Source of the DNA: an uncultured delta proteobacterium
GTDB taxonomy: Bacteria > Myxococcota_A > Polyangia > Haliangiales > Haliangiaceae
Reading direction: 5' to 3'
Assembly (NCBI GenBank): GCA_963848295.1
Contig: CAWKDB010000010.1
Span: forward strand, 2,784,001-2,848,000
DNA length: 64,000 nt
Each line of letters begins with the position of its first letter. The first letter of the stretch is position 1. Below the pieces are notes generated by a model that saw only the letters and a program-made list of their open reading frames with translations, searched no databases and was not told the origin of the DNA. The translations under genes and the position numbers were made by a program. Below, piece by piece: positions 1 to 64,000 of the stretch.

Positions 1-8
1 GAGCTCGA

Positions 9-1634
9 ATGCGCGTTGATCTTTGCCTGATCGGTCCTGGCGATCGGTTCGAATGGCCGCATGGCGACATGATCGCCGCCGAGGCCACTCCGGCATCGGT
101 CGCCGAGGCGATGACTGCCCAGCCGGCGCGGGATGCGAGCGCGTGTCTTTACTGGGACCCCGCGCTCGGGGTGCCTCGGATCGACGCGGCCTGGTTCGCG
201 ACGCTGCGCGCCGAGGTCATTCACGGCGGCCTCGCGCTCAGCACTGCCGGACAGCCGGCGATCATCGACTACGTGCATCCGACGTGGATGTGGAATCGCG
301 ATCCAGATGGCGCGATCGAGGCGACCTCGTGGCGAGCGAGCATGCGGGCATGTCTCGTCGCGACCGAGGTCGTGCGCCAGCTCGGAGGACTGCGTTGCGA
401 ATTCCGAACGCTCGAAGCGGCCGCTCTCGAGCTCGGCCACCGCTATTTGCGACGCGGCGCGTTCGTCCGCTACGACCCGAGGCTAGCACCGCGCGGTCAG
501 CAAGGAGTCGCCGCGTCGCTACCACTGTTCGACGAGATCCTGTTCGCGCGACTGCGCTACGGCGATTTCTGGACGCGATGGGCGATCGGCCGCGCACTCG
601 TCACGGGCGAGCTTCCCGTCACCCAACTCGGGGATGCGCGCGCCGCGTTTCGAGTTGGACGGTCGCCCGAGCGGAAGTTCGTGCGGGCTCGCGAACCGCT
701 CGGCCACTCCGTCTCCAGAGAGGCACGCGTCTCAGTCGTCTTGCCGACGATCGAGCGCTACACGTATCTGCGCACTCTGCTCGCCCAACTGGAGACCCAG
801 ACCCACCGCGTTCACGAGGTCCTTATCGTCGACCAGACGACCGAGGCGAAGCGCGAGCACGGGCTCGTAGCGGAGTTCCCGACACTGCCGATCGTGCACG
901 TGTTCAGAGACAACCCCGGACAGTGCAGCGCTCGCAATCACGCACTGCAGCTCGCGACAGGTGACTACGTGCTGTTCCTCGATGACGACAACGAGATCGA
1001 CCCTCATCTGGTCGAGCGCCATCTCGCGTGTCTCGCCATGAATCGCGCTGAAGTGTCATGCGGCGTCTCCATCGAAGACGGCGCCGGTGCTCTCGAAGAG
1101 CACATGCTAATCGAGCGAGCGAGCGACGTGTTCTCGACGAACAACGCGATGGTCAAGCGCGACGCGTTGCGCGCTTCAGGACTATTCGACGTCGCCTATG
1201 ATCGCCGACAATGCGAAGACGCCGACATCGGTGTTCGGCTCTATCTCGCTGGCGCGTTCGCCGTGCTCGACCCGCGCATGACGGTGATCCACCGCCACGC
1301 GCCGACCGGCGGATTGCGCGTTCATGGCACGCGCGTCGTCACTCGTGCTTCCTCGCGCACGAAGATCACCGATCGCAACCTGCCGAACCAATCCGAGGCG
1401 TACCTCGCGATGCGCTACTTCACCGCGCGCCAGGTACGGGAGATGTTGTTCTTGCGGACGTGGGGCACGATGCGAGTCAAAGGCGGATGGCTACGCCGCG
1501 GTATGAAGATGGCGTACTCGCTCGCCGTGTTGCCCGACACGATGCGTGTCGTTCGCGGCGCAGAGCGATCGGCGCGCGTCATGCTCGAAACGTTTCCGCA
1601 GATCGAGGAGCTCGACGTTAACGCTCGCCGATGA
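9..1634 (+). CDS. Glycosyltransferase family 2 protein with N-terminal extension
   Basis: C-terminal half has GT-A motifs VSVVLPT, VLIVDQ, ARNHAL, YVLFLDDD, EDADIGVRL. Confidence 0.85.
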   Translation: MRVDLCLIGPGDRFEWPHGDMIAAEATPASVAEAMTAQPARDASACLYWDPALGVPRIDAAWFATLRAEVIHGGLALSTAGQPAIIDYVHPTWMWNRDPDGAIEATSWRASMRACLVATEVVRQLGGLRCEFRTLEAAALELGHRYLRRGAFVRYDPRLAPRGQQGVAASLPLFDEILFARLRYGDFWTRWAIGRALVTGELPVTQLGDARAAFRVGRSPERKFVRAREPLGHSVSREARVSVVLPTIERYTYLRTLLAQLETQTHRVHEVLIVDQTTEAKREHGLVAEFPTLPIVHVFRDNPGQCSARNHALQLATGDYVLFLDDDNEIDPHLVERHLACLAMNRAEVSCGVSIEDGAGALEEHMLIERASDVFSTNNAMVKRDALRASGLFDVAYDRRQCEDADIGVRLYLAGAFAVLDPRMTVIHRHAPTGGLRVHGTRVVTRASSRTKITDRNLPNQSEAYLAMRYFTARQVREMLFLRTWGTMRVKGGWLRRGMKMAYSLAVLPDTMRVVRGAERSARVMLETFPQIEELDVNARR

Positions 1635-2697
1635 GAATCGCCAAGCGCTTGCCGTAGTCGCGCACGACTGATCGCAAGAATGACGTGCCCCCCATGCGCC
1701 ACCGGCGGTGCAGGCGCACGAACAGATGCGCAGTCGAGCGCAGGGCGAGTCCACTGGCGCGTGCGCGATCGAGGAGTCGCACCGGCTCGCGGTCATACGC
1801 TAGCTCGTCGAGCTCGCGCTGAACAACGGCCTGACACAGCGCGAGCTCGGGTGAGGTCAACGTCTGCTGCCACCGCCCCACCGAGCTCGTGTAGATACCG
1901 TCCTTCGCCGGAGCGCCGTTCCATTCGGCGGAGTTCCCGCCGGTGGCGGCAAGCATTGCTGGCTCGAAGGGCATCTCCAGGAAATCACAGATCTGACGCA
2001 GCACCGACTCGGGATCCGCAACCAGGTGTTCGTACGAGATCCGCAACATCCGGTCGGGATGCTTCGCACGCGCCGCGCGACCGGCGGTGACCGCGGACTT
2101 CCAAGACAAGGCGTCCCACAGCGGGTCGTAAGCTTTTTCGAGGTGCTTGTACGCGCGCTCTTCGTCGCCATAGCGATCGGTCGACCAAACCGTCTCGCGG
2201 CGTGTCTTCTTCGACGCGAGAATGTCTCGAGGATCGCGCGTGATCTCTACGAACCTCGCGGTCGGGATCGATCGCAGGATCACCTCGATCTGAAATACGT
2301 GACTCGGCGTCTTCTCCATCCAACGCCCGCGACCGGCCCGCAAAGTCAGAAAATCAAACACGCGATAGAACACGTCGCCGTGGTCGCGACAATCGCCGAC
2401 TGCGTCGAGCGCGGCACCGAGCAGGGCATGGTCGGAACCGGAAACGTGAGCGCCGTGGAGCTGCGCGAGTTGAAACCCGTCGAGCAGGTTCTCTAGAGTG
2501 AACCCGACGAGGGCGCGGCGGGTTTCGAGATCGCCTAGGTCCGCGAACCTGTCCCGTATCCGCGGTAGGAATTCGAAGTACTTCGATTCGCCCTTGCTCG
2601 TGAACAGGAGCGAGCTCTGGCCAAGCGCCTTGTAGAGCAAGGTCGTGCCGGAATGCATGTAACCGACGACGAAGATAGGAGAAGTCGAAGGCGGCAT
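1618..2697 (-). CDS. PAPS-dependent sulfotransferase
   Basis: 5'-PSB loop IFVVGYMHSGTTLL, WMEKTP, 3'-PB motif RDPRDILAS, YEHLVADP. Confidence 0.9.
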   Translation of the reverse strand: MPPSTSPIFVVGYMHSGTTLLYKALGQSSLLFTSKGESKYFEFLPRIRDRFADLGDLETRRALVGFTLENLLDGFQLAQLHGAHVSGSDHALLGAALDAVGDCRDHGDVFYRVFDFLTLRAGRGRWMEKTPSHVFQIEVILRSIPTARFVEITRDPRDILASKKTRRETVWSTDRYGDEERAYKHLEKAYDPLWDALSWKSAVTAGRAARAKHPDRMLRISYEHLVADPESVLRQICDFLEMPFEPAMLAATGGNSAEWNGAPAKDGIYTSSVGRWQQTLTSPELALCQAVVQRELDELAYDREPVRLLDRARASGLALRSTAHLFVRLHRRWRMGGTSFLRSVVRDYGKRLAILIGER

Positions 2698-2830
2698 GCT
2701 GCGTGGCGTTGGCGAGCCCCATGTCTAGCTTCGCGTTTCGACCCTGTCAATCGTGTGTTAGTTTGCCGACTTGCTCACCGGCCTTGAACGCCGCACGCGC
2801 CCGGCGCACTAACCCTTACCGCTCTCGCTC

Positions 2831-4240
2831 ATGGCCGAAACGATCTCCGCAGCCGCGCTGGTAGACGGACCAGAACCGGCGGCACTTCCAACGCCGCGTT
2901 ACAAGACCGCGCTCGGTTTCGGGGTCTTCGTCGTGGGCCACATGGCGCTCGCGCTCGTCATGCGCCGCGCGCCGATACTCGGGGTCGCGCATGCCCTGTT
3001 GTGCTTGTTCGGTGGCGTATTCGTGGCGTTGCGCTACCCGGCGCGGGTCACCGCGTTGGTCATCGCCTACGCGTCTGCCTCGGAGGTGCTGTGGCGCATG
3101 ACGCACGCAGCGTTGGTCTGGGAGTTTGGCAAGTACACCGTCTCCGCGATCATCATCGCTGCGCTGTTCCGCATGACCGCAAGACGAAATCGCGCTCCGG
3201 CGCTCATTTACCTCGTGCTGTTGTCGTTCTCGGTCGCGCTCACGGTCAGCGGCGCGACAGATCTCGATTACGCCAGACAGCTGATCAGCTTCAATCTATC
3301 GGGGCCGATCTCTCTCGCGCTCTGCATCATCTTCTTCTCGAATCTGAAGGTGACGGACAGCGATCTTCGCGAGCTGATGTTCATCGTGATCGGTCCGTTG
3401 GCGGGCATCGCGATGCTCGGGTTCTTCTCGATCAGCTCGCACGACAAGATCAGCTTTATCAACGCGTCGAATTCGGTCGCGAGCGGTGGCTTTGGTCCCA
3501 ACCAAGTCTCCGCCGTGCTCGGCCTCGGCGTGTTGGTCATCGTACTACTGCAGCTGCAACGGAAGATGAGGTGGCAGCTGCGCCTGCCGCTGATCTTGCT
3601 GGCCGTGTTTTTCGCGGCTCAGTCAGCGATCACGTTCTCGCGCTCAGGTCTTGCGATGGCGTTTGCGAGCTCGCTCGCCGCGATCGCCTACCTCGCGCGA
3701 GATGGCCGAACTCGAATCACGATCATCCTGCTTGCAACCGTGCTCGCGCTCGTCGGCAAGTTCGTCGTCGTGCCCGAGCTCGAGACGCTCACCAAAGGTA
3801 AGTTCGAACAGCGTTACAGCGAGGTCGAGACCGATGGTCGCACGAAGCTCATGAGGTACGACTTGGAGATCTTCTCCGAGCACCCCTTGCTTGGCGTCGG
3901 TCCAGGTATGGCGACCGAGCTACGCGACGAGCTCGGCCACCTCGGCGCGGCTCACACCGAGTTCACGCGCATGCTCGCCGAACACGGTATCGCCGGCGCG
4001 ATCGCATTGATCCTGATGGTCTCGATTTGGGTGCGAGTGTTCTTCGCGCCGAAGATCCTGCGCTACCGAGCGCTGGTCGCAGCGTTCTTGTCATGGGGAG
4101 TCCTGTTTTTGCTCATCGACGGCATGCGAACCGTGGCGCCGTCATTCGCGATCGGTGTCGCCTGCACGATCGCATATTCGTTCAATCCGAAGCGCGCCCT
4201 GAAAAGACGGCGACCGACGGCAGCTCGGATCTTTTCGTGA
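2831..4240 (+). CDS. O-antigen ligase / Wzy-like polymerase (multi-pass membrane protein)
   Basis: Many hydrophobic segments; TFSRSG, HPLLGVGPG and AHTEFTRMLAEHG motifs. Confidence 0.85.
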   Translation: MAETISAAALVDGPEPAALPTPRYKTALGFGVFVVGHMALALVMRRAPILGVAHALLCLFGGVFVALRYPARVTALVIAYASASEVLWRMTHAALVWEFGKYTVSAIIIAALFRMTARRNRAPALIYLVLLSFSVALTVSGATDLDYARQLISFNLSGPISLALCIIFFSNLKVTDSDLRELMFIVIGPLAGIAMLGFFSISSHDKISFINASNSVASGGFGPNQVSAVLGLGVLVIVLLQLQRKMRWQLRLPLILLAVFFAAQSAITFSRSGLAMAFASSLAAIAYLARDGRTRITIILLATVLALVGKFVVVPELETLTKGKFEQRYSEVETDGRTKLMRYDLEIFSEHPLLGVGPGMATELRDELGHLGAAHTEFTRMLAEHGIAGAIALILMVSIWVRVFFAPKILRYRALVAAFLSWGVLFLLIDGMRTVAPSFAIGVACTIAYSFNPKRALKRRRPTAARIFS

Positions 4241-5265
4241 TCGCGCACAGCGCCTTGTTCGCGAGCAATTTCCTGTCTGGTGCAGGGCTCAACCGCGGCT
4301 ACTCGGAGGAGCTTGCCGATCGACTCGAAGCCCGCGGGTGGCAGATCACGCGGACGTCTGCAAAGCGCGCACGCACAGCACGCTTGATCGACATGGTCTA
4401 CACCACCGTCGCGCAGCGTCGAGCGTACGAGCTTGCTCACATCGACGTGTTCTCGGGCCCATCGTTCGTCTGGGCCGAGGCCGTCTGTTCGACGCTCCGC
4501 ACCCTGCGCAAGCCATACGTGCTGACGCTGCGCGGTGGGAATCTCCCAGTCTTCGCGCAACGCTGGCCGCGACGTACCCGTCGCCTATTCAACGCGGCTC
4601 GCCGCGTCACTGTTCCGTCGCGGTATTTGGGTGAAACCATGTCGCACTACCGGAGCGATCTTGCGGTCATTCCGAATGCGATCGACGTCGGTGCACATGC
4701 GTTCTCACTGCGGGCGTCGGCATCGCCGCGGCTGATCTGGGTCCGCGCGCTGCACGCCGTCTACAACCCGCTGCTCGCCGTCGAGGTGCTCGCACGTTTG
4801 GCACCACGGGGCGCCACGCTCGCGATGCTCGGGCCCGACAAGGACGGTTCGCGCGAGCTCGTCGCGAAGCGCGCAGCGGAGCTCGGCGTCAGCGATCGGT
4901 TAGAGCTCGTCGGACGAGTCAATAAGGCCGACATCCCGCGCTATCTGGCCAGCGCAGATATTTTTCTCAACACTACCAACATCGACAACACGCCGATCTC
5001 GGTGCTTGAAGCCATGGCGTCCGGCCTGTGCGTGGTCAGCACGTCGGTCGGTGGGATTCCGTTCTTGCTCACCCACGAACGTGACGCGTTGCTCGTCCCA
5101 CGCGATGACGTCGCTGCGATGGTCGTTCAGGTCGAGAGAGTTCTCGACGAGCCGGCTCTGTCTCGGGCGCTCTCGGCCGCGGCGCGCTCGTTTGCTGAGC
5201 AGTTCGACTGGACGCGAGTGCTTCACACTTGGGAGCTCCTATTCGACGAGGTCCGCCGTGGTTGA
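4237..5265 (+). CDS. Glycosyltransferase family 4
   Basis: VIPNAID and DNTPISVLEAMASGLCVVSTSVGGIP GT-B motif; GTG start overlaps the upstream TGA. Confidence 0.9.
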   Translation: MIAHSALFASNFLSGAGLNRGYSEELADRLEARGWQITRTSAKRARTARLIDMVYTTVAQRRAYELAHIDVFSGPSFVWAEAVCSTLRTLRKPYVLTLRGGNLPVFAQRWPRRTRRLFNAARRVTVPSRYLGETMSHYRSDLAVIPNAIDVGAHAFSLRASASPRLIWVRALHAVYNPLLAVEVLARLAPRGATLAMLGPDKDGSRELVAKRAAELGVSDRLELVGRVNKADIPRYLASADIFLNTTNIDNTPISVLEAMASGLCVVSTSVGGIPFLLTHERDALLVPRDDVAAMVVQVERVLDEPALSRALSAAARSFAEQFDWTRVLHTWELLFDEVRRG

Positions 5266-5929
5266 CCTCAAGAGGTGCCTCGATGTCGCTTTGGCGGCTA
5301 CCGGGCTCTTCGCGACCGCGCCTCTCCTGGGCATGCTCGCTATCGCGATCAAATTGGACTCGCCCGGGCCCGTCGTATTTCTGCATACGCGGGTCGGGCG
5401 TGGAGGCCGTGCGATCCGCGTCGCGAAATTACGCACGATGTCGATCCACGCCGACACGCTCGGCCCCGCAGTAACTGCCGCGAGAGATCCGCGGATCACG
5501 CGAGTTGGGCGCTTGCTTCGCAGCACCAAGCTCGACGAGTTGCCGCAACTTTGGAACGTCTTGCGCGGCGAGATGAGTCTCGTCGGGCCGCGCCCCGAGG
5601 TGAGGCACTACGTCGAGCGCTACGAACCGCGGTGGCAGCGGCTCCTGACCGTCAGGCCCGGGCTCACGGATGTCGCCTCGCTCGCGTTTCGCGATGAAGA
5701 GCGCCTCCTCTCCGACGCCCGCGACCGCGAACGAGCGTACCTGGAGATCGTGCTGCCACTAAAGCTCGAGCTCGCGCTGTACGGTATCGATCACGCATCG
5801 GTGATCGATGACTTGCTCGTCATCGGTCGTACTGCGGCCGCGTTGCTGCGTCGCGATCTCGAGGAGGGGCCGGTCGTGGCCGAAGCACGGCGACGAATCC
5901 AAGCACTCAACGAGGCGAGCGAATCGTGA
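5258..5929 (+). CDS. Bacterial sugar transferase (initiating phosphoglycosyl transferase)
   Basis: KRCLDV, DSPGPV, KLRTM, DPRITRVG, KLDELPQLWNVLRGEMSLVGPRPE. Confidence 0.95.
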   Translation: MVDLKRCLDVALAATGLFATAPLLGMLAIAIKLDSPGPVVFLHTRVGRGGRAIRVAKLRTMSIHADTLGPAVTAARDPRITRVGRLLRSTKLDELPQLWNVLRGEMSLVGPRPEVRHYVERYEPRWQRLLTVRPGLTDVASLAFRDEERLLSDARDRERAYLEIVLPLKLELALYGIDHASVIDDLLVIGRTAAALLRRDLEEGPVVAEARRRIQALNEASES

Positions 5930-7143
5930 CCGACGCCCTACGGATCCCGTTCTTTCGCCCGAGCATCACGGAGCGCGAAGTCGAGGATGTCGCGAGCTGT
6001 TTGCGATCCGGCTGGCTGACGACCGGCAAGATCACACGTGACTTCGAGCAAGAGTTCGCTAGCTTCGTCGGTGCCAAGCACGCAGTCGCAGTCAACTCGT
6101 GTACCGCGGCACTTCACCTCGCGCTCGAAGCGGTCGGCGTTACACGAGGTGACCTCGTGCTCGTCCCGACGATGACGTTTGCCGCGACCGCCGAGGTGGT
6201 CCGCTACTTCGATGCCACCCCGGTGTTCGTCGATTGCGACGACACGACGCTGTGCATCGATGTCGGGGCCGCCGAGCGCACGATCGAAGCGCTGTGCTCG
6301 GGAACGCCGGTGAAAGGCGTCGCCCTACCTCATGGCCGACTGCGTGCGATCATCGCGATGCACTACGGTGGGCAGATGGCCGAGGTCGATCGCGTGCGCG
6401 AGCTCGCTGCGCGCTACGACCTCGCGGTGATCGAGGACGCGGCGCACACCCTGCCCGCTTTCGCGCTCGACGCTGACGGAAAACAATGGCGATCGGTCGG
6501 CACGACCGCCGACATTACGTGCTTTTCGTTCTATGCGAACAAATGCATTACCACCGGCGAGGGCGGCATGGCCGTCACCGACAACGCGGCGTTTGCAGAC
6601 CGAATGCGATTGATGTCGCTGCACGGCATGTCGCACGACGCCTGGAAGCGCTACACGACGACGGGGTCCTGGTACTACGAAGTCGTCGCCCCCGGCTTCA
6701 AGTACAACATGACCGACATTGCGGCGGCGCTCGGTCGCGCACAGCTCGGTCGTGTCGACGAGCTCTGGGCGGCTCGCAAGTTCGTCGCTGCGGGATACCG
6801 AGAGGCGTTGTGCGACGTGCCTGGCATCGCGCTCCCGACCGAGCTCTCCGATCGTCGCCGCCACTCGTGGCACCTGTTTCAGATCCGGCTCGACGAGCGA
6901 GTGTGGCGCCAGGGTCGAGATCGCGTGATCGATCAACTCAAGGAGCTCGGGATAGGTACCTCGGTACACTGGCAGCCGCTTCACATGCAGCCGTATTATC
7001 GCGAACGGTACGGCCTGCAGCCCGATGATTTCCCTGTCTCGCGCCAGGCGTGGACCTCACTGATCAGCTTGCCAATCTACCCCGGTATGACGCGCGAGCA
7101 GATCGCGGAGGTCGCGAGCGCGCTTCGGTCGCTCCGTGAGTGA
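5926..7143 (+). CDS. DegT/DnrJ/EryC1/StrS family PLP-dependent sugar aminotransferase
   Basis: SGWLTTG, NSCTAALHLAL, IEDAAH, FSFYANKCITTGEGG. Confidence 0.95.
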   Translation: MTDALRIPFFRPSITEREVEDVASCLRSGWLTTGKITRDFEQEFASFVGAKHAVAVNSCTAALHLALEAVGVTRGDLVLVPTMTFAATAEVVRYFDATPVFVDCDDTTLCIDVGAAERTIEALCSGTPVKGVALPHGRLRAIIAMHYGGQMAEVDRVRELAARYDLAVIEDAAHTLPAFALDADGKQWRSVGTTADITCFSFYANKCITTGEGGMAVTDNAAFADRMRLMSLHGMSHDAWKRYTTTGSWYYEVVAPGFKYNMTDIAAALGRAQLGRVDELWAARKFVAAGYREALCDVPGIALPTELSDRRRHSWHLFQIRLDERVWRQGRDRVIDQLKELGIGTSVHWQPLHMQPYYRERYGLQPDDFPVSRQAWTSLISLPIYPGMTREQIAEVASALRSLRE

Positions 7144-7774
7144 GCTCGTGATCAGACCCGTCGCGGACGCCGATCTCGAGGCTCTTGCTGCGATCCATAC
7201 CCGCGCGTTTCCTGACAGCGCGATCACGGCGTTCGGACCGGCGATCGTGGAATCGTACTACCGTTGGCTGCTCGTGGGCCCGCACGACGCCGCCGTCATG
7301 GGCGCATGGCGCGATCAGCGTCTCGTAGGCTTCTGCGCCGCGGGAGTCTTTCACGGCGCGATGAACGGGTTCTTGCGTGCCAATCGCCTGCGGTTGCTTC
7401 GCCATCTGGTGACACATCCGAGCTTGGTCGCGAGTGAACTAGTGCGCGACCGAATTCGGAGCGCGGTCAAGATCACGTTCAAGTTCTCGCGCGCCATCCA
7501 GACGATGCGACCCGACGACAAGACGCCAGAATTCGGCGTGCTCTCGATCGCGACCGATCCGACGGTCCGGGGCTCGGGTGCCGGTCGAGCTCTGATGCAA
7601 GAAGCCGAGGCACGTGCACGCCGTGGAAATCACGGTCGCATGGTGCTCACGGTTCACCCGAACAACCTGGACGCGGTACGGTTCTACGAAGGTCTTGGGT
7701 GGAAACGCGCCACTGCGAACGGCAATACTTGGACCGGTATCATGCACCGGCCGCTAGAACCAAGAGATGGATAG
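7136..7774 (+). CDS. GNAT family N-acetyltransferase
   Basis: SIATDPTVRGSGAGRALM acetyl-CoA motif; AVRFYEGLGW. Confidence 0.85.
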   Translation: MSELVIRPVADADLEALAAIHTRAFPDSAITAFGPAIVESYYRWLLVGPHDAAVMGAWRDQRLVGFCAAGVFHGAMNGFLRANRLRLLRHLVTHPSLVASELVRDRIRSAVKITFKFSRAIQTMRPDDKTPEFGVLSIATDPTVRGSGAGRALMQEAEARARRGNHGRMVLTVHPNNLDAVRFYEGLGWKRATANGNTWTGIMHRPLEPRDG

Positions 7775-7777
7775 GAC

Positions 7778-8518
7778 ATGAGGACCGACGAACGATCATC
7801 GGAACAGCAATTCGATCGCGAAGCCCACGAATATGCGGGACGCTACGAGGCGCACGATCCCGGCGGCCATTCGTTCCGGGCGCGCCGCGATCAGACGCGC
7901 GACCTGCTAGGGGGCGGACCGCTCGGCGACCTCCTCGACGTCGGCGGTGCGTCGGGTGTCTACTACCACACGTTCCGCGATCAAGCGCGGAGCTATCACA
8001 TCCTCGATATCAGCAGCGAGATGATCGAGCTCGCCAAGAAACTCGACGATGGGCGCGGCAAGCTGCATCTGCACGTCGCATCCGCGTACCAGCTGCCTTT
8101 CCCCGAGGCGAGCTTCGACACGGTGATCGGCATGGGCCTGCTCGAATACCTCGACGAGCCGTGGCGAGCGCTCGCCGACATGATGCGTGTGGCCCGGCCG
8201 GGTGGAACGGTGACCGTCTCCTTCCCCAACGCCGAGAGCGTGATGCGGCGCACGAGCCGCCACATTTATCGTGCGATGGGCCGACCGGTCACGAAGCGGC
8301 ACTTCACGGCTTGCCAGGTCCACGACGAGGGTCAACGGCTGGGCCTGGAGATCGTGACCACGCGTGGATACAACGCGCAAGTCCTTCCGTTCTACTGGCG
8401 CGTCAAGCCAATCGCGACCGCGCTCGCCGAGACACTCGAGCCGCTGCTCAACCGTTTCGGCAGCTTGTGGGGCAGCTCGTTCATCGTGCAGTTCCGCAAA
8501 CCGCCGCAACGCAGCTAG
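7778..8518 (+). CDS. Class I SAM-dependent methyltransferase
   Basis: LLDVGGASG motif I, LDISSEMI, LPFPEASFD. Confidence 0.85.
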   Translation: MRTDERSSEQQFDREAHEYAGRYEAHDPGGHSFRARRDQTRDLLGGGPLGDLLDVGGASGVYYHTFRDQARSYHILDISSEMIELAKKLDDGRGKLHLHVASAYQLPFPEASFDTVIGMGLLEYLDEPWRALADMMRVARPGGTVTVSFPNAESVMRRTSRHIYRAMGRPVTKRHFTACQVHDEGQRLGLEIVTTRGYNAQVLPFYWRVKPIATALAETLEPLLNRFGSLWGSSFIVQFRKPPQRS

Positions 8519-8527
8519 TCGTACAAG

Positions 8528-9367
8528 GTGCTGAGGGTCGCGCTCTCGTTCGACTACGACTCGCCGGCGGGCTACCGGCAGTCGTTCCACATGCGCAGCT
8601 TTCCGATGAATGCGGACCAACTCGGCGCGGACGAGCTCGCTCGAGTCCTCGACGGTGAAGGTGTCAAGGCGACATTCGGCATCGTCGCCGTGGCGGCTCT
8701 CGACGGTGAAGCGCCCGAACACTGCCCCGATCAGATTCGTCGGTTGCACCGCGCCGGGCACGAGATCGCGTCTCACTCGCTGACCCACCGCTATTTGCCG
8801 TCCGCGACGCTCGCGGAGTTGAGAGGCGAGCTCGCGGAATCGCGACGGGTGCTCGAGGCGTGCATCGGCGCGAGCGTTCGCGGGTTTATCCCGCCGTTCA
8901 ACCGCCCGATGCACTTTCCGGCGCGGCTCGCGTTCAGTCCGACCGAGGTATTCGGACTACTCGGGCGCGGACGCGGACGGCAATCTCTGCCGACGCTGCT
9001 GCGCGAAGCGGCGAGTGCGGGATTCATGTGGTCGCGCGTCAGCTTTTCCAACAAGCTTCATGCACTTGAGAAACGACTGCACTTGCGAAAGGACACGCCG
9101 CGACCGAATGCCTTCAAGCAAGGTGGGCTGGTAGCGATTCCGAACGCGATGACCGGCTTCGGCGCGCCTGCGAAGGACTTGGTTCGATCACGGCTCGCAC
9201 ACGGCGGCGCGATCGCGTTGTCAGGTCACCCCAACCAAGCGTACTCGGACAACGATCAGCACGCGAAGCGGCTCGCAGAGCTGATCGCGGCGTTCAAGGT
9301 CGAGCGCGACCGCGGTGACCTCGAGTTCTGCACGATGGCCGAGCTCGCGGCGACGGTCCAAGTTTAG
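8528..9367 (+). CDS. Polysaccharide deacetylase (NodB/CE4-like)
   Basis: LSFDYD, GVKATF, GHEIASHSLTH, GFIPP. Confidence 0.85.
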   Translation: MLRVALSFDYDSPAGYRQSFHMRSFPMNADQLGADELARVLDGEGVKATFGIVAVAALDGEAPEHCPDQIRRLHRAGHEIASHSLTHRYLPSATLAELRGELAESRRVLEACIGASVRGFIPPFNRPMHFPARLAFSPTEVFGLLGRGRGRQSLPTLLREAASAGFMWSRVSFSNKLHALEKRLHLRKDTPRPNAFKQGGLVAIPNAMTGFGAPAKDLVRSRLAHGGAIALSGHPNQAYSDNDQHAKRLAELIAAFKVERDRGDLEFCTMAELAATVQV

Positions 9368-10116
9368 GCGCGCTCGAACATGACGATGCGCTCGGGACCG
9401 CGCGCGGCGAGCCACGGCGCGCGCGCCGTATAAGCCTGCAATTGATACAGCCATTCGTTCGGCAACCGGCCCAGTCCCGGCAGCGCGGTCCAATACCGAC
9501 GTTCGGCAACGACGCGCAGACCGCAGCGCTCGGCGAGCATGCGGATCTCCGCGTGCGAGGTCGGCAGAGGTACGTAGTCGCGGCCGCCACTGAGTTGGAG
9601 CTTCGCGAGATAAAACGCGCGGAGCGCTTTGCTGACGATCGAATCTGCGTCGGTGAGTTGCAAGATCACGCGTCCATGTGGAATCACTAGCTGCGCGAGC
9701 TTGTCGATCGCGGTGGCGAGCGGACGCATGTGAGCTAGGAGTCCGAGTGCGAGCACGAGGTCGAACGCTCGCGCGGGCGCGAAACTCAGCGCGTCGCCGT
9801 GGTACCAGGTCACCTTCCCAGCGGCGATCTCGTCGAGGCCGCGACGCGCCTCGCTTAGCATGCCCTCGCTGGCATCGACCCAGGTGAGGCCCGCGCACTC
9901 GGGAAGAAACTGGCTCGAGATCCGTCCGTCGCCACAACCGAGATCCACGACCTGTAAGCCGCGCGCGCTACCGACCAGTTCACGTACAAGCTCTTGCCGC
10001 AGCGCGACGTTGAAGTCCTTTGCGAGGTACCGACGAGGATCCGCGAACAGTCGCCGGACGTTAGCTTCGTGCGCGTCAGTTCGGTGCGATCGCTTCATCG
10101 ACGTCAACGGCATCAT
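9364..10116 (-). CDS. Class I SAM-dependent methyltransferase
   Basis: VVDLGCGDG motif I, VDASEGML; exact start uncertain. Confidence 0.85.
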   Translation of the reverse strand: MMPLTSMKRSHRTDAHEANVRRLFADPRRYLAKDFNVALRQELVRELVGSARGLQVVDLGCGDGRISSQFLPECAGLTWVDASEGMLSEARRGLDEIAAGKVTWYHGDALSFAPARAFDLVLALGLLAHMRPLATAIDKLAQLVIPHGRVILQLTDADSIVSKALRAFYLAKLQLSGGRDYVPLPTSHAEIRMLAERCGLRVVAERRYWTALPGLGRLPNEWLYQLQAYTARAPWLAARGPERIVMFERA

Positions 10117-11983
10117 CGAGCGTTCGGATGGGCCCGTTCAACTGATACTCGGGTACGATCTCGCATAGCCGACCGCGGATCTGTTGCGCATCGGCACCAT
10201 CGTTCGCGACGGCCATGAGGCCGTCGATCGCTTGGAGCACTTGAGCCCACTCGTGCGGGTTGATCCGGCCGATATAGATCTTTGGGTGTTTGGTCTTGTC
10301 GGCCTTTTCGCTATCAGTCGCGAGCTCCTCCCGCAGCTTCTCGCCCGGTCGAACGCCCGTGTACTTGACCTCGATGTCGATCCCCGGGCGCAGACCGGAG
10401 AGTGAGATCAAGTCGTGTGCGAGATCGACGATCCGAACTGGCTTGCCCATGTCGAGAATGAAGATCTCGCCGCCGCTCCCCATCGCGCCGGCCTGGAGCA
10501 CGAGTTGGCTCGCCTCGCGGATCGTCATGAAGTACCGGGTCATGTCGGGATGCGTGACCGTGACAGGTCCACCGCGCGATATCTGTTCGCGGAAGATCGG
10601 CACCGCGCTTCCAGCGGACCCAAGCACGTTGCCGAATCGGACGGTGACGTAGCGAGTTTTGCTCCGTTGCGACATCGCCTGCGTATAGATCTCGGCCACG
10701 CGCTTCGACGCCCCCATTACCGACGATGGGTTCACTGCTTTGTCCGTCGAGATCAAGACGAACCGCTCGACACCAAACCGGTGCGAGAGATCGGCGACGA
10801 CGCGAGTGCCGCCGATGTTGTTCTTGACAGCCTCGCCCGGGTTCCATTCCATCATCGGCACGTGCTTGTGAGCGGCGGCATGGAACACCAGGTCCGGCTT
10901 GAAGGCCTCGAACAACCCGATCATGCGCGGCTCGTCGGAGACATCGGCGACGCGAGGATCAAGTGCGACGTGAGGGAAAGCCGCGACGAGCTCGCGATGA
11001 ATCTCGAACAACGCGTTCTCGAACCGTTCGACCAGCACCAGGCGTTGTGGGCCGAACTGGCACAGGATCCGGCACAGGTCCGAGCCGATGCTGCCACCGG
11101 CGCCGGTCACGAACACGACGCGACCACGGATCGTCGCACCGATATTCTCTTCGTCGAGTGCGACCGGTTCGCGCCCGAGCAAGTCTTCGATTGCTACCTC
11201 GCGGATCCGCGACAGGTTCACGTTGTTGCCGACGAGCTCGTAGATGCCGGGAATGATCTTGGTTTCGAGCCCTGCGTCGCGGCATAGCTGGTTGATCCGC
11301 CGGATCTGCGCGCCGGACGCATTTGCGATCGCGATCAGCGCACGCCTTGCACGCATCCGCTGGGCAATCTCGGCAACATCCGAAGTGCTACCGAGCACGC
11401 GTAATCCGGCGATCTGCGTTCCGATCTTGAGCGGGTCGTCATCGAGATATCCAACCGCTTGCAGGCCCAGATCTGGGCGACGTGCCAATTCGTGGGCGAC
11501 GAGCACGCCGGCCTGACCCGCGCCGATCAACAACGCGCGATGCCGAATGCCCTCGGTGCGCCGCGTGCCACGCTCGATCACTTCGGCGCGAATGCGCCAG
11601 GCGCCGCGCACGCCAACTAACCCGACGAACGCGAGGATCAGATCCATCGCGATGACCCCGAGCGGAATCGCGAAGATGGCCTGGCCGAGCTGCGGCAGCA
11701 CGAGTCGGAACACCACAAGCACGCCGGTCGACGCCGCGACCGCTATGGCGACCCGCAACGTGTCTCGGATGTTGATGTAGCGCCACGACATGCGCGGTAC
11801 ATCGAACGCCCGAAGCCCGAAGTACTGGACCAGCGCGACGTACGGCCAATTGAACAGCAGGACGTTCAGACCGCTACGCGGGATCTGGAACTCGAATCGG
11901 AACAGAAACGCGAGCCAATAGGCGATGGACAGCACGACGAAATCGAGCGCGGTGCGAAGGCTCTGGCTCAGAAAACGCGGCAT
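10076..11983 (-). CDS. Membrane-anchored UDP-sugar 4,6-dehydratase (CapD/PglF/WbpM family)
   Basis: N-terminal TM helices; VTGAGGSIGS, HAAAHKHVP, ISTDKAVNP, VRFGNVLGS, RPGEKL. Confidence 0.95.
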   Translation of the reverse strand: MPRFLSQSLRTALDFVVLSIAYWLAFLFRFEFQIPRSGLNVLLFNWPYVALVQYFGLRAFDVPRMSWRYINIRDTLRVAIAVAASTGVLVVFRLVLPQLGQAIFAIPLGVIAMDLILAFVGLVGVRGAWRIRAEVIERGTRRTEGIRHRALLIGAGQAGVLVAHELARRPDLGLQAVGYLDDDPLKIGTQIAGLRVLGSTSDVAEIAQRMRARRALIAIANASGAQIRRINQLCRDAGLETKIIPGIYELVGNNVNLSRIREVAIEDLLGREPVALDEENIGATIRGRVVFVTGAGGSIGSDLCRILCQFGPQRLVLVERFENALFEIHRELVAAFPHVALDPRVADVSDEPRMIGLFEAFKPDLVFHAAAHKHVPMMEWNPGEAVKNNIGGTRVVADLSHRFGVERFVLISTDKAVNPSSVMGASKRVAEIYTQAMSQRSKTRYVTVRFGNVLGSAGSAVPIFREQISRGGPVTVTHPDMTRYFMTIREASQLVLQAGAMGSGGEIFILDMGKPVRIVDLAHDLISLSGLRPGIDIEVKYTGVRPGEKLREELATDSEKADKTKHPKIYIGRINPHEWAQVLQAIDGLMAVANDGADAQQIRGRLCEIVPEYQLNGPIRTLDDAVDVDEAIAPN

Positions 11984-12168
11984 GTACGGCGGGGATTAGT
12001 TGCAGCAGAACTAGTCAGTGTTCAGCGCCGCGGACACTAGCCGATCACCCGACCGGTTCGCACATGTAACGCACACGGGAGCGCGTAGATGGCCACCCGA
12101 ATTGATGTTTTTCGCCCCAAGTCAGGCGATCCGTGCGCTGGCGTCGCGGTTTGCGCTAGCTTGGGACC

Positions 12169-13573
12169 GTGGCTGGCTTAGCGGACCGGATCTACGCCCG
12201 CTCTCCGGTAGTCCTTCAGCATGCGATGGTCTCGGCTTTCGGGGCGCGATGGCGTTGGCGGCGGTTTGGCCCGGGGTTCGGAGCGGAGCGCGACGGCTTC
12301 ATCGCGCGCGAGACTTACACGGCGGATGAATGGCGCGACTATCAAACACACGCGCTGCGAGAGCTGATCACGCTCGCTGCGTCTCGGATTCCGTATTACC
12401 AGCGCGCGTGGCGAGGTCTGGGCCTGACCGGCAGTTCGATCGCACGCTTCGAGCTTGGAGACCTCGCGGCGTTGCCAATCCTCGAAAAAGACGCGCCCCG
12501 AGCCGAGCCGGAAGCGTTTTGTGTGGACGGCGTCCCGCCGCGCGGGGCGGTGATCTCGTCCGACTAGCGGATCGACTGGGACGCCGGTTCGCGTATTCGT
12601 GACGAACCGCGAGCTCCGCCGGTCGCTCGCGCTGCGCGAGGCGCGGAGCTGTCGTCCGGCCGGGGTTTCGTTCTCGATGCCTCGAGCGACGTTTAGCGGT
12701 CGGCTGGTCGAGCCACGGGCCGATTCATCCGGCCCGTTCCACCGCTTCAATCTGTTCGAACGCCAAGTCTATTTCTCCGCGTTTCATCTCGCTCCCAAGA
12801 ATGCGGTCGCCTATGTCGAGCCGTTGCGCCGCCACGGCGTGGTGTGGGGCACCGGTTACACCCACGCGTGGGAAGAGCTGGCTGGGTTCATGATCGAGCA
12901 AGGCATCGCGCCGCCGCCGCTGCTGAAAGCGATCATCACGACGAGCGAGAAGTTGACGTCTGCGGGACGAGCGACGATCGAGCGCGCGTTTGGTTGCCGC
13001 GTGTTTCAGGAATACGGCACGGTCGAAGACGCGCTGTTCGCGAGCGAGCACGCGGACGGTCGACTTCGCCTGTCGCCCGACGCGGGCATCTTGGAGTTGC
13101 GGCGCGGCGACGGAACGATTGTCGCGCCGACATCGAGCGACGAAGGCGAGACGATCACGACGAGCTTCATACGTCGCGGTCAGCTGTTCATTCGCTACCG
13201 ACTCGGTGACGTCGCGGCGTGGGATCAGGCTCCCGATCCGTCGGGTCTCGCTCTGCCGATCCTGGCTGACGTCGTCGGACGTCTCGAGGATATCGTCGAG
13301 GCCCCCGACGGCCGGCGCACGGTTCGCTTCCACGGCATCTTCACCGAGCTCCCAGGAGTGCGCGAGGCCCAGGTCGTGCAAATCGCGCGCGATCGGCTGC
13401 GCATCCGCGTGGTCCCGACTGCTCAGTTCACCGATGCGACCGTGCGCGATATCATCTCGCGCGTCCACGCCCGGCTGACCGACGCGATGCACGTCGAGGT
13501 CGAGCGCGTCGACGCGATCGCACGCACGAGTGCCGGCAAGTTTCGCGCGGTGATCAACGAGATGCCACGCTAG
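12169..13573 (+). CDS. Phenylacetate-CoA ligase-like (CapK-type) adenylating protein, split by one frameshift near 12559
   Basis: ORFs 12169..12567 and 12599..13573 join if one base is removed, restoring the AMP-binding loop TSGSTGTP; also YGTVE, IRYRLGD, SAGKFR. Confidence 0.85.
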
Positions 13574-15837
13574 TCATTCGTAGCGCCTGTAGCGTTTTCG
13601 CGATCCACGGCCGGCCCGCCGAGCGGTCGGGGGTGCCGCGGAGCGTCGCGGCGGCGAGGTCGCGGTGGCCCTCGGCGGCGAGGAGCGCGGCGAACTCGCA
13701 GAGCTGCCAGGTCGCGAAGTACGGGCACGTGATACGCGGCGAAGAAGTCGACGGGCAGCGCGTAGACGGCCTCGTCGAGCTTGCTGCGATCGGCGAAGCC
13801 GGTGCCGGCGACGACGCAGCCGCCGCCGAAGAACTGCGGCGCGGGCGCGGACGAGCGCGGCGAGCGAGCGCGGCGCGCCGTACGCCGGCGCGGTCGGGGT
13901 CGCCGCGGCGGCGAGCGCGTCGAGCTGCGCGGCGATCGGCTCGGCGTTCGCCGGATCGATCACGCCGGCGACGAACAGGCACGCGCCGCGTTCGCGCGCG
14001 GCGTCGTCGGCGCCGCCCGGCAGGCACGGCGCGACGGTGGCGCGCGCGAGGTCGAGGTCGCCGTCGATCCACTGCAGCATCGCGAGCGCGGCGCGGCGCA
14101 GCGGGCGGCGCGATGGGCCGGCTTTGTCGAGCGCGCGCTGGTAGAGCTCCTTCGCGCGCGCGTGATCGCCGCGCAGCGCGAGCACCTTCGCGAGGCCGGC
14201 GAGGGTGTCTTCGCCTTCGCTGAGGCGCACCGCGTCTTCGGCGGCGGCGACGGCTTCGTCGAGCTTGCCGGCGGCGGCGAGGGTCGTCGCGTAGACGCCG
14301 ACCGCATCGGCCTCGCCGGGGAACGCGTCGCGGTACAGCTTGCCGATCGCGAGCGCCTCGTCCGGTTGGTCGAGGTAGAGCAGCACCGACGAGTCGTGGT
14401 CGTAGATCCGACCGCGGAATTGCTCGGCGGGCTCGGCGAGCAGCGCGCGATACTCGTCGCGCGCCGCTGTCGTAGTGGCCCGCGCGCCAGTCGAGCTCGG
14501 CGGTCCAGAACGCGAGCTCGCGATCGGCGGGGGCGCCCGAGGCGACGAGCGCGGCGCGCGCGGCGACCGGGCCACTCTCGACCAGCGCGATCGCGGCGTC
14601 GAGCAGCGCGCGGTCTTTGCCGTGCTCGCTCGTCGCAGGGCGCGCGCGACTCGCCGCGGCCAGCGCGGTCTGGCGATCGGCGAGCGAGGCGCCGCCGAAC
14701 AGCAGCATGTACGCGTTCGCGCGCGGATGCTCGGGCGACACCGCGAGCGCGGCGCGCAGCGACGACAGCGCCTTCTCGTTGTAGAACACGTCGTATTCCT
14801 CGAGCGCGTGCTGGACGTACTCGTCGCCCGGACCGAGCGGCGCGACGCGATGAGCGCGCCACCACCACGCGCCGACTGCGAGCGCGACGACCGCGATCAG
14901 CCGCGCTCGCGATCATCGGGCCGCGGCGGATGCGCGGTGCCGCCAGCGCATCGCGCTCGGCCGCGATCGCATCGCGGAGCTCGACCATCGACGGATAGCG
15001 CGCCGCCGGATCCTTCGCGAGGGCGCGCATCGCGATCGCGGCGACCGCAGGCGGCACCTTTGCGAGCGGCGGCGGTGGCTCGCTCGCGATCTTGGCGAAC
15101 AGCTCGTCGATCGATCCGGTCGCGGCGAACGCGGGCTTGCCGGCGAGGATCTCGTACGCGAGCATGCCGAGCGAGTAGACCTCGCTGCGCTCGTCGGGGA
15201 CGCCGCCCGCGACTTGCTCGGGCGACATGTACATCGGCGTCCCGATCAGCGAGCCGGCTTGGGTCTCGTAGCTCACCGGCGACAGCGTCGCGTCGAGCGC
15301 GATCGCCTGTGGCGAGGGTCCGGAGGCGGCCGCCGGCGCCGGCGACGAGCCGTCGCGCAGCTTCGCGAGGCCGAAGTCCAGCACCTTGACGCCGCCGTCG
15401 TTCGCGATCATCACGTTCGCCGCTTTGAGATCGCGATGCAGGATGCCGCGCGCGTGAGCGGCGACGAGCGCATCGGCGATCCCCGCGATCCATTTCAGGC
15501 CGACCGCGAGCTCGGGCGCGCCCGACTTGCGCAGCACGTCGTTGAGCGTGCGGCCCTCGACGAGCTCCATCACGAGGATGTCGCTGCCGCCCTGGTCGTG
15601 CTCGACGATGTCGAACAACGTGACGACGTTCGCGTGGCGGATCGCGGCGGCGGCGCGCGCTTCGCGCAGCACGCGCACGCGGTGTTCGGCGTCGCTCGCG
15701 AGATCGGGCACGAGCACCTTGACCGCGACGTAGCGATCGAGCCGCTCGTCGCGCGCGCGCCACACCTCGCCCATCGCGCCTTTGCCGAGCTGCGAGACGA
15801 ACCGATACGGTCCGATCAGATCGCCGGGCTCGGGCAC
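13554..15837 (-). CDS. Hanks-type Ser/Thr protein kinase with TM helix and C-terminal TPR-like region; several frameshifts
   Basis: LGKGAMGEVW, VAVK, HRDLKAANVM, DFG, GTPMYMSPEQ; coding sense hops between three minus-strand frames near 14905, 14468, 13845 and 13730. Confidence 0.85.
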
Positions 15838-15854
15838 GGGCGCATCGTACCGCG

Positions 15855-17009
15855 CTACGGCGTCACGACGGAGATCGACGGCGATGAGGTCACGCCCGGC
15901 ACCGCGACGTTCGCGCGGATGTAGCCGATACCGCCGCCGCCGCCCCCGCCCGAGACCCCCGCGTTGGCCGTGCCGTTCGTCGCCGCGATCGCCGCCGCCG
16001 CGCCGTTGCCACCCTCGACCAAGTACATGCCACCGAGCGCCGGCGTCGTCGGCGCTGCTTCCGACGGATCATGGCCATCGGTGCCAGAGTCCTGCGAGTC
16101 GCCCGCGCTCGTCCCGCCACCGCCGTTCGCCATCACCGCGCCACCGGTCGCGCCGATCACCGGCGCATAGAGCACGAGCATGCCGCCCGTGCCGCCGCCG
16201 CTGCCACCGGTGCCGAGCCCGGAGGTCAAGCCCCCTGCCCCGGACACGTCGATCAGCCCGGTCGGCTCGATCGCGATCGCGGTGCCGGCGACGAGGTAGA
16301 CCGCGCCGCCGCCCGGTCCGGGATTCGACGTGTCACCGATTCCCGGAAGCGAGCCGTGCTGGCCGGAGCAACCGCCGCGCAACGTCGTCGGTGGCGCGAG
16401 CGCGGTCCCGGGTTGGCCGCCGACGTTCATGCCCGACTTGCCGCCGTGCCCGCCTTCGTCGACGAACGAGCCTCCCGCGCCGCCGCCCGCTTCGCCCGGG
16501 CCACTGCCGGTCGGAGTCTGCGCGAACGGGTTGCAGGGTCCGGCGGCGCTGGCCGGCCCGGTCTTGGGATCAGTCACGTTGCGGCTCGCGGCATCGAGCG
16601 TGCCTGCGATCGTCAGCGTGCCGGTCGCGACGACGACGAGCGGTCGCGATCCGGTCACCGCGATCGTGCCGTTGCCGCCGATCGTGACGTCGGTGCCGAT
16701 CACGAAGCACGCGTCCGGTTGCGCCGGCGTCCAGCCGGGCGGTTGCGTGTTCGCGCACTCGACGCTCGTCGTGGTGTCGAGCGCGGTCGGTAGCGTCGCG
16801 GGTGCGATCGGCAGCGTGGCGAGGCAGACGGCGAACGAGCCCGAGCCGAAGCACTGTTGCGCATCGGCCGGAGGACCATCGTTCGCGGCATCGCCGGCGA
16901 CATCCGCCTCGCCGCCGTCGCGCAGCCGCGGCGAATCGATGCCGAACACCTCGCGGCAACCGGGAAGCGCGGCGAACGCCAGGGCGATGACGAGCCGGCG
17001 CGTGCGCAC
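15855..17009 (-). CDS. Glycine-rich putative lipoprotein / surface protein
   Basis: GTG start, signal peptide with lipobox LPGC, repeated GGGAGG/GGSGG segments. Confidence 0.65.
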   Translation of the reverse strand: MRTRRLVIALAFAALPGCREVFGIDSPRLRDGGEADVAGDAANDGPPADAQQCFGSGSFAVCLATLPIAPATLPTALDTTTSVECANTQPPGWTPAQPDACFVIGTDVTIGGNGTIAVTGSRPLVVVATGTLTIAGTLDAASRNVTDPKTGPASAAGPCNPFAQTPTGSGPGEAGGGAGGSFVDEGGHGGKSGMNVGGQPGTALAPPTTLRGGCSGQHGSLPGIGDTSNPGPGGGAVYLVAGTAIAIEPTGLIDVSGAGGLTSGLGTGGSGGGTGGMLVLYAPVIGATGGAVMANGGGGTSAGDSQDSGTDGHDPSEAAPTTPALGGMYLVEGGNGAAAAIAATNGTANAGVSGGGGGGGIGYIRANVAVPGVTSSPSISVVTP

Positions 17010-17035
17010 GTCACCATGATACGCCCCGCGTGCGG

Positions 17036-17905
17036 TCAAGGCGCCAGGAAATCGACGAGCGCCTTCGCGAAGTCGTCGGGGTCTTGCCACAGCGCGAAGT
17101 GCGACGTGTCCTTGAAGACGATCAGCTTGGCGTTCGGGATCAGCTTCGCCATCTCCTCGACCTGATCGAGCACGATCACCTCGTCGTGATCGCCATCGGC
17201 GACGATGGTCGGCGCCTTGATCGCGCGCAGCTGATCCTTCGTGAAGCCCATCGGGTTGCGCCACACCGGCAGCATCCAGTCGACGAGCGCGTCGAACTGC
17301 TTCGGCGTCGCGGACATCCGCTCGTAGTCGACGCGGCACTTCGCGGCGTAGCCGGTGAACGTCGCGGACCGGGCATTGCCTCGCGGCTTCGAGCCGTTCG
17401 CGTCGTAGTTCGTGCCGAACACGAACAGCTTGGCGACCCGATCGGGATGGCTGATCGCGAGCTTGAGCGCGATCTCGCCGCCGTCGCTCCAGCCGACGAA
17501 CGACGCGCGTGCGATCGAGAGATGATCCATCACCGCGAGCACGTCGTCGGCCATCACGTCATAGCTCGGCGCGGCCTTCGTGCGCGTGCTCCGGCCCTGA
17601 CCGCGACTGTCGATCACGATCACGCCGAGCTTGTCGACGAGCGCGGGGAGCTCGAACGCCCAGTGATCGGAGTTGCCGAGGCCACCGTGCAGCAAGACCA
17701 CCGGCGGGTTGGTCGCGACGCCGTAGCGCGCGTAGTAGATGTGCGCGCCCGCCGAGTCGACGGTCCCGTGATCGACCGCGGCGGGCATCGCCGGCGGCAG
17801 CGGCAGCTCTTGCCACCTCGGCTTCGGCGTGGCGAACGCTCGCGCGGCGACGCCGAGCGCAAACATCACGACCAGCGGGATCCTCACCCATCGATCATGG
17901 CGCAC
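17036..17905 (-). CDS. Secreted alpha/beta hydrolase
   Basis: Signal peptide; LLHGG, DSRGQGRS, GWSDGG nucleophile elbow, C-terminal His (TSHFA). Confidence 0.9.
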   Translation of the reverse strand: MRHDRWVRIPLVVMFALGVAARAFATPKPRWQELPLPPAMPAAVDHGTVDSAGAHIYYARYGVATNPPVVLLHGGLGNSDHWAFELPALVDKLGVIVIDSRGQGRSTRTKAAPSYDVMADDVLAVMDHLSIARASFVGWSDGGEIALKLAISHPDRVAKLFVFGTNYDANGSKPRGNARSATFTGYAAKCRVDYERMSATPKQFDALVDWMLPVWRNPMGFTKDQLRAIKAPTIVADGDHDEVIVLDQVEEMAKLIPNAKLIVFKDTSHFALWQDPDDFAKALVDFLAP

Positions 17906-17921
17906 ACCGCGCTCGATGTCT

Positions 17922-19166
17922 CTAGTGGACGAGCGCGAGCGTCAGCTTCATCGTCTGCTCGATCGGCGAGCCGGCCTTGTCGTGCGGCGGCACGAATCGC
18001 CACCGCATCATCTCGCCGGTGATGCACGCGTCGACCTGCGGCGACACGCCCGACGCCGACGGGTCGGTGACGTGGCCGTTCTCCGCGACGGTGAACTCGA
18101 GCGCGACGCTGCCGGCGAGCCCGCGGTCGCCGGACAGGCCCGCGTCGTAGCAGCGCATCAGGCCTGCCAAGTACAAGCTGTTGATCTTGTCGAGCACGGC
18201 TTGCGGCAGCAGCGTCGTCCTGAGGTCGGTGTGGATCGGACCGACGTCGATCCGCGGGCCGATCGTCTCGGGGCGGTGATGCGTGATGGCGTAGCGCGGA
18301 TCGTCGACCGCGTGGTCGTGGCGGTCGGTGCCGATCCGCGGGCCAACGCCGGGTCGCGACGTGTGGCCGTTGTCGCCGATCGTGATGACGTGATGGGAGG
18401 CGTCCTCGATCTGCTTCTCGAGATCCGCGCCCGGGCTGCGCGGGTTGATCTCGGTCAGGCCATCGGGTCCGGCGTTCGGGCCGGTGAGGATCGCGGCCAT
18501 CCGCGTCGCGTCGTCGAGGCTCGGCGGTGCCGGCGCGGCGTCCGGCGTGACGTGCGGCGCGTGATGGGGGACCGCGATCGGTGCTCGCGGGCCGTCGTGC
18601 TCGGGTGTCGCGAGGCCGGGCGCCGGCGTCTGGTCCGGCGGCAGGTCGACCGTCTCGATCACGTATTGCGCTTGCGCGATCGGCTCCATCACGTCGCGCT
18701 CGGGCGCATCGGTCGCCCACGCGCACGCCGCGATCGACATGTGAACGACGAGCGAGCCAGCGATGATCGTCGCGAGTCGGCCGTCGATCCGGTCGCTGAA
18801 CCTGCCGCGAATCGATGCCGGCAGCCGCGGCGGCGGCACGAGCGGGCGCGCGGCGATATCCTGAAACAGCAGCGTCAGCTCGCCGAGCACGAGCTTGCCG
18901 CGCACGCCGTGGTCGAGCGCGACGTCACCGCCGGTGATCGCGGTCACGGCGGGGTCGCCGGAGCGACCGATCCGACCGGTCATCCCGGGCGGGAGTCGCA
19001 GCACGCCGCCGGCGACGAGCACGTGGTCGCGCGGCGCCGCGTCGACCGGGACCGACAGCTTGCAGCGCAGCGATTGGCCGAACGTGATCGGCGTGTTGCC
19101 GTCGAAGATCCGCTCCTCGACCAGCTGGCCGCCGAGCACCACACCGATGCGTAGACTTCGAGCCAT
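17922..19166 (-). CDS. GltG/PglI/AgmX-like protein (N-terminal FHA-like region, TM helix, TonB-C-like C-terminus); paralog of 28223..29602
   Basis: Shares LRIGVxLGGxxVEER, RGKLxLGxLT, LPASxRG, PGADLxxQI and YxAGLxRCY blocks with the gene at 28223..29602. Confidence 0.7.
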   Translation of the reverse strand: MARSLRIGVVLGGQLVEERIFDGNTPITFGQSLRCKLSVPVDAAPRDHVLVAGGVLRLPPGMTGRIGRSGDPAVTAITGGDVALDHGVRGKLVLGELTLLFQDIAARPLVPPPRLPASIRGRFSDRIDGRLATIIAGSLVVHMSIAACAWATDAPERDVMEPIAQAQYVIETVDLPPDQTPAPGLATPEHDGPRAPIAVPHHAPHVTPDAAPAPPSLDDATRMAAILTGPNAGPDGLTEINPRSPGADLEKQIEDASHHVITIGDNGHTSRPGVGPRIGTDRHDHAVDDPRYAITHHRPETIGPRIDVGPIHTDLRTTLLPQAVLDKINSLYLAGLMRCYDAGLSGDRGLAGSVALEFTVAENGHVTDPSASGVSPQVDACITGEMMRWRFVPPHDKAGSPIEQTMKLTLALVH

Positions 19167-19323
19167 CGGGTGACAACGCACCACCGAGGCATTCGATCTC
19201 TGGATTGCGATGACTCGGTGAACTGGACGACGGAAACCCCGCGTGGAAACCACCGGCTTGGGCGGTCCTCATCGGCTCCCCACGATCGTGCCCCTGTCGT
19301 AGGCTCTTGGTAGGATCATTAAC

Positions 19324-19754
19324 ATGGACCGCGTTGCTTTCGAGGCGGTGAGGGATATCCCAGGAAGCTGATCCGTGTCGACATCCGGCTCGCGGTACGC
19401 CGGCAGACCCAACCTTCGCTCGTCGCGGAGAACATCGTGATCGAGAACGACAGTGCCGTCGCGCTACGCTTGAACATCAACTACAACCCCGAGGTCGGAT
19501 CCAAGACGTTCAACGTTACTGCTGGCGGCGTCGGACCGATCTGTCGTCTCGATGTTGACGGACCTGCGCACCGCCCCGCAGGCCGCAGTCACAAACACTC
19601 CCTACAGACCGATCGCTGCCCTGAGCGCAACCTGCCCGACAACGTGGACGACCGTGCCGATCTCGCCGGCAAGACCATCGCCGAGCTGTTTGCGATTTTC
19701 TGCCAGATGGCCGACATCACTCACCAAGGAACCTTCTTCCCCCCAACCACCTAG
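19324..19754 (+). CDS. Hypothetical protein, DUF6978-like; frameshift near 19363
   Basis: ATG at 19324 joins ORF 19437..19754 with one added base; ICRLDVDGPAH...HKH motif; stop abuts the next ATG. Confidence 0.55.
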
Positions 19755-20543
19755 ATGGCGAACATCCAAGACATCGAGCTGATCGCCGACGACCTATGCA
19801 TGGTCCGTGGCAAGGACGTAGTCCCGAGGGGACACCTTCGACTTGAGACCAAGTTCCTGTACCCCGACCGCTCGTCAGTGGACCTGTTCGTGGTGAACGG
19901 CACCCAGCAGCAGCTGCTCACCGGCTCAGCGGTTCTGAGTGACCTCGGACAGACCACGTCCTGGCTGGCGGATGTCCAGGTCAGGCCGTGGCAGTCGAAG
20001 AAGCGCCAGCGATTCCTAGAAGACGCGATCTATGTCCTCGGCATCAGGCAGAACGGTGGCGCGCTGGAGACGGAGTTCGCGCCGAATCACCAGGAGCTGG
20101 AGGACGCCGTGGTTCGCCTTGGTCAGGCGTGCGTCCGGGTAGCTGACCTGTCCTTCACGCGACGCAGCAGCCTCGTAGTCACCGCGACAGATGAGGTCGA
20201 GGAGCTGATCTCCGACGCCGACCTCGCGTACCAGGCCAACGCGCCGCTACAGGGTCGGCACGGCAACGTCGTGGTCGTCGACTTCCTGGTCGAGGGTCGC
20301 CGCCGGAAGTCCGCGGTTCTAACGCTCGCGGCGCAATCGGCAGCAACGGCGCACACGGCGGCCAACGAGGTCTTCCGAAAGCACTACGACCTCGACACGC
20401 CTCAGCGCGGCGAGCAACGCGTCACCGTGTACGACGACCGCAACGACGTGTATCGGTCGGAGGATATCGACCGCCTTCGTGACGTGTGCGAAGTGATACC
20501 GCTCTCGGCACGGCAGGATGTCGTGGCGCTGCTCGCCGCGTAG
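19755..20543 (+). CDS. DUF1828/DUF1829-like protein
   Basis: LETKFLYPDRSSVDLFV and VLSDLGQT N-terminal pattern; GRHGNVVVVDFLV C-terminal pattern. Confidence 0.65.
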   Translation: MANIQDIELIADDLCMVRGKDVVPRGHLRLETKFLYPDRSSVDLFVVNGTQQQLLTGSAVLSDLGQTTSWLADVQVRPWQSKKRQRFLEDAIYVLGIRQNGGALETEFAPNHQELEDAVVRLGQACVRVADLSFTRRSSLVVTATDEVEELISDADLAYQANAPLQGRHGNVVVVDFLVEGRRRKSAVLTLAAQSAATAHTAANEVFRKHYDLDTPQRGEQRVTVYDDRNDVYRSEDIDRLRDVCEVIPLSARQDVVALLAA

Positions 20544-20634
20544 CGGACGTCTCCGACGCGGCTTTGCCAGGTCCTTTGCCTACGGCCTTGCTCCCCACTG
20601 GACGATGGTGACCGAGACGGATATACATCTGTGA

Positions 20635-21544
20635 TTGCGGACGTACCGTCAGTCGCACCTGCTCGCGCTCGAGGATGAAGCCGTCCACGTGATGCGCGAG
20701 CTCGCGGCCGAACGCGAGCGGCCGTGTTTGCTGTTCTCGGGCGGCAAGGACTCGATCGTGCTGCTCCGGCTCGCCGAGAAGGCGTTCCGGCCGGCGCGGT
20801 TTCCGTTCCCGCTGTTGCATGTCGACACCGGCCACAACTTCCCCGAGACGCTGGTGTTTCGCGATCGCACCGTCGCGGAGCTCGGCGAGCGGCTGATCGT
20901 CGCGAAGCGTCCAGGACTCGATCGATCGCGGGCGCGTCACCGAAGAGAAAGGCCCGCGAGCCTCGCGCAATCGGTTGCAGACGACGACGTTGCTCGACGC
21001 GATCGAGGAGCATCAGTTCGATGCCGCGATCGGCGGCGCCCGGCGCGATGAAGAGCGCGCGCGTGCCAAGGAGCGGATGTTTTCGCACCGCGACGAGTTC
21101 GGTCAGTGGGATCCGAAGAAGCAGCGCCCGGAGCTGTGGTCGCTGTACAACGGGCGGGTGCGGCGCGGCGAGCACCTCCGCGTGTTCCCGCTGTCGAACT
21201 GGACCGAGCTCGATGTCTGGGAGTACGTCCGGCTCGAGAACATTCCGCTGCCGGCGATCTACTACGCGCACGAGCGCGACGTGTTCGAGCGCGACGGCAT
21301 GTTCTACGCGGCGAACCCGTACGTCACGCTGCTCCCCGGCGAGTCGATCCGCAACGAGGTCGTCCGGTTTCGCACGATCGGCGACATGACCTGCACCGGC
21401 GCGGTGCGATCCCCGGCCAAGACGCTCGACGAAGTGATCGCCGAGGTCGCCGCGGCCCGCATCACCGAGCGCGGCGCGACCAGGGCCGACGATCGCTTCA
21501 CCGAGGCGGCGATGGAAGACCGCAAGCGCGAGGGCTACTTCTGA
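20635..21544 (+). CDS. cysD: Sulfate adenylyltransferase subunit 2; one frameshift near 20906
   Basis: LLFSGGKDS, HVDTGHNF, GGARRDEERARAKER, FPLSNWTELD, MEDRKREGYF; removing one A restores VASVQDSI. Confidence 0.95.
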
Positions 21545-21653
21545 TGGCGCCGCAGCCGTGCGTCGAGCGCAGCGAGATGCCTGCCGAGCGGGGCCGCGGC
21601 GAGCATGCGAGCCGCTCCGGGGTAGCACCCGCGAGGCAGAGGCGAGGCGGAAG
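21545..21653 (+). repeat. ~110 nt dispersed intergenic repeat (family A), copy between cysD and cysN
   Basis: Colinear blocks CGTCGAGCGCAGCGAG, GCCGAGCGGGGC and CCCGCGAGGC shared with the reverse complement of 43837..43948. Confidence 0.75.
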
Positions 21654-22925
21654 ATGACGGCCGGTACCGACGACGATGCCGAGCTGCTCCGGTTCTCGAC
21701 CGCGGGCTCGGTCGACGACGGCAAGTCGACGCTGATCGGCCGCCTGCTGTACGACACGAAGACCGCGTTCGAGGATCAGCTGCAGCACGTCGCCGACGTG
21801 TCGCGCCGCCGCGGCGACGAGCGCACGAACCTCGCGCTCCTGACCGATGGTCTGCGCGCCGAGCGCGAGCAAGGCATCACGATCGACGTCGCGTATCGCT
21901 ACTTCGCGACGAAGCGGCGCAAGTTCATCATCGCCGACACCCCCGGCCACGTGCAGTACACGCGCAACATGGTGACCGGCGCCTCGACCGCGAGCTTGTC
22001 GATCATCCTGGTCGATGCGCGCCATGGCCTGGTCGAGCAGTCGCGCCGCCACGCGTTCATCGCGTCGCTGCTGCGCATCCCGCACCTCGTGTTCGCGGTC
22101 AACAAGATGGATCTCGTCGGCTGGAGCGAGGACAAGTTCCTCGAGATCGAGCAGCAGTTCCGCGACTTCGCGGCGCGGCTCGACGTGCAAGACATCGCGT
22201 TCATCCCGATCAGCGCGCTCACCGGCGCGAACGTCGTCGATCGCAGCGCCGAGATGCCCTGGTACCACGGCCCGACGCTGCTCTATCACCTCGAGACCGT
22301 GCACATCACGAGTGATCGCAACCTGATCGATGTCCGGTTTCCGGTCCAGTGGGTGATCCGGCCGCAGTCGGACGAGTTCCCCGACTATCGCGGCTACGCC
22401 GGTCAGGTCGCCGGTGGCGTGCTGCGCACCGGCGACGAGGTGGTCGCGTTGCCGAGCGGGCTGGCGACGACGATCACGAAGCTCGAGCACAGCGGCGTTG
22501 TGGTCGACACCGCGTACGCGCCGATGAGCGTGACCGTGCACCTCGCCGATGACCTCGACATCGGCCGCGGAGATCTATTGTGCCGGCCGAACAATCAACC
22601 GACCGTCGCGCAGGACCTCGACGCGATGATCTGCTGGATGACCGACAAGCCGCTCGAGCCGAAGGGTCGCTACGCGTTGAAGCACACGACGCGGTGGTCG
22701 CGCGCGATCGTCACCGACGTCTTGTATCGGCTCGACGTCAACACCGGCCACCGCGACGAGAGTGCCGACAAGCTCGGGCTCAACGACCTCGGCCGGATCC
22801 GGCTACGCACGACCTCGCCGATCATCTACGACGCGTACAAGCGCAATCGCACGACCGGCTCGTTCATCCTGGTCGACGAGACGACGAACGCGACGGTCGG
22901 CGCCGGCATGCTGCTCGCGGATTAG
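21654..22925 (+). CDS. cysN: Sulfate adenylyltransferase subunit 1 (GTPase)
   Basis: GSVDDGKSTLIGRLL, EREQGITIDVAYRYF, DTPGH, NKMD, TVGAGM. Confidence 0.97.
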   Translation: MTAGTDDDAELLRFSTAGSVDDGKSTLIGRLLYDTKTAFEDQLQHVADVSRRRGDERTNLALLTDGLRAEREQGITIDVAYRYFATKRRKFIIADTPGHVQYTRNMVTGASTASLSIILVDARHGLVEQSRRHAFIASLLRIPHLVFAVNKMDLVGWSEDKFLEIEQQFRDFAARLDVQDIAFIPISALTGANVVDRSAEMPWYHGPTLLYHLETVHITSDRNLIDVRFPVQWVIRPQSDEFPDYRGYAGQVAGGVLRTGDEVVALPSGLATTITKLEHSGVVVDTAYAPMSVTVHLADDLDIGRGDLLCRPNNQPTVAQDLDAMICWMTDKPLEPKGRYALKHTTRWSRAIVTDVLYRLDVNTGHRDESADKLGLNDLGRIRLRTTSPIIYDAYKRNRTTGSFILVDETTNATVGAGMLLAD

Positions 22926-22950
22926 TTAGTCTGTACCGTGGCCGCGCGGA

Positions 22951-24063
22951 TCAGGGATGCGGGCCGGCTTTCACGCGCTCGAGCGCGAGCGCGTAGCTCC
23001 CGAAGTAAGCGATCGCCGACCCGTAGAGCCGACTGTCTTCACGTTTGACGTCCGACGATCGTATCGACAGACCAGCCCACTCGCGCTCGCGCAGAGCCGC
23101 GATGATGGACTCGGGCGTCCAGCTCCGATTGTGTTCGGCCAGGTCGACGCCAGCCGCCTCCGCGGCGAGTCGCCATTCGCCGAAGTGAACGGCCCCCGAA
23201 TACCAGAGGTGATGGTCGTCCCTGCTCACGGCGCCCTGGTTCGTGGCCTTGCCCTCGCGTTCGCGCCGACGAATCGCCGCGATCACCTCCTCGCGCGACA
23301 TCGCCGGCGACCGCGCGCGCTCGGGCCAATCGACGAGTCGCGCTCGCTCGAGCGCCTGCTCGAAGCCGCCGAAGAATCGGTACACGGCCGGCGTGAAGCC
23401 ACACGCGTAGAGCTCGCCCATCGTCATCTGTGGTCGCTGCTTCGACAGGGCACGCAACTCTGCGAGTACCGTCTGCTCGGTGTATGCCTCTCGCGCGAGA
23501 CGAACGTCGTCGTACGCGACGCCGGCAGCTTCGACCGCAGCTTTCCAGCTTCCGAAGTAGCGCTTGCCGGCCTTGAGCAGCGGGTTCGGGACCTTCGAAG
23601 CCGCGATCGACTCGCCGTTGCGTTGCAGCTCCTCGATCTCGAGGATCACGCGTTGCTCGTCCCAGCGTTGCCGCTTGCCGCCGCCGATCGGCGCGGGCTC
23701 GGGAACACGCGCCGCGCGGCGCGCGAGCACGATGCTTCCGAAGTACTTCTGGACCGCACCGAGCACATCGCCGTGGTCGTCCTTCATCCCGAGCTCGGTG
23801 ATCCGGACGCCATCGGCATGCAGGCGCCGAAGCGCGGCCACGACCTCCTCCTTCGACCATCGTCGCGACAGATCGGGTGCCCGAACGCGTGCCGCCTCGC
23901 GCGCAGCTTCGAGTGACCCGAACTCGCTCCGCAAGGCGAACCACAACGAGTACGGAAGATCCGTCGCGCCGACCGGCGTCTGCGAACCGGCGTCGAGACG
24001 ACGTAGCTCCTCGACGAGCTTCGAACGAGAGCTCTGGTCGGGGGCCACCGCCATCGCAAACAT
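22951..24063 (-). CDS. Protein made of six tandem helical repeats resembling the homing-endonuclease-associated repeat; putative DNA-binding protein
   Basis: Six ~60 aa units (W/Y/M)xxExxxxx(L/I)R...(Y/H/F)FG(S/G/E)xxxAxxxA; no catalytic domain recognised. Confidence 0.65.
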   Translation of the reverse strand: MFAMAVAPDQSSRSKLVEELRRLDAGSQTPVGATDLPYSLWFALRSEFGSLEAAREAARVRAPDLSRRWSKEEVVAALRRLHADGVRITELGMKDDHGDVLGAVQKYFGSIVLARRAARVPEPAPIGGGKRQRWDEQRVILEIEELQRNGESIAASKVPNPLLKAGKRYFGSWKAAVEAAGVAYDDVRLAREAYTEQTVLAELRALSKQRPQMTMGELYACGFTPAVYRFFGGFEQALERARLVDWPERARSPAMSREEVIAAIRRREREGKATNQGAVSRDDHHLWYSGAVHFGEWRLAAEAAGVDLAEHNRSWTPESIIAALREREWAGLSIRSSDVKREDSRLYGSAIAYFGSYALALERVKAGPHP

Positions 24064-24086
24064 CCTCGCACGAGTCGGAGCTACAT

Positions 24087-25121
24087 TCAGGCCAGCGAAT
24101 CGCGGTAGTAGTCGTCGTCGACGTCCCCATGCCGTTCCAGGAAGCTGCGGATGACCTCGCTGTAGCGCAGGCGAGCGCCCGACACGCGAAGCTGGAGCTC
24201 GATCGATGGTCGTGGATTGGTCCAGATCGGCTCGTACTTCGTATCTCCCCACAGCGCGAGCACGGTTCCGATGTCGGCGAGGTCGAGCGCGAACAGCCAT
24301 GGCGTCGTCGGGGTCTGATGGAATCCGAGTGCGAGCAAGCGAATCGCCCAGTCGGCCATCTCGCTGCGAATCCGAGGGAAGAGCTCCCTCCCGAAAGGGT
24401 CGCGATCAGGCGGCCATCCCGCCAACCGCGCCTCCGCGATTCGATCGTCGAGCAACCGCCATTCGTCGAAATGTGATCGAAGCTGCTCGACCCTGGGTTG
24501 GTGTGCCTGCTCCTCTCGGATCAGATCGCGGCAGTGCGGGCACTTCTCCGACCGCGTCACGACCGCCTCATCGCTGGAGAGCTCGCTCCACAGGGTTCTC
24601 ACGGTCGCCCAGCTCGGCCGCACGATGAAGACCGGCACGTCGGCGCTCGCGTAGCGCTGTGCCGTCTCGGTGTCGAGCTCGTGGTGCACGACGATCTCGA
24701 TAGCGATCGGCCGCTGACCGTCGAACACCAGGTCGCCACGCGTTCCGTGGACGGCGCTCGATTCGATCGACACGCGCGACAAGAAGCTCGTGCAGTCCAC
24801 TTCTCGAGCGCGCCGGCAGTGGGGGCACGTCCAGCGCAGCACGTAGGATCGGCCGGCGGCGAGCGCAGCCTCGAAGCCTTCTCGGATCAGGATCTTGCTC
24901 AGCCGATGCAGCGCGGTTTCGGCGGAGCACCGCGCTTCGACATCCGTGCAGTGGGCGAAGTGCCAACGATTCTTGCGCCCCTGCTTGGCGACGAGCGGGC
25001 GGTCGCATCCGAAACACGCGACCGGCGTGCCCTTCGTATAGTCCTCGATGCTGATCGCACCCGCCGAACCGCGGCCGAACGGGTATCGAATCGCTCGTGT
25101 GTTCGAGTTGCTCCGCGACAC
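24087..25121 (-). CDS. CoiA-family protein (N-terminal Zn finger, PD-(D/E)xK-like core)
   Basis: CFGC...HFAH...C.AETALH N-terminus; CPHC pairs; GDLVF...IAIEIVVHH. Confidence 0.65.
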   Translation of the reverse strand: MSRSNSNTRAIRYPFGRGSAGAISIEDYTKGTPVACFGCDRPLVAKQGRKNRWHFAHCTDVEARCSAETALHRLSKILIREGFEAALAAGRSYVLRWTCPHCRRAREVDCTSFLSRVSIESSAVHGTRGDLVFDGQRPIAIEIVVHHELDTETAQRYASADVPVFIVRPSWATVRTLWSELSSDEAVVTRSEKCPHCRDLIREEQAHQPRVEQLRSHFDEWRLLDDRIAEARLAGWPPDRDPFGRELFPRIRSEMADWAIRLLALGFHQTPTTPWLFALDLADIGTVLALWGDTKYEPIWTNPRPSIELQLRVSGARLRYSEVIRSFLERHGDVDDDYYRDSLA

Positions 25122-25313
25122 ATCGACCTCGCCTCTATCAACCTCGCGAGCCTTATCCTAGCGGACGTGTGTGACGACGTTCGCGTCGGCATTCGCGTCG
25201 GAGCGTGCTGTCCAATAGGCTAAGCTCCCGATCGAACGATCCGGTAGACTCGCGACGTGGTGGCACGTCTCTATCGAGCTCTGCGCAAGGACGAAGATGC
25301 TTAACGTGCGGCG

Positions 25314-26279
25314 ATGAACGTTGTCGTGACAGGCGCCGCGGGGTTCATCGGCTCGCACACGTGCGAACGGCTCGTCGCGCGCGGTCATGACGTGGTCGGG
25401 ATCGACAGCTTCGACTCGTACCTGTATCCGGCCGACGTGAAGCGGCGCAACGCGGAGGTGCTCGCGAGGCTGCCGCGGTTTCGGCTCGTCGAGGCCGACA
25501 TCTGCGACCGCGCGGCGATCGCGGCGGCGATCGATGGGGGCGTCGAGGTGGTCTGTCATCTCGCGGCGCTCGCCGGCGTGCGGCCGTCGCTCGCCGAGCC
25601 GCTGCGCTACCTGCGGACGAACATCGAGGGCACCGGCGTGATCATCGAGCGGATGCGCGCGCTCGGCTTGCAGCGGCTCGTGTTCGCATCGTCGAGCTCG
25701 GTGTATGGCGCGAAGCCCGGGAGCGACGTCGCGGCGTTTCGCGAGGATGATCCGTGCCTGACGCCGGCGTCGCCCTACGCGGCGACGAAGCGGATGAACG
25801 AGCTGCAGCTGTCGGCGTACCGCGATCTGTTCGGGCTCGGCGTGTTCGCGCTGCGGTTCTTCACGGTCTACGGGCCGCGGCAACGGCCGGACATGGCGAT
25901 CGCGAGGTTCACCGCGGCGATCGCGCGCGGTGAGCCGATCACGCTGTTCGGTGATGGCAGCTCGCGGCGCGACTACACGTTCATCGACGACATCGTGACC
26001 GGCACGGTCGCGGCGATCGAGCGGATCGAGCCCGGGCGGTACGAGCTGTACAACCTCGGTGGCACGCGGACGATCTCGTTGCGCGAGCTGGTCGACACGA
26101 TCGAGCGCGTCGTCGGCAAGCGCGCGACGATCGATTGGCAACCGAACCAGCCCGGCGACGTGCCGATCACGTACGCGAACATCGATCGGGCTCGCGCGGC
26201 GCTCGGTTACGAACCGACGACGACCCCCGACATCGGGATCGAGCGCTACTGGGACTGGCTCGGGCGGCCGACGCCGTAG
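25314..26279 (+). CDS. NAD-dependent nucleotide-sugar epimerase (UDP-glucuronate 4-epimerase-like)
   Basis: VTGAAGFIGS, HLAALAGVRPS, YAATK, LRFFTVYGPRQRPDMA, QPGDV. Confidence 0.92.
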   Translation: MNVVVTGAAGFIGSHTCERLVARGHDVVGIDSFDSYLYPADVKRRNAEVLARLPRFRLVEADICDRAAIAAAIDGGVEVVCHLAALAGVRPSLAEPLRYLRTNIEGTGVIIERMRALGLQRLVFASSSSVYGAKPGSDVAAFREDDPCLTPASPYAATKRMNELQLSAYRDLFGLGVFALRFFTVYGPRQRPDMAIARFTAAIARGEPITLFGDGSSRRDYTFIDDIVTGTVAAIERIEPGRYELYNLGGTRTISLRELVDTIERVVGKRATIDWQPNQPGDVPITYANIDRARAALGYEPTTTPDIGIERYWDWLGRPTP

Positions 26280-27559
26280 TAGGCGAAGCCGGCGGCGCGC
26301 ACCTCGGGTGGCGCCCAGACGTTGCGCCCGTCGAACAACGCACGGGTTCGCATGATCGAGGCGAGCCTCGAGAGGTCGGGGTGACGCAACTCGTGCCACT
26401 CGGTGACGAGCACGAGCGCGTCGGCGCGTTCGGCGGCCGCGTAGGGGTCGCGCGAGAGCTCGATGACGTCGCCCAGCTGGGCCCGGATGTTCGGCATCGC
26501 GGCCGGGTCGTAGCCGGCGAGCTCGGCGCCCGCGGCGCGCAGCTGCTCGATCAGCGTCAAGGCCGGCGACTCGCGGATGTCATCGGTCTCGGGCTTGAAC
26601 GCCAGGCCCCAGAGCGCGACGCGCTTGCCGACGAGCGAGCCACCGAAGTGAGCGATGACGCGGTCCCCGAGGATGCGCTTCTGGCGCTCGTTCGCGCGCT
26701 CGACGGCCGAGACGACCGAGAGCTCGACGCCGGTCTCGACGCCGGTGTGGATCAATGCGCGCAGGTCCTTGGGGAAGCACGAGCCGCCGAAGCCCGCGCC
26801 TGCGAACAGGAACTTCGCGCCGATGCGTGGGTCCGAGCCGATGCCCTTGCGCACCGCTTCGATGTCGGCGCCGACGACCTCGGCGAGGCGTGCGAGCTCG
26901 TTCATGAACGAGATCCGGGTCGCGAGCATCGCGTTGGCAGCGTATTTCGTCAGCTCGGCCGAGCGGATGTCCATGACCTGGAGCCGATCGCCGGTGCGCA
27001 TCACGCCGCGATAGAGCTCGCGCAGGACGTCGAGCGCGCGCGGATTGTCGACACCGACGATCACGCGGGACGGCTTGAGGAAGTCGTTGACGGCATCGCC
27101 TTCCTTGAGGAACTCGGGATTCGACGCGACCGCGAATTCGTGGCGCGCGGTCGAGGCGACCGCCTCGCGCACCTTGTCGGCGGTTCCGACGGGGACCGTG
27201 CTCTTGGTGACGACCACCGTATAGCCGTCGAGCGCGCGGCCGATCTCGCGCGCCGCTTCGAGCACGTATTGCAGATCGGCGCTCCCGTCGGACCGCGACG
27301 GCGTGCCGACGGCGATGATCGCGACTTTGGCGCCGCGCACGGCTTCGGCGGTCGAGGTCGAGAACTTCAGATGGCCGAGCTTGGCGTTGCGCTGCACGAG
27401 CTCGGGCAGTCCGGGCTCGTAGATCGGGATCTCGCCGCGCCTCAGGGCGTCGACGCGATCGCGATCGATGTCGACGCACGTCACGTCGTTGCCGAACTCG
27501 GAGAACCCCGCGCCGCTGACGAGGCCGACGTAGCCAGTGCCGACAACCGCGATCTTCAT
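26246..27559 (-). CDS. ugd: UDP-glucose 6-dehydrogenase
   Basis: GTGYVGLV, IYEPGL, NPEFLKEG, GFGGSCFPKD, GLAFKPETDDIRES. Confidence 0.95.
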   Translation of the reverse strand: MKIAVVGTGYVGLVSGAGFSEFGNDVTCVDIDRDRVDALRRGEIPIYEPGLPELVQRNAKLGHLKFSTSTAEAVRGAKVAIIAVGTPSRSDGSADLQYVLEAAREIGRALDGYTVVVTKSTVPVGTADKVREAVASTARHEFAVASNPEFLKEGDAVNDFLKPSRVIVGVDNPRALDVLRELYRGVMRTGDRLQVMDIRSAELTKYAANAMLATRISFMNELARLAEVVGADIEAVRKGIGSDPRIGAKFLFAGAGFGGSCFPKDLRALIHTGVETGVELSVVSAVERANERQKRILGDRVIAHFGGSLVGKRVALWGLAFKPETDDIRESPALTLIEQLRAAGAELAGYDPAAMPNIRAQLGDVIELSRDPYAAAERADALVLVTEWHELRHPDLSRLASIMRTRALFDGRNVWAPPEVRAAGFAYYGVGRPSQSQ

Positions 27560-27577
27560 GGCGCGACGTTACGCGAT

Positions 27578-27713
27578 CTGGGGACGGTGTTCACTTTGAC
27601 AACCGCGCGCGCGCGCGGTTGTCAAAGTGAACACCGTCCCCAGGTAAGTCCGCGTGATCGCAAGAAGGCGTCGCAGCGCGCGGTTGTCAAAGTGAACACC
27701 GTCCCCAGGTAAG
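27578..27713. repeat. REP-like cluster (family B): perfect 66-bp palindrome plus a third arm copy
   Basis: 27578..27610 is the exact reverse complement of 27611..27643; the right arm recurs as a direct repeat at 27676..27713. Confidence 0.9.
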
Positions 27714-28220
27714 GAGGCGTTGTAACGATTCGGCTGGGGACTCGAGGTCGGTGCGCAGCTCGAGGTCGGGGGCGGGCGGCGGCTCGTAGGGATCGGAGAT
27801 GCCGGTGAAGCTCGGGAGGTCGCCCGCCCGCGCTCGCGCGTAGAGGCCTTTGACGTCGCGCGCCTCGACGGTGGCGAGCGGCGCATTGACGTAGATCTCG
27901 TAGAACGGGTGGCCGGCTGCGCGGCTGAGGTCGCGCAGCTCCCGGCGGGTCGCGGCGTAGGGCGAGATCGAGGAGACGATGACCAGCACGCCGTGGCGCG
28001 CGAGCAAGCGGGCGACGAAGCCGATGCGGCGGACGTTGGTGTCGCGGTCTTCGCGCGAGAAGCCGAGGCCGGCGGACAGGAAGGTGCGGACGTCATCGCC
28101 GTCGAGGAGCTCGACCGCGCGCGTCGGGGCGAGCGCGGCCGCGAGCGCGGCGGCGAGGGTGGACTTGCCGGCACCGGAGAGGCCGGTCAGCCACACGATT
28201 CCGCCGGTGGCCGTGGCCAC
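27687..28220 (-). CDS. cysC: Adenylyl-sulfate kinase
   Basis: [53 protein letters not shown]. Confidence 0.95.
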
Positions 28221-28222
28221 GA

Positions 28223-29602
28223 TCAGTCCGGAACGAGCTGGAGGCCGATTTGGAAGTTCGCCTCGGTCGCGTCGCCGTCTTTGTCGTGCGGGATCGGAAA
28301 CCGCCAGCTGCCCATCAAGCCGGTGATGCAATCGTCGACCTCGCCCGCGAACCCGTGCGCCGCACCCTTGGTCGTGCGACCGGTCTCGTTGATCGTCAGC
28401 GCGAGCATGACCTTGCCGCGCGCGCTCGCGTCCTTCTTCAAGTACTCCTTGTAGCAGCGCTTGAGTCCGGCCATGTACGCGGTCTGGATCTTCGCGAGCA
28501 CCGCGTCGGGCGTCAACGTCGTCTCGTCGAGCGCGTTCTTCTCTTGCACCGTGATGCGGCCGGTCGGCGCGTGCTCGACCTTCGGGCCGCCTGCGACGTC
28601 GATGCCGCCGCTGTTGATGTTCGGGCCGGTACCGGTGCCGACGCGAGGATCGCCATTGCCTCGGGACCCGCGCCCCGAGCCACCGCCGACCGCGACTTGC
28701 TTGCCGGTCTCTCTGACGTCGGCGATCTGCTGGCTGAGGTCAGCCCCGGGACGGCGCTTGCTCATGTCGCCTTCGCTCGTGCCGTTCGAGCCTTCGCCGG
28801 TGAGCAAGTCGGCCATCGCCTTGGCTTGATCTTCCTGCATCGCGACGTTCTGCTTCTGATCGCGACCGCTGTCCTCGGCCTTGGGCTGCGTCGGGGCCGT
28901 GGGCTTCACGACCTTCGTCTCCGCCGCCTTCTTGTCGCCGGTGTCGGCCGGGGTCGCGACCGCGGGTTGCGCCGGCGGTTGCTGGTACGTCGGTTGATTG
29001 AAGGTGACGTCGTACGCGGTCTCGATCGTGCCGGTGCCCCTTTCGGGGTCGATCGACCAGGCGACGATCACGATCGCGAAGTGGATGATGATCGACGCGC
29101 CGAGGATCACCGACAGTCGCGGATCGAACCGATCGGCGAGCGTGCCGCGGACCGACGCGGGCAGCATCGGCTTGGGCTGGCGCGGCGGCTCGGTCACGAA
29201 CTGGAACAGCACCGTGAGGTCGCCGAGCGACAGCTTGCCGCGCGAGCTATCGCCGAGCGGAATCTGCCAGTAGCCGCCCATCTGCTGCGCGCCGCGGCCC
29301 TTGAGCACGTCGAGCGTGTTGACGTTGCCGCCATCGGATAGGCGGCCGTCCATGTTGTTGAGGAACCGCAGGTAGTACTTGCCCTGATCAAGCGCGAACA
29401 GCGTGAACTCGAGCGGCAGGCTCTCGATCGGGATCGAGAACGTGTTCTTCATCGACTGACCGATCGACACGCTCGTGCGCTCGCGGATCAGGCGCTCTTC
29501 GACGATCTTGCCGCCGAGCAACACGCCGATCCGCAGGATGCGTTGCCGATTGCCCGCGGCCGGGTTCGGTGCAGCACTGCCGGGCGGGCGCGGCGTCGCC
29601 AT
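28223..29602 (-). CDS. GltG/PglI-like gliding-machinery protein (FHA-like N-terminus, TM helix, TonB-C-like C-terminus)
   Basis: Single TM helix, low-complexity linker, C-terminal [13 protein letters not shown]...GKV...C...WRFP; last gene of a TPR-TPR-small protein run. Confidence 0.75.
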
Positions 29603-29940
29603 TAGAACGGAGCCTTCTTCACGCTTTGAATGATCAGCGGCATGAAGTCCTGCTTGAGGCTCTCCCACTCGTAGCCGATGTCACGCGGGGTCGCGACGTA
29701 CACGACGCTCGGCCGCGGGACCTTGCCGCACACCGCGACGACCGTGTCGATCACCGTGACCGGCTTGCCGTTCTGATACTCGATGTGGAACTTGCCCTGT
29801 TTCTTCTCGCTGCCAACCGTGTCGTCTTCTTGGCAGCCTTCAGGGGCCGCGTGAGCGCGCGGAATCGCGACGCTCGTGGCGAGCACGACCGCGAGCCCGA
29901 GCGACCAGAAGCGCAACAGAGATCGCATGGTGGAGATCAT
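29602..29940 (-). CDS. Small secreted GltF-like protein
   Basis: Signal peptide; V.GKVPRP and C-terminal FMPLIIQSVKKAPF; lies between gltE-like and gltG-like genes. Confidence 0.65.
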   Translation of the reverse strand: MISTMRSLLRFWSLGLAVVLATSVAIPRAHAAPEGCQEDDTVGSEKKQGKFHIEYQNGKPVTVIDTVVAVCGKVPRPSVVYVATPRDIGYEWESLKQDFMPLIIQSVKKAPF

Positions 29941-31022
29941 GATTTACCTGCTGCCTTCGCGCTAGCCTTTGCTCGCTTGGACGCGCGCTTGAGCGCCTTG
30001 TCGACGTCCTTCATCCGCTCGGCGTACAGCTTGATGTCGACGCCCGGCATGTTCTTGTACTGATCCAAGAACCCTTTCGCGGCGTTGAGCCGGGCCATCG
30101 TATCGAGCGAGCCGCCGCCCGATGGGAACGGGTCGGCGTCGAGATAGAGCAACGCGAGGTTGTAGGCCGCCGGCCCGTAGTTCGGGTTGACCGCCAGCGC
30201 GCGCCGGTACGTCGCCTCGGCGGTCGTGATCAGCGTGTTGCGATCGGCCGATCCGACCGGGTAGTCCACCGAGTGGCCGCGATAGGCCGACCCCAACGAC
30301 GTCAACGTGACCGCATCGGCGCGCCCGAGCTGCTTGGTCAGCTTCTCGAACGTCGCCTGCGCCTCGGTGTACTGCTTGTTCTCGAGCTGGTGCTCGCCGA
30401 GGTCGACGAGCGCGCTCGCAAAGTTCGGGTTGATCTTCACCGCGCTCTGAAACGCGAGCACGGCCTGCTCGGGACGATTCGTGTGGTCGTAGACCAGGCC
30501 GTAGACATAGAACACGTTCGCGTTCTCTTTCGCCGGCGGGCGCTTGAACACGTCGTCGAGCACGAGCTCGGCGGTGTCGTACTTCTTCTGGTGGTAGTAC
30601 GCGAACGCGACCATCGCGGCCGCGTCGATGTTCGAGGCATCGATCGTGAGCGCATCGCGGGCCTCGCGCAGCGCGCGATCGGGATCCGGGGTCGGAGCCT
30701 CGAGCGCCTGACGGGCGACCTCGAGCAGGCGATCGACCTGCGCCTTGGCTTGCACCGGATCGGGGTCGGCGTTCGGCAGCGGGACGCTCATCGCCGGATC
30801 GGGCGGCAACGGCGCGACCGGGCCGCCCGCTGCCATCGAGTTGCTGCCGGCCGCACCACCCGCGCTGTCCGGACCGCTCGGCGGCGTCGTGGTGCCGGTC
30901 ATGCCGCCGCCGGCTTCATCGCCGCTGCCGGCCGTCGCGGTCGGCGGGGTCGTCGGGCCGGTCTTCGGACTGCCACCGCACGCGACGAGCGCGGCGAACA
31001 GGAAGGTTGCGAGCGTCTTCAT
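29937..31022 (-). CDS. TPR lipoprotein, GltE/AglT-like
   Basis: Lipobox LVAC, Pro/Gly-rich linker, TPR repeats, AAYNLALLYLD. Confidence 0.75.
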   Translation of the reverse strand: MKTLATFLFAALVACGGSPKTGPTTPPTATAGSGDEAGGGMTGTTTPPSGPDSAGGAAGSNSMAAGGPVAPLPPDPAMSVPLPNADPDPVQAKAQVDRLLEVARQALEAPTPDPDRALREARDALTIDASNIDAAAMVAFAYYHQKKYDTAELVLDDVFKRPPAKENANVFYVYGLVYDHTNRPEQAVLAFQSAVKINPNFASALVDLGEHQLENKQYTEAQATFEKLTKQLGRADAVTLTSLGSAYRGHSVDYPVGSADRNTLITTAEATYRRALAVNPNYGPAAYNLALLYLDADPFPSGGGSLDTMARLNAAKGFLDQYKNMPGVDIKLYAERMKDVDKALKRASKRAKASAKAAGKS

Positions 31023-34000
31023 GGCCGATCCGTTCCTTCCACCAGCTCCTGGCGCAGCACGTGGAACTCGTCCGGGAACTCGCGCGCGAGGTTCTCGACC
31101 GCGTGCTGGCTCCACTTGTTCGAGATCCCGCCGGCCTTCGCCTTCTCGTAGACGTCTTGCCAGTCGGCCTTCGCCTCGTCGAGATCCTTCTTCAACGCCG
31201 CATCGCGCGCACCTTCGAACGCGGCGACGACGTCATCGTTGCCCTGGATGATCTTCGGGATCGGGAAGTTCGCGATCTTCTGCGCGCGGTCGTACTGGAT
31301 GTCTCCGAACCGAACCTTCGCCGCCATCGACGCCTCGAGCACGCCGAACTGATCGAGGTCGATGTAATAGTCTTCGGCTTTCTTGCGCGTCGACTCGATC
31401 GAGCCCTTCTGCGCTTCGATCTGCGCCTTGACCTGCTTGATCTTGCTGCTCGTGATCTGCCGCGTGATCTGCAGCGGCGACCACACGCGGTCGTAGTAGT
31501 CCTCGGCGATGTTGATCGCGAACTGCGCGGCGAGCTTCGCGCCCTTCGAGCCCTTCGTCGCGCCGTGCGACTTCCACGCGTCGATCGCGTCCTTCTCCGC
31601 CGCCTTGGCCAGGCCGGTGCGGCCCTTGCGGTGCCACAGCTCGGCGGTATCGGCGTACGACTTGACGTAGTCGTCTTCGTTGCCGGCGTCGCGACCGTAG
31701 CGCGAGCGCCAGCGATCGAGCGCGTCGACCATGCTGCTCACGTCACCCGCCTGGCGATAGATGCCGGCGATCGACCACTGAGCGCGATCCTGCTTGCGGT
31801 GATCGGGCTCGATCCGCAGGTACTGGCCGTAGAGCTCGACCGATTTCTTGAAGTCGCGATTGAGCTCCGCGGCGAACGCGGCGTTGTAGATCGCGTCGAG
31901 CCCGATCTCGTCGAGCGTGCGCGGCTTCTCACCCGGCAACGGCTCCGGTGCCTTGATGCCGAGGCGCTTCGCCTTCTTCGTGGTGTCGTAGAGATCGAGG
32001 TAGGTCTTGACCGCGTTGTCGTAGTCGAATGCAGCTTGGTAGCTCGCCGCGGTCAGGCGCATCGCGTCGAGGTAGTACGGGCTCTCGCGAAAGTTCTTCG
32101 CCGGGTTGCTCGTGAACTCCTTGAACAGCTGGATCGCGGTCTTCGGCCGATCGCCGAGCTTGTAGCTGACCGCGGCGTTGTACAGCGCGACCGGCAGATC
32201 CGCGTCCTTCTCTGGGGCGGTCTTGTAGAAGCGATAGAACCCCTCGGCCGCCGGGATGTACTGCTGCTTCGCGTAGAAGCCGCTCGCGCGCTCGAAGTTG
32301 ATCGACCGGTTCTGGCCGACCGCGAGGTCGATCGCGGCCTTGTCACCGCACTGGTTCTGGATGAACGCGTTGTTCGTCGCTTGGATGCCGTCGAAGTTGC
32401 CCTGCGCTTCGTAGATCGTGAGGATGCCGTCCTTCGCGCGCGACGCCGGCGCGATCGAGCTCTTGTCGCGAGGATCGGGCGGCGGTGCGTGACAGAACTG
32501 GTCTTCGACCTTCTTGAACCGCGCGATCGCGTCGTCGATGTGGAAGTACGCGAGGCTGATCAGCGCGGCGTTGATGCCCTGAGCCGGCGCGGCCTGCGGG
32601 TCCTGCACGATGTTCTGGTAGTTGTCGTACTCGGTCTGGAGCTGGACGTACGTCTCCGGAATCGGCTGCGGCGCCCACGGCTGCGGCGTCGCCTTGAGCT
32701 CGGCGATCGTCGGGATCTTGAGCGGCAACAGCTTGCCCTCCGCGACCTCGCGATCCGCCTCGGCGACGTACGCCTGGAGGATCGAACGCGCGGCGTCGAG
32801 GTAGTGCGAGTTGCCCATGTCGCGGTGATCGCGAACCCACTTGTACTGGGCGATCGCCTCGGGATAGCGCTCGCTGTAGAACAGCGCCTCGCCCTCGAGG
32901 AAGTTGAACTCGTAGATGTAGTCGGAGTCGCGGTAGTTATCGATGAACTGGCGATAGAGATCGACGGCCTTGCCGTACATCGCGATGTAGTCGGCCTTGG
33001 CCTGCGGATCTTTCTTGCTCGACGCCTCGTAGTCCTTGCGCAAGACGCTCGCGGCGGAGTGCGTGTTGCGAGCGGCGGCGTACAGCGCGCGCTCCGAGAT
33101 CCGGCGCTGGCTCTCCATCGCTTCGCGATTCTTCTCGTTCGCGGTGTACCAGGCGGTGCCCGGCGCGTAGCGCGTCGCGAGCTGGCCGGCGGCTTCGTCG
33201 GCGGCGTACTTGTCGCCCTTGAGCTCGAACGCGTTGACGATCTCCTGGTGGACCGTCGGGTTGTGCGGATCGAGCTCCCACGGCGGACCGATCGCGATCT
33301 TGAAGCAATCGACCGCCTGGTCGTACGCCTGGAGATCTTCGAACGCTTTGCCCAGCGCGACCCAGACGTCGCGGACGTGCGGCTCGTTCTCGCGACCGGC
33401 GTAGAACTTCTTCGCGCGATCGAACGCCTTGGCCGGATCGGTGTCGGTCTCGCCTTCCCACGGATCGGTGAACGCGACCGCGATGTATTGGATCGACTCT
33501 TCGCGCAGCTCGAGCGGCGGCGGGTTACCGGCCGCGACGATCTGATCGTAGAGCTTGACGCTGTCGTCAAAGCGCTTGATCGAGTCGAGCAGGAAGTCGC
33601 GCTTGTAGTAGCTCCACGCGAGCTTGTACAGCGACTCGGCGTAGAGCCGCGACTCCTCGCCGCCGTTCGCGACCTTGAGGTAGGCCGCGATCGCTTCGTC
33701 GAGCTCGCCCTGGATCGTGAAGTGATAGTCGGCGATGCCGCGGACCCAGGCATGGCGCACGAGCTCGGGGTCGGCGCCGGGATAGGCCTGGCAGTCGGCG
33801 TAGGGATCGCGCAGCTGCTTGGACTCGACGCGCTTGATCGCCTCTTGGTGGGTCGGCACCGCCGGCGGCGTGTCGGTCCACTTGTACTTGTTCGCGCAGG
33901 TCAACGCGAGGAACACCTCGAGCGAGCGCCGCTCGTCCTTGGTCTTGCCGTAGTACGCGAGCAGGTACAGGGTCTGCGGCGTCTGCCGGTACTTCGGGAA

Positions 34001-34627
34001 CTTCGTCAGGATGTCGAACCACAGCGACAGCGACTTCGAGTAGTCGGCGACGATGTCGGCCTGGTCGGGTCCGCCCGGGCCTTGCTTCTCGCGCTCGGCG
34101 AACCGCGCATCGACCTCGTCGTTCGCCTGATCGAGATAGAGATCGGCGAGCTGGTACATCTTGTCCGGCGTGTACTCCTCGTTATCGGGATGATCCTTGA
34201 GGAACTTCTCGATCAACGCGATCGTGTCGGTGTGCCGCTTCGTGCGCTCGACCTCGGTCTTCGCGATCCGATCGGAGTAGCGCTTCTCGAGCTCGCCGGT
34301 GCGGCTGTCGAAGTCGACCTTCGCGATCGCTCGCATCCGCTTGTCGTGCTCTTCGGCAGAGCGCGCGAAGTCGGTCCAGTCGCGCTCGACGCCCTTCAAC
34401 GCCTCCAGCTCTTTCGGCGAGAGCTGGAGCGGCGTGACGTCGGTCGGCCGCGCCGGAGCCGGCGTGCCGGTAGCCGGCGTCGCGGGCCGCGTGCCGAGGC
34501 CGGGACCTGTCGCGGGCCCGTCGGCGACCGGCACCGGGTTCGGCGTGGGTGCGGGAGCCGGCTGCGCATGCGCGACGCTCGCGATCGCGACCGCGAGCAC
34601 CGACCAGCGAACAGCGCGGGTCATCAC
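31019..34627 (-). CDS. Large secreted TPR protein, GltD/AgmU-like
   Basis: 1202 aa, signal peptide, many TPR-like helices (YQLADLY, LYKLAWSYY, LYNAAVSY). Confidence 0.8.
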   Translation of the reverse strand: MMTRAVRWSVLAVAIASVAHAQPAPAPTPNPVPVADGPATGPGLGTRPATPATGTPAPARPTDVTPLQLSPKELEALKGVERDWTDFARSAEEHDKRMRAIAKVDFDSRTGELEKRYSDRIAKTEVERTKRHTDTIALIEKFLKDHPDNEEYTPDKMYQLADLYLDQANDEVDARFAEREKQGPGGPDQADIVADYSKSLSLWFDILTKFPKYRQTPQTLYLLAYYGKTKDERRSLEVFLALTCANKYKWTDTPPAVPTHQEAIKRVESKQLRDPYADCQAYPGADPELVRHAWVRGIADYHFTIQGELDEAIAAYLKVANGGEESRLYAESLYKLAWSYYKRDFLLDSIKRFDDSVKLYDQIVAAGNPPPLELREESIQYIAVAFTDPWEGETDTDPAKAFDRAKKFYAGRENEPHVRDVWVALGKAFEDLQAYDQAVDCFKIAIGPPWELDPHNPTVHQEIVNAFELKGDKYAADEAAGQLATRYAPGTAWYTANEKNREAMESQRRISERALYAAARNTHSAASVLRKDYEASSKKDPQAKADYIAMYGKAVDLYRQFIDNYRDSDYIYEFNFLEGEALFYSERYPEAIAQYKWVRDHRDMGNSHYLDAARSILQAYVAEADREVAEGKLLPLKIPTIAELKATPQPWAPQPIPETYVQLQTEYDNYQNIVQDPQAAPAQGINAALISLAYFHIDDAIARFKKVEDQFCHAPPPDPRDKSSIAPASRAKDGILTIYEAQGNFDGIQATNNAFIQNQCGDKAAIDLAVGQNRSINFERASGFYAKQQYIPAAEGFYRFYKTAPEKDADLPVALYNAAVSYKLGDRPKTAIQLFKEFTSNPAKNFRESPYYLDAMRLTAASYQAAFDYDNAVKTYLDLYDTTKKAKRLGIKAPEPLPGEKPRTLDEIGLDAIYNAAFAAELNRDFKKSVELYGQYLRIEPDHRKQDRAQWSIAGIYRQAGDVSSMVDALDRWRSRYGRDAGNEDDYVKSYADTAELWHRKGRTGLAKAAEKDAIDAWKSHGATKGSKGAKLAAQFAINIAEDYYDRVWSPLQITRQITSSKIKQVKAQIEAQKGSIESTRKKAEDYYIDLDQFGVLEASMAAKVRFGDIQYDRAQKIANFPIPKIIQGNDDVVAAFEGARDAALKKDLDEAKADWQDVYEKAKAGGISNKWSQHAVENLAREFPDEFHVLRQELVEGTDRP

Positions 34628-37119
34628 TTGGACCCTCCCGCCTTCTTCTTCGGATCGTCGGGCTTGACCGTCGGGCTCGTCCCGGTCTTGTCACCGCCAT
34701 CGACTGGCTTGATCCGGTCGCCGCCGCCTTTGCTGCCCGCTTGGTCGGGGTTGCCGGTCGTCGTGTCGGTCGGCGGCGGGATCGACGTCGTCTTCTTGGC
34801 CGCGACCGGCTTCGCGGTGGCGTCGAGGATGTCCTTGAACTCGTCTCGCAGCTGCTTGATCTCGCGCGCGCGTGCGAGGTTCAGGCGCTTGAGGTCGTCG
34901 TCGGTATCTTCTTTTTGCGACCACGCGACGTCGACGCTGCCGACGTCGGTCCGGATGTTGACGTCCGCGAGCTTGGCTTCGACGTCCTTGAGGCTCGCGG
35001 CGAGCACGGTCGTGCCGACCGCCTTCGCGTCGGCTTCTTGGGTCGCGAGATCCTGCTGGAGCTGCGAGAGCACCGTGCGCTCCGCGGCGAGCTCGGTCGT
35101 CGCCGACGCGATCCCGGCTTGCGCGAGCTGCTCGAGCTGCCCGTCGGATTGCTCGAGGCCCTCGGCGAGCACGGTCGCGCGGCTGCCGAGCGCGGCGAGC
35201 GCTTGCGACTTGCTCGGGTCGTGGCTCGCGCTCGCGAACCCGGCGAGCACGCGATGCTCGGCACCGAGCGCCGCGATCAACTGCGTACGCACGGCGCGCG
35301 CCTGCACGAGCTGATCGTCCGAGATCGTCGCCAGGTCTTTGCCGAGCTCGATCTCGTGGCGAAGCTCGACGATCTCGTCCTCGATCGCCTGGGCTTCGCT
35401 GCCGGTGGCATCGAGCTGCTGGGTCGTCGCCGCCTTCGCATCGGCGGCGATCGCATCGGGCTTGTCCATCATGTACTTGCGCATCGCGACCGACATTGCC
35501 TGCGTGGAGTCGAGCGCACTCTCGACCTCGGTGAGCGCGGTGTCCAAGCCGTCGTAGCCCTGCTGGATCTGCACCACCCGGTCGGCGAACGCCTTGTCCG
35601 GATCGCCGAGCGCGGCGTACTGCTTCTCCAGCGCCTGGCGGGCCGCGGCGACCTGGCCGACCTGGCCGGATTGGTCGACCAGCTTCAGCTCGTCGTCTGC
35701 GAGCTGCGAGCGCATGCCGATCAGATCGTTCTGGATCCGCGAGATCTCGGCGCGCCGGGACGCGAGCGCGGGGAACACCGACACCTTGTCGGGCGCGACG
35801 ACCATCGCCTCGAGCAGCGAGATCGTCTGCTTGGTCTGTCCGATCGTGTCCTGGAGATCGCCCAGCTCGGTCTCCATCGTGACGAAGCGCTGAACCGCGG
35901 GCTCGTCGCGCATCCACTGCACGGCCGCTTCCGGAATCGGCGTCGTCGCCTGGAAGGCGTGGCCGCTGCGGCCCGAGATCTGGACGAGGAAGCTCGTCGG
36001 ATCGGCGTGGCCTTCGACGATGTCCTTGAGCGCGAGATACGACGGCAGGTACTCGGCGTGCGTCTGCGCGAAGATCTCGGAGGCCTTCGCGTACTCGACC
36101 TCCGGGTCGCTCGGTGCGCTCGGGCCCGCGGTGCCGTTGACCTGACCGGCGCGGATCATCTGAGCCTTGCGAATGCGCAGGTTGCCCTCGAGGATCCGCA
36201 CGGTCGGGGTCTTCGTCGTATCCGGGTCCGATTGCTCGAGCAGCTCGAGCGCGCGCAGCGCGTGGTCGTATTGCTTGTTCTTGACGTAGACCCAGCCGAC
36301 CTCGTACAGCGCGTCGGGGAACAGGTCGCTGTGGCGATCGATGAGCAGGTAGCTGTCGATCGACTTCGACGGCTGATCGCGCTCGTAGTACAGCCGGCCG
36401 AGCGCGAGCTGACCGAGCTCGATCATCCGGCGATCGTTCGACGTGCGCGGCTGGCGGCCGATCAAGTCGGTGAAGATGTCGGTCGCCTTCGCGAGGTCTT
36501 TCTTCGCGACCGAGGTCACGGCGGTGTAGTAGAGCGCCTCGAGCTCGAAGTCGGAGCCCTTGGGCACCTGGTTGAAGTACGCGAGCGCCTCGTCGTACTT
36601 GCCTTGCGAGAACGAGTACTTGCCGTGGACGTAAGGCACTTGCGGCAGGCGCAGTCCGCCGCTCACCCGATCGAGATCGCCGAGCCATTCGTCGACGTGC
36701 GTGTTGTCTTCCTGCGCGATCGCGATCTCGACGAGCCGGATCAACGCCGGCTGGTACCACTTGCTCGAGACGTTGTTCGCGCTCGCGAGCTGGGTGAAGT
36801 ACATCCGCGCCGCGCCGCGATCGCCCTTCTGGTACTTCGACTCGGCGAGGTAGTAGATCGCCGAGTCGCGCTCGGGACCTTGGAGCGAGCGCACGAGATC
36901 GAACAGCTCGCGCGATGCGGTGTCGTAGTCGCCGAGGCTGAACGCGAGCTCGGCCTCGGTGAGCGTGTGCGATCCGTGGGGACCGCCGAGCTCGCCGAGC
37001 TTCGGCATGTCGGTCGCCAGTCGGCGCGCATCGACTTCATAGCGCCCGAGCTTCGTACCGACGTCGTCGGCGGACGCCACGGCCGGAGCCAACAGCAGTA
37101 CGGCGACTAGTGCTCGCAT
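34624..37119 (-). CDS. Secreted TPR / coiled-coil protein of the Glt-like operon
   Basis: Signal peptide, TPR repeats (LALGRLYY, ALYEVGWVY), coiled-coil C-terminal half; coupled by overlapping stop/start codons. Confidence 0.75.
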   Translation of the reverse strand: MRALVAVLLLAPAVASADDVGTKLGRYEVDARRLATDMPKLGELGGPHGSHTLTEAELAFSLGDYDTASRELFDLVRSLQGPERDSAIYYLAESKYQKGDRGAARMYFTQLASANNVSSKWYQPALIRLVEIAIAQEDNTHVDEWLGDLDRVSGGLRLPQVPYVHGKYSFSQGKYDEALAYFNQVPKGSDFELEALYYTAVTSVAKKDLAKATDIFTDLIGRQPRTSNDRRMIELGQLALGRLYYERDQPSKSIDSYLLIDRHSDLFPDALYEVGWVYVKNKQYDHALRALELLEQSDPDTTKTPTVRILEGNLRIRKAQMIRAGQVNGTAGPSAPSDPEVEYAKASEIFAQTHAEYLPSYLALKDIVEGHADPTSFLVQISGRSGHAFQATTPIPEAAVQWMRDEPAVQRFVTMETELGDLQDTIGQTKQTISLLEAMVVAPDKVSVFPALASRRAEISRIQNDLIGMRSQLADDELKLVDQSGQVGQVAAARQALEKQYAALGDPDKAFADRVVQIQQGYDGLDTALTEVESALDSTQAMSVAMRKYMMDKPDAIAADAKAATTQQLDATGSEAQAIEDEIVELRHEIELGKDLATISDDQLVQARAVRTQLIAALGAEHRVLAGFASASHDPSKSQALAALGSRATVLAEGLEQSDGQLEQLAQAGIASATTELAAERTVLSQLQQDLATQEADAKAVGTTVLAASLKDVEAKLADVNIRTDVGSVDVAWSQKEDTDDDLKRLNLARAREIKQLRDEFKDILDATAKPVAAKKTTSIPPPTDTTTGNPDQAGSKGGGDRIKPVDGGDKTGTSPTVKPDDPKKKAGGSK

Positions 37120-37892
37120 TATTGCCCCGCGCTGGCCGCCGGCAGCGGCGTGGAGCCCGGCGTGGTCTGCGTCGGGGTCTCGGTCGGTTTCTCAGGCATC
37201 ACCTGCGTGACCTTGCAATCGATCGCCGTACGATTCTCCATCCGCGTCGTCATGCCACCTTTTTCGAACCCGCGGCACTCGACCCGTGCCGTCTTGCCCT
37301 CGCCGGCGACGAACTGGTTCGAGCCCTTCGCGGTGAACGTGTACTTCGACATGTACTCGAACACGCCGTAGCCATGACCCCGGTACGTCGCGACGGCCGA
37401 CACGCTGTGGCTGCCCGGCGCGATCGGTCCACCGAAGATGTCGAACGACTTGGTCTTGTACAAGCTCTCGGCGGTGTCGTCGGTGCGGCCGAACACTTCG
37501 GTGCCGTCGAGCGAGTACGTCAGCTTGATCAACCGATACGCCGAGCCCATCTCGCTCTTGTGCGTGATCAACGCCTGCGCGCCGACGCCGCCGCCGAGCA
37601 TGTTCTCCTTGAGAATCTCGGTGCGCGCCTTGAGCTGCCACGCGCGTTCCTTGAGCTCTTGGGTCTTCTGCTCGATCCGGCGCATCCGCACCGCGGTCGG
37701 CATGTCCTCGGGCTTGACGTCTTCGGGCGCAGGAGCTGCGGCGCTGCCACTGCCGCTGCCAGCGTCGGGCGCGGGCGCCGGTGCCGGAGCAGGTGCCGGC
37801 GGCGGCGCCTTCTTCTGATTGTTCGGACCCGCGACCACGGTGGCGGCGAGCAGAGAACTCAAGACAACGACAACGATCGACGTGCTTTGCAT
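37119..37892 (-). CDS. Secreted hypothetical protein, first gene of the Glt-like operon
   Basis: Signal peptide, Pro-rich linker, short coiled coil, beta-rich domain (YRGHGYGVFEY). Confidence 0.7.
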   Translation of the reverse strand: MQSTSIVVVVLSSLLAATVVAGPNNQKKAPPPAPAPAPAPAPDAGSGSGSAAAPAPEDVKPEDMPTAVRMRRIEQKTQELKERAWQLKARTEILKENMLGGGVGAQALITHKSEMGSAYRLIKLTYSLDGTEVFGRTDDTAESLYKTKSFDIFGGPIAPGSHSVSAVATYRGHGYGVFEYMSKYTFTAKGSNQFVAGEGKTARVECRGFEKGGMTTRMENRTAIDCKVTQVMPEKPTETPTQTTPGSTPLPAASAGQ

Positions 37893-38073
37893 GGAAGGGC
37901 CCCTTGCCGAACAACGCGTATCTGACGTCCCTCGAACATCAGCATGCGCCGGTGCGGCCGGCGCATTTTCCTTTGGAATGATGCGGTTGTAACACCGGTA
38001 ACGGGGTGCTTCAAGCCGACGGGCCCGCGAGCTCTCCGGGAGCCCGAATTTCAGTCGAATCGGTCACATCGCT

Positions 38074-39075
38074 TCAACGCCCCAGGTGCTTCCACAGCGC
38101 TTCGAGCACCGGCGCCACCCCCTGCCCGGTCGCGGCCGACATGGCGAACATCGTGATGCCCTGCGCGGCGAGCTGGACGCGAAAGTCCTCGACCTCGGAT
38201 GGCTCGATCGCGTCGATCTTGTTGAGCGCGACGACCTGCGGCTTGGTCGCCAACTCCGGTGCATAGCGCTGGAGCTCGGCGTTGATCGTCCGGAAGTCGG
38301 CGAGCGGCGAGCGGCCCGGCCCGGTCAGGTACGTCGCCTCGACGATGTGGAGCAGCACGCGGCAGCGCTCGACGTGGCGCAAGAACTGGTGGCCGAGGCC
38401 GGCGCCTTCCGATGCACCCTCGATCAGGCCCGGGATGTCGGCGATCACGAAGTTGCGCTCGTCCGACATCTGGACGACGCCGAGGTTCGGCACCAGCGTC
38501 GTGAACGGGTAGTCCGCGATCTTCGGCCGAGCCCGCGACACGCTCGCGATGAACGTCGACTTGCCGACGTTCGGATAGCCGAGCAAGCCGACATCGGCGA
38601 GGAGCTTGAGCTCGAGCCGGACGGTGCGATCGTCGCCGAGCGTGCCGGGCTCGAACTTCGTCGGCGCTTGGTTCCACGGCGTCGCGAAGTGGATGTTGCC
38701 GCGACCGCCGATGCCGCCCTTCGCGAGCACGAACGTCGCGGTCGGCTGATCGAGATCGGCGATGAGCTCGCCAGTCGGCTCGTCGTAGATCACGGTGCCG
38801 ACCGGGACGCGCACGGTCATGTCCTCGCCGGCGGCGCCGTACTGATCCTTGTTGCGACCATCCTCGCCGCGCTCGGCTTTGTAGTGGCGGCGATACTTGA
38901 AATCGAGCAGCGACGACATCCGCGGATCGGCGACGAACAAGATGCTGCCGCCGTCGCCGCCGTCGCCGCCGGACGGCCCCCCGTGTGGTACACCGTCCTC
39001 GCGCCGGAACGCGGCGGACCCGTTGCCGCCGTCTCCCGCCTTCACGTGGATGATGGCCTCGTCGATGAACTGCAT
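38074..39075 (-). CDS. obgE: GTPase ObgE/CgtA
   Basis: FIDEA..GDGGNG, GGPSGGDGG, ADVGLLGYPNVGKST, YPFTTL, DIPGLIEGA, NKID. Confidence 0.98.
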   Translation of the reverse strand: MQFIDEAIIHVKAGDGGNGSAAFRREDGVPHGGPSGGDGGDGGSILFVADPRMSSLLDFKYRRHYKAERGEDGRNKDQYGAAGEDMTVRVPVGTVIYDEPTGELIADLDQPTATFVLAKGGIGGRGNIHFATPWNQAPTKFEPGTLGDDRTVRLELKLLADVGLLGYPNVGKSTFIASVSRARPKIADYPFTTLVPNLGVVQMSDERNFVIADIPGLIEGASEGAGLGHQFLRHVERCRVLLHIVEATYLTGPGRSPLADFRTINAELQRYAPELATKPQVVALNKIDAIEPSEVEDFRVQLAAQGITMFAMSAATGQGVAPVLEALWKHLGR

Positions 39076-39092
39076 GATGCGCGAGCCGATCT

Positions 39093-40166
39093 ATGGCTGA
39101 CCGCACCCGCGGGTCAAGCGCGTTGACGGTCGTGTGGGCCCGCGCGGTGTTCGAGCCGGCGTCGCGGCGAGCGCTCGGCGTCTGGCTCGGCGCCAGCATC
39201 GTCGCCGCGGTGGTGTTCGGCGGTACCGGCATGCAGCCGGAGGACCTGACCGAGCTCGCGCTCCACAACCTCGGGGCCGGCGCGGTGCTGCTTGCCACCT
39301 GGGTGCTGGTGTTCGTGCCGGTCGCGCGCGTGCTCGTGCGCCAGGACGAGGCGCGCTACCTGCGCTCGCTGCCGAGCTCGCCGATGATCGCGCTCGCGCT
39401 CGGCGGCATCGGGCTCGTGTGGTGGCAGCTGCCGTGGGTCGCGCTGTGGGTCGCCGGCGAAGGCGCGCGCGGTCTGCTCGTCGTGTTCTCGACGACGATC
39501 CTCGTGTCCGCGATCGCCTCGTGGCAGCCGCCGGTCGTCCGCGCGACGATCCCGCGATGGAGCGGTGCCGCGAGCGCGCTGTTCGGGGTCTATCTGCGCG
39601 CGTTGCGTCGCCAAGGCGGCGATGCGCTCGTGCGCGGGGTCGGGCTCGCGGTGCTCGCGGGTCTCGCCAGCGGGCTATTCGTCGCGAACAACGGCTTATT
39701 CGGCGCCCACGCCGCCGTCGTCGGCGCGTCCGTGATCGCGGTCGCGCTCGTACCGGCGGTCGGCGGTGCGCTCGTCGCGCTCGGGGCCGCGCATCGCCAG
39801 GCCGAGGTACTCGCGATGTCTCTCGGGATCGCGCCGAGCGTGCGAGTCCGCGTGCTCGCGCAGACGAGCATCGCGATTTATCTCGCAGCGAGCGCGATCG
39901 CCTCGGTCGCGGCGATCGCGTTCGTCGGCGGCGATGGGCTCGCGATCGCGGCGGCTGCGCCCGCGGTCGGGGTCTGCTGCGGGATCGCGGCGACGCGCGT
40001 GCTGCTGTATGCCGAGGCGTCACCGCAAGCGGCGACGGGTCGCACGATCATCGGCGCGATCGTCGTCGCGGCCGGGGCGCTGATCTACCTCGGCGTGCTC
40101 GGCGTACTCGGCATCCCCGCGCTCGCGGCGACCGCGACGGTCTCGGTCCTGACGAGGAAGTCATGA
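39093..40166 (+). CDS. Multi-pass membrane protein, probable ABC exporter permease
   Basis: About 10 hydrophobic segments; ATGA overlap with the downstream ABC ATPase. Confidence 0.65.
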   Translation: MADRTRGSSALTVVWARAVFEPASRRALGVWLGASIVAAVVFGGTGMQPEDLTELALHNLGAGAVLLATWVLVFVPVARVLVRQDEARYLRSLPSSPMIALALGGIGLVWWQLPWVALWVAGEGARGLLVVFSTTILVSAIASWQPPVVRATIPRWSGAASALFGVYLRALRRQGGDALVRGVGLAVLAGLASGLFVANNGLFGAHAAVVGASVIAVALVPAVGGALVALGAAHRQAEVLAMSLGIAPSVRVRVLAQTSIAIYLAASAIASVAAIAFVGGDGLAIAAAAPAVGVCCGIAATRVLLYAEASPQAATGRTIIGAIVVAAGALIYLGVLGVLGIPALAATATVSVLTRKS

Positions 40167-40777
40167 CCTTGCGAGTCGAACGGCTCGGCGTGCGGCGCGG
40201 CGGACGCACGATCTTGTCCGACATCGAGCTCGAGGTCGGCGGCGGTGAGATCCTCGGTGTCGTCGGCAAGAACGGGTGCGGTAAGTCGACGTTGCTGCTC
40301 GCGGTCGCCGGTGTGCTCGAGCCGTTCGACGGCCGCGTCGAGATCGCGGGCGCGTCGGTGTGGGGCAGCACGCGCGAGCGTGGCAAGGCGCGCAAGGTCC
40401 TCGGCTACGTGCCCGAGGCCGCCGATCCGCCCGGCTTTCTCCTCGGCGGCGAGCTTTGGGCGATGTGCGCCGCGGCGCGCGGTGTCGACGGGCCGAGTGC
40501 CGACCTGATCGCGCGCCTCGGGCTCGATGACGTGCGCGAGCTGCGGATCGAGCGGATGTCACTCGGGCAACGCCGCCGCACGTGCATCGCAGCCGCGCTG
40601 CTCGGGCCACCGAAGTTGCTCGTGCTCGACGAGCCGGACAACGGACTCGATGCCGCGCGCACGGTCGCGCTCGCCGAGCTCTTACTCGAGCACAAAGCGA
40701 GTGGCAACGCGACGGTGATCGCTACGCACGATCGCGCGCTGCTCGAGCGACTGGGCGCTCGCGTCTACGAGATGTGA
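40163..40777 (+). CDS. ABC transporter ATP-binding protein
   Basis: Walker A GKNGCGKST, signature MSLGQRRR, Walker B LLVLDEP, H-loop ATHD. Confidence 0.92.
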   Translation: MTLRVERLGVRRGGRTILSDIELEVGGGEILGVVGKNGCGKSTLLLAVAGVLEPFDGRVEIAGASVWGSTRERGKARKVLGYVPEAADPPGFLLGGELWAMCAAARGVDGPSADLIARLGLDDVRELRIERMSLGQRRRTCIAAALLGPPKLLVLDEPDNGLDAARTVALAELLLEHKASGNATVIATHDRALLERLGARVYEM

Positions 40778-40803
40778 CAACCCGGCCGGGCGTGCACCGG
40801 ACG

Positions 40804-41583
40804 TCAGCGCCGCCGCCGACGCGCGAGCGCAACAGCGGCGAGCACGAGCCCGCCCGAGCCGAGTCCACCGCTGCCGCCGGCCGAGCAGCCACCGTGGTGG
40901 GTCGGCGTCGTGCCGGCATCGCCGGTCTCGCCGCCACCGCCGCCAGCCGCATCGGGCTGTGGGCCGGCATCGACCGCGGCGGACAGCGGCCTGATCTGGA
41001 TGCCGTTGAGCGCGGCCGATGGTTGGCCGGTCTCCAAGCCGGAGTGCGCCGGCAAGTTCCCGTCGGCAGCGACCGTGACGACATAGCGCGCGTAGGTCAC
41101 GCCTTCGGTGTGCGCGCCGGGCCAAGCACCGCCGACGTCGATCGTCGTGGGGGCTTCGTCCTGCCGCGTGCGCGATAACACGCTCGGCGCATTCGGCGTC
41201 CACGCGTAGACCAAGACCTCGTACGTGCCGGCGGTAAAGCCATTGAACGTGAGACACGTCTCGGCGCCGGTCGTATCGAGCCCGGTGTTCAGCAGCTTCG
41301 CGTCGTCGCCGCTAACCGACGCGTCGGCGGTCGTCAGCATCGTCGTCGTGGGCGACTGCGACATCGTGATCGAGGTCGGTGCGCCGGATAGGTCGACGAT
41401 CTGAAACGTCGTTCCTGCGATGCCGGAGATGCTGTTCCACGTGCCGGCCGCGCCCGCTGCGCCATAGGTCGATGCCGGCGCCCCATCGATCGGGCCGAAG
41501 TTGACGTTGATGGCCTGGGCTTGCGCCGTCGTAGCCAGACCAAGCACGCCTACGACGACGGCAACTCTCATTCCTGCCATCAT
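40804..41583 (-). CDS. Secreted protein with MYXO-CTERM-type C-terminal anchor
   Basis: Signal peptide (AQA); C-terminus GGCSAGG...LVLAAVALARRRRR. Confidence 0.75.
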   Translation of the reverse strand: MMAGMRVAVVVGVLGLATTAQAQAINVNFGPIDGAPASTYGAAGAAGTWNSISGIAGTTFQIVDLSGAPTSITMSQSPTTTMLTTADASVSGDDAKLLNTGLDTTGAETCLTFNGFTAGTYEVLVYAWTPNAPSVLSRTRQDEAPTTIDVGGAWPGAHTEGVTYARYVVTVAADGNLPAHSGLETGQPSAALNGIQIRPLSAAVDAGPQPDAAGGGGGETGDAGTTPTHHGGCSAGGSGGLGSGGLVLAAVALARRRRR

Positions 41584-41608
41584 AAGCCCGATCCCGGGCG
41601 GATGGGAA

Positions 41609-41875
41609 TTACGCCGCTGCCGGTGCGGCGTAGACCGCAACGCGCGTCTTGGACTTGCCGTGGCGCTCGAACTTGACGATGCCCGTGACCTTCGCGAACA
41701 GCGTCCAGTCGCGGCCGATGCCGACGTTATCGCCGGCGTGAAACTTCGTGCCGACCTGGCGAACCAACACGCTACCGGCCTGCACGAGCTCGCCGCCGAA
41801 GCGCTTCACGCCGCGCATTTTGGGCAGCGAGTCGCGGCCGTTACGGGTCGAGCCTTGTCCTTTTTTGTGTGCCAT
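41609..41875 (-). CDS. rpmA: 50S ribosomal protein L27
   Basis: [34 protein letters not shown]. Confidence 0.99.
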
Positions 41876-41880
41876 GACGC

Positions 41881-42198
41881 TTACGCCTCGATCGCCGCGA
41901 TCTTCACCGCGGTGTAGTCCTGACGATGACCGTTGCGCCGAACGTAGTTCTTGCGCAGCCGGAACTTGAACACGACGAGCTTCTCGCCGCGGCCTTGCTC
42001 GACGATCTCGCCGGTGACTTTTGCACCCTTGACCGTCGGCTTACCGACGGTGACGCTACCGCCGTCGCCCGACGACAACAGGAGCACGTGGTCGAACACG
42101 ACCTTCGCGCCCGCGTCGCCATCTAGCTTCTCGACGACCACGGTCTTGCCGGGCTCGACTCGATATTGTTTTCCACCGGTTTGGATCACCGCGTACAT
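41881..42198 (-). CDS. rplU: 50S ribosomal protein L21
   Basis: [21 protein letters not shown]. Confidence 0.99.
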
Positions 42199-42316
42199 GA
42201 GACTTCGCTCCGCAAAGGCCTTTACGAATCGCGCACTTTACTGATCGCCGGGACGTCGTCAAGCGGCTTGCGCCGCAGCAAATCCGATCACTAGCCAGAT
42301 CAACGGGTTGGCCGAT

Positions 42317-42380
42317 GGGGACGGAGTAACTTTTGACACCTTGCTCGCCGGCGGAAGGTGTCAAAGGTTACTCCGTCCCC
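42317..42380. repeat. REP-like hairpin (family B variant)
   Basis: GGGGACGGAGTAACTTTTGACACCTT ... AAGGTGTCAAAGGTTACTCCGTCCCC: 26-bp arms with one mismatch, followed by GGTAAGT as at 27643. Confidence 0.8.
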
Positions 42381-42391
42381 GGGTAAGTGGT

Positions 42392-43836
<1,445 letters not shown>

Positions 43837-43948
43837 CGCTCGCCTCGCTCGGCCTCGCGGGCGCTGCCCCGCAGGCTCGCTGCGCTCGCGACTGCTGCCC
43901 CGCTCGGCCGCCGCCTCGCTGCGCTCGACGGACCGCTCGGCTCGCGGG
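43837..43948 (-). repeat. ~110 nt dispersed intergenic repeat (family A), copy between gatA and gatB
   Basis: Homologous to 21545..21653 and in the same orientation relative to transcription. Confidence 0.75.
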
Positions 43949-45407
43949 TCACGCCGCCGGCTCCGGTGGTCGACCGATGTCACCGACCGCGGCTTCGATC
44001 GCAGCGGCCGCGCGCAATAACGTGGGCTCGTCGAGCGGCTTGCCGAGCAGCTGCGCGCCGATCGGCAGGCGCTCGCTGGTGAGGCCGCACGGCACGCTGA
44101 TGCCCGGCAGCCCTGCGAGGTTGCACGACAGCGTGAACACGTCGCCGAGGTACATGTCGAGCGGGCTCGCCTTCGCGCCGAACGCGATACGCGGCGGTCG
44201 GCGTCGTCGGGGTGAGGATGACATCGCAATAGTGGAACGCCTTGTCGAAGTCGCGCTTGATCAGCGTGCGCACCTGCTGCGCCTTCTTGTAGTACGCGTC
44301 GTAGTAGCCGGAGCGCAGCGCGTACGTGCCGAGCATGATCCGGCGCTTGACCTCGGGGCCGAAGCCGGCGCCGCGCGACTTGCGATAGAGCTCGAGCAGA
44401 TCGCTCGCCGGCTCGCGATGGCCGTAGCGGACGCCGTCGTAGCGCGCGAGGTTCGACGACGCCTCGGCCGGCGCGACGATGTAGTACGCGGCGAGCGCGA
44501 GGTGGGTGTGCGGCAGCGAGATGTCGATGATCTCGGCGCCGCGATCGCGGAGTGCAGCGATCGCGCGATCGACGCCGGCGCGGACTTCGGGATCGAAATC
44601 TCCTGGTGCCCCGTCGAAGTACTCGTGCGGCAAGCCGACGCGCAGCGCCCTTGACGTCGCCCGAGCGGACACGGCGGCACCTTCTCGTCGAGCGAGGTCG
44701 CGTCGCGCGGATCGAAGCCGGCGATCGCTTCGAAGATCAACGCGGCGTCTTCGACCGTGCGCGCGAGCGGCCCGACCTGATCGAGCGACGACGCGAACGC
44801 GACGACGCCGTAGCGCGACACCCGCCCGTACGTCGGCTTCAGGCCGACGACGCCGCAGAACGCGGCCGGTTGCCGGATCGAGCCGCCGGTGTCGGTGCCG
44901 AGGCTCGCGGCGCCGAGCCGAGCCGCGACCGCCGCCGAGCTGCCGCCCGAGCTGCCGCCCGGCACGCGCGTCGGATCCCACGGATTCTTCGTCGGCGGAA
45001 CGCGCTGCGCTCGGTCGAAGAGCCCATCGCGAACTCGTCGCAGTTGACCTTGCCGAGCACGATCGCGCCGGCCGCGCGCAGCTTCTCGACGACGGTCGCG
45101 TCGTACGGCGGGATCCAGCCGGCGAGCATCTTCGAGCCGGCGGTGGTCGCGACGCCCTTGCGTGACGATCACGTCCTTCAACGAGATCGGCACGCCGGCG
45201 AGCTGCGGCAACGGCGCGCGTGCCTCGCGCATGCGATCGACGACGTCGGCCGCGGCGCGCGCACCGGCCTCGTCGATCGCGAGATACGCGCCGATCGCGC
45301 GATCGCACTTCGCGATCCGTGCGAGGTGCGCATCGACGACCGCCGCGGCGCTGTGCTCGTCCGGTCGCGATCGCACGCGCGGTCGCCGCGACCGTCAGCT
45401 CGATCAC
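43949..45407 (-). CDS. gatA: Asp/Glu-tRNA amidotransferase subunit A; about five frameshifts
   Basis: [64 protein letters not shown] spread over three frames. Confidence 0.95.
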
Positions 45408-45698
45408 GAGTCGTGCCCCGGAATGATCGCGGGTACGACGAACTCATCGCCCGCGCGCGCCGGCGCTGCGCGCAGCGCATCGTCGACCGGCAGCGACGGC
45501 AGCGCGACGTCCGGGCGCAGCCGGAGATCGAGCGGCACCGCGTGGGTCATCGCCGGCACGTCCGTCGGTATCGACCGCCGCGAGCCGCGAGAAATGCTCG
45601 AGCACCGCCGTGAGCTCGCCCGCGATCTGATCGAGCTCGACCGGCTCGAGGTGCAGCCGGGCGAGGAGCGCTAGCTGTTCGAGCTCGGCTCGCGTCAT
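45404..45698 (-). CDS. gatC: Asp/Glu-tRNA amidotransferase subunit C; frameshift near 45560
   Basis: [15 protein letters not shown], then LRLRPD...FVVPAII in the next frame; GTGA overlap with gatA. Confidence 0.88.
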
Positions 45699-46425
45699 GT
45701 CACGGCGGCGGAGGGATGATAGCTCGGGCTGACGAGCCGACCCGCTAGATCGGCGCCGATCGCGAGGTAGTCGTCGGCGGCGCGGCCGGCGGCGACCGGG
45801 TCGCCGCTTCTCGATCGCAGCGATGATCGTCGCGATGATGCTTGCGCACGGCCTCGCCCGAGAACGCGAGGTTCGCGAGCAGCGGCATGAACCCGCGCAC
45901 GCCGTCGCGCACGGTGTTGATCAGCAGCAGCATGACTTGGTTGCCGGTCAGCTGCGCGAGCGCGACGTAGAACTCGAAGTCGAGCTCGAACAGCTCGAGC
46001 GTCGTCGCGGCGGCATCGGCGCGATCGGCGACCGCGCGCATCTTGGCGACGCTGTCTTTGCCGCGAGCGCGCCGCGAGCTTGCGCCATCTCGCGCCCGAA
46101 GATGCGACGGAACTCGAGCAGGTCGCGGATCATGTCGGGCTTGCCGCCGCCGATCGGCAGCAGGTGTTGCACGAGCTCGATCCCGCCGGTCTCCATGAAG
46201 TTCGGTGACGCGGGTGCCGTCGCCCTGGCGGATCCGGACGAGCCCGAGGTGCTCGAGCTTCTTCAGCGCCTCGCGCAGCGACGCGCGGTTGACCTTGAGC
46301 CGCTTCGATAGCTCGCGCTCCGGCGGCAGCTTGCTGCCCGGTGGGTACTGGCCGGTCAAAATCAGCGAACGCAGCTGCTCCGTGATCTCTTCTGCGACCC
46401 GCTGTTTCTCCACCGGTTTGAGCAT
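45695..46425 (-). CDS. GntR/FadR family transcriptional regulator; several frameshifts
   Basis: wHTH PGSKLPPERELSKRLKVNRASLREAL...QGDGT; FCD-like C-terminus; repaired frame ends at a TGA overlapping the gatC ATG. Confidence 0.88.
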
Positions 46426-46523
46426 CCGCGACCGCCGCGAGCCTAACCCGGACGAGGCACAAAGATGAAGACCATGCGACGTCGGCTTGAGGCGGCGCGC
46501 CCTAGCGTGGTACCTGCTCGATC

Positions 46524-46817
46524 ATGTCGGGTCAGCCTGCGGTGAGCACGCCGCCTGCGCCTCGCGTGCTCGTCGTCGATGACGGCAAGCGCCTCGACGT
46601 GTTCGATGTCATCGGGATCACCGACGGTGTGGTCCGGGTCCGGTCGCCGTTCCTGTTCGAAATCGGCGAGGAGCTCAAGGTCCGGATCGAGCGCGAAGGC
46701 AGCGCCAGCGAGGCGGTCGCCCGGGTCCGCGCCCATGTCGGGCGACGGCGACGACAAGGTCACCGAGCTCGAGCTGTCCGAAGCAGACCGCCGCCGACCC
46801 GGATCGTGTCGGGATGA
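46524..46817 (+). CDS. Small hypothetical protein, possibly PilZ-like beta barrel; probable frameshift near 46742
   Basis: GVVRVRSPFLFEIGEELKVRI...ARV pattern. Confidence 0.45.
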   Translation: MSGQPAVSTPPAPRVLVVDDGKRLDVFDVIGITDGVVRVRSPFLFEIGEELKVRIEREGSASEAVARVRAHVGRRRRQGHRARAVRSRPPPTRIVSG

Positions 46818-47094
46818 CCATCGGCGGACCTCGACGAGGTGACCTACGACCTCGAGGTCGACGGCGAAGCAGGTTCGCCGCGAGACCGCCCGCGCAGTGT
46901 GGGAGCGCGCCGGCTGGGCGACGGTCGCGATCGCGTTTGCCGAGCGCGCCAAAGACGGCGGCTGGAACAGCAAGCTCGCGCTGCTCCGATTCCGCCGCAT
47001 CCACGACGCCTGGTCTCGCCAGAGTCACGTCACGCTCGGCGACGGCGAGGCGCGCGAGCTCGCGCACTTCGTCGATCGCTCGTTTCCGGCGTAA
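46814..47094 (+). CDS. Small hypothetical protein, frameshifted
   Basis: LDEVTYDLEVDG then VWERAGWATVAIAF...LALLRFRR in adjacent frames. Confidence 0.5.
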
Positions 47095-47163
47095 TCGAAG
47101 CTTCATCGCGGCTTCATCGCACCTTCACGCGCCGGCGAACCCGCGCCGGCGAGCATCGAGGTC

Positions 47164-47853
47164 ATGCGGTGCGCGCTATGGCTGAGCCTGGTCGCGTGCA
47201 CGCCGTACAGCGAGGTCACGACGCTCGCGCTGCGCGATCCGAGTCAGGTCGCGGTCGCGATCGCCACGCCGAGCGGGCCGATCGAGCTCCTGCCCGACGG
47301 AGCGAGCCACGCCGACCTCCCGGCGACGAGCCCACCTTACATTGGAGTAGCGAGCAGCGAAGCCTGGATCGAGCGCGACGCGAGCCGGCTCGATGTCTGG
47401 TGTCCGCACTGCGGCGACGATAAGCGGCGCACGCCGATCCTCGGCAACCAACTGACCCTCGACGGCACGCTCGCGCTGGTCACGCACTCGGGCAACGACG
47501 TGCGCGCACACTTCGTCTTTCGCTCGACGCCGCACGTCGGCGCGCGACCGTTGCCGAGGCTCGCGCTCGAGCTCGTGACGCCGGCAGACAACGTCAGCTC
47601 GATCCGCTACGACCGCATCTACGACATCGAAGCCGGCGAACGCAGGTCGGGGCTCGGCAGCTTCGTGGTCATCGGAGCGTTGCTCGCGGTGGTCGGCACG
47701 ACGTTGATCGCGGTCGGTCACCACGACCACGAGAATGGGCTCGAGCTCGCCGGAATCGGCCCGTCCGCGGTCGGCGCCGGGCTGTTGCTCGCGGCCTACG
47801 GCCTGCGCGATGCGCCGCCGAGCACGTGGCGCGGCCGTCGCCACCGTCGCTGA
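47164..47853 (+). CDS. Hypothetical lipoprotein / membrane protein
   Basis: Lipobox LVAC; two C-terminal TM helices. Confidence 0.6.
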   Translation: MRCALWLSLVACTPYSEVTTLALRDPSQVAVAIATPSGPIELLPDGASHADLPATSPPYIGVASSEAWIERDASRLDVWCPHCGDDKRRTPILGNQLTLDGTLALVTHSGNDVRAHFVFRSTPHVGARPLPRLALELVTPADNVSSIRYDRIYDIEAGERRSGLGSFVVIGALLAVVGTTLIAVGHHDHENGLELAGIGPSAVGAGLLLAAYGLRDAPPSTWRGRRHRR

Positions 47854-47884
47854 CGCTAGGCCGCCAGGAGCGGCACGAGGCGCG

Positions 47885-47964
47885 TCCCCGCTCAAGGGGA
47901 CCTCGCCGTGAGGAGTGGCCGTCCTTTGCTCCGCACGAACGGCCGATCGATCGACCGGCTCGGG
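47885..47964 (-). repeat. Solo intergenic copy of the 84-bp repeat (family C)
   Basis: Reverse complement reads CCCGAGCCG...GTGCGGAGCAAAGGACGGCC...CGGCGAGGTCCCCTTGAGCGGGG, matching the unit at 52769..53001. Confidence 0.8.
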
Positions 47965-47991
47965 TCCCGAAGCGCTTCGCGCTTCACCGTG

Positions 47992-50118
47992 CTAGCGCTT
48001 CGACTTGAGGCGCGATTCGAGGATCCGGACCTCCGCCTTCGCGTCGGCGTGGTGCGGCTTGTCCGCGAGGACGCGCTGGAAGATCTCGAGCGCTTCGCGT
48101 TCGCGGCCGAGCATGCGCTCGACTCGGCCGAGGTAGAACCGCGCGGTCACCGACTTCTCTGATTGCGCGGCGGCCTTCGACAGTTGGCCGCGCGTCGCGG
48201 CGGCGACCGCCATCTTGTCCGGCGCGGCGGCGAACTTCGACCACGCGAGCAGGGCGGTGTACTCGGACTCGTTCGGCTGGAGCTCGACCGCGGTCGTGAA
48301 CTCGGCGATCGCGGTGGTGAGCTGATCGCGGCGCAACGCCATCTCGCCGAGCTTGAACGCCTCTTCCGCGCGCATCACGCGCATCGCGAGTTGGTCGGCC
48401 TTGGCGTCCTCGGCGCGCACCGCCGCCTCGCCACCTCGCCGCAGCACGGTGACGTAGTCCGAGCGGCGCTGCGGATCGCTCAGGGTCGCGAACGCCGTGT
48501 TGATCGCCGCGAACAAGCGCTGTGCATCGCGGCGAGCATCGGGAATGCCGAGCGCCGCCAGCCGATCCGGGTGGAGCTTGCGCGCGAGCGTGAAGTACGC
48601 GCCGCGCACCGCGTCGGGCGCGCTGTCGACCGGCACCCCGAGCAGCGTGAAATAATCGGCTCCGCTATCGAGCCGCGGCACGAGCTCGACGATCAGCGCT
48701 TCGGTCTCGCGCGTCGCCGCACTATCGCGGCGGACCCGCGTGATCGGCGGTTGGCTCGACGAGCGCTGCGGTCGCGGCTTCGCCATCTGAGTCGGCGGCG
48801 CGCCACTCGGTGGGCGCAACCGCACGACGTCGTCACCGGTCGGCGTCGTCGCGAACGGGGGCGGTGTCGTGGTCCGCGACGCGGGTGGTCCGGTCAGCGC
48901 CCGGCCCATCGGCGGCGGCGTCGTCGTGCGCGACACCGATGGCGGGGTTGACGTCCGGCTGATCGGCGGCGGCGTCATCGTCCGCGAGACGGGCGGCGCG
49001 GTTGGCGTCCGGCCGATCGGCGGCGGTGTGGTCGTGCGCGACGGGGTCGGCGGGTTGTCGCGGCTCGACGCGCGGCTCATCACCGGCCGATCACCGGTCG
49101 CGGTACGCGCTTGCGTCGCCGGCGCGGTCGACCCGCTGGGCGCGCGCGGGGCCGCCGTCGCACCGCTGGTCGGGCTCGAGCCGCGAGGCCGCGGTACCGC
49201 CGTCGCACCGCTCGTCGGGCTCGAGCCGCGAGGCTGCCGTACCGCCGTCGCACCGCTCGTCGGGCTCGAGCCGCGCATCGCCACGGGAGCTCCGGTCGAC
49301 GCGCGGTCGCGCTGTAGCGTCGCACCGTCGGTCGGCTGATCGATCGGCGGTCGCGACGGCGGCTTGCGCAGCCGCGGGATCGCGGTCGTCGTGCGATTGA
49401 CCGGCTCGGTCGCGTCCGCCGCGCCGCACGACACCAGCGAGTACGCGATCGCGCGAATCGTGCGCCCGTCGACTTCGGGGTGCGCGAGCAGGACCTCGGC
49501 CAGATTCGCACCGTCGCGCAGCGCGACGACGACCGCTCGGTCGGTCTCGGAGAACCCGAACAGCGCGAGGTCGGGCGTCGCCTCCGGTCGGAGCTTGAAG
49601 TAGCCGCCCATCTGGCCGAGCTCGAGCGATAGGCGTTCTTCGACCAGGTTGTTGACCGCGCCGAGGTAGACGATCGTGCGGATATCGAGCTCGCCGCCGG
49701 AGATGATCGGCAAGGCGACCTGATCGTCGACGACAAACTCGCCGCGCTCGACCGAGAACGTGCGAGCCGCGCGCTGCGCATTGACGCGGCGGCGCAGCCG
49801 CTGGGCTTGCTCGGGCGATAGCTTCGCGAGCTCGGCGATCACGTCGACCTCGTCGCGGTCGGGCGCCGTCGCGAGCCGGCGCGCGATCTCGCCGACCTGG
49901 CTGGACGACACGAGGTGGCTGGTCAACGCGACGCGCGCCGCGGAATCACTCGCGAGTGGCGACGATGCACCGACGACGATGCCGCGGGCAAACGCGACGC
50001 AGTACGCCTTGCCGTCGCTGGTCAGCGTCAGCTGGCCCGACAACCCGCGCAGCGCGAGCGCACCGAGCGTGCGGCCCCACGGCCGGTCCGAGACGTTGCC
50101 GCGCGCGAGCTCGGTCAT
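47992..50118 (-). CDS. J-domain (DnaJ) protein with DUF4388-like N-terminus, repetitive linker and C-terminal TPR
   Basis: DYFTLLGV...AYFTLARKLHPDR...FAAINTAFATLSDP; TPR RFYLGRV. Confidence 0.85.
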   Translation of the reverse strand: MTELARGNVSDRPWGRTLGALALRGLSGQLTLTSDGKAYCVAFARGIVVGASSPLASDSAARVALTSHLVSSSQVGEIARRLATAPDRDEVDVIAELAKLSPEQAQRLRRRVNAQRAARTFSVERGEFVVDDQVALPIISGGELDIRTIVYLGAVNNLVEERLSLELGQMGGYFKLRPEATPDLALFGFSETDRAVVVALRDGANLAEVLLAHPEVDGRTIRAIAYSLVSCGAADATEPVNRTTTAIPRLRKPPSRPPIDQPTDGATLQRDRASTGAPVAMRGSSPTSGATAVRQPRGSSPTSGATAVPRPRGSSPTSGATAAPRAPSGSTAPATQARTATGDRPVMSRASSRDNPPTPSRTTTPPPIGRTPTAPPVSRTMTPPPISRTSTPPSVSRTTTPPPMGRALTGPPASRTTTPPPFATTPTGDDVVRLRPPSGAPPTQMAKPRPQRSSSQPPITRVRRDSAATRETEALIVELVPRLDSGADYFTLLGVPVDSAPDAVRGAYFTLARKLHPDRLAALGIPDARRDAQRLFAAINTAFATLSDPQRRSDYVTVLRRGGEAAVRAEDAKADQLAMRVMRAEEAFKLGEMALRRDQLTTAIAEFTTAVELQPNESEYTALLAWSKFAAAPDKMAVAAATRGQLSKAAAQSEKSVTARFYLGRVERMLGREREALEIFQRVLADKPHHADAKAEVRILESRLKSKR
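49152..49275 (-). repeat. Coding tandem repeat, 45-bp unit x ~3 (RGSSPTSGATA...)
   Basis: CGGGCTCGAG recurs at 49171, 49216 and 49261. Confidence 0.9.
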
Positions 50119-50258
50119 CGCCGCCGCTTCCCCCACAGCCGGCGCCCCAGGTACGCGACTGCGCCTACCGCCACGACGACCACGACCAAGCCCACCAGCT
50201 CCGCGTTGCCTTCAGCGTAACCCCACCACGCTGCGACTACCCCGGTAGACCCGTTCAT
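50115..50258 (-). CDS. 47-aa single-TM peptide
   Basis: MNGSTG...LVGLVVVVVAVGAVAYLGRRLWGKRRR; ATGA overlap with the J-domain gene. Confidence 0.5.
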   Translation of the reverse strand: MNGSTGVVAAWWGYAEGNAELVGLVVVVVAVGAVAYLGRRLWGKRRR

Positions 50259-50321
50259 CCGACCAAGGATGGTGGGACCGGCAAGTGGAGTCAATCGCGG
50301 GACCGCTGCTAGAATCACCAC

Positions 50322-51116
50322 GTGAGCACCTCGTTTCCGCTCGATGGCGCCCGCGTTCGGTTCGCCGGCGACACGAATATCGGCCGCAAGCGCGACCACA
50401 ACGAGGACTCGATCTCGCTCCCCGAGACCGGCGAACGCCTCGCGATCGTGTGCGACGGCATGGGCGGTCACGCGTCCGGCGAGGTCGCGAGTCGGCTCGC
50501 GGTCGAGCTGATCGTCGATCACTTCACCGAGACCGGGCGCCAGCAAGTGCTGACCTGGCCGTACAAGGTCGACCGCGACATGCGCAAAGACGTCAATCGC
50601 ATGGTCACCGGGATCATGCTCGCGAACCTCGAGATCTGGGAGCGGTCGCAACGCGAGCAGCGGTTCAAGGGCATGGGCACGACCTGCGTCGCGCTGTATT
50701 TCCTCGACGACCATCTCGTGATCGGTCATGTCGGCGACAGTCGCTGCTATCGCGCGCGCGGCACCGAGATCACGCAGCTGACCGAGGATCATTCGCTGAT
50801 CAACGACTACATCCGGATGAAGCGGGTCACGCCGGAAGAAGCCGAGAACTGGCCGCACAAGAACGTGATCGTGCGCGCGCTCGGCATGAAGGAGACCGTC
50901 CAGGTCGATATCATCACCGAGCAGCCGCGAGTCGGCGACATCTACCTGATGTGCTCGGACGGGCTGACCGGCATGCTCAAGGACGACACGATCCAGCACG
51001 TGCTGATGACCGAGAAGGATCTCGATCGCGCGGCCGAGCGGCTGATCACCGCCGCGAACGAGGAAGGCGGCGTCGACAACATCTCGGTCGTGCTCGCGCG
51101 AGTCGAGGCGGCGTGA
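50322..51116 (+). CDS. PP2C-family Ser/Thr protein phosphatase
   Basis: GRKRDHNED, VCDGMGGH, GMGTT, HVGDSR, MCSDGL, GGVDNISV. Confidence 0.96.
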   Translation: MSTSFPLDGARVRFAGDTNIGRKRDHNEDSISLPETGERLAIVCDGMGGHASGEVASRLAVELIVDHFTETGRQQVLTWPYKVDRDMRKDVNRMVTGIMLANLEIWERSQREQRFKGMGTTCVALYFLDDHLVIGHVGDSRCYRARGTEITQLTEDHSLINDYIRMKRVTPEEAENWPHKNVIVRALGMKETVQVDIITEQPRVGDIYLMCSDGLTGMLKDDTIQHVLMTEKDLDRAAERLITAANEEGGVDNISVVLARVEAA

Positions 51117-51481
51117 CCCGGGCGCTCGCGATCGCCGCCTGGCTGGTCGCGGCGGCGTGCGGCAAGTCCGATTCGGCGGCCAGGCCCGCGGTGGCGCAAG
51201 ATCGACCGCCGCCGATGTCAGAAGCCGAGCTGACCCGCGCGAACGACGCCTGCACCGACTACCTCGCGCGCGTGTGCAAGTGCGGCGAGACCGTCGAGGC
51301 GGCGAAGAAGATCTGCGCCGACAGCCAGGCCCTGCCCGCCGCGCTCAAGATGAGCGTCGATCTCGCGACCGCGACCGAAGCCGAGAAGCTCGACGTGCTA
51401 CGCGCGCAGACCAGCATCCGCCGGATCTCGAAGACCTGCATCGACGGGACCGCGCACCTGCCGGCGCTCGGCTGCCCGTGA
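51113..51481 (+). CDS. Small Cys-rich lipoprotein
   Basis: GTGA overlap with the PP2C gene; lipobox AAAC; six further Cys. Confidence 0.65.
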   Translation: MTRALAIAAWLVAAACGKSDSAARPAVAQDRPPPMSEAELTRANDACTDYLARVCKCGETVEAAKKICADSQALPAALKMSVDLATATEAEKLDVLRAQTSIRRISKTCIDGTAHLPALGCP

Positions 51482-51675
51482 TGGTGACGCTGTCTCTTTT
51501 GTCAATTTACGACACGCCACGAGGCGCTCCCCACGGGCTTCCGACGCGTTTCTGACCTGCTGCCGGCGTCCCCAAGTTGACAAAAGAGACAGCGTCACCA
51601 ATTCATAAATTCATATTCAATGATCCTGCGAGGTTGGGCGCGCATCGCTGGGTGACAATAGAGACAGCGTCCCCA
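51482..51675. repeat. REP-like cluster (family B variant): inverted pair plus a third arm
   Basis: TGGTGACGCTGTCTCTTTTGTCAA (51482..51505) is the exact reverse complement of 51577..51600; degenerate third copy at 51653..51675. Confidence 0.85.
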
Positions 51676-52609
51676 CGATCGAGTCGCCGAGGTTGGTGGC
51701 GTCGGCGGTGGCGCCGGCCCACACGACGGTGCGGGTGAGCGAGCGGCTGGCGCGCGCGCCATCGCCGAGGATGGCGAAGGGGCCGACGGTGACGCCGGCG
51801 TCGATGATCGCACCGGCACCGAGCTTTACCGGCTCGACGATCGTTGCGCTCGGATGGATCCGCGCGGTTGGATCGATGCCGGTCAGGCGGGTCGGCGGAT
51901 GACGCAACGGCGCGCCGGCGAGGAGCGCCCAGTTGCTGTCGAGGTAGCGCTCGGGCGTCGAGTGCTCGGCGAAGTAGCCGTGGTCGTGCTCGTACGCCGC
52001 GACGCGACCGCCCGCGCGGAGCCACGGCAAGTAGCCCTGGCGGATCGAATCGCTCTCGCCATCCGGCAAGCGCGCCATGACCGAAGGCTTCGTGACGTGC
52101 ACGCCGCAGAACATGAAGTCGCCATCGCCAAGGATGTCGGCGACGCGGCCGTCGCGAACATCGACCGCGCCCCAGGTCTTTGCGTCCGGCACGCGGCGCA
52201 CGACCATCATGCCGAGCGGGTCGCCGGCGCGGTGATACGCGGCGACGAGCGCGCTGACATTGAGGTCGAAGATCAACTTGCCGTTCGCCGAGATAAACGG
52301 CTCGTCGCGACCGTCGGGATCGAGTAGCGGTAACGCGTGCTTGATCCCGCCGCCGGTGCCGAGCAGCTTCGGCTCGTGGATGTACTGGATGTGCGCGCCG
52401 AGCGGGCGGCCGTCGCCGAGCTCGCGCTCGATCAGCTCACCGTGATGGTGCGTGTTGATCACGAGCTCGGTGATGCCGTGCGCGACGAGGTTTGCGATCC
52501 CGTACGCTAGGATCGGTGTGCCGCACACCGGCAACATCGGCTTGGGACGCTCGGTTCCGAGCTTGCCGAGCCGCGTCGACAGGCCCGCGCACAACAGCAT
52601 CGCGCGCAT
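51617..52609 (-). CDS. NDP-sugar synthase / nucleotidyltransferase with C-terminal hexapeptide repeats
   Basis: MRAMLLCAGLSTRL, PKPMLPV, EPKLLGTGGG; left-handed beta-helix repeats. Confidence 0.9.
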   Translation of the reverse strand: MRAMLLCAGLSTRLGKLGTERPKPMLPVCGTPILAYGIANLVAHGITELVINTHHHGELIERELGDGRPLGAHIQYIHEPKLLGTGGGIKHALPLLDPDGRDEPFISANGKLIFDLNVSALVAAYHRAGDPLGMMVVRRVPDAKTWGAVDVRDGRVADILGDGDFMFCGVHVTKPSVMARLPDGESDSIRQGYLPWLRAGGRVAAYEHDHGYFAEHSTPERYLDSNWALLAGAPLRHPPTRLTGIDPTARIHPSATIVEPVKLGAGAIIDAGVTVGPFAILGDGARASRSLTRTVVWAGATADATNLGDSIVGTLSLLSPSDARPTSQDH

Positions 52610-52654
52610 CCCTGAAACGTGGCATAGGCGGCGGGGCCACGCTACCGTCGTGGT

Positions 52655-53773
52655 GTGCGCATCGCGCGACTCGATCGCACGCAGCTCGACGCGGCCACCC
52701 GTGTGCTCGCCGCGGCGTGCGCGTTCGACCGCGCGGCCGAGGTCGCCGACGAGAAGCTCTTCGCGCCCGGCCCGAGCCGAACCGATCACTCGGAGGTCCG
52801 TGCGGAGCAAAGGACGGCCGACCCCTCGCGGCGAGGGTCCCCCTTTAGCGGGGGCCCGAGCCGAACCGATCGCTCGGATGTCCGTGCGGAGCAAAGGACG
52901 GCCGACCCCTCGCGGCGAGGGTCCCCCTTTAGCGGGGGCCCGAGCCGAACCGATCACTCGGAGGTCCGTGCGGAGCAAAGGCCGGCCGACCCCTCGCGGC
53001 CGGCCCCCGATGCCACCGCGATCGCGTTCGGCGCGCTGAACGGCAGCGAGCTCGTCGGTGTCGCCGCGGTGAGCGCGCGCTGGCTCCGACTGATCGCGGT
53101 CGTCCCCGAGGCGCGCGGCGCCGGCATCGGCTCGGCGCTGCTCGCGCAGTGTGAAGCCGCGGCTCGGAGCGCCGGTGAGCCGCGGCTGCGGGCGCTCGAT
53201 CAACCCGGCAACTACCTGGCCCCTGGCGTCGACGAGCGCAATCACGATGCGATCGGCTGGCTCGAGCGACGAGGCTTCGTGCGCGGCGAGCTACGCGACA
53301 ACGTCTTGATCGCGGTGCGCGATAACCCACGCGTCACCGCCGAGCGCGCCGCCGAGCTCGCGGCCCGGTGTCGCGCTGCGGGTTACGAGATTCGCCGCGC
53401 GCGCGGTGACGAGACCGCGCTGTGCGAAGCGGTCGCGGCCGAGTTCGGAGGCGCTTGGCCGTTCGAGCTCGCGCGCGCGCTCGGCCACGAGCCGGCCGGG
53501 GCTCACGTCGCGATCCACGCGGGCGCGTACTGCGGCTTTGCCGCCCACGACGGCAATAACCGTGGCCTCGGTTGGTTCGGTCCAACGGGTACGTGGCCGT
53601 CGCACCGAGGCAAGGGCCTCGGCGAGGCCTTGCTCGTCGCATGTCTCGTCGACGTCGCCGCTGCTCACGAACGCTGTGAAGTCGCGTGGATCGGCCCGCG
53701 ACCGTTCTACGAAAAAGTCGCCGGGATCGTCGGGGATCGGCGGTTCGTCTCGCTCGTGAAACCGTTGATCTAG
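52655..53773 (+). CDS. Tandem GNAT acetyltransferase carrying an in-frame repeat insertion
   Basis: VVPEARGAGIGSALL and WFGPTGTWPSHRGKGLGEALL motifs; 28-aa repeats near the N-terminus. Confidence 0.85.
   Translation: MRIARLDRTQLDAATRVLAAACAFDRAAEVADEKLFAPGPSRTDHSEVRAEQRTADPSRRGSPFSGGPSRTDRSDVRAEQRTADPSRRGSPFSGGPSRTDHSEVRAEQRPADPSRPAPDATAIAFGALNGSELVGVAAVSARWLRLIAVVPEARGAGIGSALLAQCEAAARSAGEPRLRALDQPGNYLAPGVDERNHDAIGWLERRGFVRGELRDNVLIAVRDNPRVTAERAAELAARCRAAGYEIRRARGDETALCEAVAAEFGGAWPFELARALGHEPAGAHVAIHAGAYCGFAAHDGNNRGLGWFGPTGTWPSHRGKGLGEALLVACLVDVAAAHERCEVAWIGPRPFYEKVAGIVGDRRFVSLVKPLI
52769..53001 (+). repeat. Tandem 84-bp repeat (family C) x ~2.8 inside the GNAT CDS
   Basis: CCCGAGCCGAACCGATC at 52771, 52855 and 52939; encodes GPSRTDHSEVRAEQRTADPSRRGSPFSG. 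Confidence 0.95.
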
Positions 53774-53802
53774 CCACCGGCAAACCGACGTATGCTTGTC
53801 TA

Positions 53803-54975
53803 GTGTGGGCGATCTCGTGCATCGTCGTGGCGCTCGTCGGCTGCGGCCGCCTGCGGTTCGACCCCGGCGAGGGCGCGGGTGGCGACGCTAGTACGACGAG
53901 TGACGGCATCCTCGGTGGCGATGGCCCCGGAAGCGACGCCGGGCCAGCGGTCGGCGCGAGCTATCCGGTCGGAAGCTCGCCGCTCGGAATCGCGACCGGC
54001 GACTTCAACAACGACGGCTACAACGATCTCGTCGTCACGAACTTCGGGACCGACACGATCAGCATCTTGCTGAACGACAAGACCGGCAAGTTCGGCCCGG
54101 CACAGACAATCACAGTAGGGAACGGGCCGATGGCGGTGTACGTCACCGATTTTAATGGCGACAGCAACGTCGATCTCGCGGTCGCGGACGGCGGCTCGAA
54201 CACGATCGCCGTGTTGCTCGGCGACGGCGCCGGCAACTTCTCAGCCGCGGCCTTCACGAACTGCGATACCGAGCCCGCCGCGCTTGGCCTTGGCGACTTC
54301 GATCGCGACGGTCATACCGATCTCGCGATCGCCGCGTACGGCGCAAACGAGGTCCAGGTGTTATTCGGCGACGGCACCGGCGCGTTCCCACGTAAGCGAA
54401 ACGTCGGGACCTGCACCTCGCCGAGCGGCATCGTCATGGGGCACTTCAACGCCGATAGCCACGACGATCTCGCGGTCAGCTGCTACGGCGACAACGCGCT
54501 ACTCGTGTTGCTCGGCGACGGCAGCGGCAACTTCCCCGGCCCGACACTTCTCGACATGGGCAGCCAAACCGCGCCGATGGGCATCGTCGCCTACGACTTC
54601 ACCGGCGACGGCAACACCGACCTCGCGGGCGCAGACTTCGGCACCGGCGAGGCCGGCTTGGCGAAAGGCGACGGCACCGGCATGTTCGGCGCGCCCGCAG
54701 GATTTCCCGCTGGCACGTCACCCGCCGCGATCGCGAACGGCGACGTCAACAAGGACAGCAAAGCCGACCTCGTGCTCGCGAACTATGTCTCCGGCGATTC
54801 GATCGAGGTGCTCCACGGTGACGGCACGGGCGGCTTCGCGACCCAGATGTCGTACACCGTCGGCTCGCAACCGGACGGCGTGCTGATCACCGAGCTCAAT
54901 CATGACGGCGCCGGCGATATCGTCGTGGCGAACGCCGGCTCCGACACGATCACGGTGATCCTCGGCCCGCTCTAA
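53803..54975 (+). CDS. FG-GAP/VCBS repeat lipoprotein (beta-propeller)
   Basis: Lipobox LVGC; seven DFNxDGxxDLxV...LLGDGxGxF-type repeats. Confidence 0.9.
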   Translation: MWAISCIVVALVGCGRLRFDPGEGAGGDASTTSDGILGGDGPGSDAGPAVGASYPVGSSPLGIATGDFNNDGYNDLVVTNFGTDTISILLNDKTGKFGPAQTITVGNGPMAVYVTDFNGDSNVDLAVADGGSNTIAVLLGDGAGNFSAAAFTNCDTEPAALGLGDFDRDGHTDLAIAAYGANEVQVLFGDGTGAFPRKRNVGTCTSPSGIVMGHFNADSHDDLAVSCYGDNALLVLLGDGSGNFPGPTLLDMGSQTAPMGIVAYDFTGDGNTDLAGADFGTGEAGLAKGDGTGMFGAPAGFPAGTSPAAIANGDVNKDSKADLVLANYVSGDSIEVLHGDGTGGFATQMSYTVGSQPDGVLITELNHDGAGDIVVANAGSDTITVILGPL

Positions 54976-55499
54976 CGCCGCGGCTTGACGAGCCCGCGAG
55001 CGAGCTTGATCAGGCCCGGATGAGCCTTCATGTTCGCGCGCAGCGCCTTGCTGAGGTTGTGAGGCATCTCGGCACCTAACGTCTTGCTCACCCACGTGGC
55101 GAATGCCTGATCTGGGGCGAGCACCTTCGCTTCGTCGGCGTCCGACGCTTCGTGGACGGCACGAGCCTCGTCGTCGGTGACGTTGATGAACACCATGAAG
55201 TCGTTCGTGCCGACCTTGGCGATCACCGCCAGTGCGCTCGCGACGTCGGCGCCGAGCACCGCGAGCTCGCCTTCGCCCCCGAGGACGACCACCGGGCAGC
55301 CGTCGAGCTCCGGCCCCGACTTCTTCCACACGGCGACGAGGCTTCCGTCACCCCGCGATGCAAACACGTGGAACTGGTCGTTTGCCGCCGCATTGTCGAA
55401 CCAGAACGCGCAATCGGGAGAGGCACTCCACGACAGGTCGCTCGGTTCGTGCTCGCTCAAGTAACGCTCGAGCTGTTCGAGCGCTTGGCCATTGGTCAT
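54972..55499 (-). CDS. Hypothetical protein resembling SMI1/KNR4 (SUKH) immunity proteins
   Basis: FASRGDGSLVAVW...PVVVLGGEGE pattern. Confidence 0.5.
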   Translation of the reverse strand: MTNGQALEQLERYLSEHEPSDLSWSASPDCAFWFDNAAANDQFHVFASRGDGSLVAVWKKSGPELDGCPVVVLGGEGELAVLGADVASALAVIAKVGTNDFMVFINVTDDEARAVHEASDADEAKVLAPDQAFATWVSKTLGAEMPHNLSKALRANMKAHPGLIKLARGLVKPRR

Positions 55500-55517
55500 G
55501 CCCGACCTACCTAAACG

Positions 55518-56258
55518 CTACGCGGTCCGCAGCTCGAGCAAGAACTCGACGTTGCCCGCGGGGCCGGTGATCGGCGATTCGACCTCGCGGCCGGCGACGA
55601 AGCCGTGATCGCTCGCCCACGCGCGCACCTTGTCGACCGCGCCGCGCCGCGCCCCTTCATCGCGGACCACCCCGCCCTTGCCGACGTGGGCGCGCCCGAC
55701 CTCGAACTGCGGCTTGACCAGCGCGACGATCGGCTTGCCGGCCGGCGGCCGCAGTAACTCGGCGACCCGCGGCAAGACGAGCGTCAGCGAAATGAATGAC
55801 ACGTCGATCACCGCGAGCCCACACGGCTCCGGCACCTTGTCGAGCTCGAGGTTGCGCGCGTTCTCGCGTTCGAGCACGACGACCCGCGGATCCTGGCGAA
55901 TCGACCACGCGAGCTGGCCGTATCCGACATCGATCGCATAGACCTTCGCGGCCCCGCGCTTCAACAACACGTCGGTGAAGCCGCCGGTCGACGCGCCGAT
56001 GTCGAGCGCGATCACGCCGCTCGGATCGATCCCGAATTCATCGAGCCCTTTGACCAGCTTCAGCGCGCCGCGCGAGACGTACGGATGATCGGCCTGGAGC
56101 AGCGAGAGCTCGGCGGTCGCCGCGACCAATGTCCCGGGCTTGGTCTGCTTCTGGCCATCGACCAGCACCGAGCCGCTCATCACGAGAGCCTGGGCGCGGT
56201 CACGGCTCGCGACGAACCCGCGGTCGACCAAGAGCTTGTCGAGGCGCTCGCGAGCCAC
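55518..56258 (-). CDS. tlyA: TlyA family rRNA (cytidine-2'-O)-methyltransferase
   Basis: S4 domain RLDKLLV; YVSRGALKL, LDIGASTGGFTD, DVSFISL, LVKPQFE, GNVEFL. Confidence 0.96.
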   Translation of the reverse strand: MARERLDKLLVDRGFVASRDRAQALVMSGSVLVDGQKQTKPGTLVAATAELSLLQADHPYVSRGALKLVKGLDEFGIDPSGVIALDIGASTGGFTDVLLKRGAAKVYAIDVGYGQLAWSIRQDPRVVVLERENARNLELDKVPEPCGLAVIDVSFISLTLVLPRVAELLRPPAGKPIVALVKPQFEVGRAHVGKGGVVRDEGARRGAVDKVRAWASDHGFVAGREVESPITGPAGNVEFLLELRTA

Positions 56259-56276
56259 CGACGGACTGTACACGCC

Positions 56277-56304
56277 TTGACAAATGGTACGGTCGTTCTA
56301 TTCT
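56277..56304 (+). promoter_or_regulatory. Sigma70-type promoter with a putative TetR operator in the spacer
   Basis: TTGACA-16 nt-TATTCT; spacer holds the imperfect palindrome GTACGGTCGTTC. Confidence 0.55.
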
Positions 56305-56310
56305 AGGAAG

Positions 56311-56910
56311 ATGACCAAAGGCGAAGAGACCCGGCAGGCCGTGCTCGCCCGAGCGTTCGAGCTCGCGAACGTTGTCGGCGTGACCGGCTTGTCGATCGGC
56401 CGACTCGCCGAGGCGACGGGCTTGTCGAAGAGCGGCCTGTTCGCGCACTTCGGCTCGAAGGACGCGCTCGAGGTCGCGGTCGTCGAGGAGGCGAGCCGGC
56501 AGTTCGTGCAAGAGGTCATGGTGCCGGCGCTGCGCGAGCCGCGCGGCGAGCCCCGAGTGCGTGCGTTGTTCGATCGCTGGTTGACCTGGGGCCAGCGTCC
56601 CGGTGGCTGTTTCTTCGTCGGAGCGAGCGCCGAGCTCGACGACCGCCCCGGCGCACCTCGGGACGCCCTGGTCCGCGCCTGCAAAGACTGGATCGACGAG
56701 CTCGCGAAGGCGGCTCGGATCGCGAAGACCGAAGGTCATTTTCGCGCCGACCTCGATCCCGATCAATTCGCGTTCGACCTCTACGGCATCACGCTCGGAT
56801 TCCACACGTTCTATCGCTTCCTCCGCGTGCCGGAAGCGCTCGCCCACACTCGCGCCGCTTTCGATCGCCTCGTCGCCGCCGCGCGCGCTCCCGCCCGCGG
56901 CTCCCGGTAA
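56311..56910 (+). CDS. TetR family transcriptional regulator
   Basis: HTH LSIGRLAEATGLSKSGLFAHFGSKDAL; PGGCFF. Confidence 0.95.
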   Translation: MTKGEETRQAVLARAFELANVVGVTGLSIGRLAEATGLSKSGLFAHFGSKDALEVAVVEEASRQFVQEVMVPALREPRGEPRVRALFDRWLTWGQRPGGCFFVGASAELDDRPGAPRDALVRACKDWIDELAKAARIAKTEGHFRADLDPDQFAFDLYGITLGFHTFYRFLRVPEALAHTRAAFDRLVAAARAPARGSR

Positions 56911-56930
56911 CCCTCACGCAAGGATGCGCC

Positions 56931-57890
56931 ATGCCCATATCGAGCTCGTCCGCGCCCAGAAATAGCACGACCGTTCGCTCGAAGACCGCCGTCCGGGTCG
57001 CCCGCGCCGCGCTGCAGACCGCGTTCATCGTGTCCGACGATCTCGGGGCCGCGTTCGCCGAGCGTATGTTCGTCACGCCGCGCTACTTCGACCGCCCGGC
57101 GCGCGAGCGCGAGGTGCTTGCATCGGGTCGCAGGTTCGTCGTCGACGTCGCGCTGCGCTCGCCGCGCTGGAACGGCGCGCACACACCGGTCACCGCATGG
57201 CGTTGGGGCCTCGGTCCGACCGCGCTCCTCGTCCACGGTTGGGAAGGTCGCGGTTCGCAGCTCGGCGCGTTTGTCGAGCCGCTCGTCGCCGCCGGCATGT
57301 CCGTCGTCGCGTTCGACGCGCCGGGCCACGGTGACTCGCCCGGGCATCGCCTCTATCTCACCGACCTGGCCGATTGCATCACGTCGGTCGCGACCGCGGT
57401 CGGTCCGCTACACGCCGCGATCGCGCACTCGTTCGGCGCGCCCGCGCTGCTGCTCGCGCACCTCCGCGGCGGAGTCGACGCCGCGCGCAACGTCGCGGTC
57501 TCGCCGAACGCAATCATCGCCGACGCGATCGCGAAGTTCTCGCAAGTCGTCGCGCTCGACCCGAGCGATCGCCGCGTGTTCGAGCAGCAGCTCGCCGCGC
57601 ACACCGGCGTCGCGCTCGATGCGCTGACGCTCGACCGCCTCGTCGCCGGCCGCGACGCCGCCCTCCTGGTCATCCACGACCGCAACGACAACGAGGTTCC
57701 ATTCGCGCACGGCTCGCGGCTCGCGGCGGCGTGGCCAGGCGCGATCTTGCTCGAGACCGACGGCCTCGGCCATCGCCGCATCCTTCGCGATCGCGCGGTG
57801 ATCGAATCCGCGGTCGCGTTCGCGAGCCACGGCATCGCCGCTCCCGCGTCGGACCTCGTCCGCGAGGTCGACCGCTACCTGCGTCCTTGA
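56931..57890 (+). CDS. Alpha/beta hydrolase
   Basis: LLVHGWEG, FDAPGHGDS, AHSFG, HDRNDNEV, GLGHRRIL. Confidence 0.92.
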   Translation: MPISSSSAPRNSTTVRSKTAVRVARAALQTAFIVSDDLGAAFAERMFVTPRYFDRPAREREVLASGRRFVVDVALRSPRWNGAHTPVTAWRWGLGPTALLVHGWEGRGSQLGAFVEPLVAAGMSVVAFDAPGHGDSPGHRLYLTDLADCITSVATAVGPLHAAIAHSFGAPALLLAHLRGGVDAARNVAVSPNAIIADAIAKFSQVVALDPSDRRVFEQQLAAHTGVALDALTLDRLVAGRDAALLVIHDRNDNEVPFAHGSRLAAAWPGAILLETDGLGHRRILRDRAVIESAVAFASHGIAAPASDLVREVDRYLRP

Positions 57891-57929
57891 CAGCCCCTGC
57901 CCCGATTGATACCCATACCGCCTGTTTCT

Positions 57930-58002
57930 GGGGTCATAGCTCAGCTGGGAGAGCGCTAGAATCGCACTCTAGAGGTCAGGGGTTCGATCCCCCTTGGCTC
58001 CA
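57930..58002 (+). tRNA. tRNA-Ala (anticodon CGC); CCA not encoded
   Basis: GGGGTCA/TGGCTCC acceptor stem with G3:U70, D arm AGCTCAGCTGGGAGAGC, anticodon arm CTAGA-ATCGCAC-TCTAG, T loop GTTCGATCC. Confidence 0.97.
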
Positions 58003-58011
58003 CGGAAAACC

Positions 58012-58050
58012 GAAGAGGTCTCGCAGCGATGCGAGGCCTTCTTTGTTTTC
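58012..58050 (+). terminator. Intrinsic terminator downstream of tRNA-Ala, repeated after each tRNA fragment
   Basis: GAGGTCTCGCA-GCGA-TGCGAGGCCTT hairpin followed by CTTTGTTTT. Confidence 0.8.
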
Positions 58051-58232
58051 GGCGTGCGGCAAGCGTTCTAGAGGCTGCTCTCGCACGCGTCGTCATTCCG
58101 TTCGCTTACGCAGTCCCGACCCTACGCAAACCGCTTCCAATCGTTCCGCAAAAACATTCTAGAGGTCCCGTCGTCACGTCGTCGCGTCCTGAACCCTTCT
58201 GGCTGCGTCGTTCCCGCGTGATAGCGTTCATT

Positions 58233-58445
58233 GTGGCAGCCGACGCTTCGAAAGTATCTCCAGCCGAGATCGCTGCACTCATGGTGCACCTCGATCCAGA
58301 GGTCCGCGACGCCATCGCCGATGTCGATCGAACGCTCATCGCGCTTGCGCTCGCGCAATCCCCCTGGGACCGGCTGAGGTCGGCATCTCGAATGGCGCAA
58401 GCCCTCGTCAGGATCCGGGATGGTGCCGCACCCCAAGGTCACTGA
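58233..58445 (+). CDS. Small partner protein (putative antitoxin) of the nucleotidyltransferase, cassette 1
   Basis: DVDRTLIALALAQSPWDRL motif; overlaps the next gene; start uncertain. Confidence 0.6.
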   Translation: MAADASKVSPAEIAALMVHLDPEVRDAIADVDRTLIALALAQSPWDRLRSASRMAQALVRIRDGAAPQGH

Positions 58446-58920
58446 CCTTCCCGCGCTGCTCGCGAAGCTGTGCGACGCCGGGATCGAGTTCATCATCGTC
58501 GGTGGCGCCGCCTGCGTGATCCAAGGCGCGCCGATCACGACCAACGATCTCGATATCGTCCATCAGAGGACGCCGGAGAACATCGAGCGGCTTCTCGCAG
58601 TCTTGCTCGAGCTCGATGCAACGATGCGCTACGACTTTGCGAACAGACGACTCCGCCCAACGACAGAGCTGTTAGCAGGCAGAGGACACCTGAACCTTTC
58701 CACCTCGCTCGGTCCGCTCGATCCGCTTTGCGAGCTCGACGGCCTGGGGTTCGACGAGTTGTTGGCCCATAGCCAGTCGGTGATCGATGAGGGGCGATTG
58801 CTTCGCGTACTGGACCTGCCGACGCTTATCACTGTGAAGACAAAGGCCGGACGACCGAAGGATCGACTCGTGCTCCCGATCCTGATCGCGACCCTCGAGG
58901 AGCGCGATAAGGCGAAGTGA
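58420..58920 (+). CDS. Pol-beta-superfamily nucleotidyltransferase (putative TA component), cassette 1
   Basis: FIIVGGAA...G...TTNDLDIV and LITVKTKAGRPKD motifs. Confidence 0.8.
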   Translation: MVPHPKVTDLPALLAKLCDAGIEFIIVGGAACVIQGAPITTNDLDIVHQRTPENIERLLAVLLELDATMRYDFANRRLRPTTELLAGRGHLNLSTSLGPLDPLCELDGLGFDELLAHSQSVIDEGRLLRVLDLPTLITVKTKAGRPKDRLVLPILIATLEERDKAK

Positions 58921-59084
58921 TTGACGGAACCCGGCGGTCGCGCGTGTTGCCCGGCGCGACGCCGACTCAACGCCAACGACCGCACGCAGTTGTTGGCCGT
59001 CACCGTTCCGCAAATTCGTCGACGGAGATCCGCGCACTGCGAAACGTTTCCCACTGGAACCTCGCGAGATTCCTCGGCGCGCCC

Positions 59085-59179
59085 AGAATCGCACTCTAGA
59101 GGTCAGGGGTTCGATCCCCCTTGGCTCCACGGAAAACCGAAGAGGTCTCGCAGCGATGCGAGGCCTTCTTTCGTTTCGG
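59085..59179 (+). repeat. att-like copy 2: tRNA-Ala 3' half plus terminator
   Basis: 59085..59129 identical to 57958..58002. Confidence 0.97.
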
Positions 59180-59351
59180 ACGCACGCGAATCGTTCCGCA
59201 AGCCGTTCTAGAGGTCTGCTCTCGCACGCAGTGTCATTCCGTTCGCTTACGCAATTCCGGCCCACCCGAAGCGCTTCCAATCGTTCCGCAAAGCATTCTA
59301 GAGGTCCCGTCGATCGGTCGGTCACGTCGCGCGTCCGAATGCCACGCAGCG

Positions 59352-59568
59352 CTATCGAAAGCGCCAAGGCTCGGGACGAAGACGTGCCAGCGAACGCGCG
59401 ACGGCCGCCGGGTCGATCTCGACGCGCTCCTTCATCAATCGGAACAAGGCCTCGGCCACCACAGACGCGATCGCGTGGATGCCCGCAACACATCGAGCAG
59501 ATCGAGCCACCGAGCGCAGGGCAACTGCGCTTGCCTTTGCGTTGTTTGCAGAAGCTGCATACCGCCAC
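59352..59568 (-). pseudogene. Truncated Cys-rich Zn-finger gene remnant, cassette 2
   Basis: MAVCSFCKQRKGKRSCPALGGSICSMCCG, after which the frame loses coding character. Confidence 0.45.
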
Positions 59569-59660
59569 CGCGACCTTTCGTAGCCCGCTAGCATCTGCGA
59601 CGCAATGCCTGGCAGTCGTTCCGCAGGATCCTCGACCAAGACTCGGCGTTGGGGACCTTG

Positions 59661-59963
59661 CTACACGTCGGGGCTGCGGCCCGCGAGCGCATTCCAGACG
59701 AGCAACACCTCGATGTCACCAGCTACTTCGTCAACTCGGTAGTAGACGTGGTTGCGCGTCTTCGGCATGAGGATTCGCCAAACGATCCGGCCGCCACGCG
59801 CTGCGTACTGCTGACGCTCCGCGTCCGCACCACCGCGCAGCTTGGTCACGATCGCGGACAGCTCTTCGACGAATACGCCCGGAGCCTTTTCACGATGCTG
59901 CTCCCACCACGTTCGCTTCTCTCGGACCGAGAGCCGAGCCTCCGGCGTGAAGCGAACTCTCAC
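59661..59963 (-). CDS. RelE/ParE-family toxin, cassette 2
   Basis: 100 aa; MRVRFTPEA N-terminus, RILMPKTRNHVYYRV...IEVLLVW. Confidence 0.8.
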   Translation of the reverse strand: MRVRFTPEARLSVREKRTWWEQHREKAPGVFVEELSAIVTKLRGGADAERQQYAARGGRIVWRILMPKTRNHVYYRVDEVAGDIEVLLVWNALAGRSPDV

Positions 59964-60190
59964 TGATGACGAAGCTCGTCCAGAACGTCGTCAGCGTCCA
60001 CCAACTCGCCAGCATCTGCCTGTGCGGCGCTTCGTTCGAGCGCTTGTTCGAGCGCCGCGCGCTCATCGTTGCTCATGTTGTCAGCCGCCGCGTCGTAGAG
60101 GTACACGCGAACCTCAGCGCCGTCGGGTAGATCGACCGGCTCGTCAACGACGATCTTTCCGTTCACAACATGAGCTCGGAGCGCGGTCAC
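59960..60190 (-). CDS. Putative antitoxin, cassette 2
   Basis: RAHVVNGKIVVDEPVDLPDGAEVRV beta domain, acidic C-terminus; GTGA overlap with the toxin. Confidence 0.75.
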   Translation of the reverse strand: MTALRAHVVNGKIVVDEPVDLPDGAEVRVYLYDAAADNMSNDERAALEQALERSAAQADAGELVDADDVLDELRHQ

Positions 60191-60315
60191 GAGATCAAGA
60201 TACACGAGCCGAGTCGGTTCGCGTCCGTTCCGCAACTTCTCCCAGAACATCCAAGACGTTGCACCGATTGCGGAATGTTCTGCTCCTCAATTCCGCGGGA
60301 TTCCTCGGCGCGCCG

Positions 60316-60410
60316 AGAATCGCACTCTAGAGGTCAGGGGTTCGATCCCCCTTGGCTCCACGGAAAACCGAAGAGGTCTCGCAGCGATGCGAGGCCTTCT
60401 TTGTTTTCGG
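60316..60410 (+). repeat. att-like copy 3: tRNA-Ala 3' half plus terminator
   Basis: 60316..60360 identical to 57958..58002. Confidence 0.97.
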
Positions 60411-60429
60411 ATCGTTCCCCAGCTTCGCA

Positions 60430-60810
60430 TCACGGCCGAACGAGCTCCACATCGAGGTCGGCCGCGCGAGCAAGCGGCGCTAGGTCCTCTGGATCAGACG
60501 TGATGATTCGATCGCCATCGCTCGCCAACAGGACCAGCGCAGCGTCAATGACATCATCTTGTTTTGCTCGGGCCAACAGCTCGCCAGCTGCGCGGCCGAG
60601 CACCGCATCCAGCCGCCGTATGTCGATCACGTCGAATGCCCGCGCAAGCAGCGCCTGACGGGGCCCCCGCCCGCGCCACGCCTGACCGACGATCCCGCCG
60701 TGAGACAACGGTGCCTCGCGGGACTGCAGAGCTTGCTTTAGACGCTGCCACATCGCGCGATCATTCCGTTCGAGCGCTATCAGCGCACCGGTATCAAAGA
60801 TCAGCCTCAT
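60430..60810 (-). CDS. PIN-domain (VapC-like) toxin, cassette 3
   Basis: LIFDTGALI, DVIDAALV, IITSDPEDL acidic PIN motifs. Confidence 0.85.
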   Translation of the reverse strand: MRLIFDTGALIALERNDRAMWQRLKQALQSREAPLSHGGIVGQAWRGRGPRQALLARAFDVIDIRRLDAVLGRAAGELLARAKQDDVIDAALVLLASDGDRIITSDPEDLAPLARAADLDVELVRP

Positions 60811-61115
60811 GCCACCTTCGAACGCCGCTTGCTTGTGCGGTTCTTAAGTGGGCCCCGGATCACGTTTGCCTTGCGCCGATCCTCGCGTTCACGTGCCGCG
60901 AGCTCGGATGGTGTGATCTCTCCATACTCAGCCTCATAGCCGGCGAGCAGGTCGGACAGGGCGGCGAGGCGGCGCTCTTTGAGCACATGCTCTGCAACGG
61001 CGAGATTGATCCAAGCACTCAACGAATCCGCCCGACCCGCTGCAATGGCGGCGTTGGCGGCCTCGACCAGGGCGCGGTCAAGGGTGACGGTAACCCGCTC
61101 TTTCGTCTCACTCAT
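60807..61115 (-). CDS. Ribbon-helix-helix (VapB-like) antitoxin, cassette 3
   Basis: KERVTVTLD...SLSAWINLAV...YEAEYGEITPSEL; ATGA overlap with the PIN gene. Confidence 0.8.
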   Translation of the reverse strand: MSETKERVTVTLDRALVEAANAAIAAGRADSLSAWINLAVAEHVLKERRLAALSDLLAGYEAEYGEITPSELAAREREDRRKANVIRGPLKNRTSKRRSKVA

Positions 61116-61269
61116 ACTATTATCATACCATCGTATGCGCAACGTCAGGACGCCGATCGAGCCCGGCAAATGCGTTGTCCCACCTAACCGTTCCGCAGAT
61201 TCCTCGTCGGAGACTCGGCGTTGCGGAACGCTCGTGGCCCTCAACCCCGCGGGATCCCTCGGTGCGCCC

Positions 61270-61365
61270 AGAATCGCACTCTAGAGGTCAGGGGTTCGAT
61301 CCCCCTTGGCTCCACCAGGAAACGAAGAGGTCTCGCAGCGATGCGAGGCCTTCTTTCGTTTCGGC
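61270..61365 (+). repeat. att-like copy 4: tRNA-Ala 3' half with encoded CCA plus terminator
   Basis: 61270..61314 identical to the tRNA 3' segment, followed by CCA at 61315..61317. Confidence 0.97.
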
Positions 61366-61437
61366 CTGGGCGCAAAACCGGGTGCGGAACGATCGCGTCA
61401 GGCAATTAGTCGTTTCGATCTCGGTCCACGAGAAGCC

Positions 61438-62208
61438 CTACCTAGGCTTCTCGTGGGGAAGCTTCCGAGTCGTGAACAGCGCTGCGAACATCGGCGATGC
61501 CTGAAACGCTTTGGCAAGCGCGGCGATGAGAGCAAGAGAGTAGCCGCGGCCTTGAAGCTCGGCCGCGATTTCGGCCAGCGGTCTTTGCTCGATCACGCGC
61601 CGTAGCAGGCGTGCGGCGGGACGATCAAGCGACAGCTGCAGCGGCTCAGCTAAGGCGAGTAACCAGCGCTCGATTTGCGCCGTCGCTCCGCGCTTCGGAT
61701 GGATGCGCTCGATCGCTTCCAGAATCGTTTCTCGATCGCCCGCGTCAGCGAGTAGCGCGAGGAAGGTGCGGTGTTGGCGCTCGCGGACACGACGTCGCAG
61801 CGCGAACAGCTGTGCACGCACTCGAATGAGCGTGATTGCGCGAGCGAGCGCATCACCCGCGTGGCCATGATGACGTCGTACCATGCGGAGGTATGGGGCC
61901 AGTGCACGGTTGTCTTCGTGCTCCGCGGATGCTGCTTCGAGGATCGCCCAGCTCGCGGCCAGACCGGTTGCAATTATCGCCTCAGCGGCACGCAAGCCGC
62001 GACGACGCTCGAGTCGAGCGCACGCCTCGTGGATCCTGACTCGCGCCCGCAGGGTTGCGTCCGGCACTGGCGGCAACGGATCGACAGCGACACCGGGCGG
62101 GTGAAACACCCACTGCGGGGTGAGCGCGGGTAACGTTGGAGTGCGGACAACGAGCGTCACCGGGAGACACTCGCCGAACGTTTCGCGCGAGAGCCTCATC
62201 CGCTTCAC
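61438..62208 (-). CDS. Hypothetical protein, possibly the C-terminal part of a disrupted gene extending to ~62580
   Basis: 256-aa ORF with no recognised family; short upstream same-strand ORF fragments. Confidence 0.35.
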   Translation of the reverse strand: MKRMRLSRETFGECLPVTLVVRTPTLPALTPQWVFHPPGVAVDPLPPVPDATLRARVRIHEACARLERRRGLRAAEAIIATGLAASWAILEAASAEHEDNRALAPYLRMVRRHHGHAGDALARAITLIRVRAQLFALRRRVRERQHRTFLALLADAGDRETILEAIERIHPKRGATAQIERWLLALAEPLQLSLDRPAARLLRRVIEQRPLAEIAAELQGRGYSLALIAALAKAFQASPMFAALFTTRKLPHEKPR

Positions 62209-62668
62209 TCGAGTCTGTTCCGTCCAACGGTCAAGACGTAGCCAGGCTCGCTAGCGCGCAAGCGTGTCGACGGTGCGAACTTTCTCGGCGGCGACGTGAG
62301 CGAGAATCGCGTCGCACAGCGCCCGCTTGTTCTCGATGTCGTACGGTGCCGGCGCGCCGTCGCCCGGGACGAGCAGGCTGGTTTCCGGCGTGCCACCATC
62401 GACGAAGCACGTGTTGGTCGTCGGCGATGACACGACCTTGACGCCGTTCACCACCTGCTGCGGATTAGCTCGCGCGTGAACATGATCGGCTGAACGCCGC
62501 GCTCGCGATCGGCTTTGCATTCGGGGCAGTCGTGCATCAGCGCCTCGAGATCCATGAACGGATGCTCGATGTCGTCGAGGGTGGCTAGTCTCTGGTCTCG
62601 CGCGGGCCCGCGTCAGCTTGCTCGACGACCTTCACCTCCGAACAGCGTACCCGGCGACCGAGCCCGCG

Positions 62669-64000
62669 TCAGCGATCGCTGCGAAATCCGATGCGCTGGT
62701 GCGTGCCGTCGCAGAACGGCTTCGTGCTGCTGCCGCCGCACCGGCACAGCTTTGCCTGCTGGACGCGCGCGACGACCCGGCCGGTGCCACTCGTGATCTC
62801 CAGGTTTCCGCGAACGCGGAGCGGGCCGTCGGTCAGCGGATCGATCGCGAGCTCGCCATCACGGACGGCGAGCATGTCGGTGTCCGTGGTCGTCGCCGGC
62901 TCTCCGGTCGCCGTGAACTCGATCTCGTGATGCGATCCGTCGCAGAACGGCTTCGCCTTCGACGCGCCGCACCGGCACAGCGTCGCGCGAAACCCCGCCG
63001 AGGCGGAATCGCCATCCAGCACGAGGTCGGCGCGTACCGAGTAGGGCCCGTTCTCGCGGATCGAGATCAGATTCACCGGCGGCGCGGTTTCATCGGGGGC
63101 GCCGTCCTTGCGACGGTAGCGGATCGCGCCCGAGGGACATGCATGCGCGATCTCGACGAGCTTCGCGACCTCGATCGCGTCCGGGTGAATCCACGGCCCG
63201 ACGACGTTCGCGAGAAAGACTTGCGGCGCGCCGGTCACGCAGAACCGCGAGTGAATGCATTTCTTGCCCTCGTAGATCAGCGTGAGGTGCTCGCCCTCGA
63301 TGCTGTCGATGCCGTCGCGGGTCGTCGGCACCGGCGGTGGTGCGAGCGGGAGCTTCACGACGCGCGCCGGCGCCACCGGCGTGACCGGCTTCGCTTCGCT
63401 AAGTCCTCGCTTCGCGCGGGCGCCGAGGTCGGCGAGGATGCGGTGCGTGCGGGCGGTGCGCTCGTCTCTGGACAGCGCGAGCGCGTGCTCGGCGAGCTCG
63501 TCAAGCCTCTCGACGACATAGCGCGCGACGCTCGGTCCCGGCGGAAACGGGGCGGCGTCGCGGAGCGCGATGAACGACACCCCGGCGTTGCACCCGGGAT
63601 GTGATGGTCCGGCGGGGAGCCGCGCCGCACGTTCGGCCAGCGGAGTCATCGCGTGCATCAAGCCGAGCGCGAGATCGATCGCATCGCGCTTGTGCGACGA
63701 CGGACGCGGGACCGCGTACGACAACGCGAGCAAGCGGATCATCAGGCCGTAGATCGCGTTCGCGACGTCGACCGTTCGCGCGGCTTCCTCGTCCTCGATC
63801 CAGACGCGGCCTTCACGGAGCGGCGGCGGACGCAGCACCGGATTGTGCGCGGCGGGATATGCCGGCTCGAACTGCGGATCGGACGCGCGCACGGCCGCGA
63901 GCTCGTCGCGGATCGCGGCGAACCGGTTGTAGTGCGAGCCCTCGACGTGCCCCGGAGATCCTTCGCCTTGCTCGACGATCGTCGCGAGGGCCGCGAGCGC
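62669..64000 (-). CDS. Ferritin-like domain fused to a divergent 4Fe-4S domain and two CDGSH iron-sulfur domains; 5' end lies beyond the window
   Basis: IVEQGEG...SHYNRF, CIHSRFC...CPSGA, LCRCGASKAKPFCDGSH, LCRCGGSSTKPFCDGTH. Confidence 0.85.
   Translation of the reverse strand, partial: ALAALATIVEQGEGSPGHVEGSHYNRFAAIRDELAAVRASDPQFEPAYPAAHNPVLRPPPLREGRVWIEDEEAARTVDVANAIYGLMIRLLALSYAVPRPSSHKRDAIDLALGLMHAMTPLAERAARLPAGPSHPGCNAGVSFIALRDAAPFPPGPSVARYVVERLDELAEHALALSRDERTARTHRILADLGARAKRGLSEAKPVTPVAPARVVKLPLAPPPVPTTRDGIDSIEGEHLTLIYEGKKCIHSRFCVTGAPQVFLANVVGPWIHPDAIEVAKLVEIAHACPSGAIRYRRKDGAPDETAPPVNLISIRENGPYSVRADLVLDGDSASAGFRATLCRCGASKAKPFCDGSHHEIEFTATGEPATTTDTDMLAVRDGELAIDPLTDGPLRVRGNLEITSGTGRVVARVQQAKLCRCGGSSTKPFCDGTHQRIGFRSDR

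Follow-up and report, generated by a model that had tools for sequence, protein, structure and literature searches.

Rows of small interchangeable modules, often toxin-antitoxin (TA) modules, that have no recombinase of their own are known as integron cassettes/CALINs and pdif modules. CIMEs and tandem accretion are described for the ICESt1/ICESt3 family in two sources that cite Pavlovic 2004 (PMC5704250, PMC10201445). The CIMEs of that family are bounded by attL and attR, have no genes for integration or transfer, accumulate at a single site, are shaped by deletion and rely on the recombinase of another element. The ssrA islands of Dehalococcoides lie in tandem behind one RNA gene, with copies of the 3' end of that gene as their boundaries; an integration module is missing from 15 of 31, and cargo and module assort independently (PMC3146451). 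Lambda-type tRNA islands have an anticodon-centred site, a 7-bp overlap, inverted core-type flanks and distant arm-type repeats (Islander, PMC4383910; lambda att, PMC4880445). In the tycheposon islands of Prochlorococcus, newly arrived elements displace older ones from the tRNA, and partial tRNA copies and decayed elements accumulate (10.1101/2020.12.28.424599).

The locus described here, a row of three integrase-less units behind tRNA-Ala(CGC) in a myxobacterium that is likely from soil, shares these traits with the CIMEs and would likewise rely on the recombinase of another element. It resembles the Dehalococcoides islands in its tandem order and 3'-end copies, the lambda-type islands in the layout of its site, and the Prochlorococcus islands in the presumed displacement of older elements and the accumulation of partial copies and decayed elements. 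This comparison suggests that CIMEs and tandem accretion are the closest known category, and that the array is a variant of known island stacking. Unlike the CIMEs of the cited passages (PMC5704250, PMC10201445), however, many units here have a conserved mirrored left end of their own rather than merely a leftover attL, units can be as small as 0.5-1.5 kb, and the candidate helpers seen are a decayed prophage and integrative elements, among whose scanned ORFs no conjugation genes were matched. Whereas the Dehalococcoides islands use the serine recombinase DsiB and a 20-bp repeat, we found a tyrosine integrase, an anticodon-loop crossover, a 46-bp repeat and arm-like sites, with cargo that is of conflict type and much smaller (PMC3146451). 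Tycheposons encode their own integrase; most units here do not, yet their ends stay ordered (10.1101/2020.12.28.424599). Compared with lambda-type islands (PMC4880445), arm binding is in our case a prediction from motifs.

Within the window (the whole 64,000-nucleotide stretch that was analysed), the 46-bp 3' end of an intact tRNA-Ala(CGC) is repeated exactly three times, giving units of 1127, 1231 and 954 bp (Table 1). An earlier note on this DNA had reported the three copies and their spacings correctly, and their length as 45 rather than 46 bp. No further exact copy of this core occurs elsewhere in the 7.8-Mb assembly, and the tRNA was the sole Rfam match on the locus. The common terminator noted behind every copy is indeed a 26-bp hairpin identical at all four cores; core copies 1-3 are identical over 87-95 bp, and copy 4 deviates in a few bases preceding the hairpin. 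Identity between unit and tRNA starts at the anticodon loop (57961-57967), which corresponds to site A of Islander (PMC4383910). This 7-bp loop has inverted core-type flanks, as in lambda-type tRNA elements, and is the presumptive overlap region of the crossover. Such a crossover had been proposed before and is borne out by 37 of 61 partial tRNA copies, whose match to the tRNA extends upstream from the 3' stem of the loop for exactly 7-8 bases.

Table 1. Coordinates of the tRNA, core copies, unit ends and genes in the window.
Feature	Position	Strand	Remarks
Intact tRNA-Ala(CGC), integration target	57930..58003	+	ARAGORN and Rfam
Core copy 1, 46 bp	57958..58003	+	
Intrinsic-terminator-like hairpin after core copy 1	58015..58040	+	Identical after all four cores
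Unit 1 left end	58041..58220	+	TCTAGAGG core-type word at 58067, 58158; forward arm-like sites 58142, 58209
Unit 1, 70-aa protein	58233..58445	+	Predicted antitoxin-like partner of nucleotidyltransferase
Unit 1, 166-aa nucleotidyltransferase	58420..58920	+	DUF6036/DUF2204/AbiEii-like group; VGG and TNDLD motifs
Unit 1 right arm	58985..59084	+	Arm-like sites: forward at 59004, reverse near 59038; also a conserved CAA-N8-GATT-type element and a core-type half-site
Core copy 2 with terminator	59085..59167	+	Core 59085-59130, terminator 59142-59167
Unit 2 left end	59168..59312	+	Forward arm-like site and TCTAGAGG, twice (59192/59207, 59282/59297)
Unit 2, remnant of ~600-aa gene	59352..59568	-	
Unit 2, internal right-arm relic	59617..59657	+	Inverted arm pair without core
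Unit 2, 100-aa RelE/ParE-fold protein	59661..59963	-	Predicted toxin; Foldseek E 2e-4 to 8e-4, ParE/RelE complexes
Unit 2, 76-aa predicted antitoxin	59960..60190	-	
Unit 2 right arm	60216..60315	+	Forward site 60226, reverse site near 60269
Core copy 3 with terminator	60316..60398	+	Core 60316-60361, terminator 60373-60398
Unit 3 left end	60413..60421	+	One forward arm-like site only
Unit 3, 126-aa PIN/VapC-fold protein	60430..60810	-	Predicted toxin; Foldseek E 9e-5, VapC
Unit 3, 102-aa predicted antitoxin	60807..61115	-	
Unit 3 right arm	61170..61269	+	Forward site 61189, reverse site 61222
Core copy 4 with terminator	61270..61352	+	Core 61270-61315, terminator 61327-61352
Lone reverse arm-like site past core copy 4	61383..61391	-	Position of first left-arm site of integrase-bearing elements

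The terminus of each unit is an inverted pair of arm-like sites. Arm-like 9-mers occur nine times in the array, where 0.16 are expected per 3.5 kb, in line with the earlier idea of units that have no integrase and nevertheless carry arm-like sites. Core and arms flank each unit on both sides, as CIMEs are bounded, and motif enrichment together with kept spacing points to arm-type repeats to the left and right of the core. The left ends of units 1 and 2 are identical at 117 of 132 bases, with the first arm site of unit 1 lost, and the doubled TCTAGAGG variant of unit 2 recurs in two relatives. In unit 3 the cargo begins about 5 bases past the single site that is the sole remainder of its left end. 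The internal relic of unit 2 is what remains of a junction, since lost, at which two former units had met, and the lone site past core copy 4 probably marks where an older element, now decayed, had its left end. GC content is 0.64 up to about 62500, downstream of the array, where the ORF at 61438-62208 had no family match.

Every unit carries an overlapping two-gene pair. The description of one two-gene module per unit holds to this extent, but unit 2 is more than such a module, since it also contains a deleted third gene and an extra arm pair; it is a composite fused by deletion. About 1.55 kb is missing from the middle of the remnant gene, whose long form is the first cargo gene in a 4.1-kb integrase-less unit of relative G064. 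The nucleotidyltransferase of unit 1 gave a family match of E 9e-4, below the cut-off, and a separate score of 0.97; the 70-aa protein, with no family match, accompanies it in three relatives. No family match was obtained for the 76-aa predicted antitoxin, which invariably adjoins the RelE/ParE gene in five relatives and on C4, another contig of this genome. In the PIN/VapC-fold protein the acidic residues D6, D86, D89 and D106 are conserved, and its 102-aa partner has a weak RHH lead (PF01402 on 10% of one Atlas cluster). As in type II TA systems of the ParE/RelE and VapC kinds, a toxin fold is joined to a small upstream partner with a 4-bp overlap, and the pairs travel together. PDB sequence searches with both toxins, and NCBIfam, PHROGs and PADLOC searches with the window proteins, gave nothing useful. 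The notion of an anti-phage bank found no backing in the window, where none of the six cargo proteins matched PADLOC 2.0 anti-phage profiles; some units of relatives do match such profiles (DarTG, RmrA-like, PbeA-like). A more distant RelE-type pair and a PIN gene are present at other sites of the same genome. Among 49 metagenome loci with the PIN gene, most on contigs of 1-4 kb, the tRNA core was found only in L106 and L121. The cargo genes are thus not confined to tRNA-Ala(CGC).

In the relatives the site proves to be a hotspot throughout the family, which is likely Kofleriaceae. At least two core copies are carried by 34 of 89 published genomes of the genus. Across loci that were selected for two cores on one contig, in genomes that are related, 39 of 44 closed units had no integrase match; the listings of units and of ends both count two units of G075 as one, and in the latter a 125-bp row and a split of the G119 element are spurious. 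Number, order and cargo of the units all differ between relatives, as the cassette reading had anticipated. Modules of all three window units recur elsewhere, at other positions, in many species. One 1828-bp unit is the nearest to the tRNA in L121, and in L106 at least two others lie upstream of it; the copies are 99.6% identical. In two relatives and on C4, an integrase element has integrase-less units on its tRNA-facing side. The units range from 0.5 to 10 kb, which does away with a fixed minimal cassette size. Only 20 of the 39 integrase-less units match TA-type queries, so the pool is not exclusively a TA bank.

No recombinase had been seen in any unit or elsewhere in the window, and this stands: the genome has 15 PF00589 matches and a single PF00239 match, none of them inside the window. 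The units therein are, like CIMEs, without integrase and without transfer genes, and the own integrase of a lambda-type element is represented only by a decayed homolog on C4. A cognate tyrosine integrase family with the arm motif of the array sits behind tRNA-Ala(CGC) in relatives, and is likely, on this shared motif, the enzyme for the array. Integrases with an intact R-H-R-H-Y set lie directly behind the tRNA, after 2-3 tandem motif copies, in three relatives and others, and one integrase-bearing element at this tRNA carries phage capsid, baseplate and replication genes. The only cognate integrase of the present genome (85% complete) is decayed, with 44 gap openings in 1.2 kb. As the assembled genome contains no intact copy, the array probably cannot move before a helper comes in. 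At E<=1e-20 the cognate integrase also had no match in nine array-bearing relatives (72-100% complete). Viral contigs yielded no relatives of this integrase, and the tRNA core in two records, inside a tRNA cluster.

The array had been called integron-like and compared with pdif modules, with which it shares small interchangeable modules in rows and a recombinase that is not their own. Unlike in those systems, the sites here are of the phage type, double-stranded att sites built on a tRNA. An attC consensus had 0 matches in 57901-61420 (shuffle mean 0.39); for IntI/attI, the window has no PF00589 match and the cognate integrase scored 14.6 against a TIGR02249 cut-off of 265; and a XerD arm, for which as many as 3 mismatches were allowed, revealed no dif-like site. 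Since there are no attC or dif motifs, the term integron-like is only an analogy.

The common core, terminator, arm-like motifs, family-wide turnover, cognate integrase at the same tRNA and deletion scars together lead us to a reading to which we give about an even chance: the three units would be non-autonomous cassettes, inserted serially into the tRNA-Ala(CGC) anticodon loop by a borrowed lambda-type tyrosine integrase and later trimmed and fused by deletion. A passing prophage or integrative element would supply the integrase, the right arm would serve as P arm, and the P' arm would be replaced by the mirrored half-site found on the left of many integrase-less units, which is degenerate and doubled in units 1 and 2 and comes down to one site in unit 3, allowing excision and insertion without an integrase gene of the unit's own. 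Every insertion would restore the tRNA and shift older units downstream, and TA-type cargo would favour retention. More tentatively, Kofleriaceae may possess a dedicated cassette system, in which the mirrored half-site replaces both P' arm and integrase gene, the integrase is borrowed, and tRNA-Ala(CGC) houses a genus-wide integron-like pool of TA, immunity and defence genes.

The mirrored half-attachment site opens many integrase-less units and is absent from integrase-bearing elements. By pattern, an integrase lies within 450 bp of 0 of 20 mirrored ends and of 9 of 13 tandem-reverse (autonomous-type) ends (Fisher test, p 2e-5, overstated because the genomes are related). A profile of the inner right arm matched in reverse complement and in register at 14 of the 70 left ends that have no integrase beside them (one more match was off-register) and at 0 of the 9 that do. 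Between genomes the spacers of mirrored ends are 40% identical (27% when shuffled) while three motifs are kept, a sign of selection over a long time. Against the reading, all four left ends in the window score below the shuffle null with the mirrored profile, and the canonical form in this genome is the C4 copy only. If the mirrored site itself were the crossover point, then scars of ~110 bp with two tRNA tails would be predicted; the shortest closed-unit interval is 514 bp, and we rejected this possibility. A literature search, conducted mostly outside subscription papers, returned no description of the locus or of the mirrored half-site.

Opinion is divided as to whether integrase-less segments behind tRNA genes represent mere debris or a functioning route of gene exchange. 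Here one genus yields a candidate enzyme, an arm motif, an autonomous end and a distinct cassette end, so that the question becomes directly testable. If the mirrored end works, it would be a new design for a lambda-type attachment site that dispenses with the usual P' arm, and the units would form a mobile class overlooked by Islander. That method demands an integrase per member and rejects candidates under 2 kb (PMC4383910), so such units are missed by design. If the mirrored end fails, the locus is a clear myxobacterial case of CIME accretion and erosion, with TA cargo enriched.

One alternative that we consider possible but doubtful is that the units are classical CIMEs moving in cis only: a helper integrates at the tRNA, excises through its own left site and the cassette's right site, takes the cassettes with it, and later leaves alone, with the left ends of the cassettes idle. 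For Streptococcus such movement has been published (PMC5704250), and for Dehalococcoides it has been proposed (PMC3146451). It agrees with the retention of right arms almost everywhere (both sites in 36 of 43 integrase-less rows) and the frequent absence of left ends, which are not recognisable in 17 of the 43; eight retain autonomous-type reverse sites. Damaged internal tRNA copies sharing one insert, found in four relatives and at L161, are as expected if junctions travel inside composites. What movement in cis leaves unexplained is why the mirrored half-site is conserved and restricted to integrase-less units, and why the common left ends in three relatives end sharply at the second arm site while the cargo differs.

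That each unit is the dead remainder of a separate large integrase-bearing island, none of them mobile now, appears unlikely to us. Deletion has left traces: unit 2 and C4 show a deleted gene and a lost core, small units of four relatives contain integrase fragments, two relatives have autonomous-type left arms without an integrase, and a like picture is drawn for the Prochlorococcus islands (10.1101/2020.12.28.424599). Set against these, no integrase remnant is found within the window, the long form of the deleted gene resides in the integrase-less G064 unit, the same small modules occur in many species at different positions, and the mirrored left end is unlike a deleted autonomous end. The earlier note had named deletion relics of large islands among the findings that would refute its cassette reading, and the fused state of unit 2 weakens that reading to this extent.

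Duplication in place of tRNA tail, terminator and left end by unequal recombination, with cargo swapped through the short arm repeats, we judge very unlikely. The tRNA copies are nearly always the host's allele and terminators often the array's own (terminators reach an identity of >=90% in 26% of the 74 pairs compared within genomes and in 3% of the 3412 compared between genomes), so foreign circles alone are insufficient as an explanation. The similarity of the first two left ends in the window, and 3.4 kb of cargo common to unit 2 of G061 and unit 1 of G116 at 92% with differing left ends, would also fit. However, arms about 40% identical between genomes are too diverged for ordinary homologous recombination, the matched tails are accounted for by gene conversion that follows integration, and matched terminators also flank integrase-bearing elements in two relatives.

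Read data consisted of contigs from run X1, which has a share of 0.56 and may be the source sample, and from two runs of the same study. At the repeats these contained no circle, skip or empty-site joint, and neither an excised circle nor the transfer of a lone unit was seen. Parts of all three units were matched by X1 contigs with 0 differences. Although no read or contig, from X1 or otherwise, spans a whole repeat, an assembly artefact joining strain variants across the repeats is highly improbable, given the different genes in each unit, the multiple core copies in other genomes of the genus, the position of the window inside a 4.9-Mb contig, and the X1 contigs that confirm three joints with 0 differences, namely right arm to core in units 1 and 3 and core to left end in unit 2.

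Beyond the tRNA and its three copies (see the table), no further exact 46-bp core, that is the tRNA's 3' end, occurred anywhere in the whole assembly. An identical terminator-like hairpin stands behind all four core copies, identity among copies 1-3 extends over 87-95 bp, and the units have a GC content of 0.62-0.63, against 0.72 in the gene upstream. By the definitions of those systems, the array is neither an integron nor a pdif array, so that 'integron-like' holds only as an analogy. Profile searches for tyrosine and serine recombinases matched nothing within the 64-kb window, which bears out the earlier note's statement that none is visible there. An arm-like 9-mer of the type CGTTCCGCA was found 9 times in the array (0.16 expected), and the final 100 bp of every unit holds a forward and a reverse 9-mer; a conserved spacer element comes next, and after it a core-type half-site. 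This layout resembles the arm- and core-type arrangement of lambda (PMC4880445), and binding here is putative, read from motifs. In 37 of 61 partial copies, tRNA identity starts 7-8 bases ahead of the 3' anticodon stem, matching the anticodon-centred class of Islander (PMC4383910).

Positions of features in the window, on contigs C4 and C10 of the genome under study (G000) and in regions fetched from relatives (L numbers)
Feature	Location	Position (strand)	Description
tRNA-Ala(CGC) gene	window	57930-58003	
Core copies	window	59085, 60316, 61270	exact repeats of the tRNA's final 46 bp; spacing 1127, 1231, 954 bp
Unit 1 cargo	window		70-aa protein; 166-aa nucleotidyltransferase, DUF6036/DUF2204/AbiEii-like group
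Unit 2 cargo	window		76-aa protein; 100-aa protein, model (pLDDT 88) resembles ParE/RelE toxins
Unit 3 cargo	window		102-aa protein, weak RHH lead only; 126-aa protein, model (pLDDT 97) resembles VapC/PIN toxins
256-aa ORF	window	61438-62208 (-)	beyond fourth core copy; stretch GC 0.64; no family match
Second array, same system	C4	293718-318473	outside window; no tRNA in front
Decayed integrase	C4	316505-317487	44 gap openings in 1.2 kb
tRNA-SeC unit	C10	112742-113592	exact 64-bp copy of tRNA 3' part 787 bp on
tRNA-His locus	C10	3858023-3872426	larger integrase element, then small second unit
tRNA-Ala(GGC) locus	C10	4231910-4260578	larger integrase element, then small second unit
tRNA-Leu(TAG) repeats	C10	2152583-2153021	four ~140-bp tandem repeats
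Internal tRNA copies (five genomes)	L074; L075; L096; L091; L161	5784; 4035; 10550; 6138; 3438	common non-tRNA insert after core
Mixed-allele tRNA (G109)	L087	52-130	5' and 3' acceptor strands from different alleles

Relatives supplied a candidate enzyme. One tyrosine integrase family (pairwise identity 41-78%, intact catalytic motifs) lies directly behind tRNA-Ala(CGC) in G018, G016, G001 and other genomes, preceded by 2-3 tandem reverse copies of the array's 9-mer with an 11-bp period. Phage capsid, baseplate and replication genes occur in one closed integrase element; the scanned ORFs of the others include no recognisable phage or conjugation genes. The family was matched in 34 of 89 published genus genomes and went unmatched in nine genomes that have arrays; the helper, as source of integrase, seems transient. 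A genome-wide search for a recombinase beside the same arms, proposed in the earlier note, did reach a homolog on C4, but this sole cognate copy is decayed, and none of the genome's other integrases has an arm-motif cluster nearby. The decayed gene adjoins a copy of module 2 (87%). Integrases 63% identical to the cognate integrase, with the same arm motif, lie behind other tRNA genes in L174 and L175 (by eye Gln-CTG and Ala-GGC).

The core is present in 118 of 138 family genomes, and 34 of the 89 published genus genomes hold at least two copies. We fetched 80 regions, mostly picked for two cores on one contig, a choice that favours small units and leaves elements >20 kb unclosed. Setting aside other genera, redundant haplotypes and the window, 39 of 44 closed units had no integrase match (median 2.6 kb, range 0.5-10 kb), 12 of the 39 being ≤2 kb. 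Toxin-antitoxin-type queries, a set built from these same loci, matched 20 of the 39 and 8 of the 12 small units; genes for TsiV, DUF4259 and Uma2 proteins, for helicases and for metabolism are among the other cargo. Module 1 recurs at other positions in G008, G089, G101 and L161, module 2 in G114 and on C4 (more distant forms in G072, G089, G101 and G109), and module 3 in L106, L121 and G018. One 1828-bp unit (99.6% identical) directly follows the tRNA in L121, whereas in L106 two or more other units precede it. Since modules recur elsewhere and this unit differs in rank, the arrangement is not fixed, and cassette order and cargo vary across relatives as had been anticipated. The array is real, variable and well resolved. 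In another genus (L067, L068 and L069 of G042, and L066 of G041), three contigs of one assembly have distal units of 2956, 1252 and 1139 bp in common and diverge upstream of one junction; GC-rich hairpin blocks stand at the left ends in place of the motifs found here. Viral contigs L169 and L170 carry tRNA-Ala(CGC) with its core within a 10-tRNA-gene cluster.

Many integrase-less units start with a mirrored left end. Its order is terminator, forward arm site and, 2-7 bases on, the core-type word TCTAGAGGT; another forward arm site lies ~30 bases beyond that word. The reverse complement of an inner-right-arm profile, built leaving out the genome under test, fitted in exact register 14 of 70 left ends without an adjacent integrase (one more off-register) and 0 of 9 with one. 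By a simple pattern, an integrase lay within 450 bp of 0/20 mirrored ends versus 9/13 tandem-reverse ends. Mirrored ends share 40% identity with one another, right arms 43%, shuffled sequences 27%; a mirrored end is no closer to the right arm of its own unit (43%), and the same three motifs are kept. Divergence similar to that of right arms, with motifs retained, argues from sequence comparison for selection rather than recent copying. An exact pattern for the mirrored end matched 14 times in the GTDB collection; two of these records are titled only Proteobacteria, the others Kofleriaceae, Haliangiales or Myxococcales. Homolog names, like those of the pattern matches, indicate Kofleriaceae, Myxococcota. 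The window's own left ends fail against the profile: in units 1 and 2 the end is a doubled variant common to G096 and G108, unit 3 retains one site, and the genome's only canonical mirrored end is the C4 copy. Seventeen of 43 integrase-less rows lack a recognisable left end. We found no literature on this locus or on a mirrored half-site in a search that covered subscription journals poorly. The mirrored end and the candidate integrase are the part worth experimental follow-up.

The reading we favour, at about even credence, is that units borrow the integrase of a passing element. As solo circles they would enter the anticodon loop and rebuild the tRNA there, displacing older units, and the mirrored end would take the place of the P' arm. 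Later deletions would shorten units and join them together, and cargo of toxin-antitoxin type would favour retention. The sequences show the turnover, the ends, the integrase family and the deletion scars; borrowing, solo circles and toxin function are inferred. For Prochlorococcus islands, a push-down model has been described (10.1101/2020.12.28.424599). Clearly less probable, yet a serious contender, is that the units are cis-mobilizable elements (CIMEs) moving in cis only; the mirrored ends set apart from integrases stand on the other side. The array itself works like CIME tandem accretion (PMC5704250, PMC10201445), and like the Dehalococcoides ssrA islands, 15 of 31 of which lack an integration module (PMC3146451). 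That the units are dead relics, left over from large islands, is unlikely in our judgement. Being a composite, unit 2 also carries both ends of a ~600-aa gene with ~1.55 kb deleted, followed by an inverted arm pair without core; in G064 the long form of this gene comes first among the cargo of a 4096-bp unit that has no integrase.

Units duplicated in place would match their host, and the tRNA copies nearly always have the host's acceptor-stem allele; terminators reached ≥90% identity in 26% of 74 pairs taken within a genome, versus 3% of 3412 pairs taken between genomes. The simplest explanation is gene conversion following insertion, because integrase-bearing elements show the same matching, and we hold duplication very improbable. 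The five-genome copies with a common insert still finish in the host's allele and terminator; in G109 it is as if the first unit had brought the 3' tRNA half. Misassembly is scarcely credible: X1 contigs, which break at the repeats, show zero differences to pieces of all three units, an agreement that is not independent as this run is possibly the source sample.

Fold, size and gene overlap are the grounds on which toxin and antitoxin roles are predicted in units 1-3; PADLOC matched none of the six cargo proteins and gives no footing for a defence claim. The 256-aa ORF may have come in as cargo with an older element.

Small tail units behind tRNAs are a genome-wide habit here. The C4 array runs from an IS21-like element through the canonical mirrored end, the module 2 copy and a right arm with core deleted to a ~24-kb low-GC element holding the decayed integrase, its right end a damaged tRNA-Ala(CGC) tail. 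The tRNA-SeC interval apparently encodes a small two-gene pair, putatively MazF-like by eye, with no PF00589 match. The second units, each with two-gene cargo, measure ~1.7 kb at tRNA-His, where an integrase fragment is included, and ~2.0 kb at tRNA-Ala(GGC). Each tRNA-Leu(TAG) repeat carries the tRNA's last 19 bases and inverted GC-rich segments.
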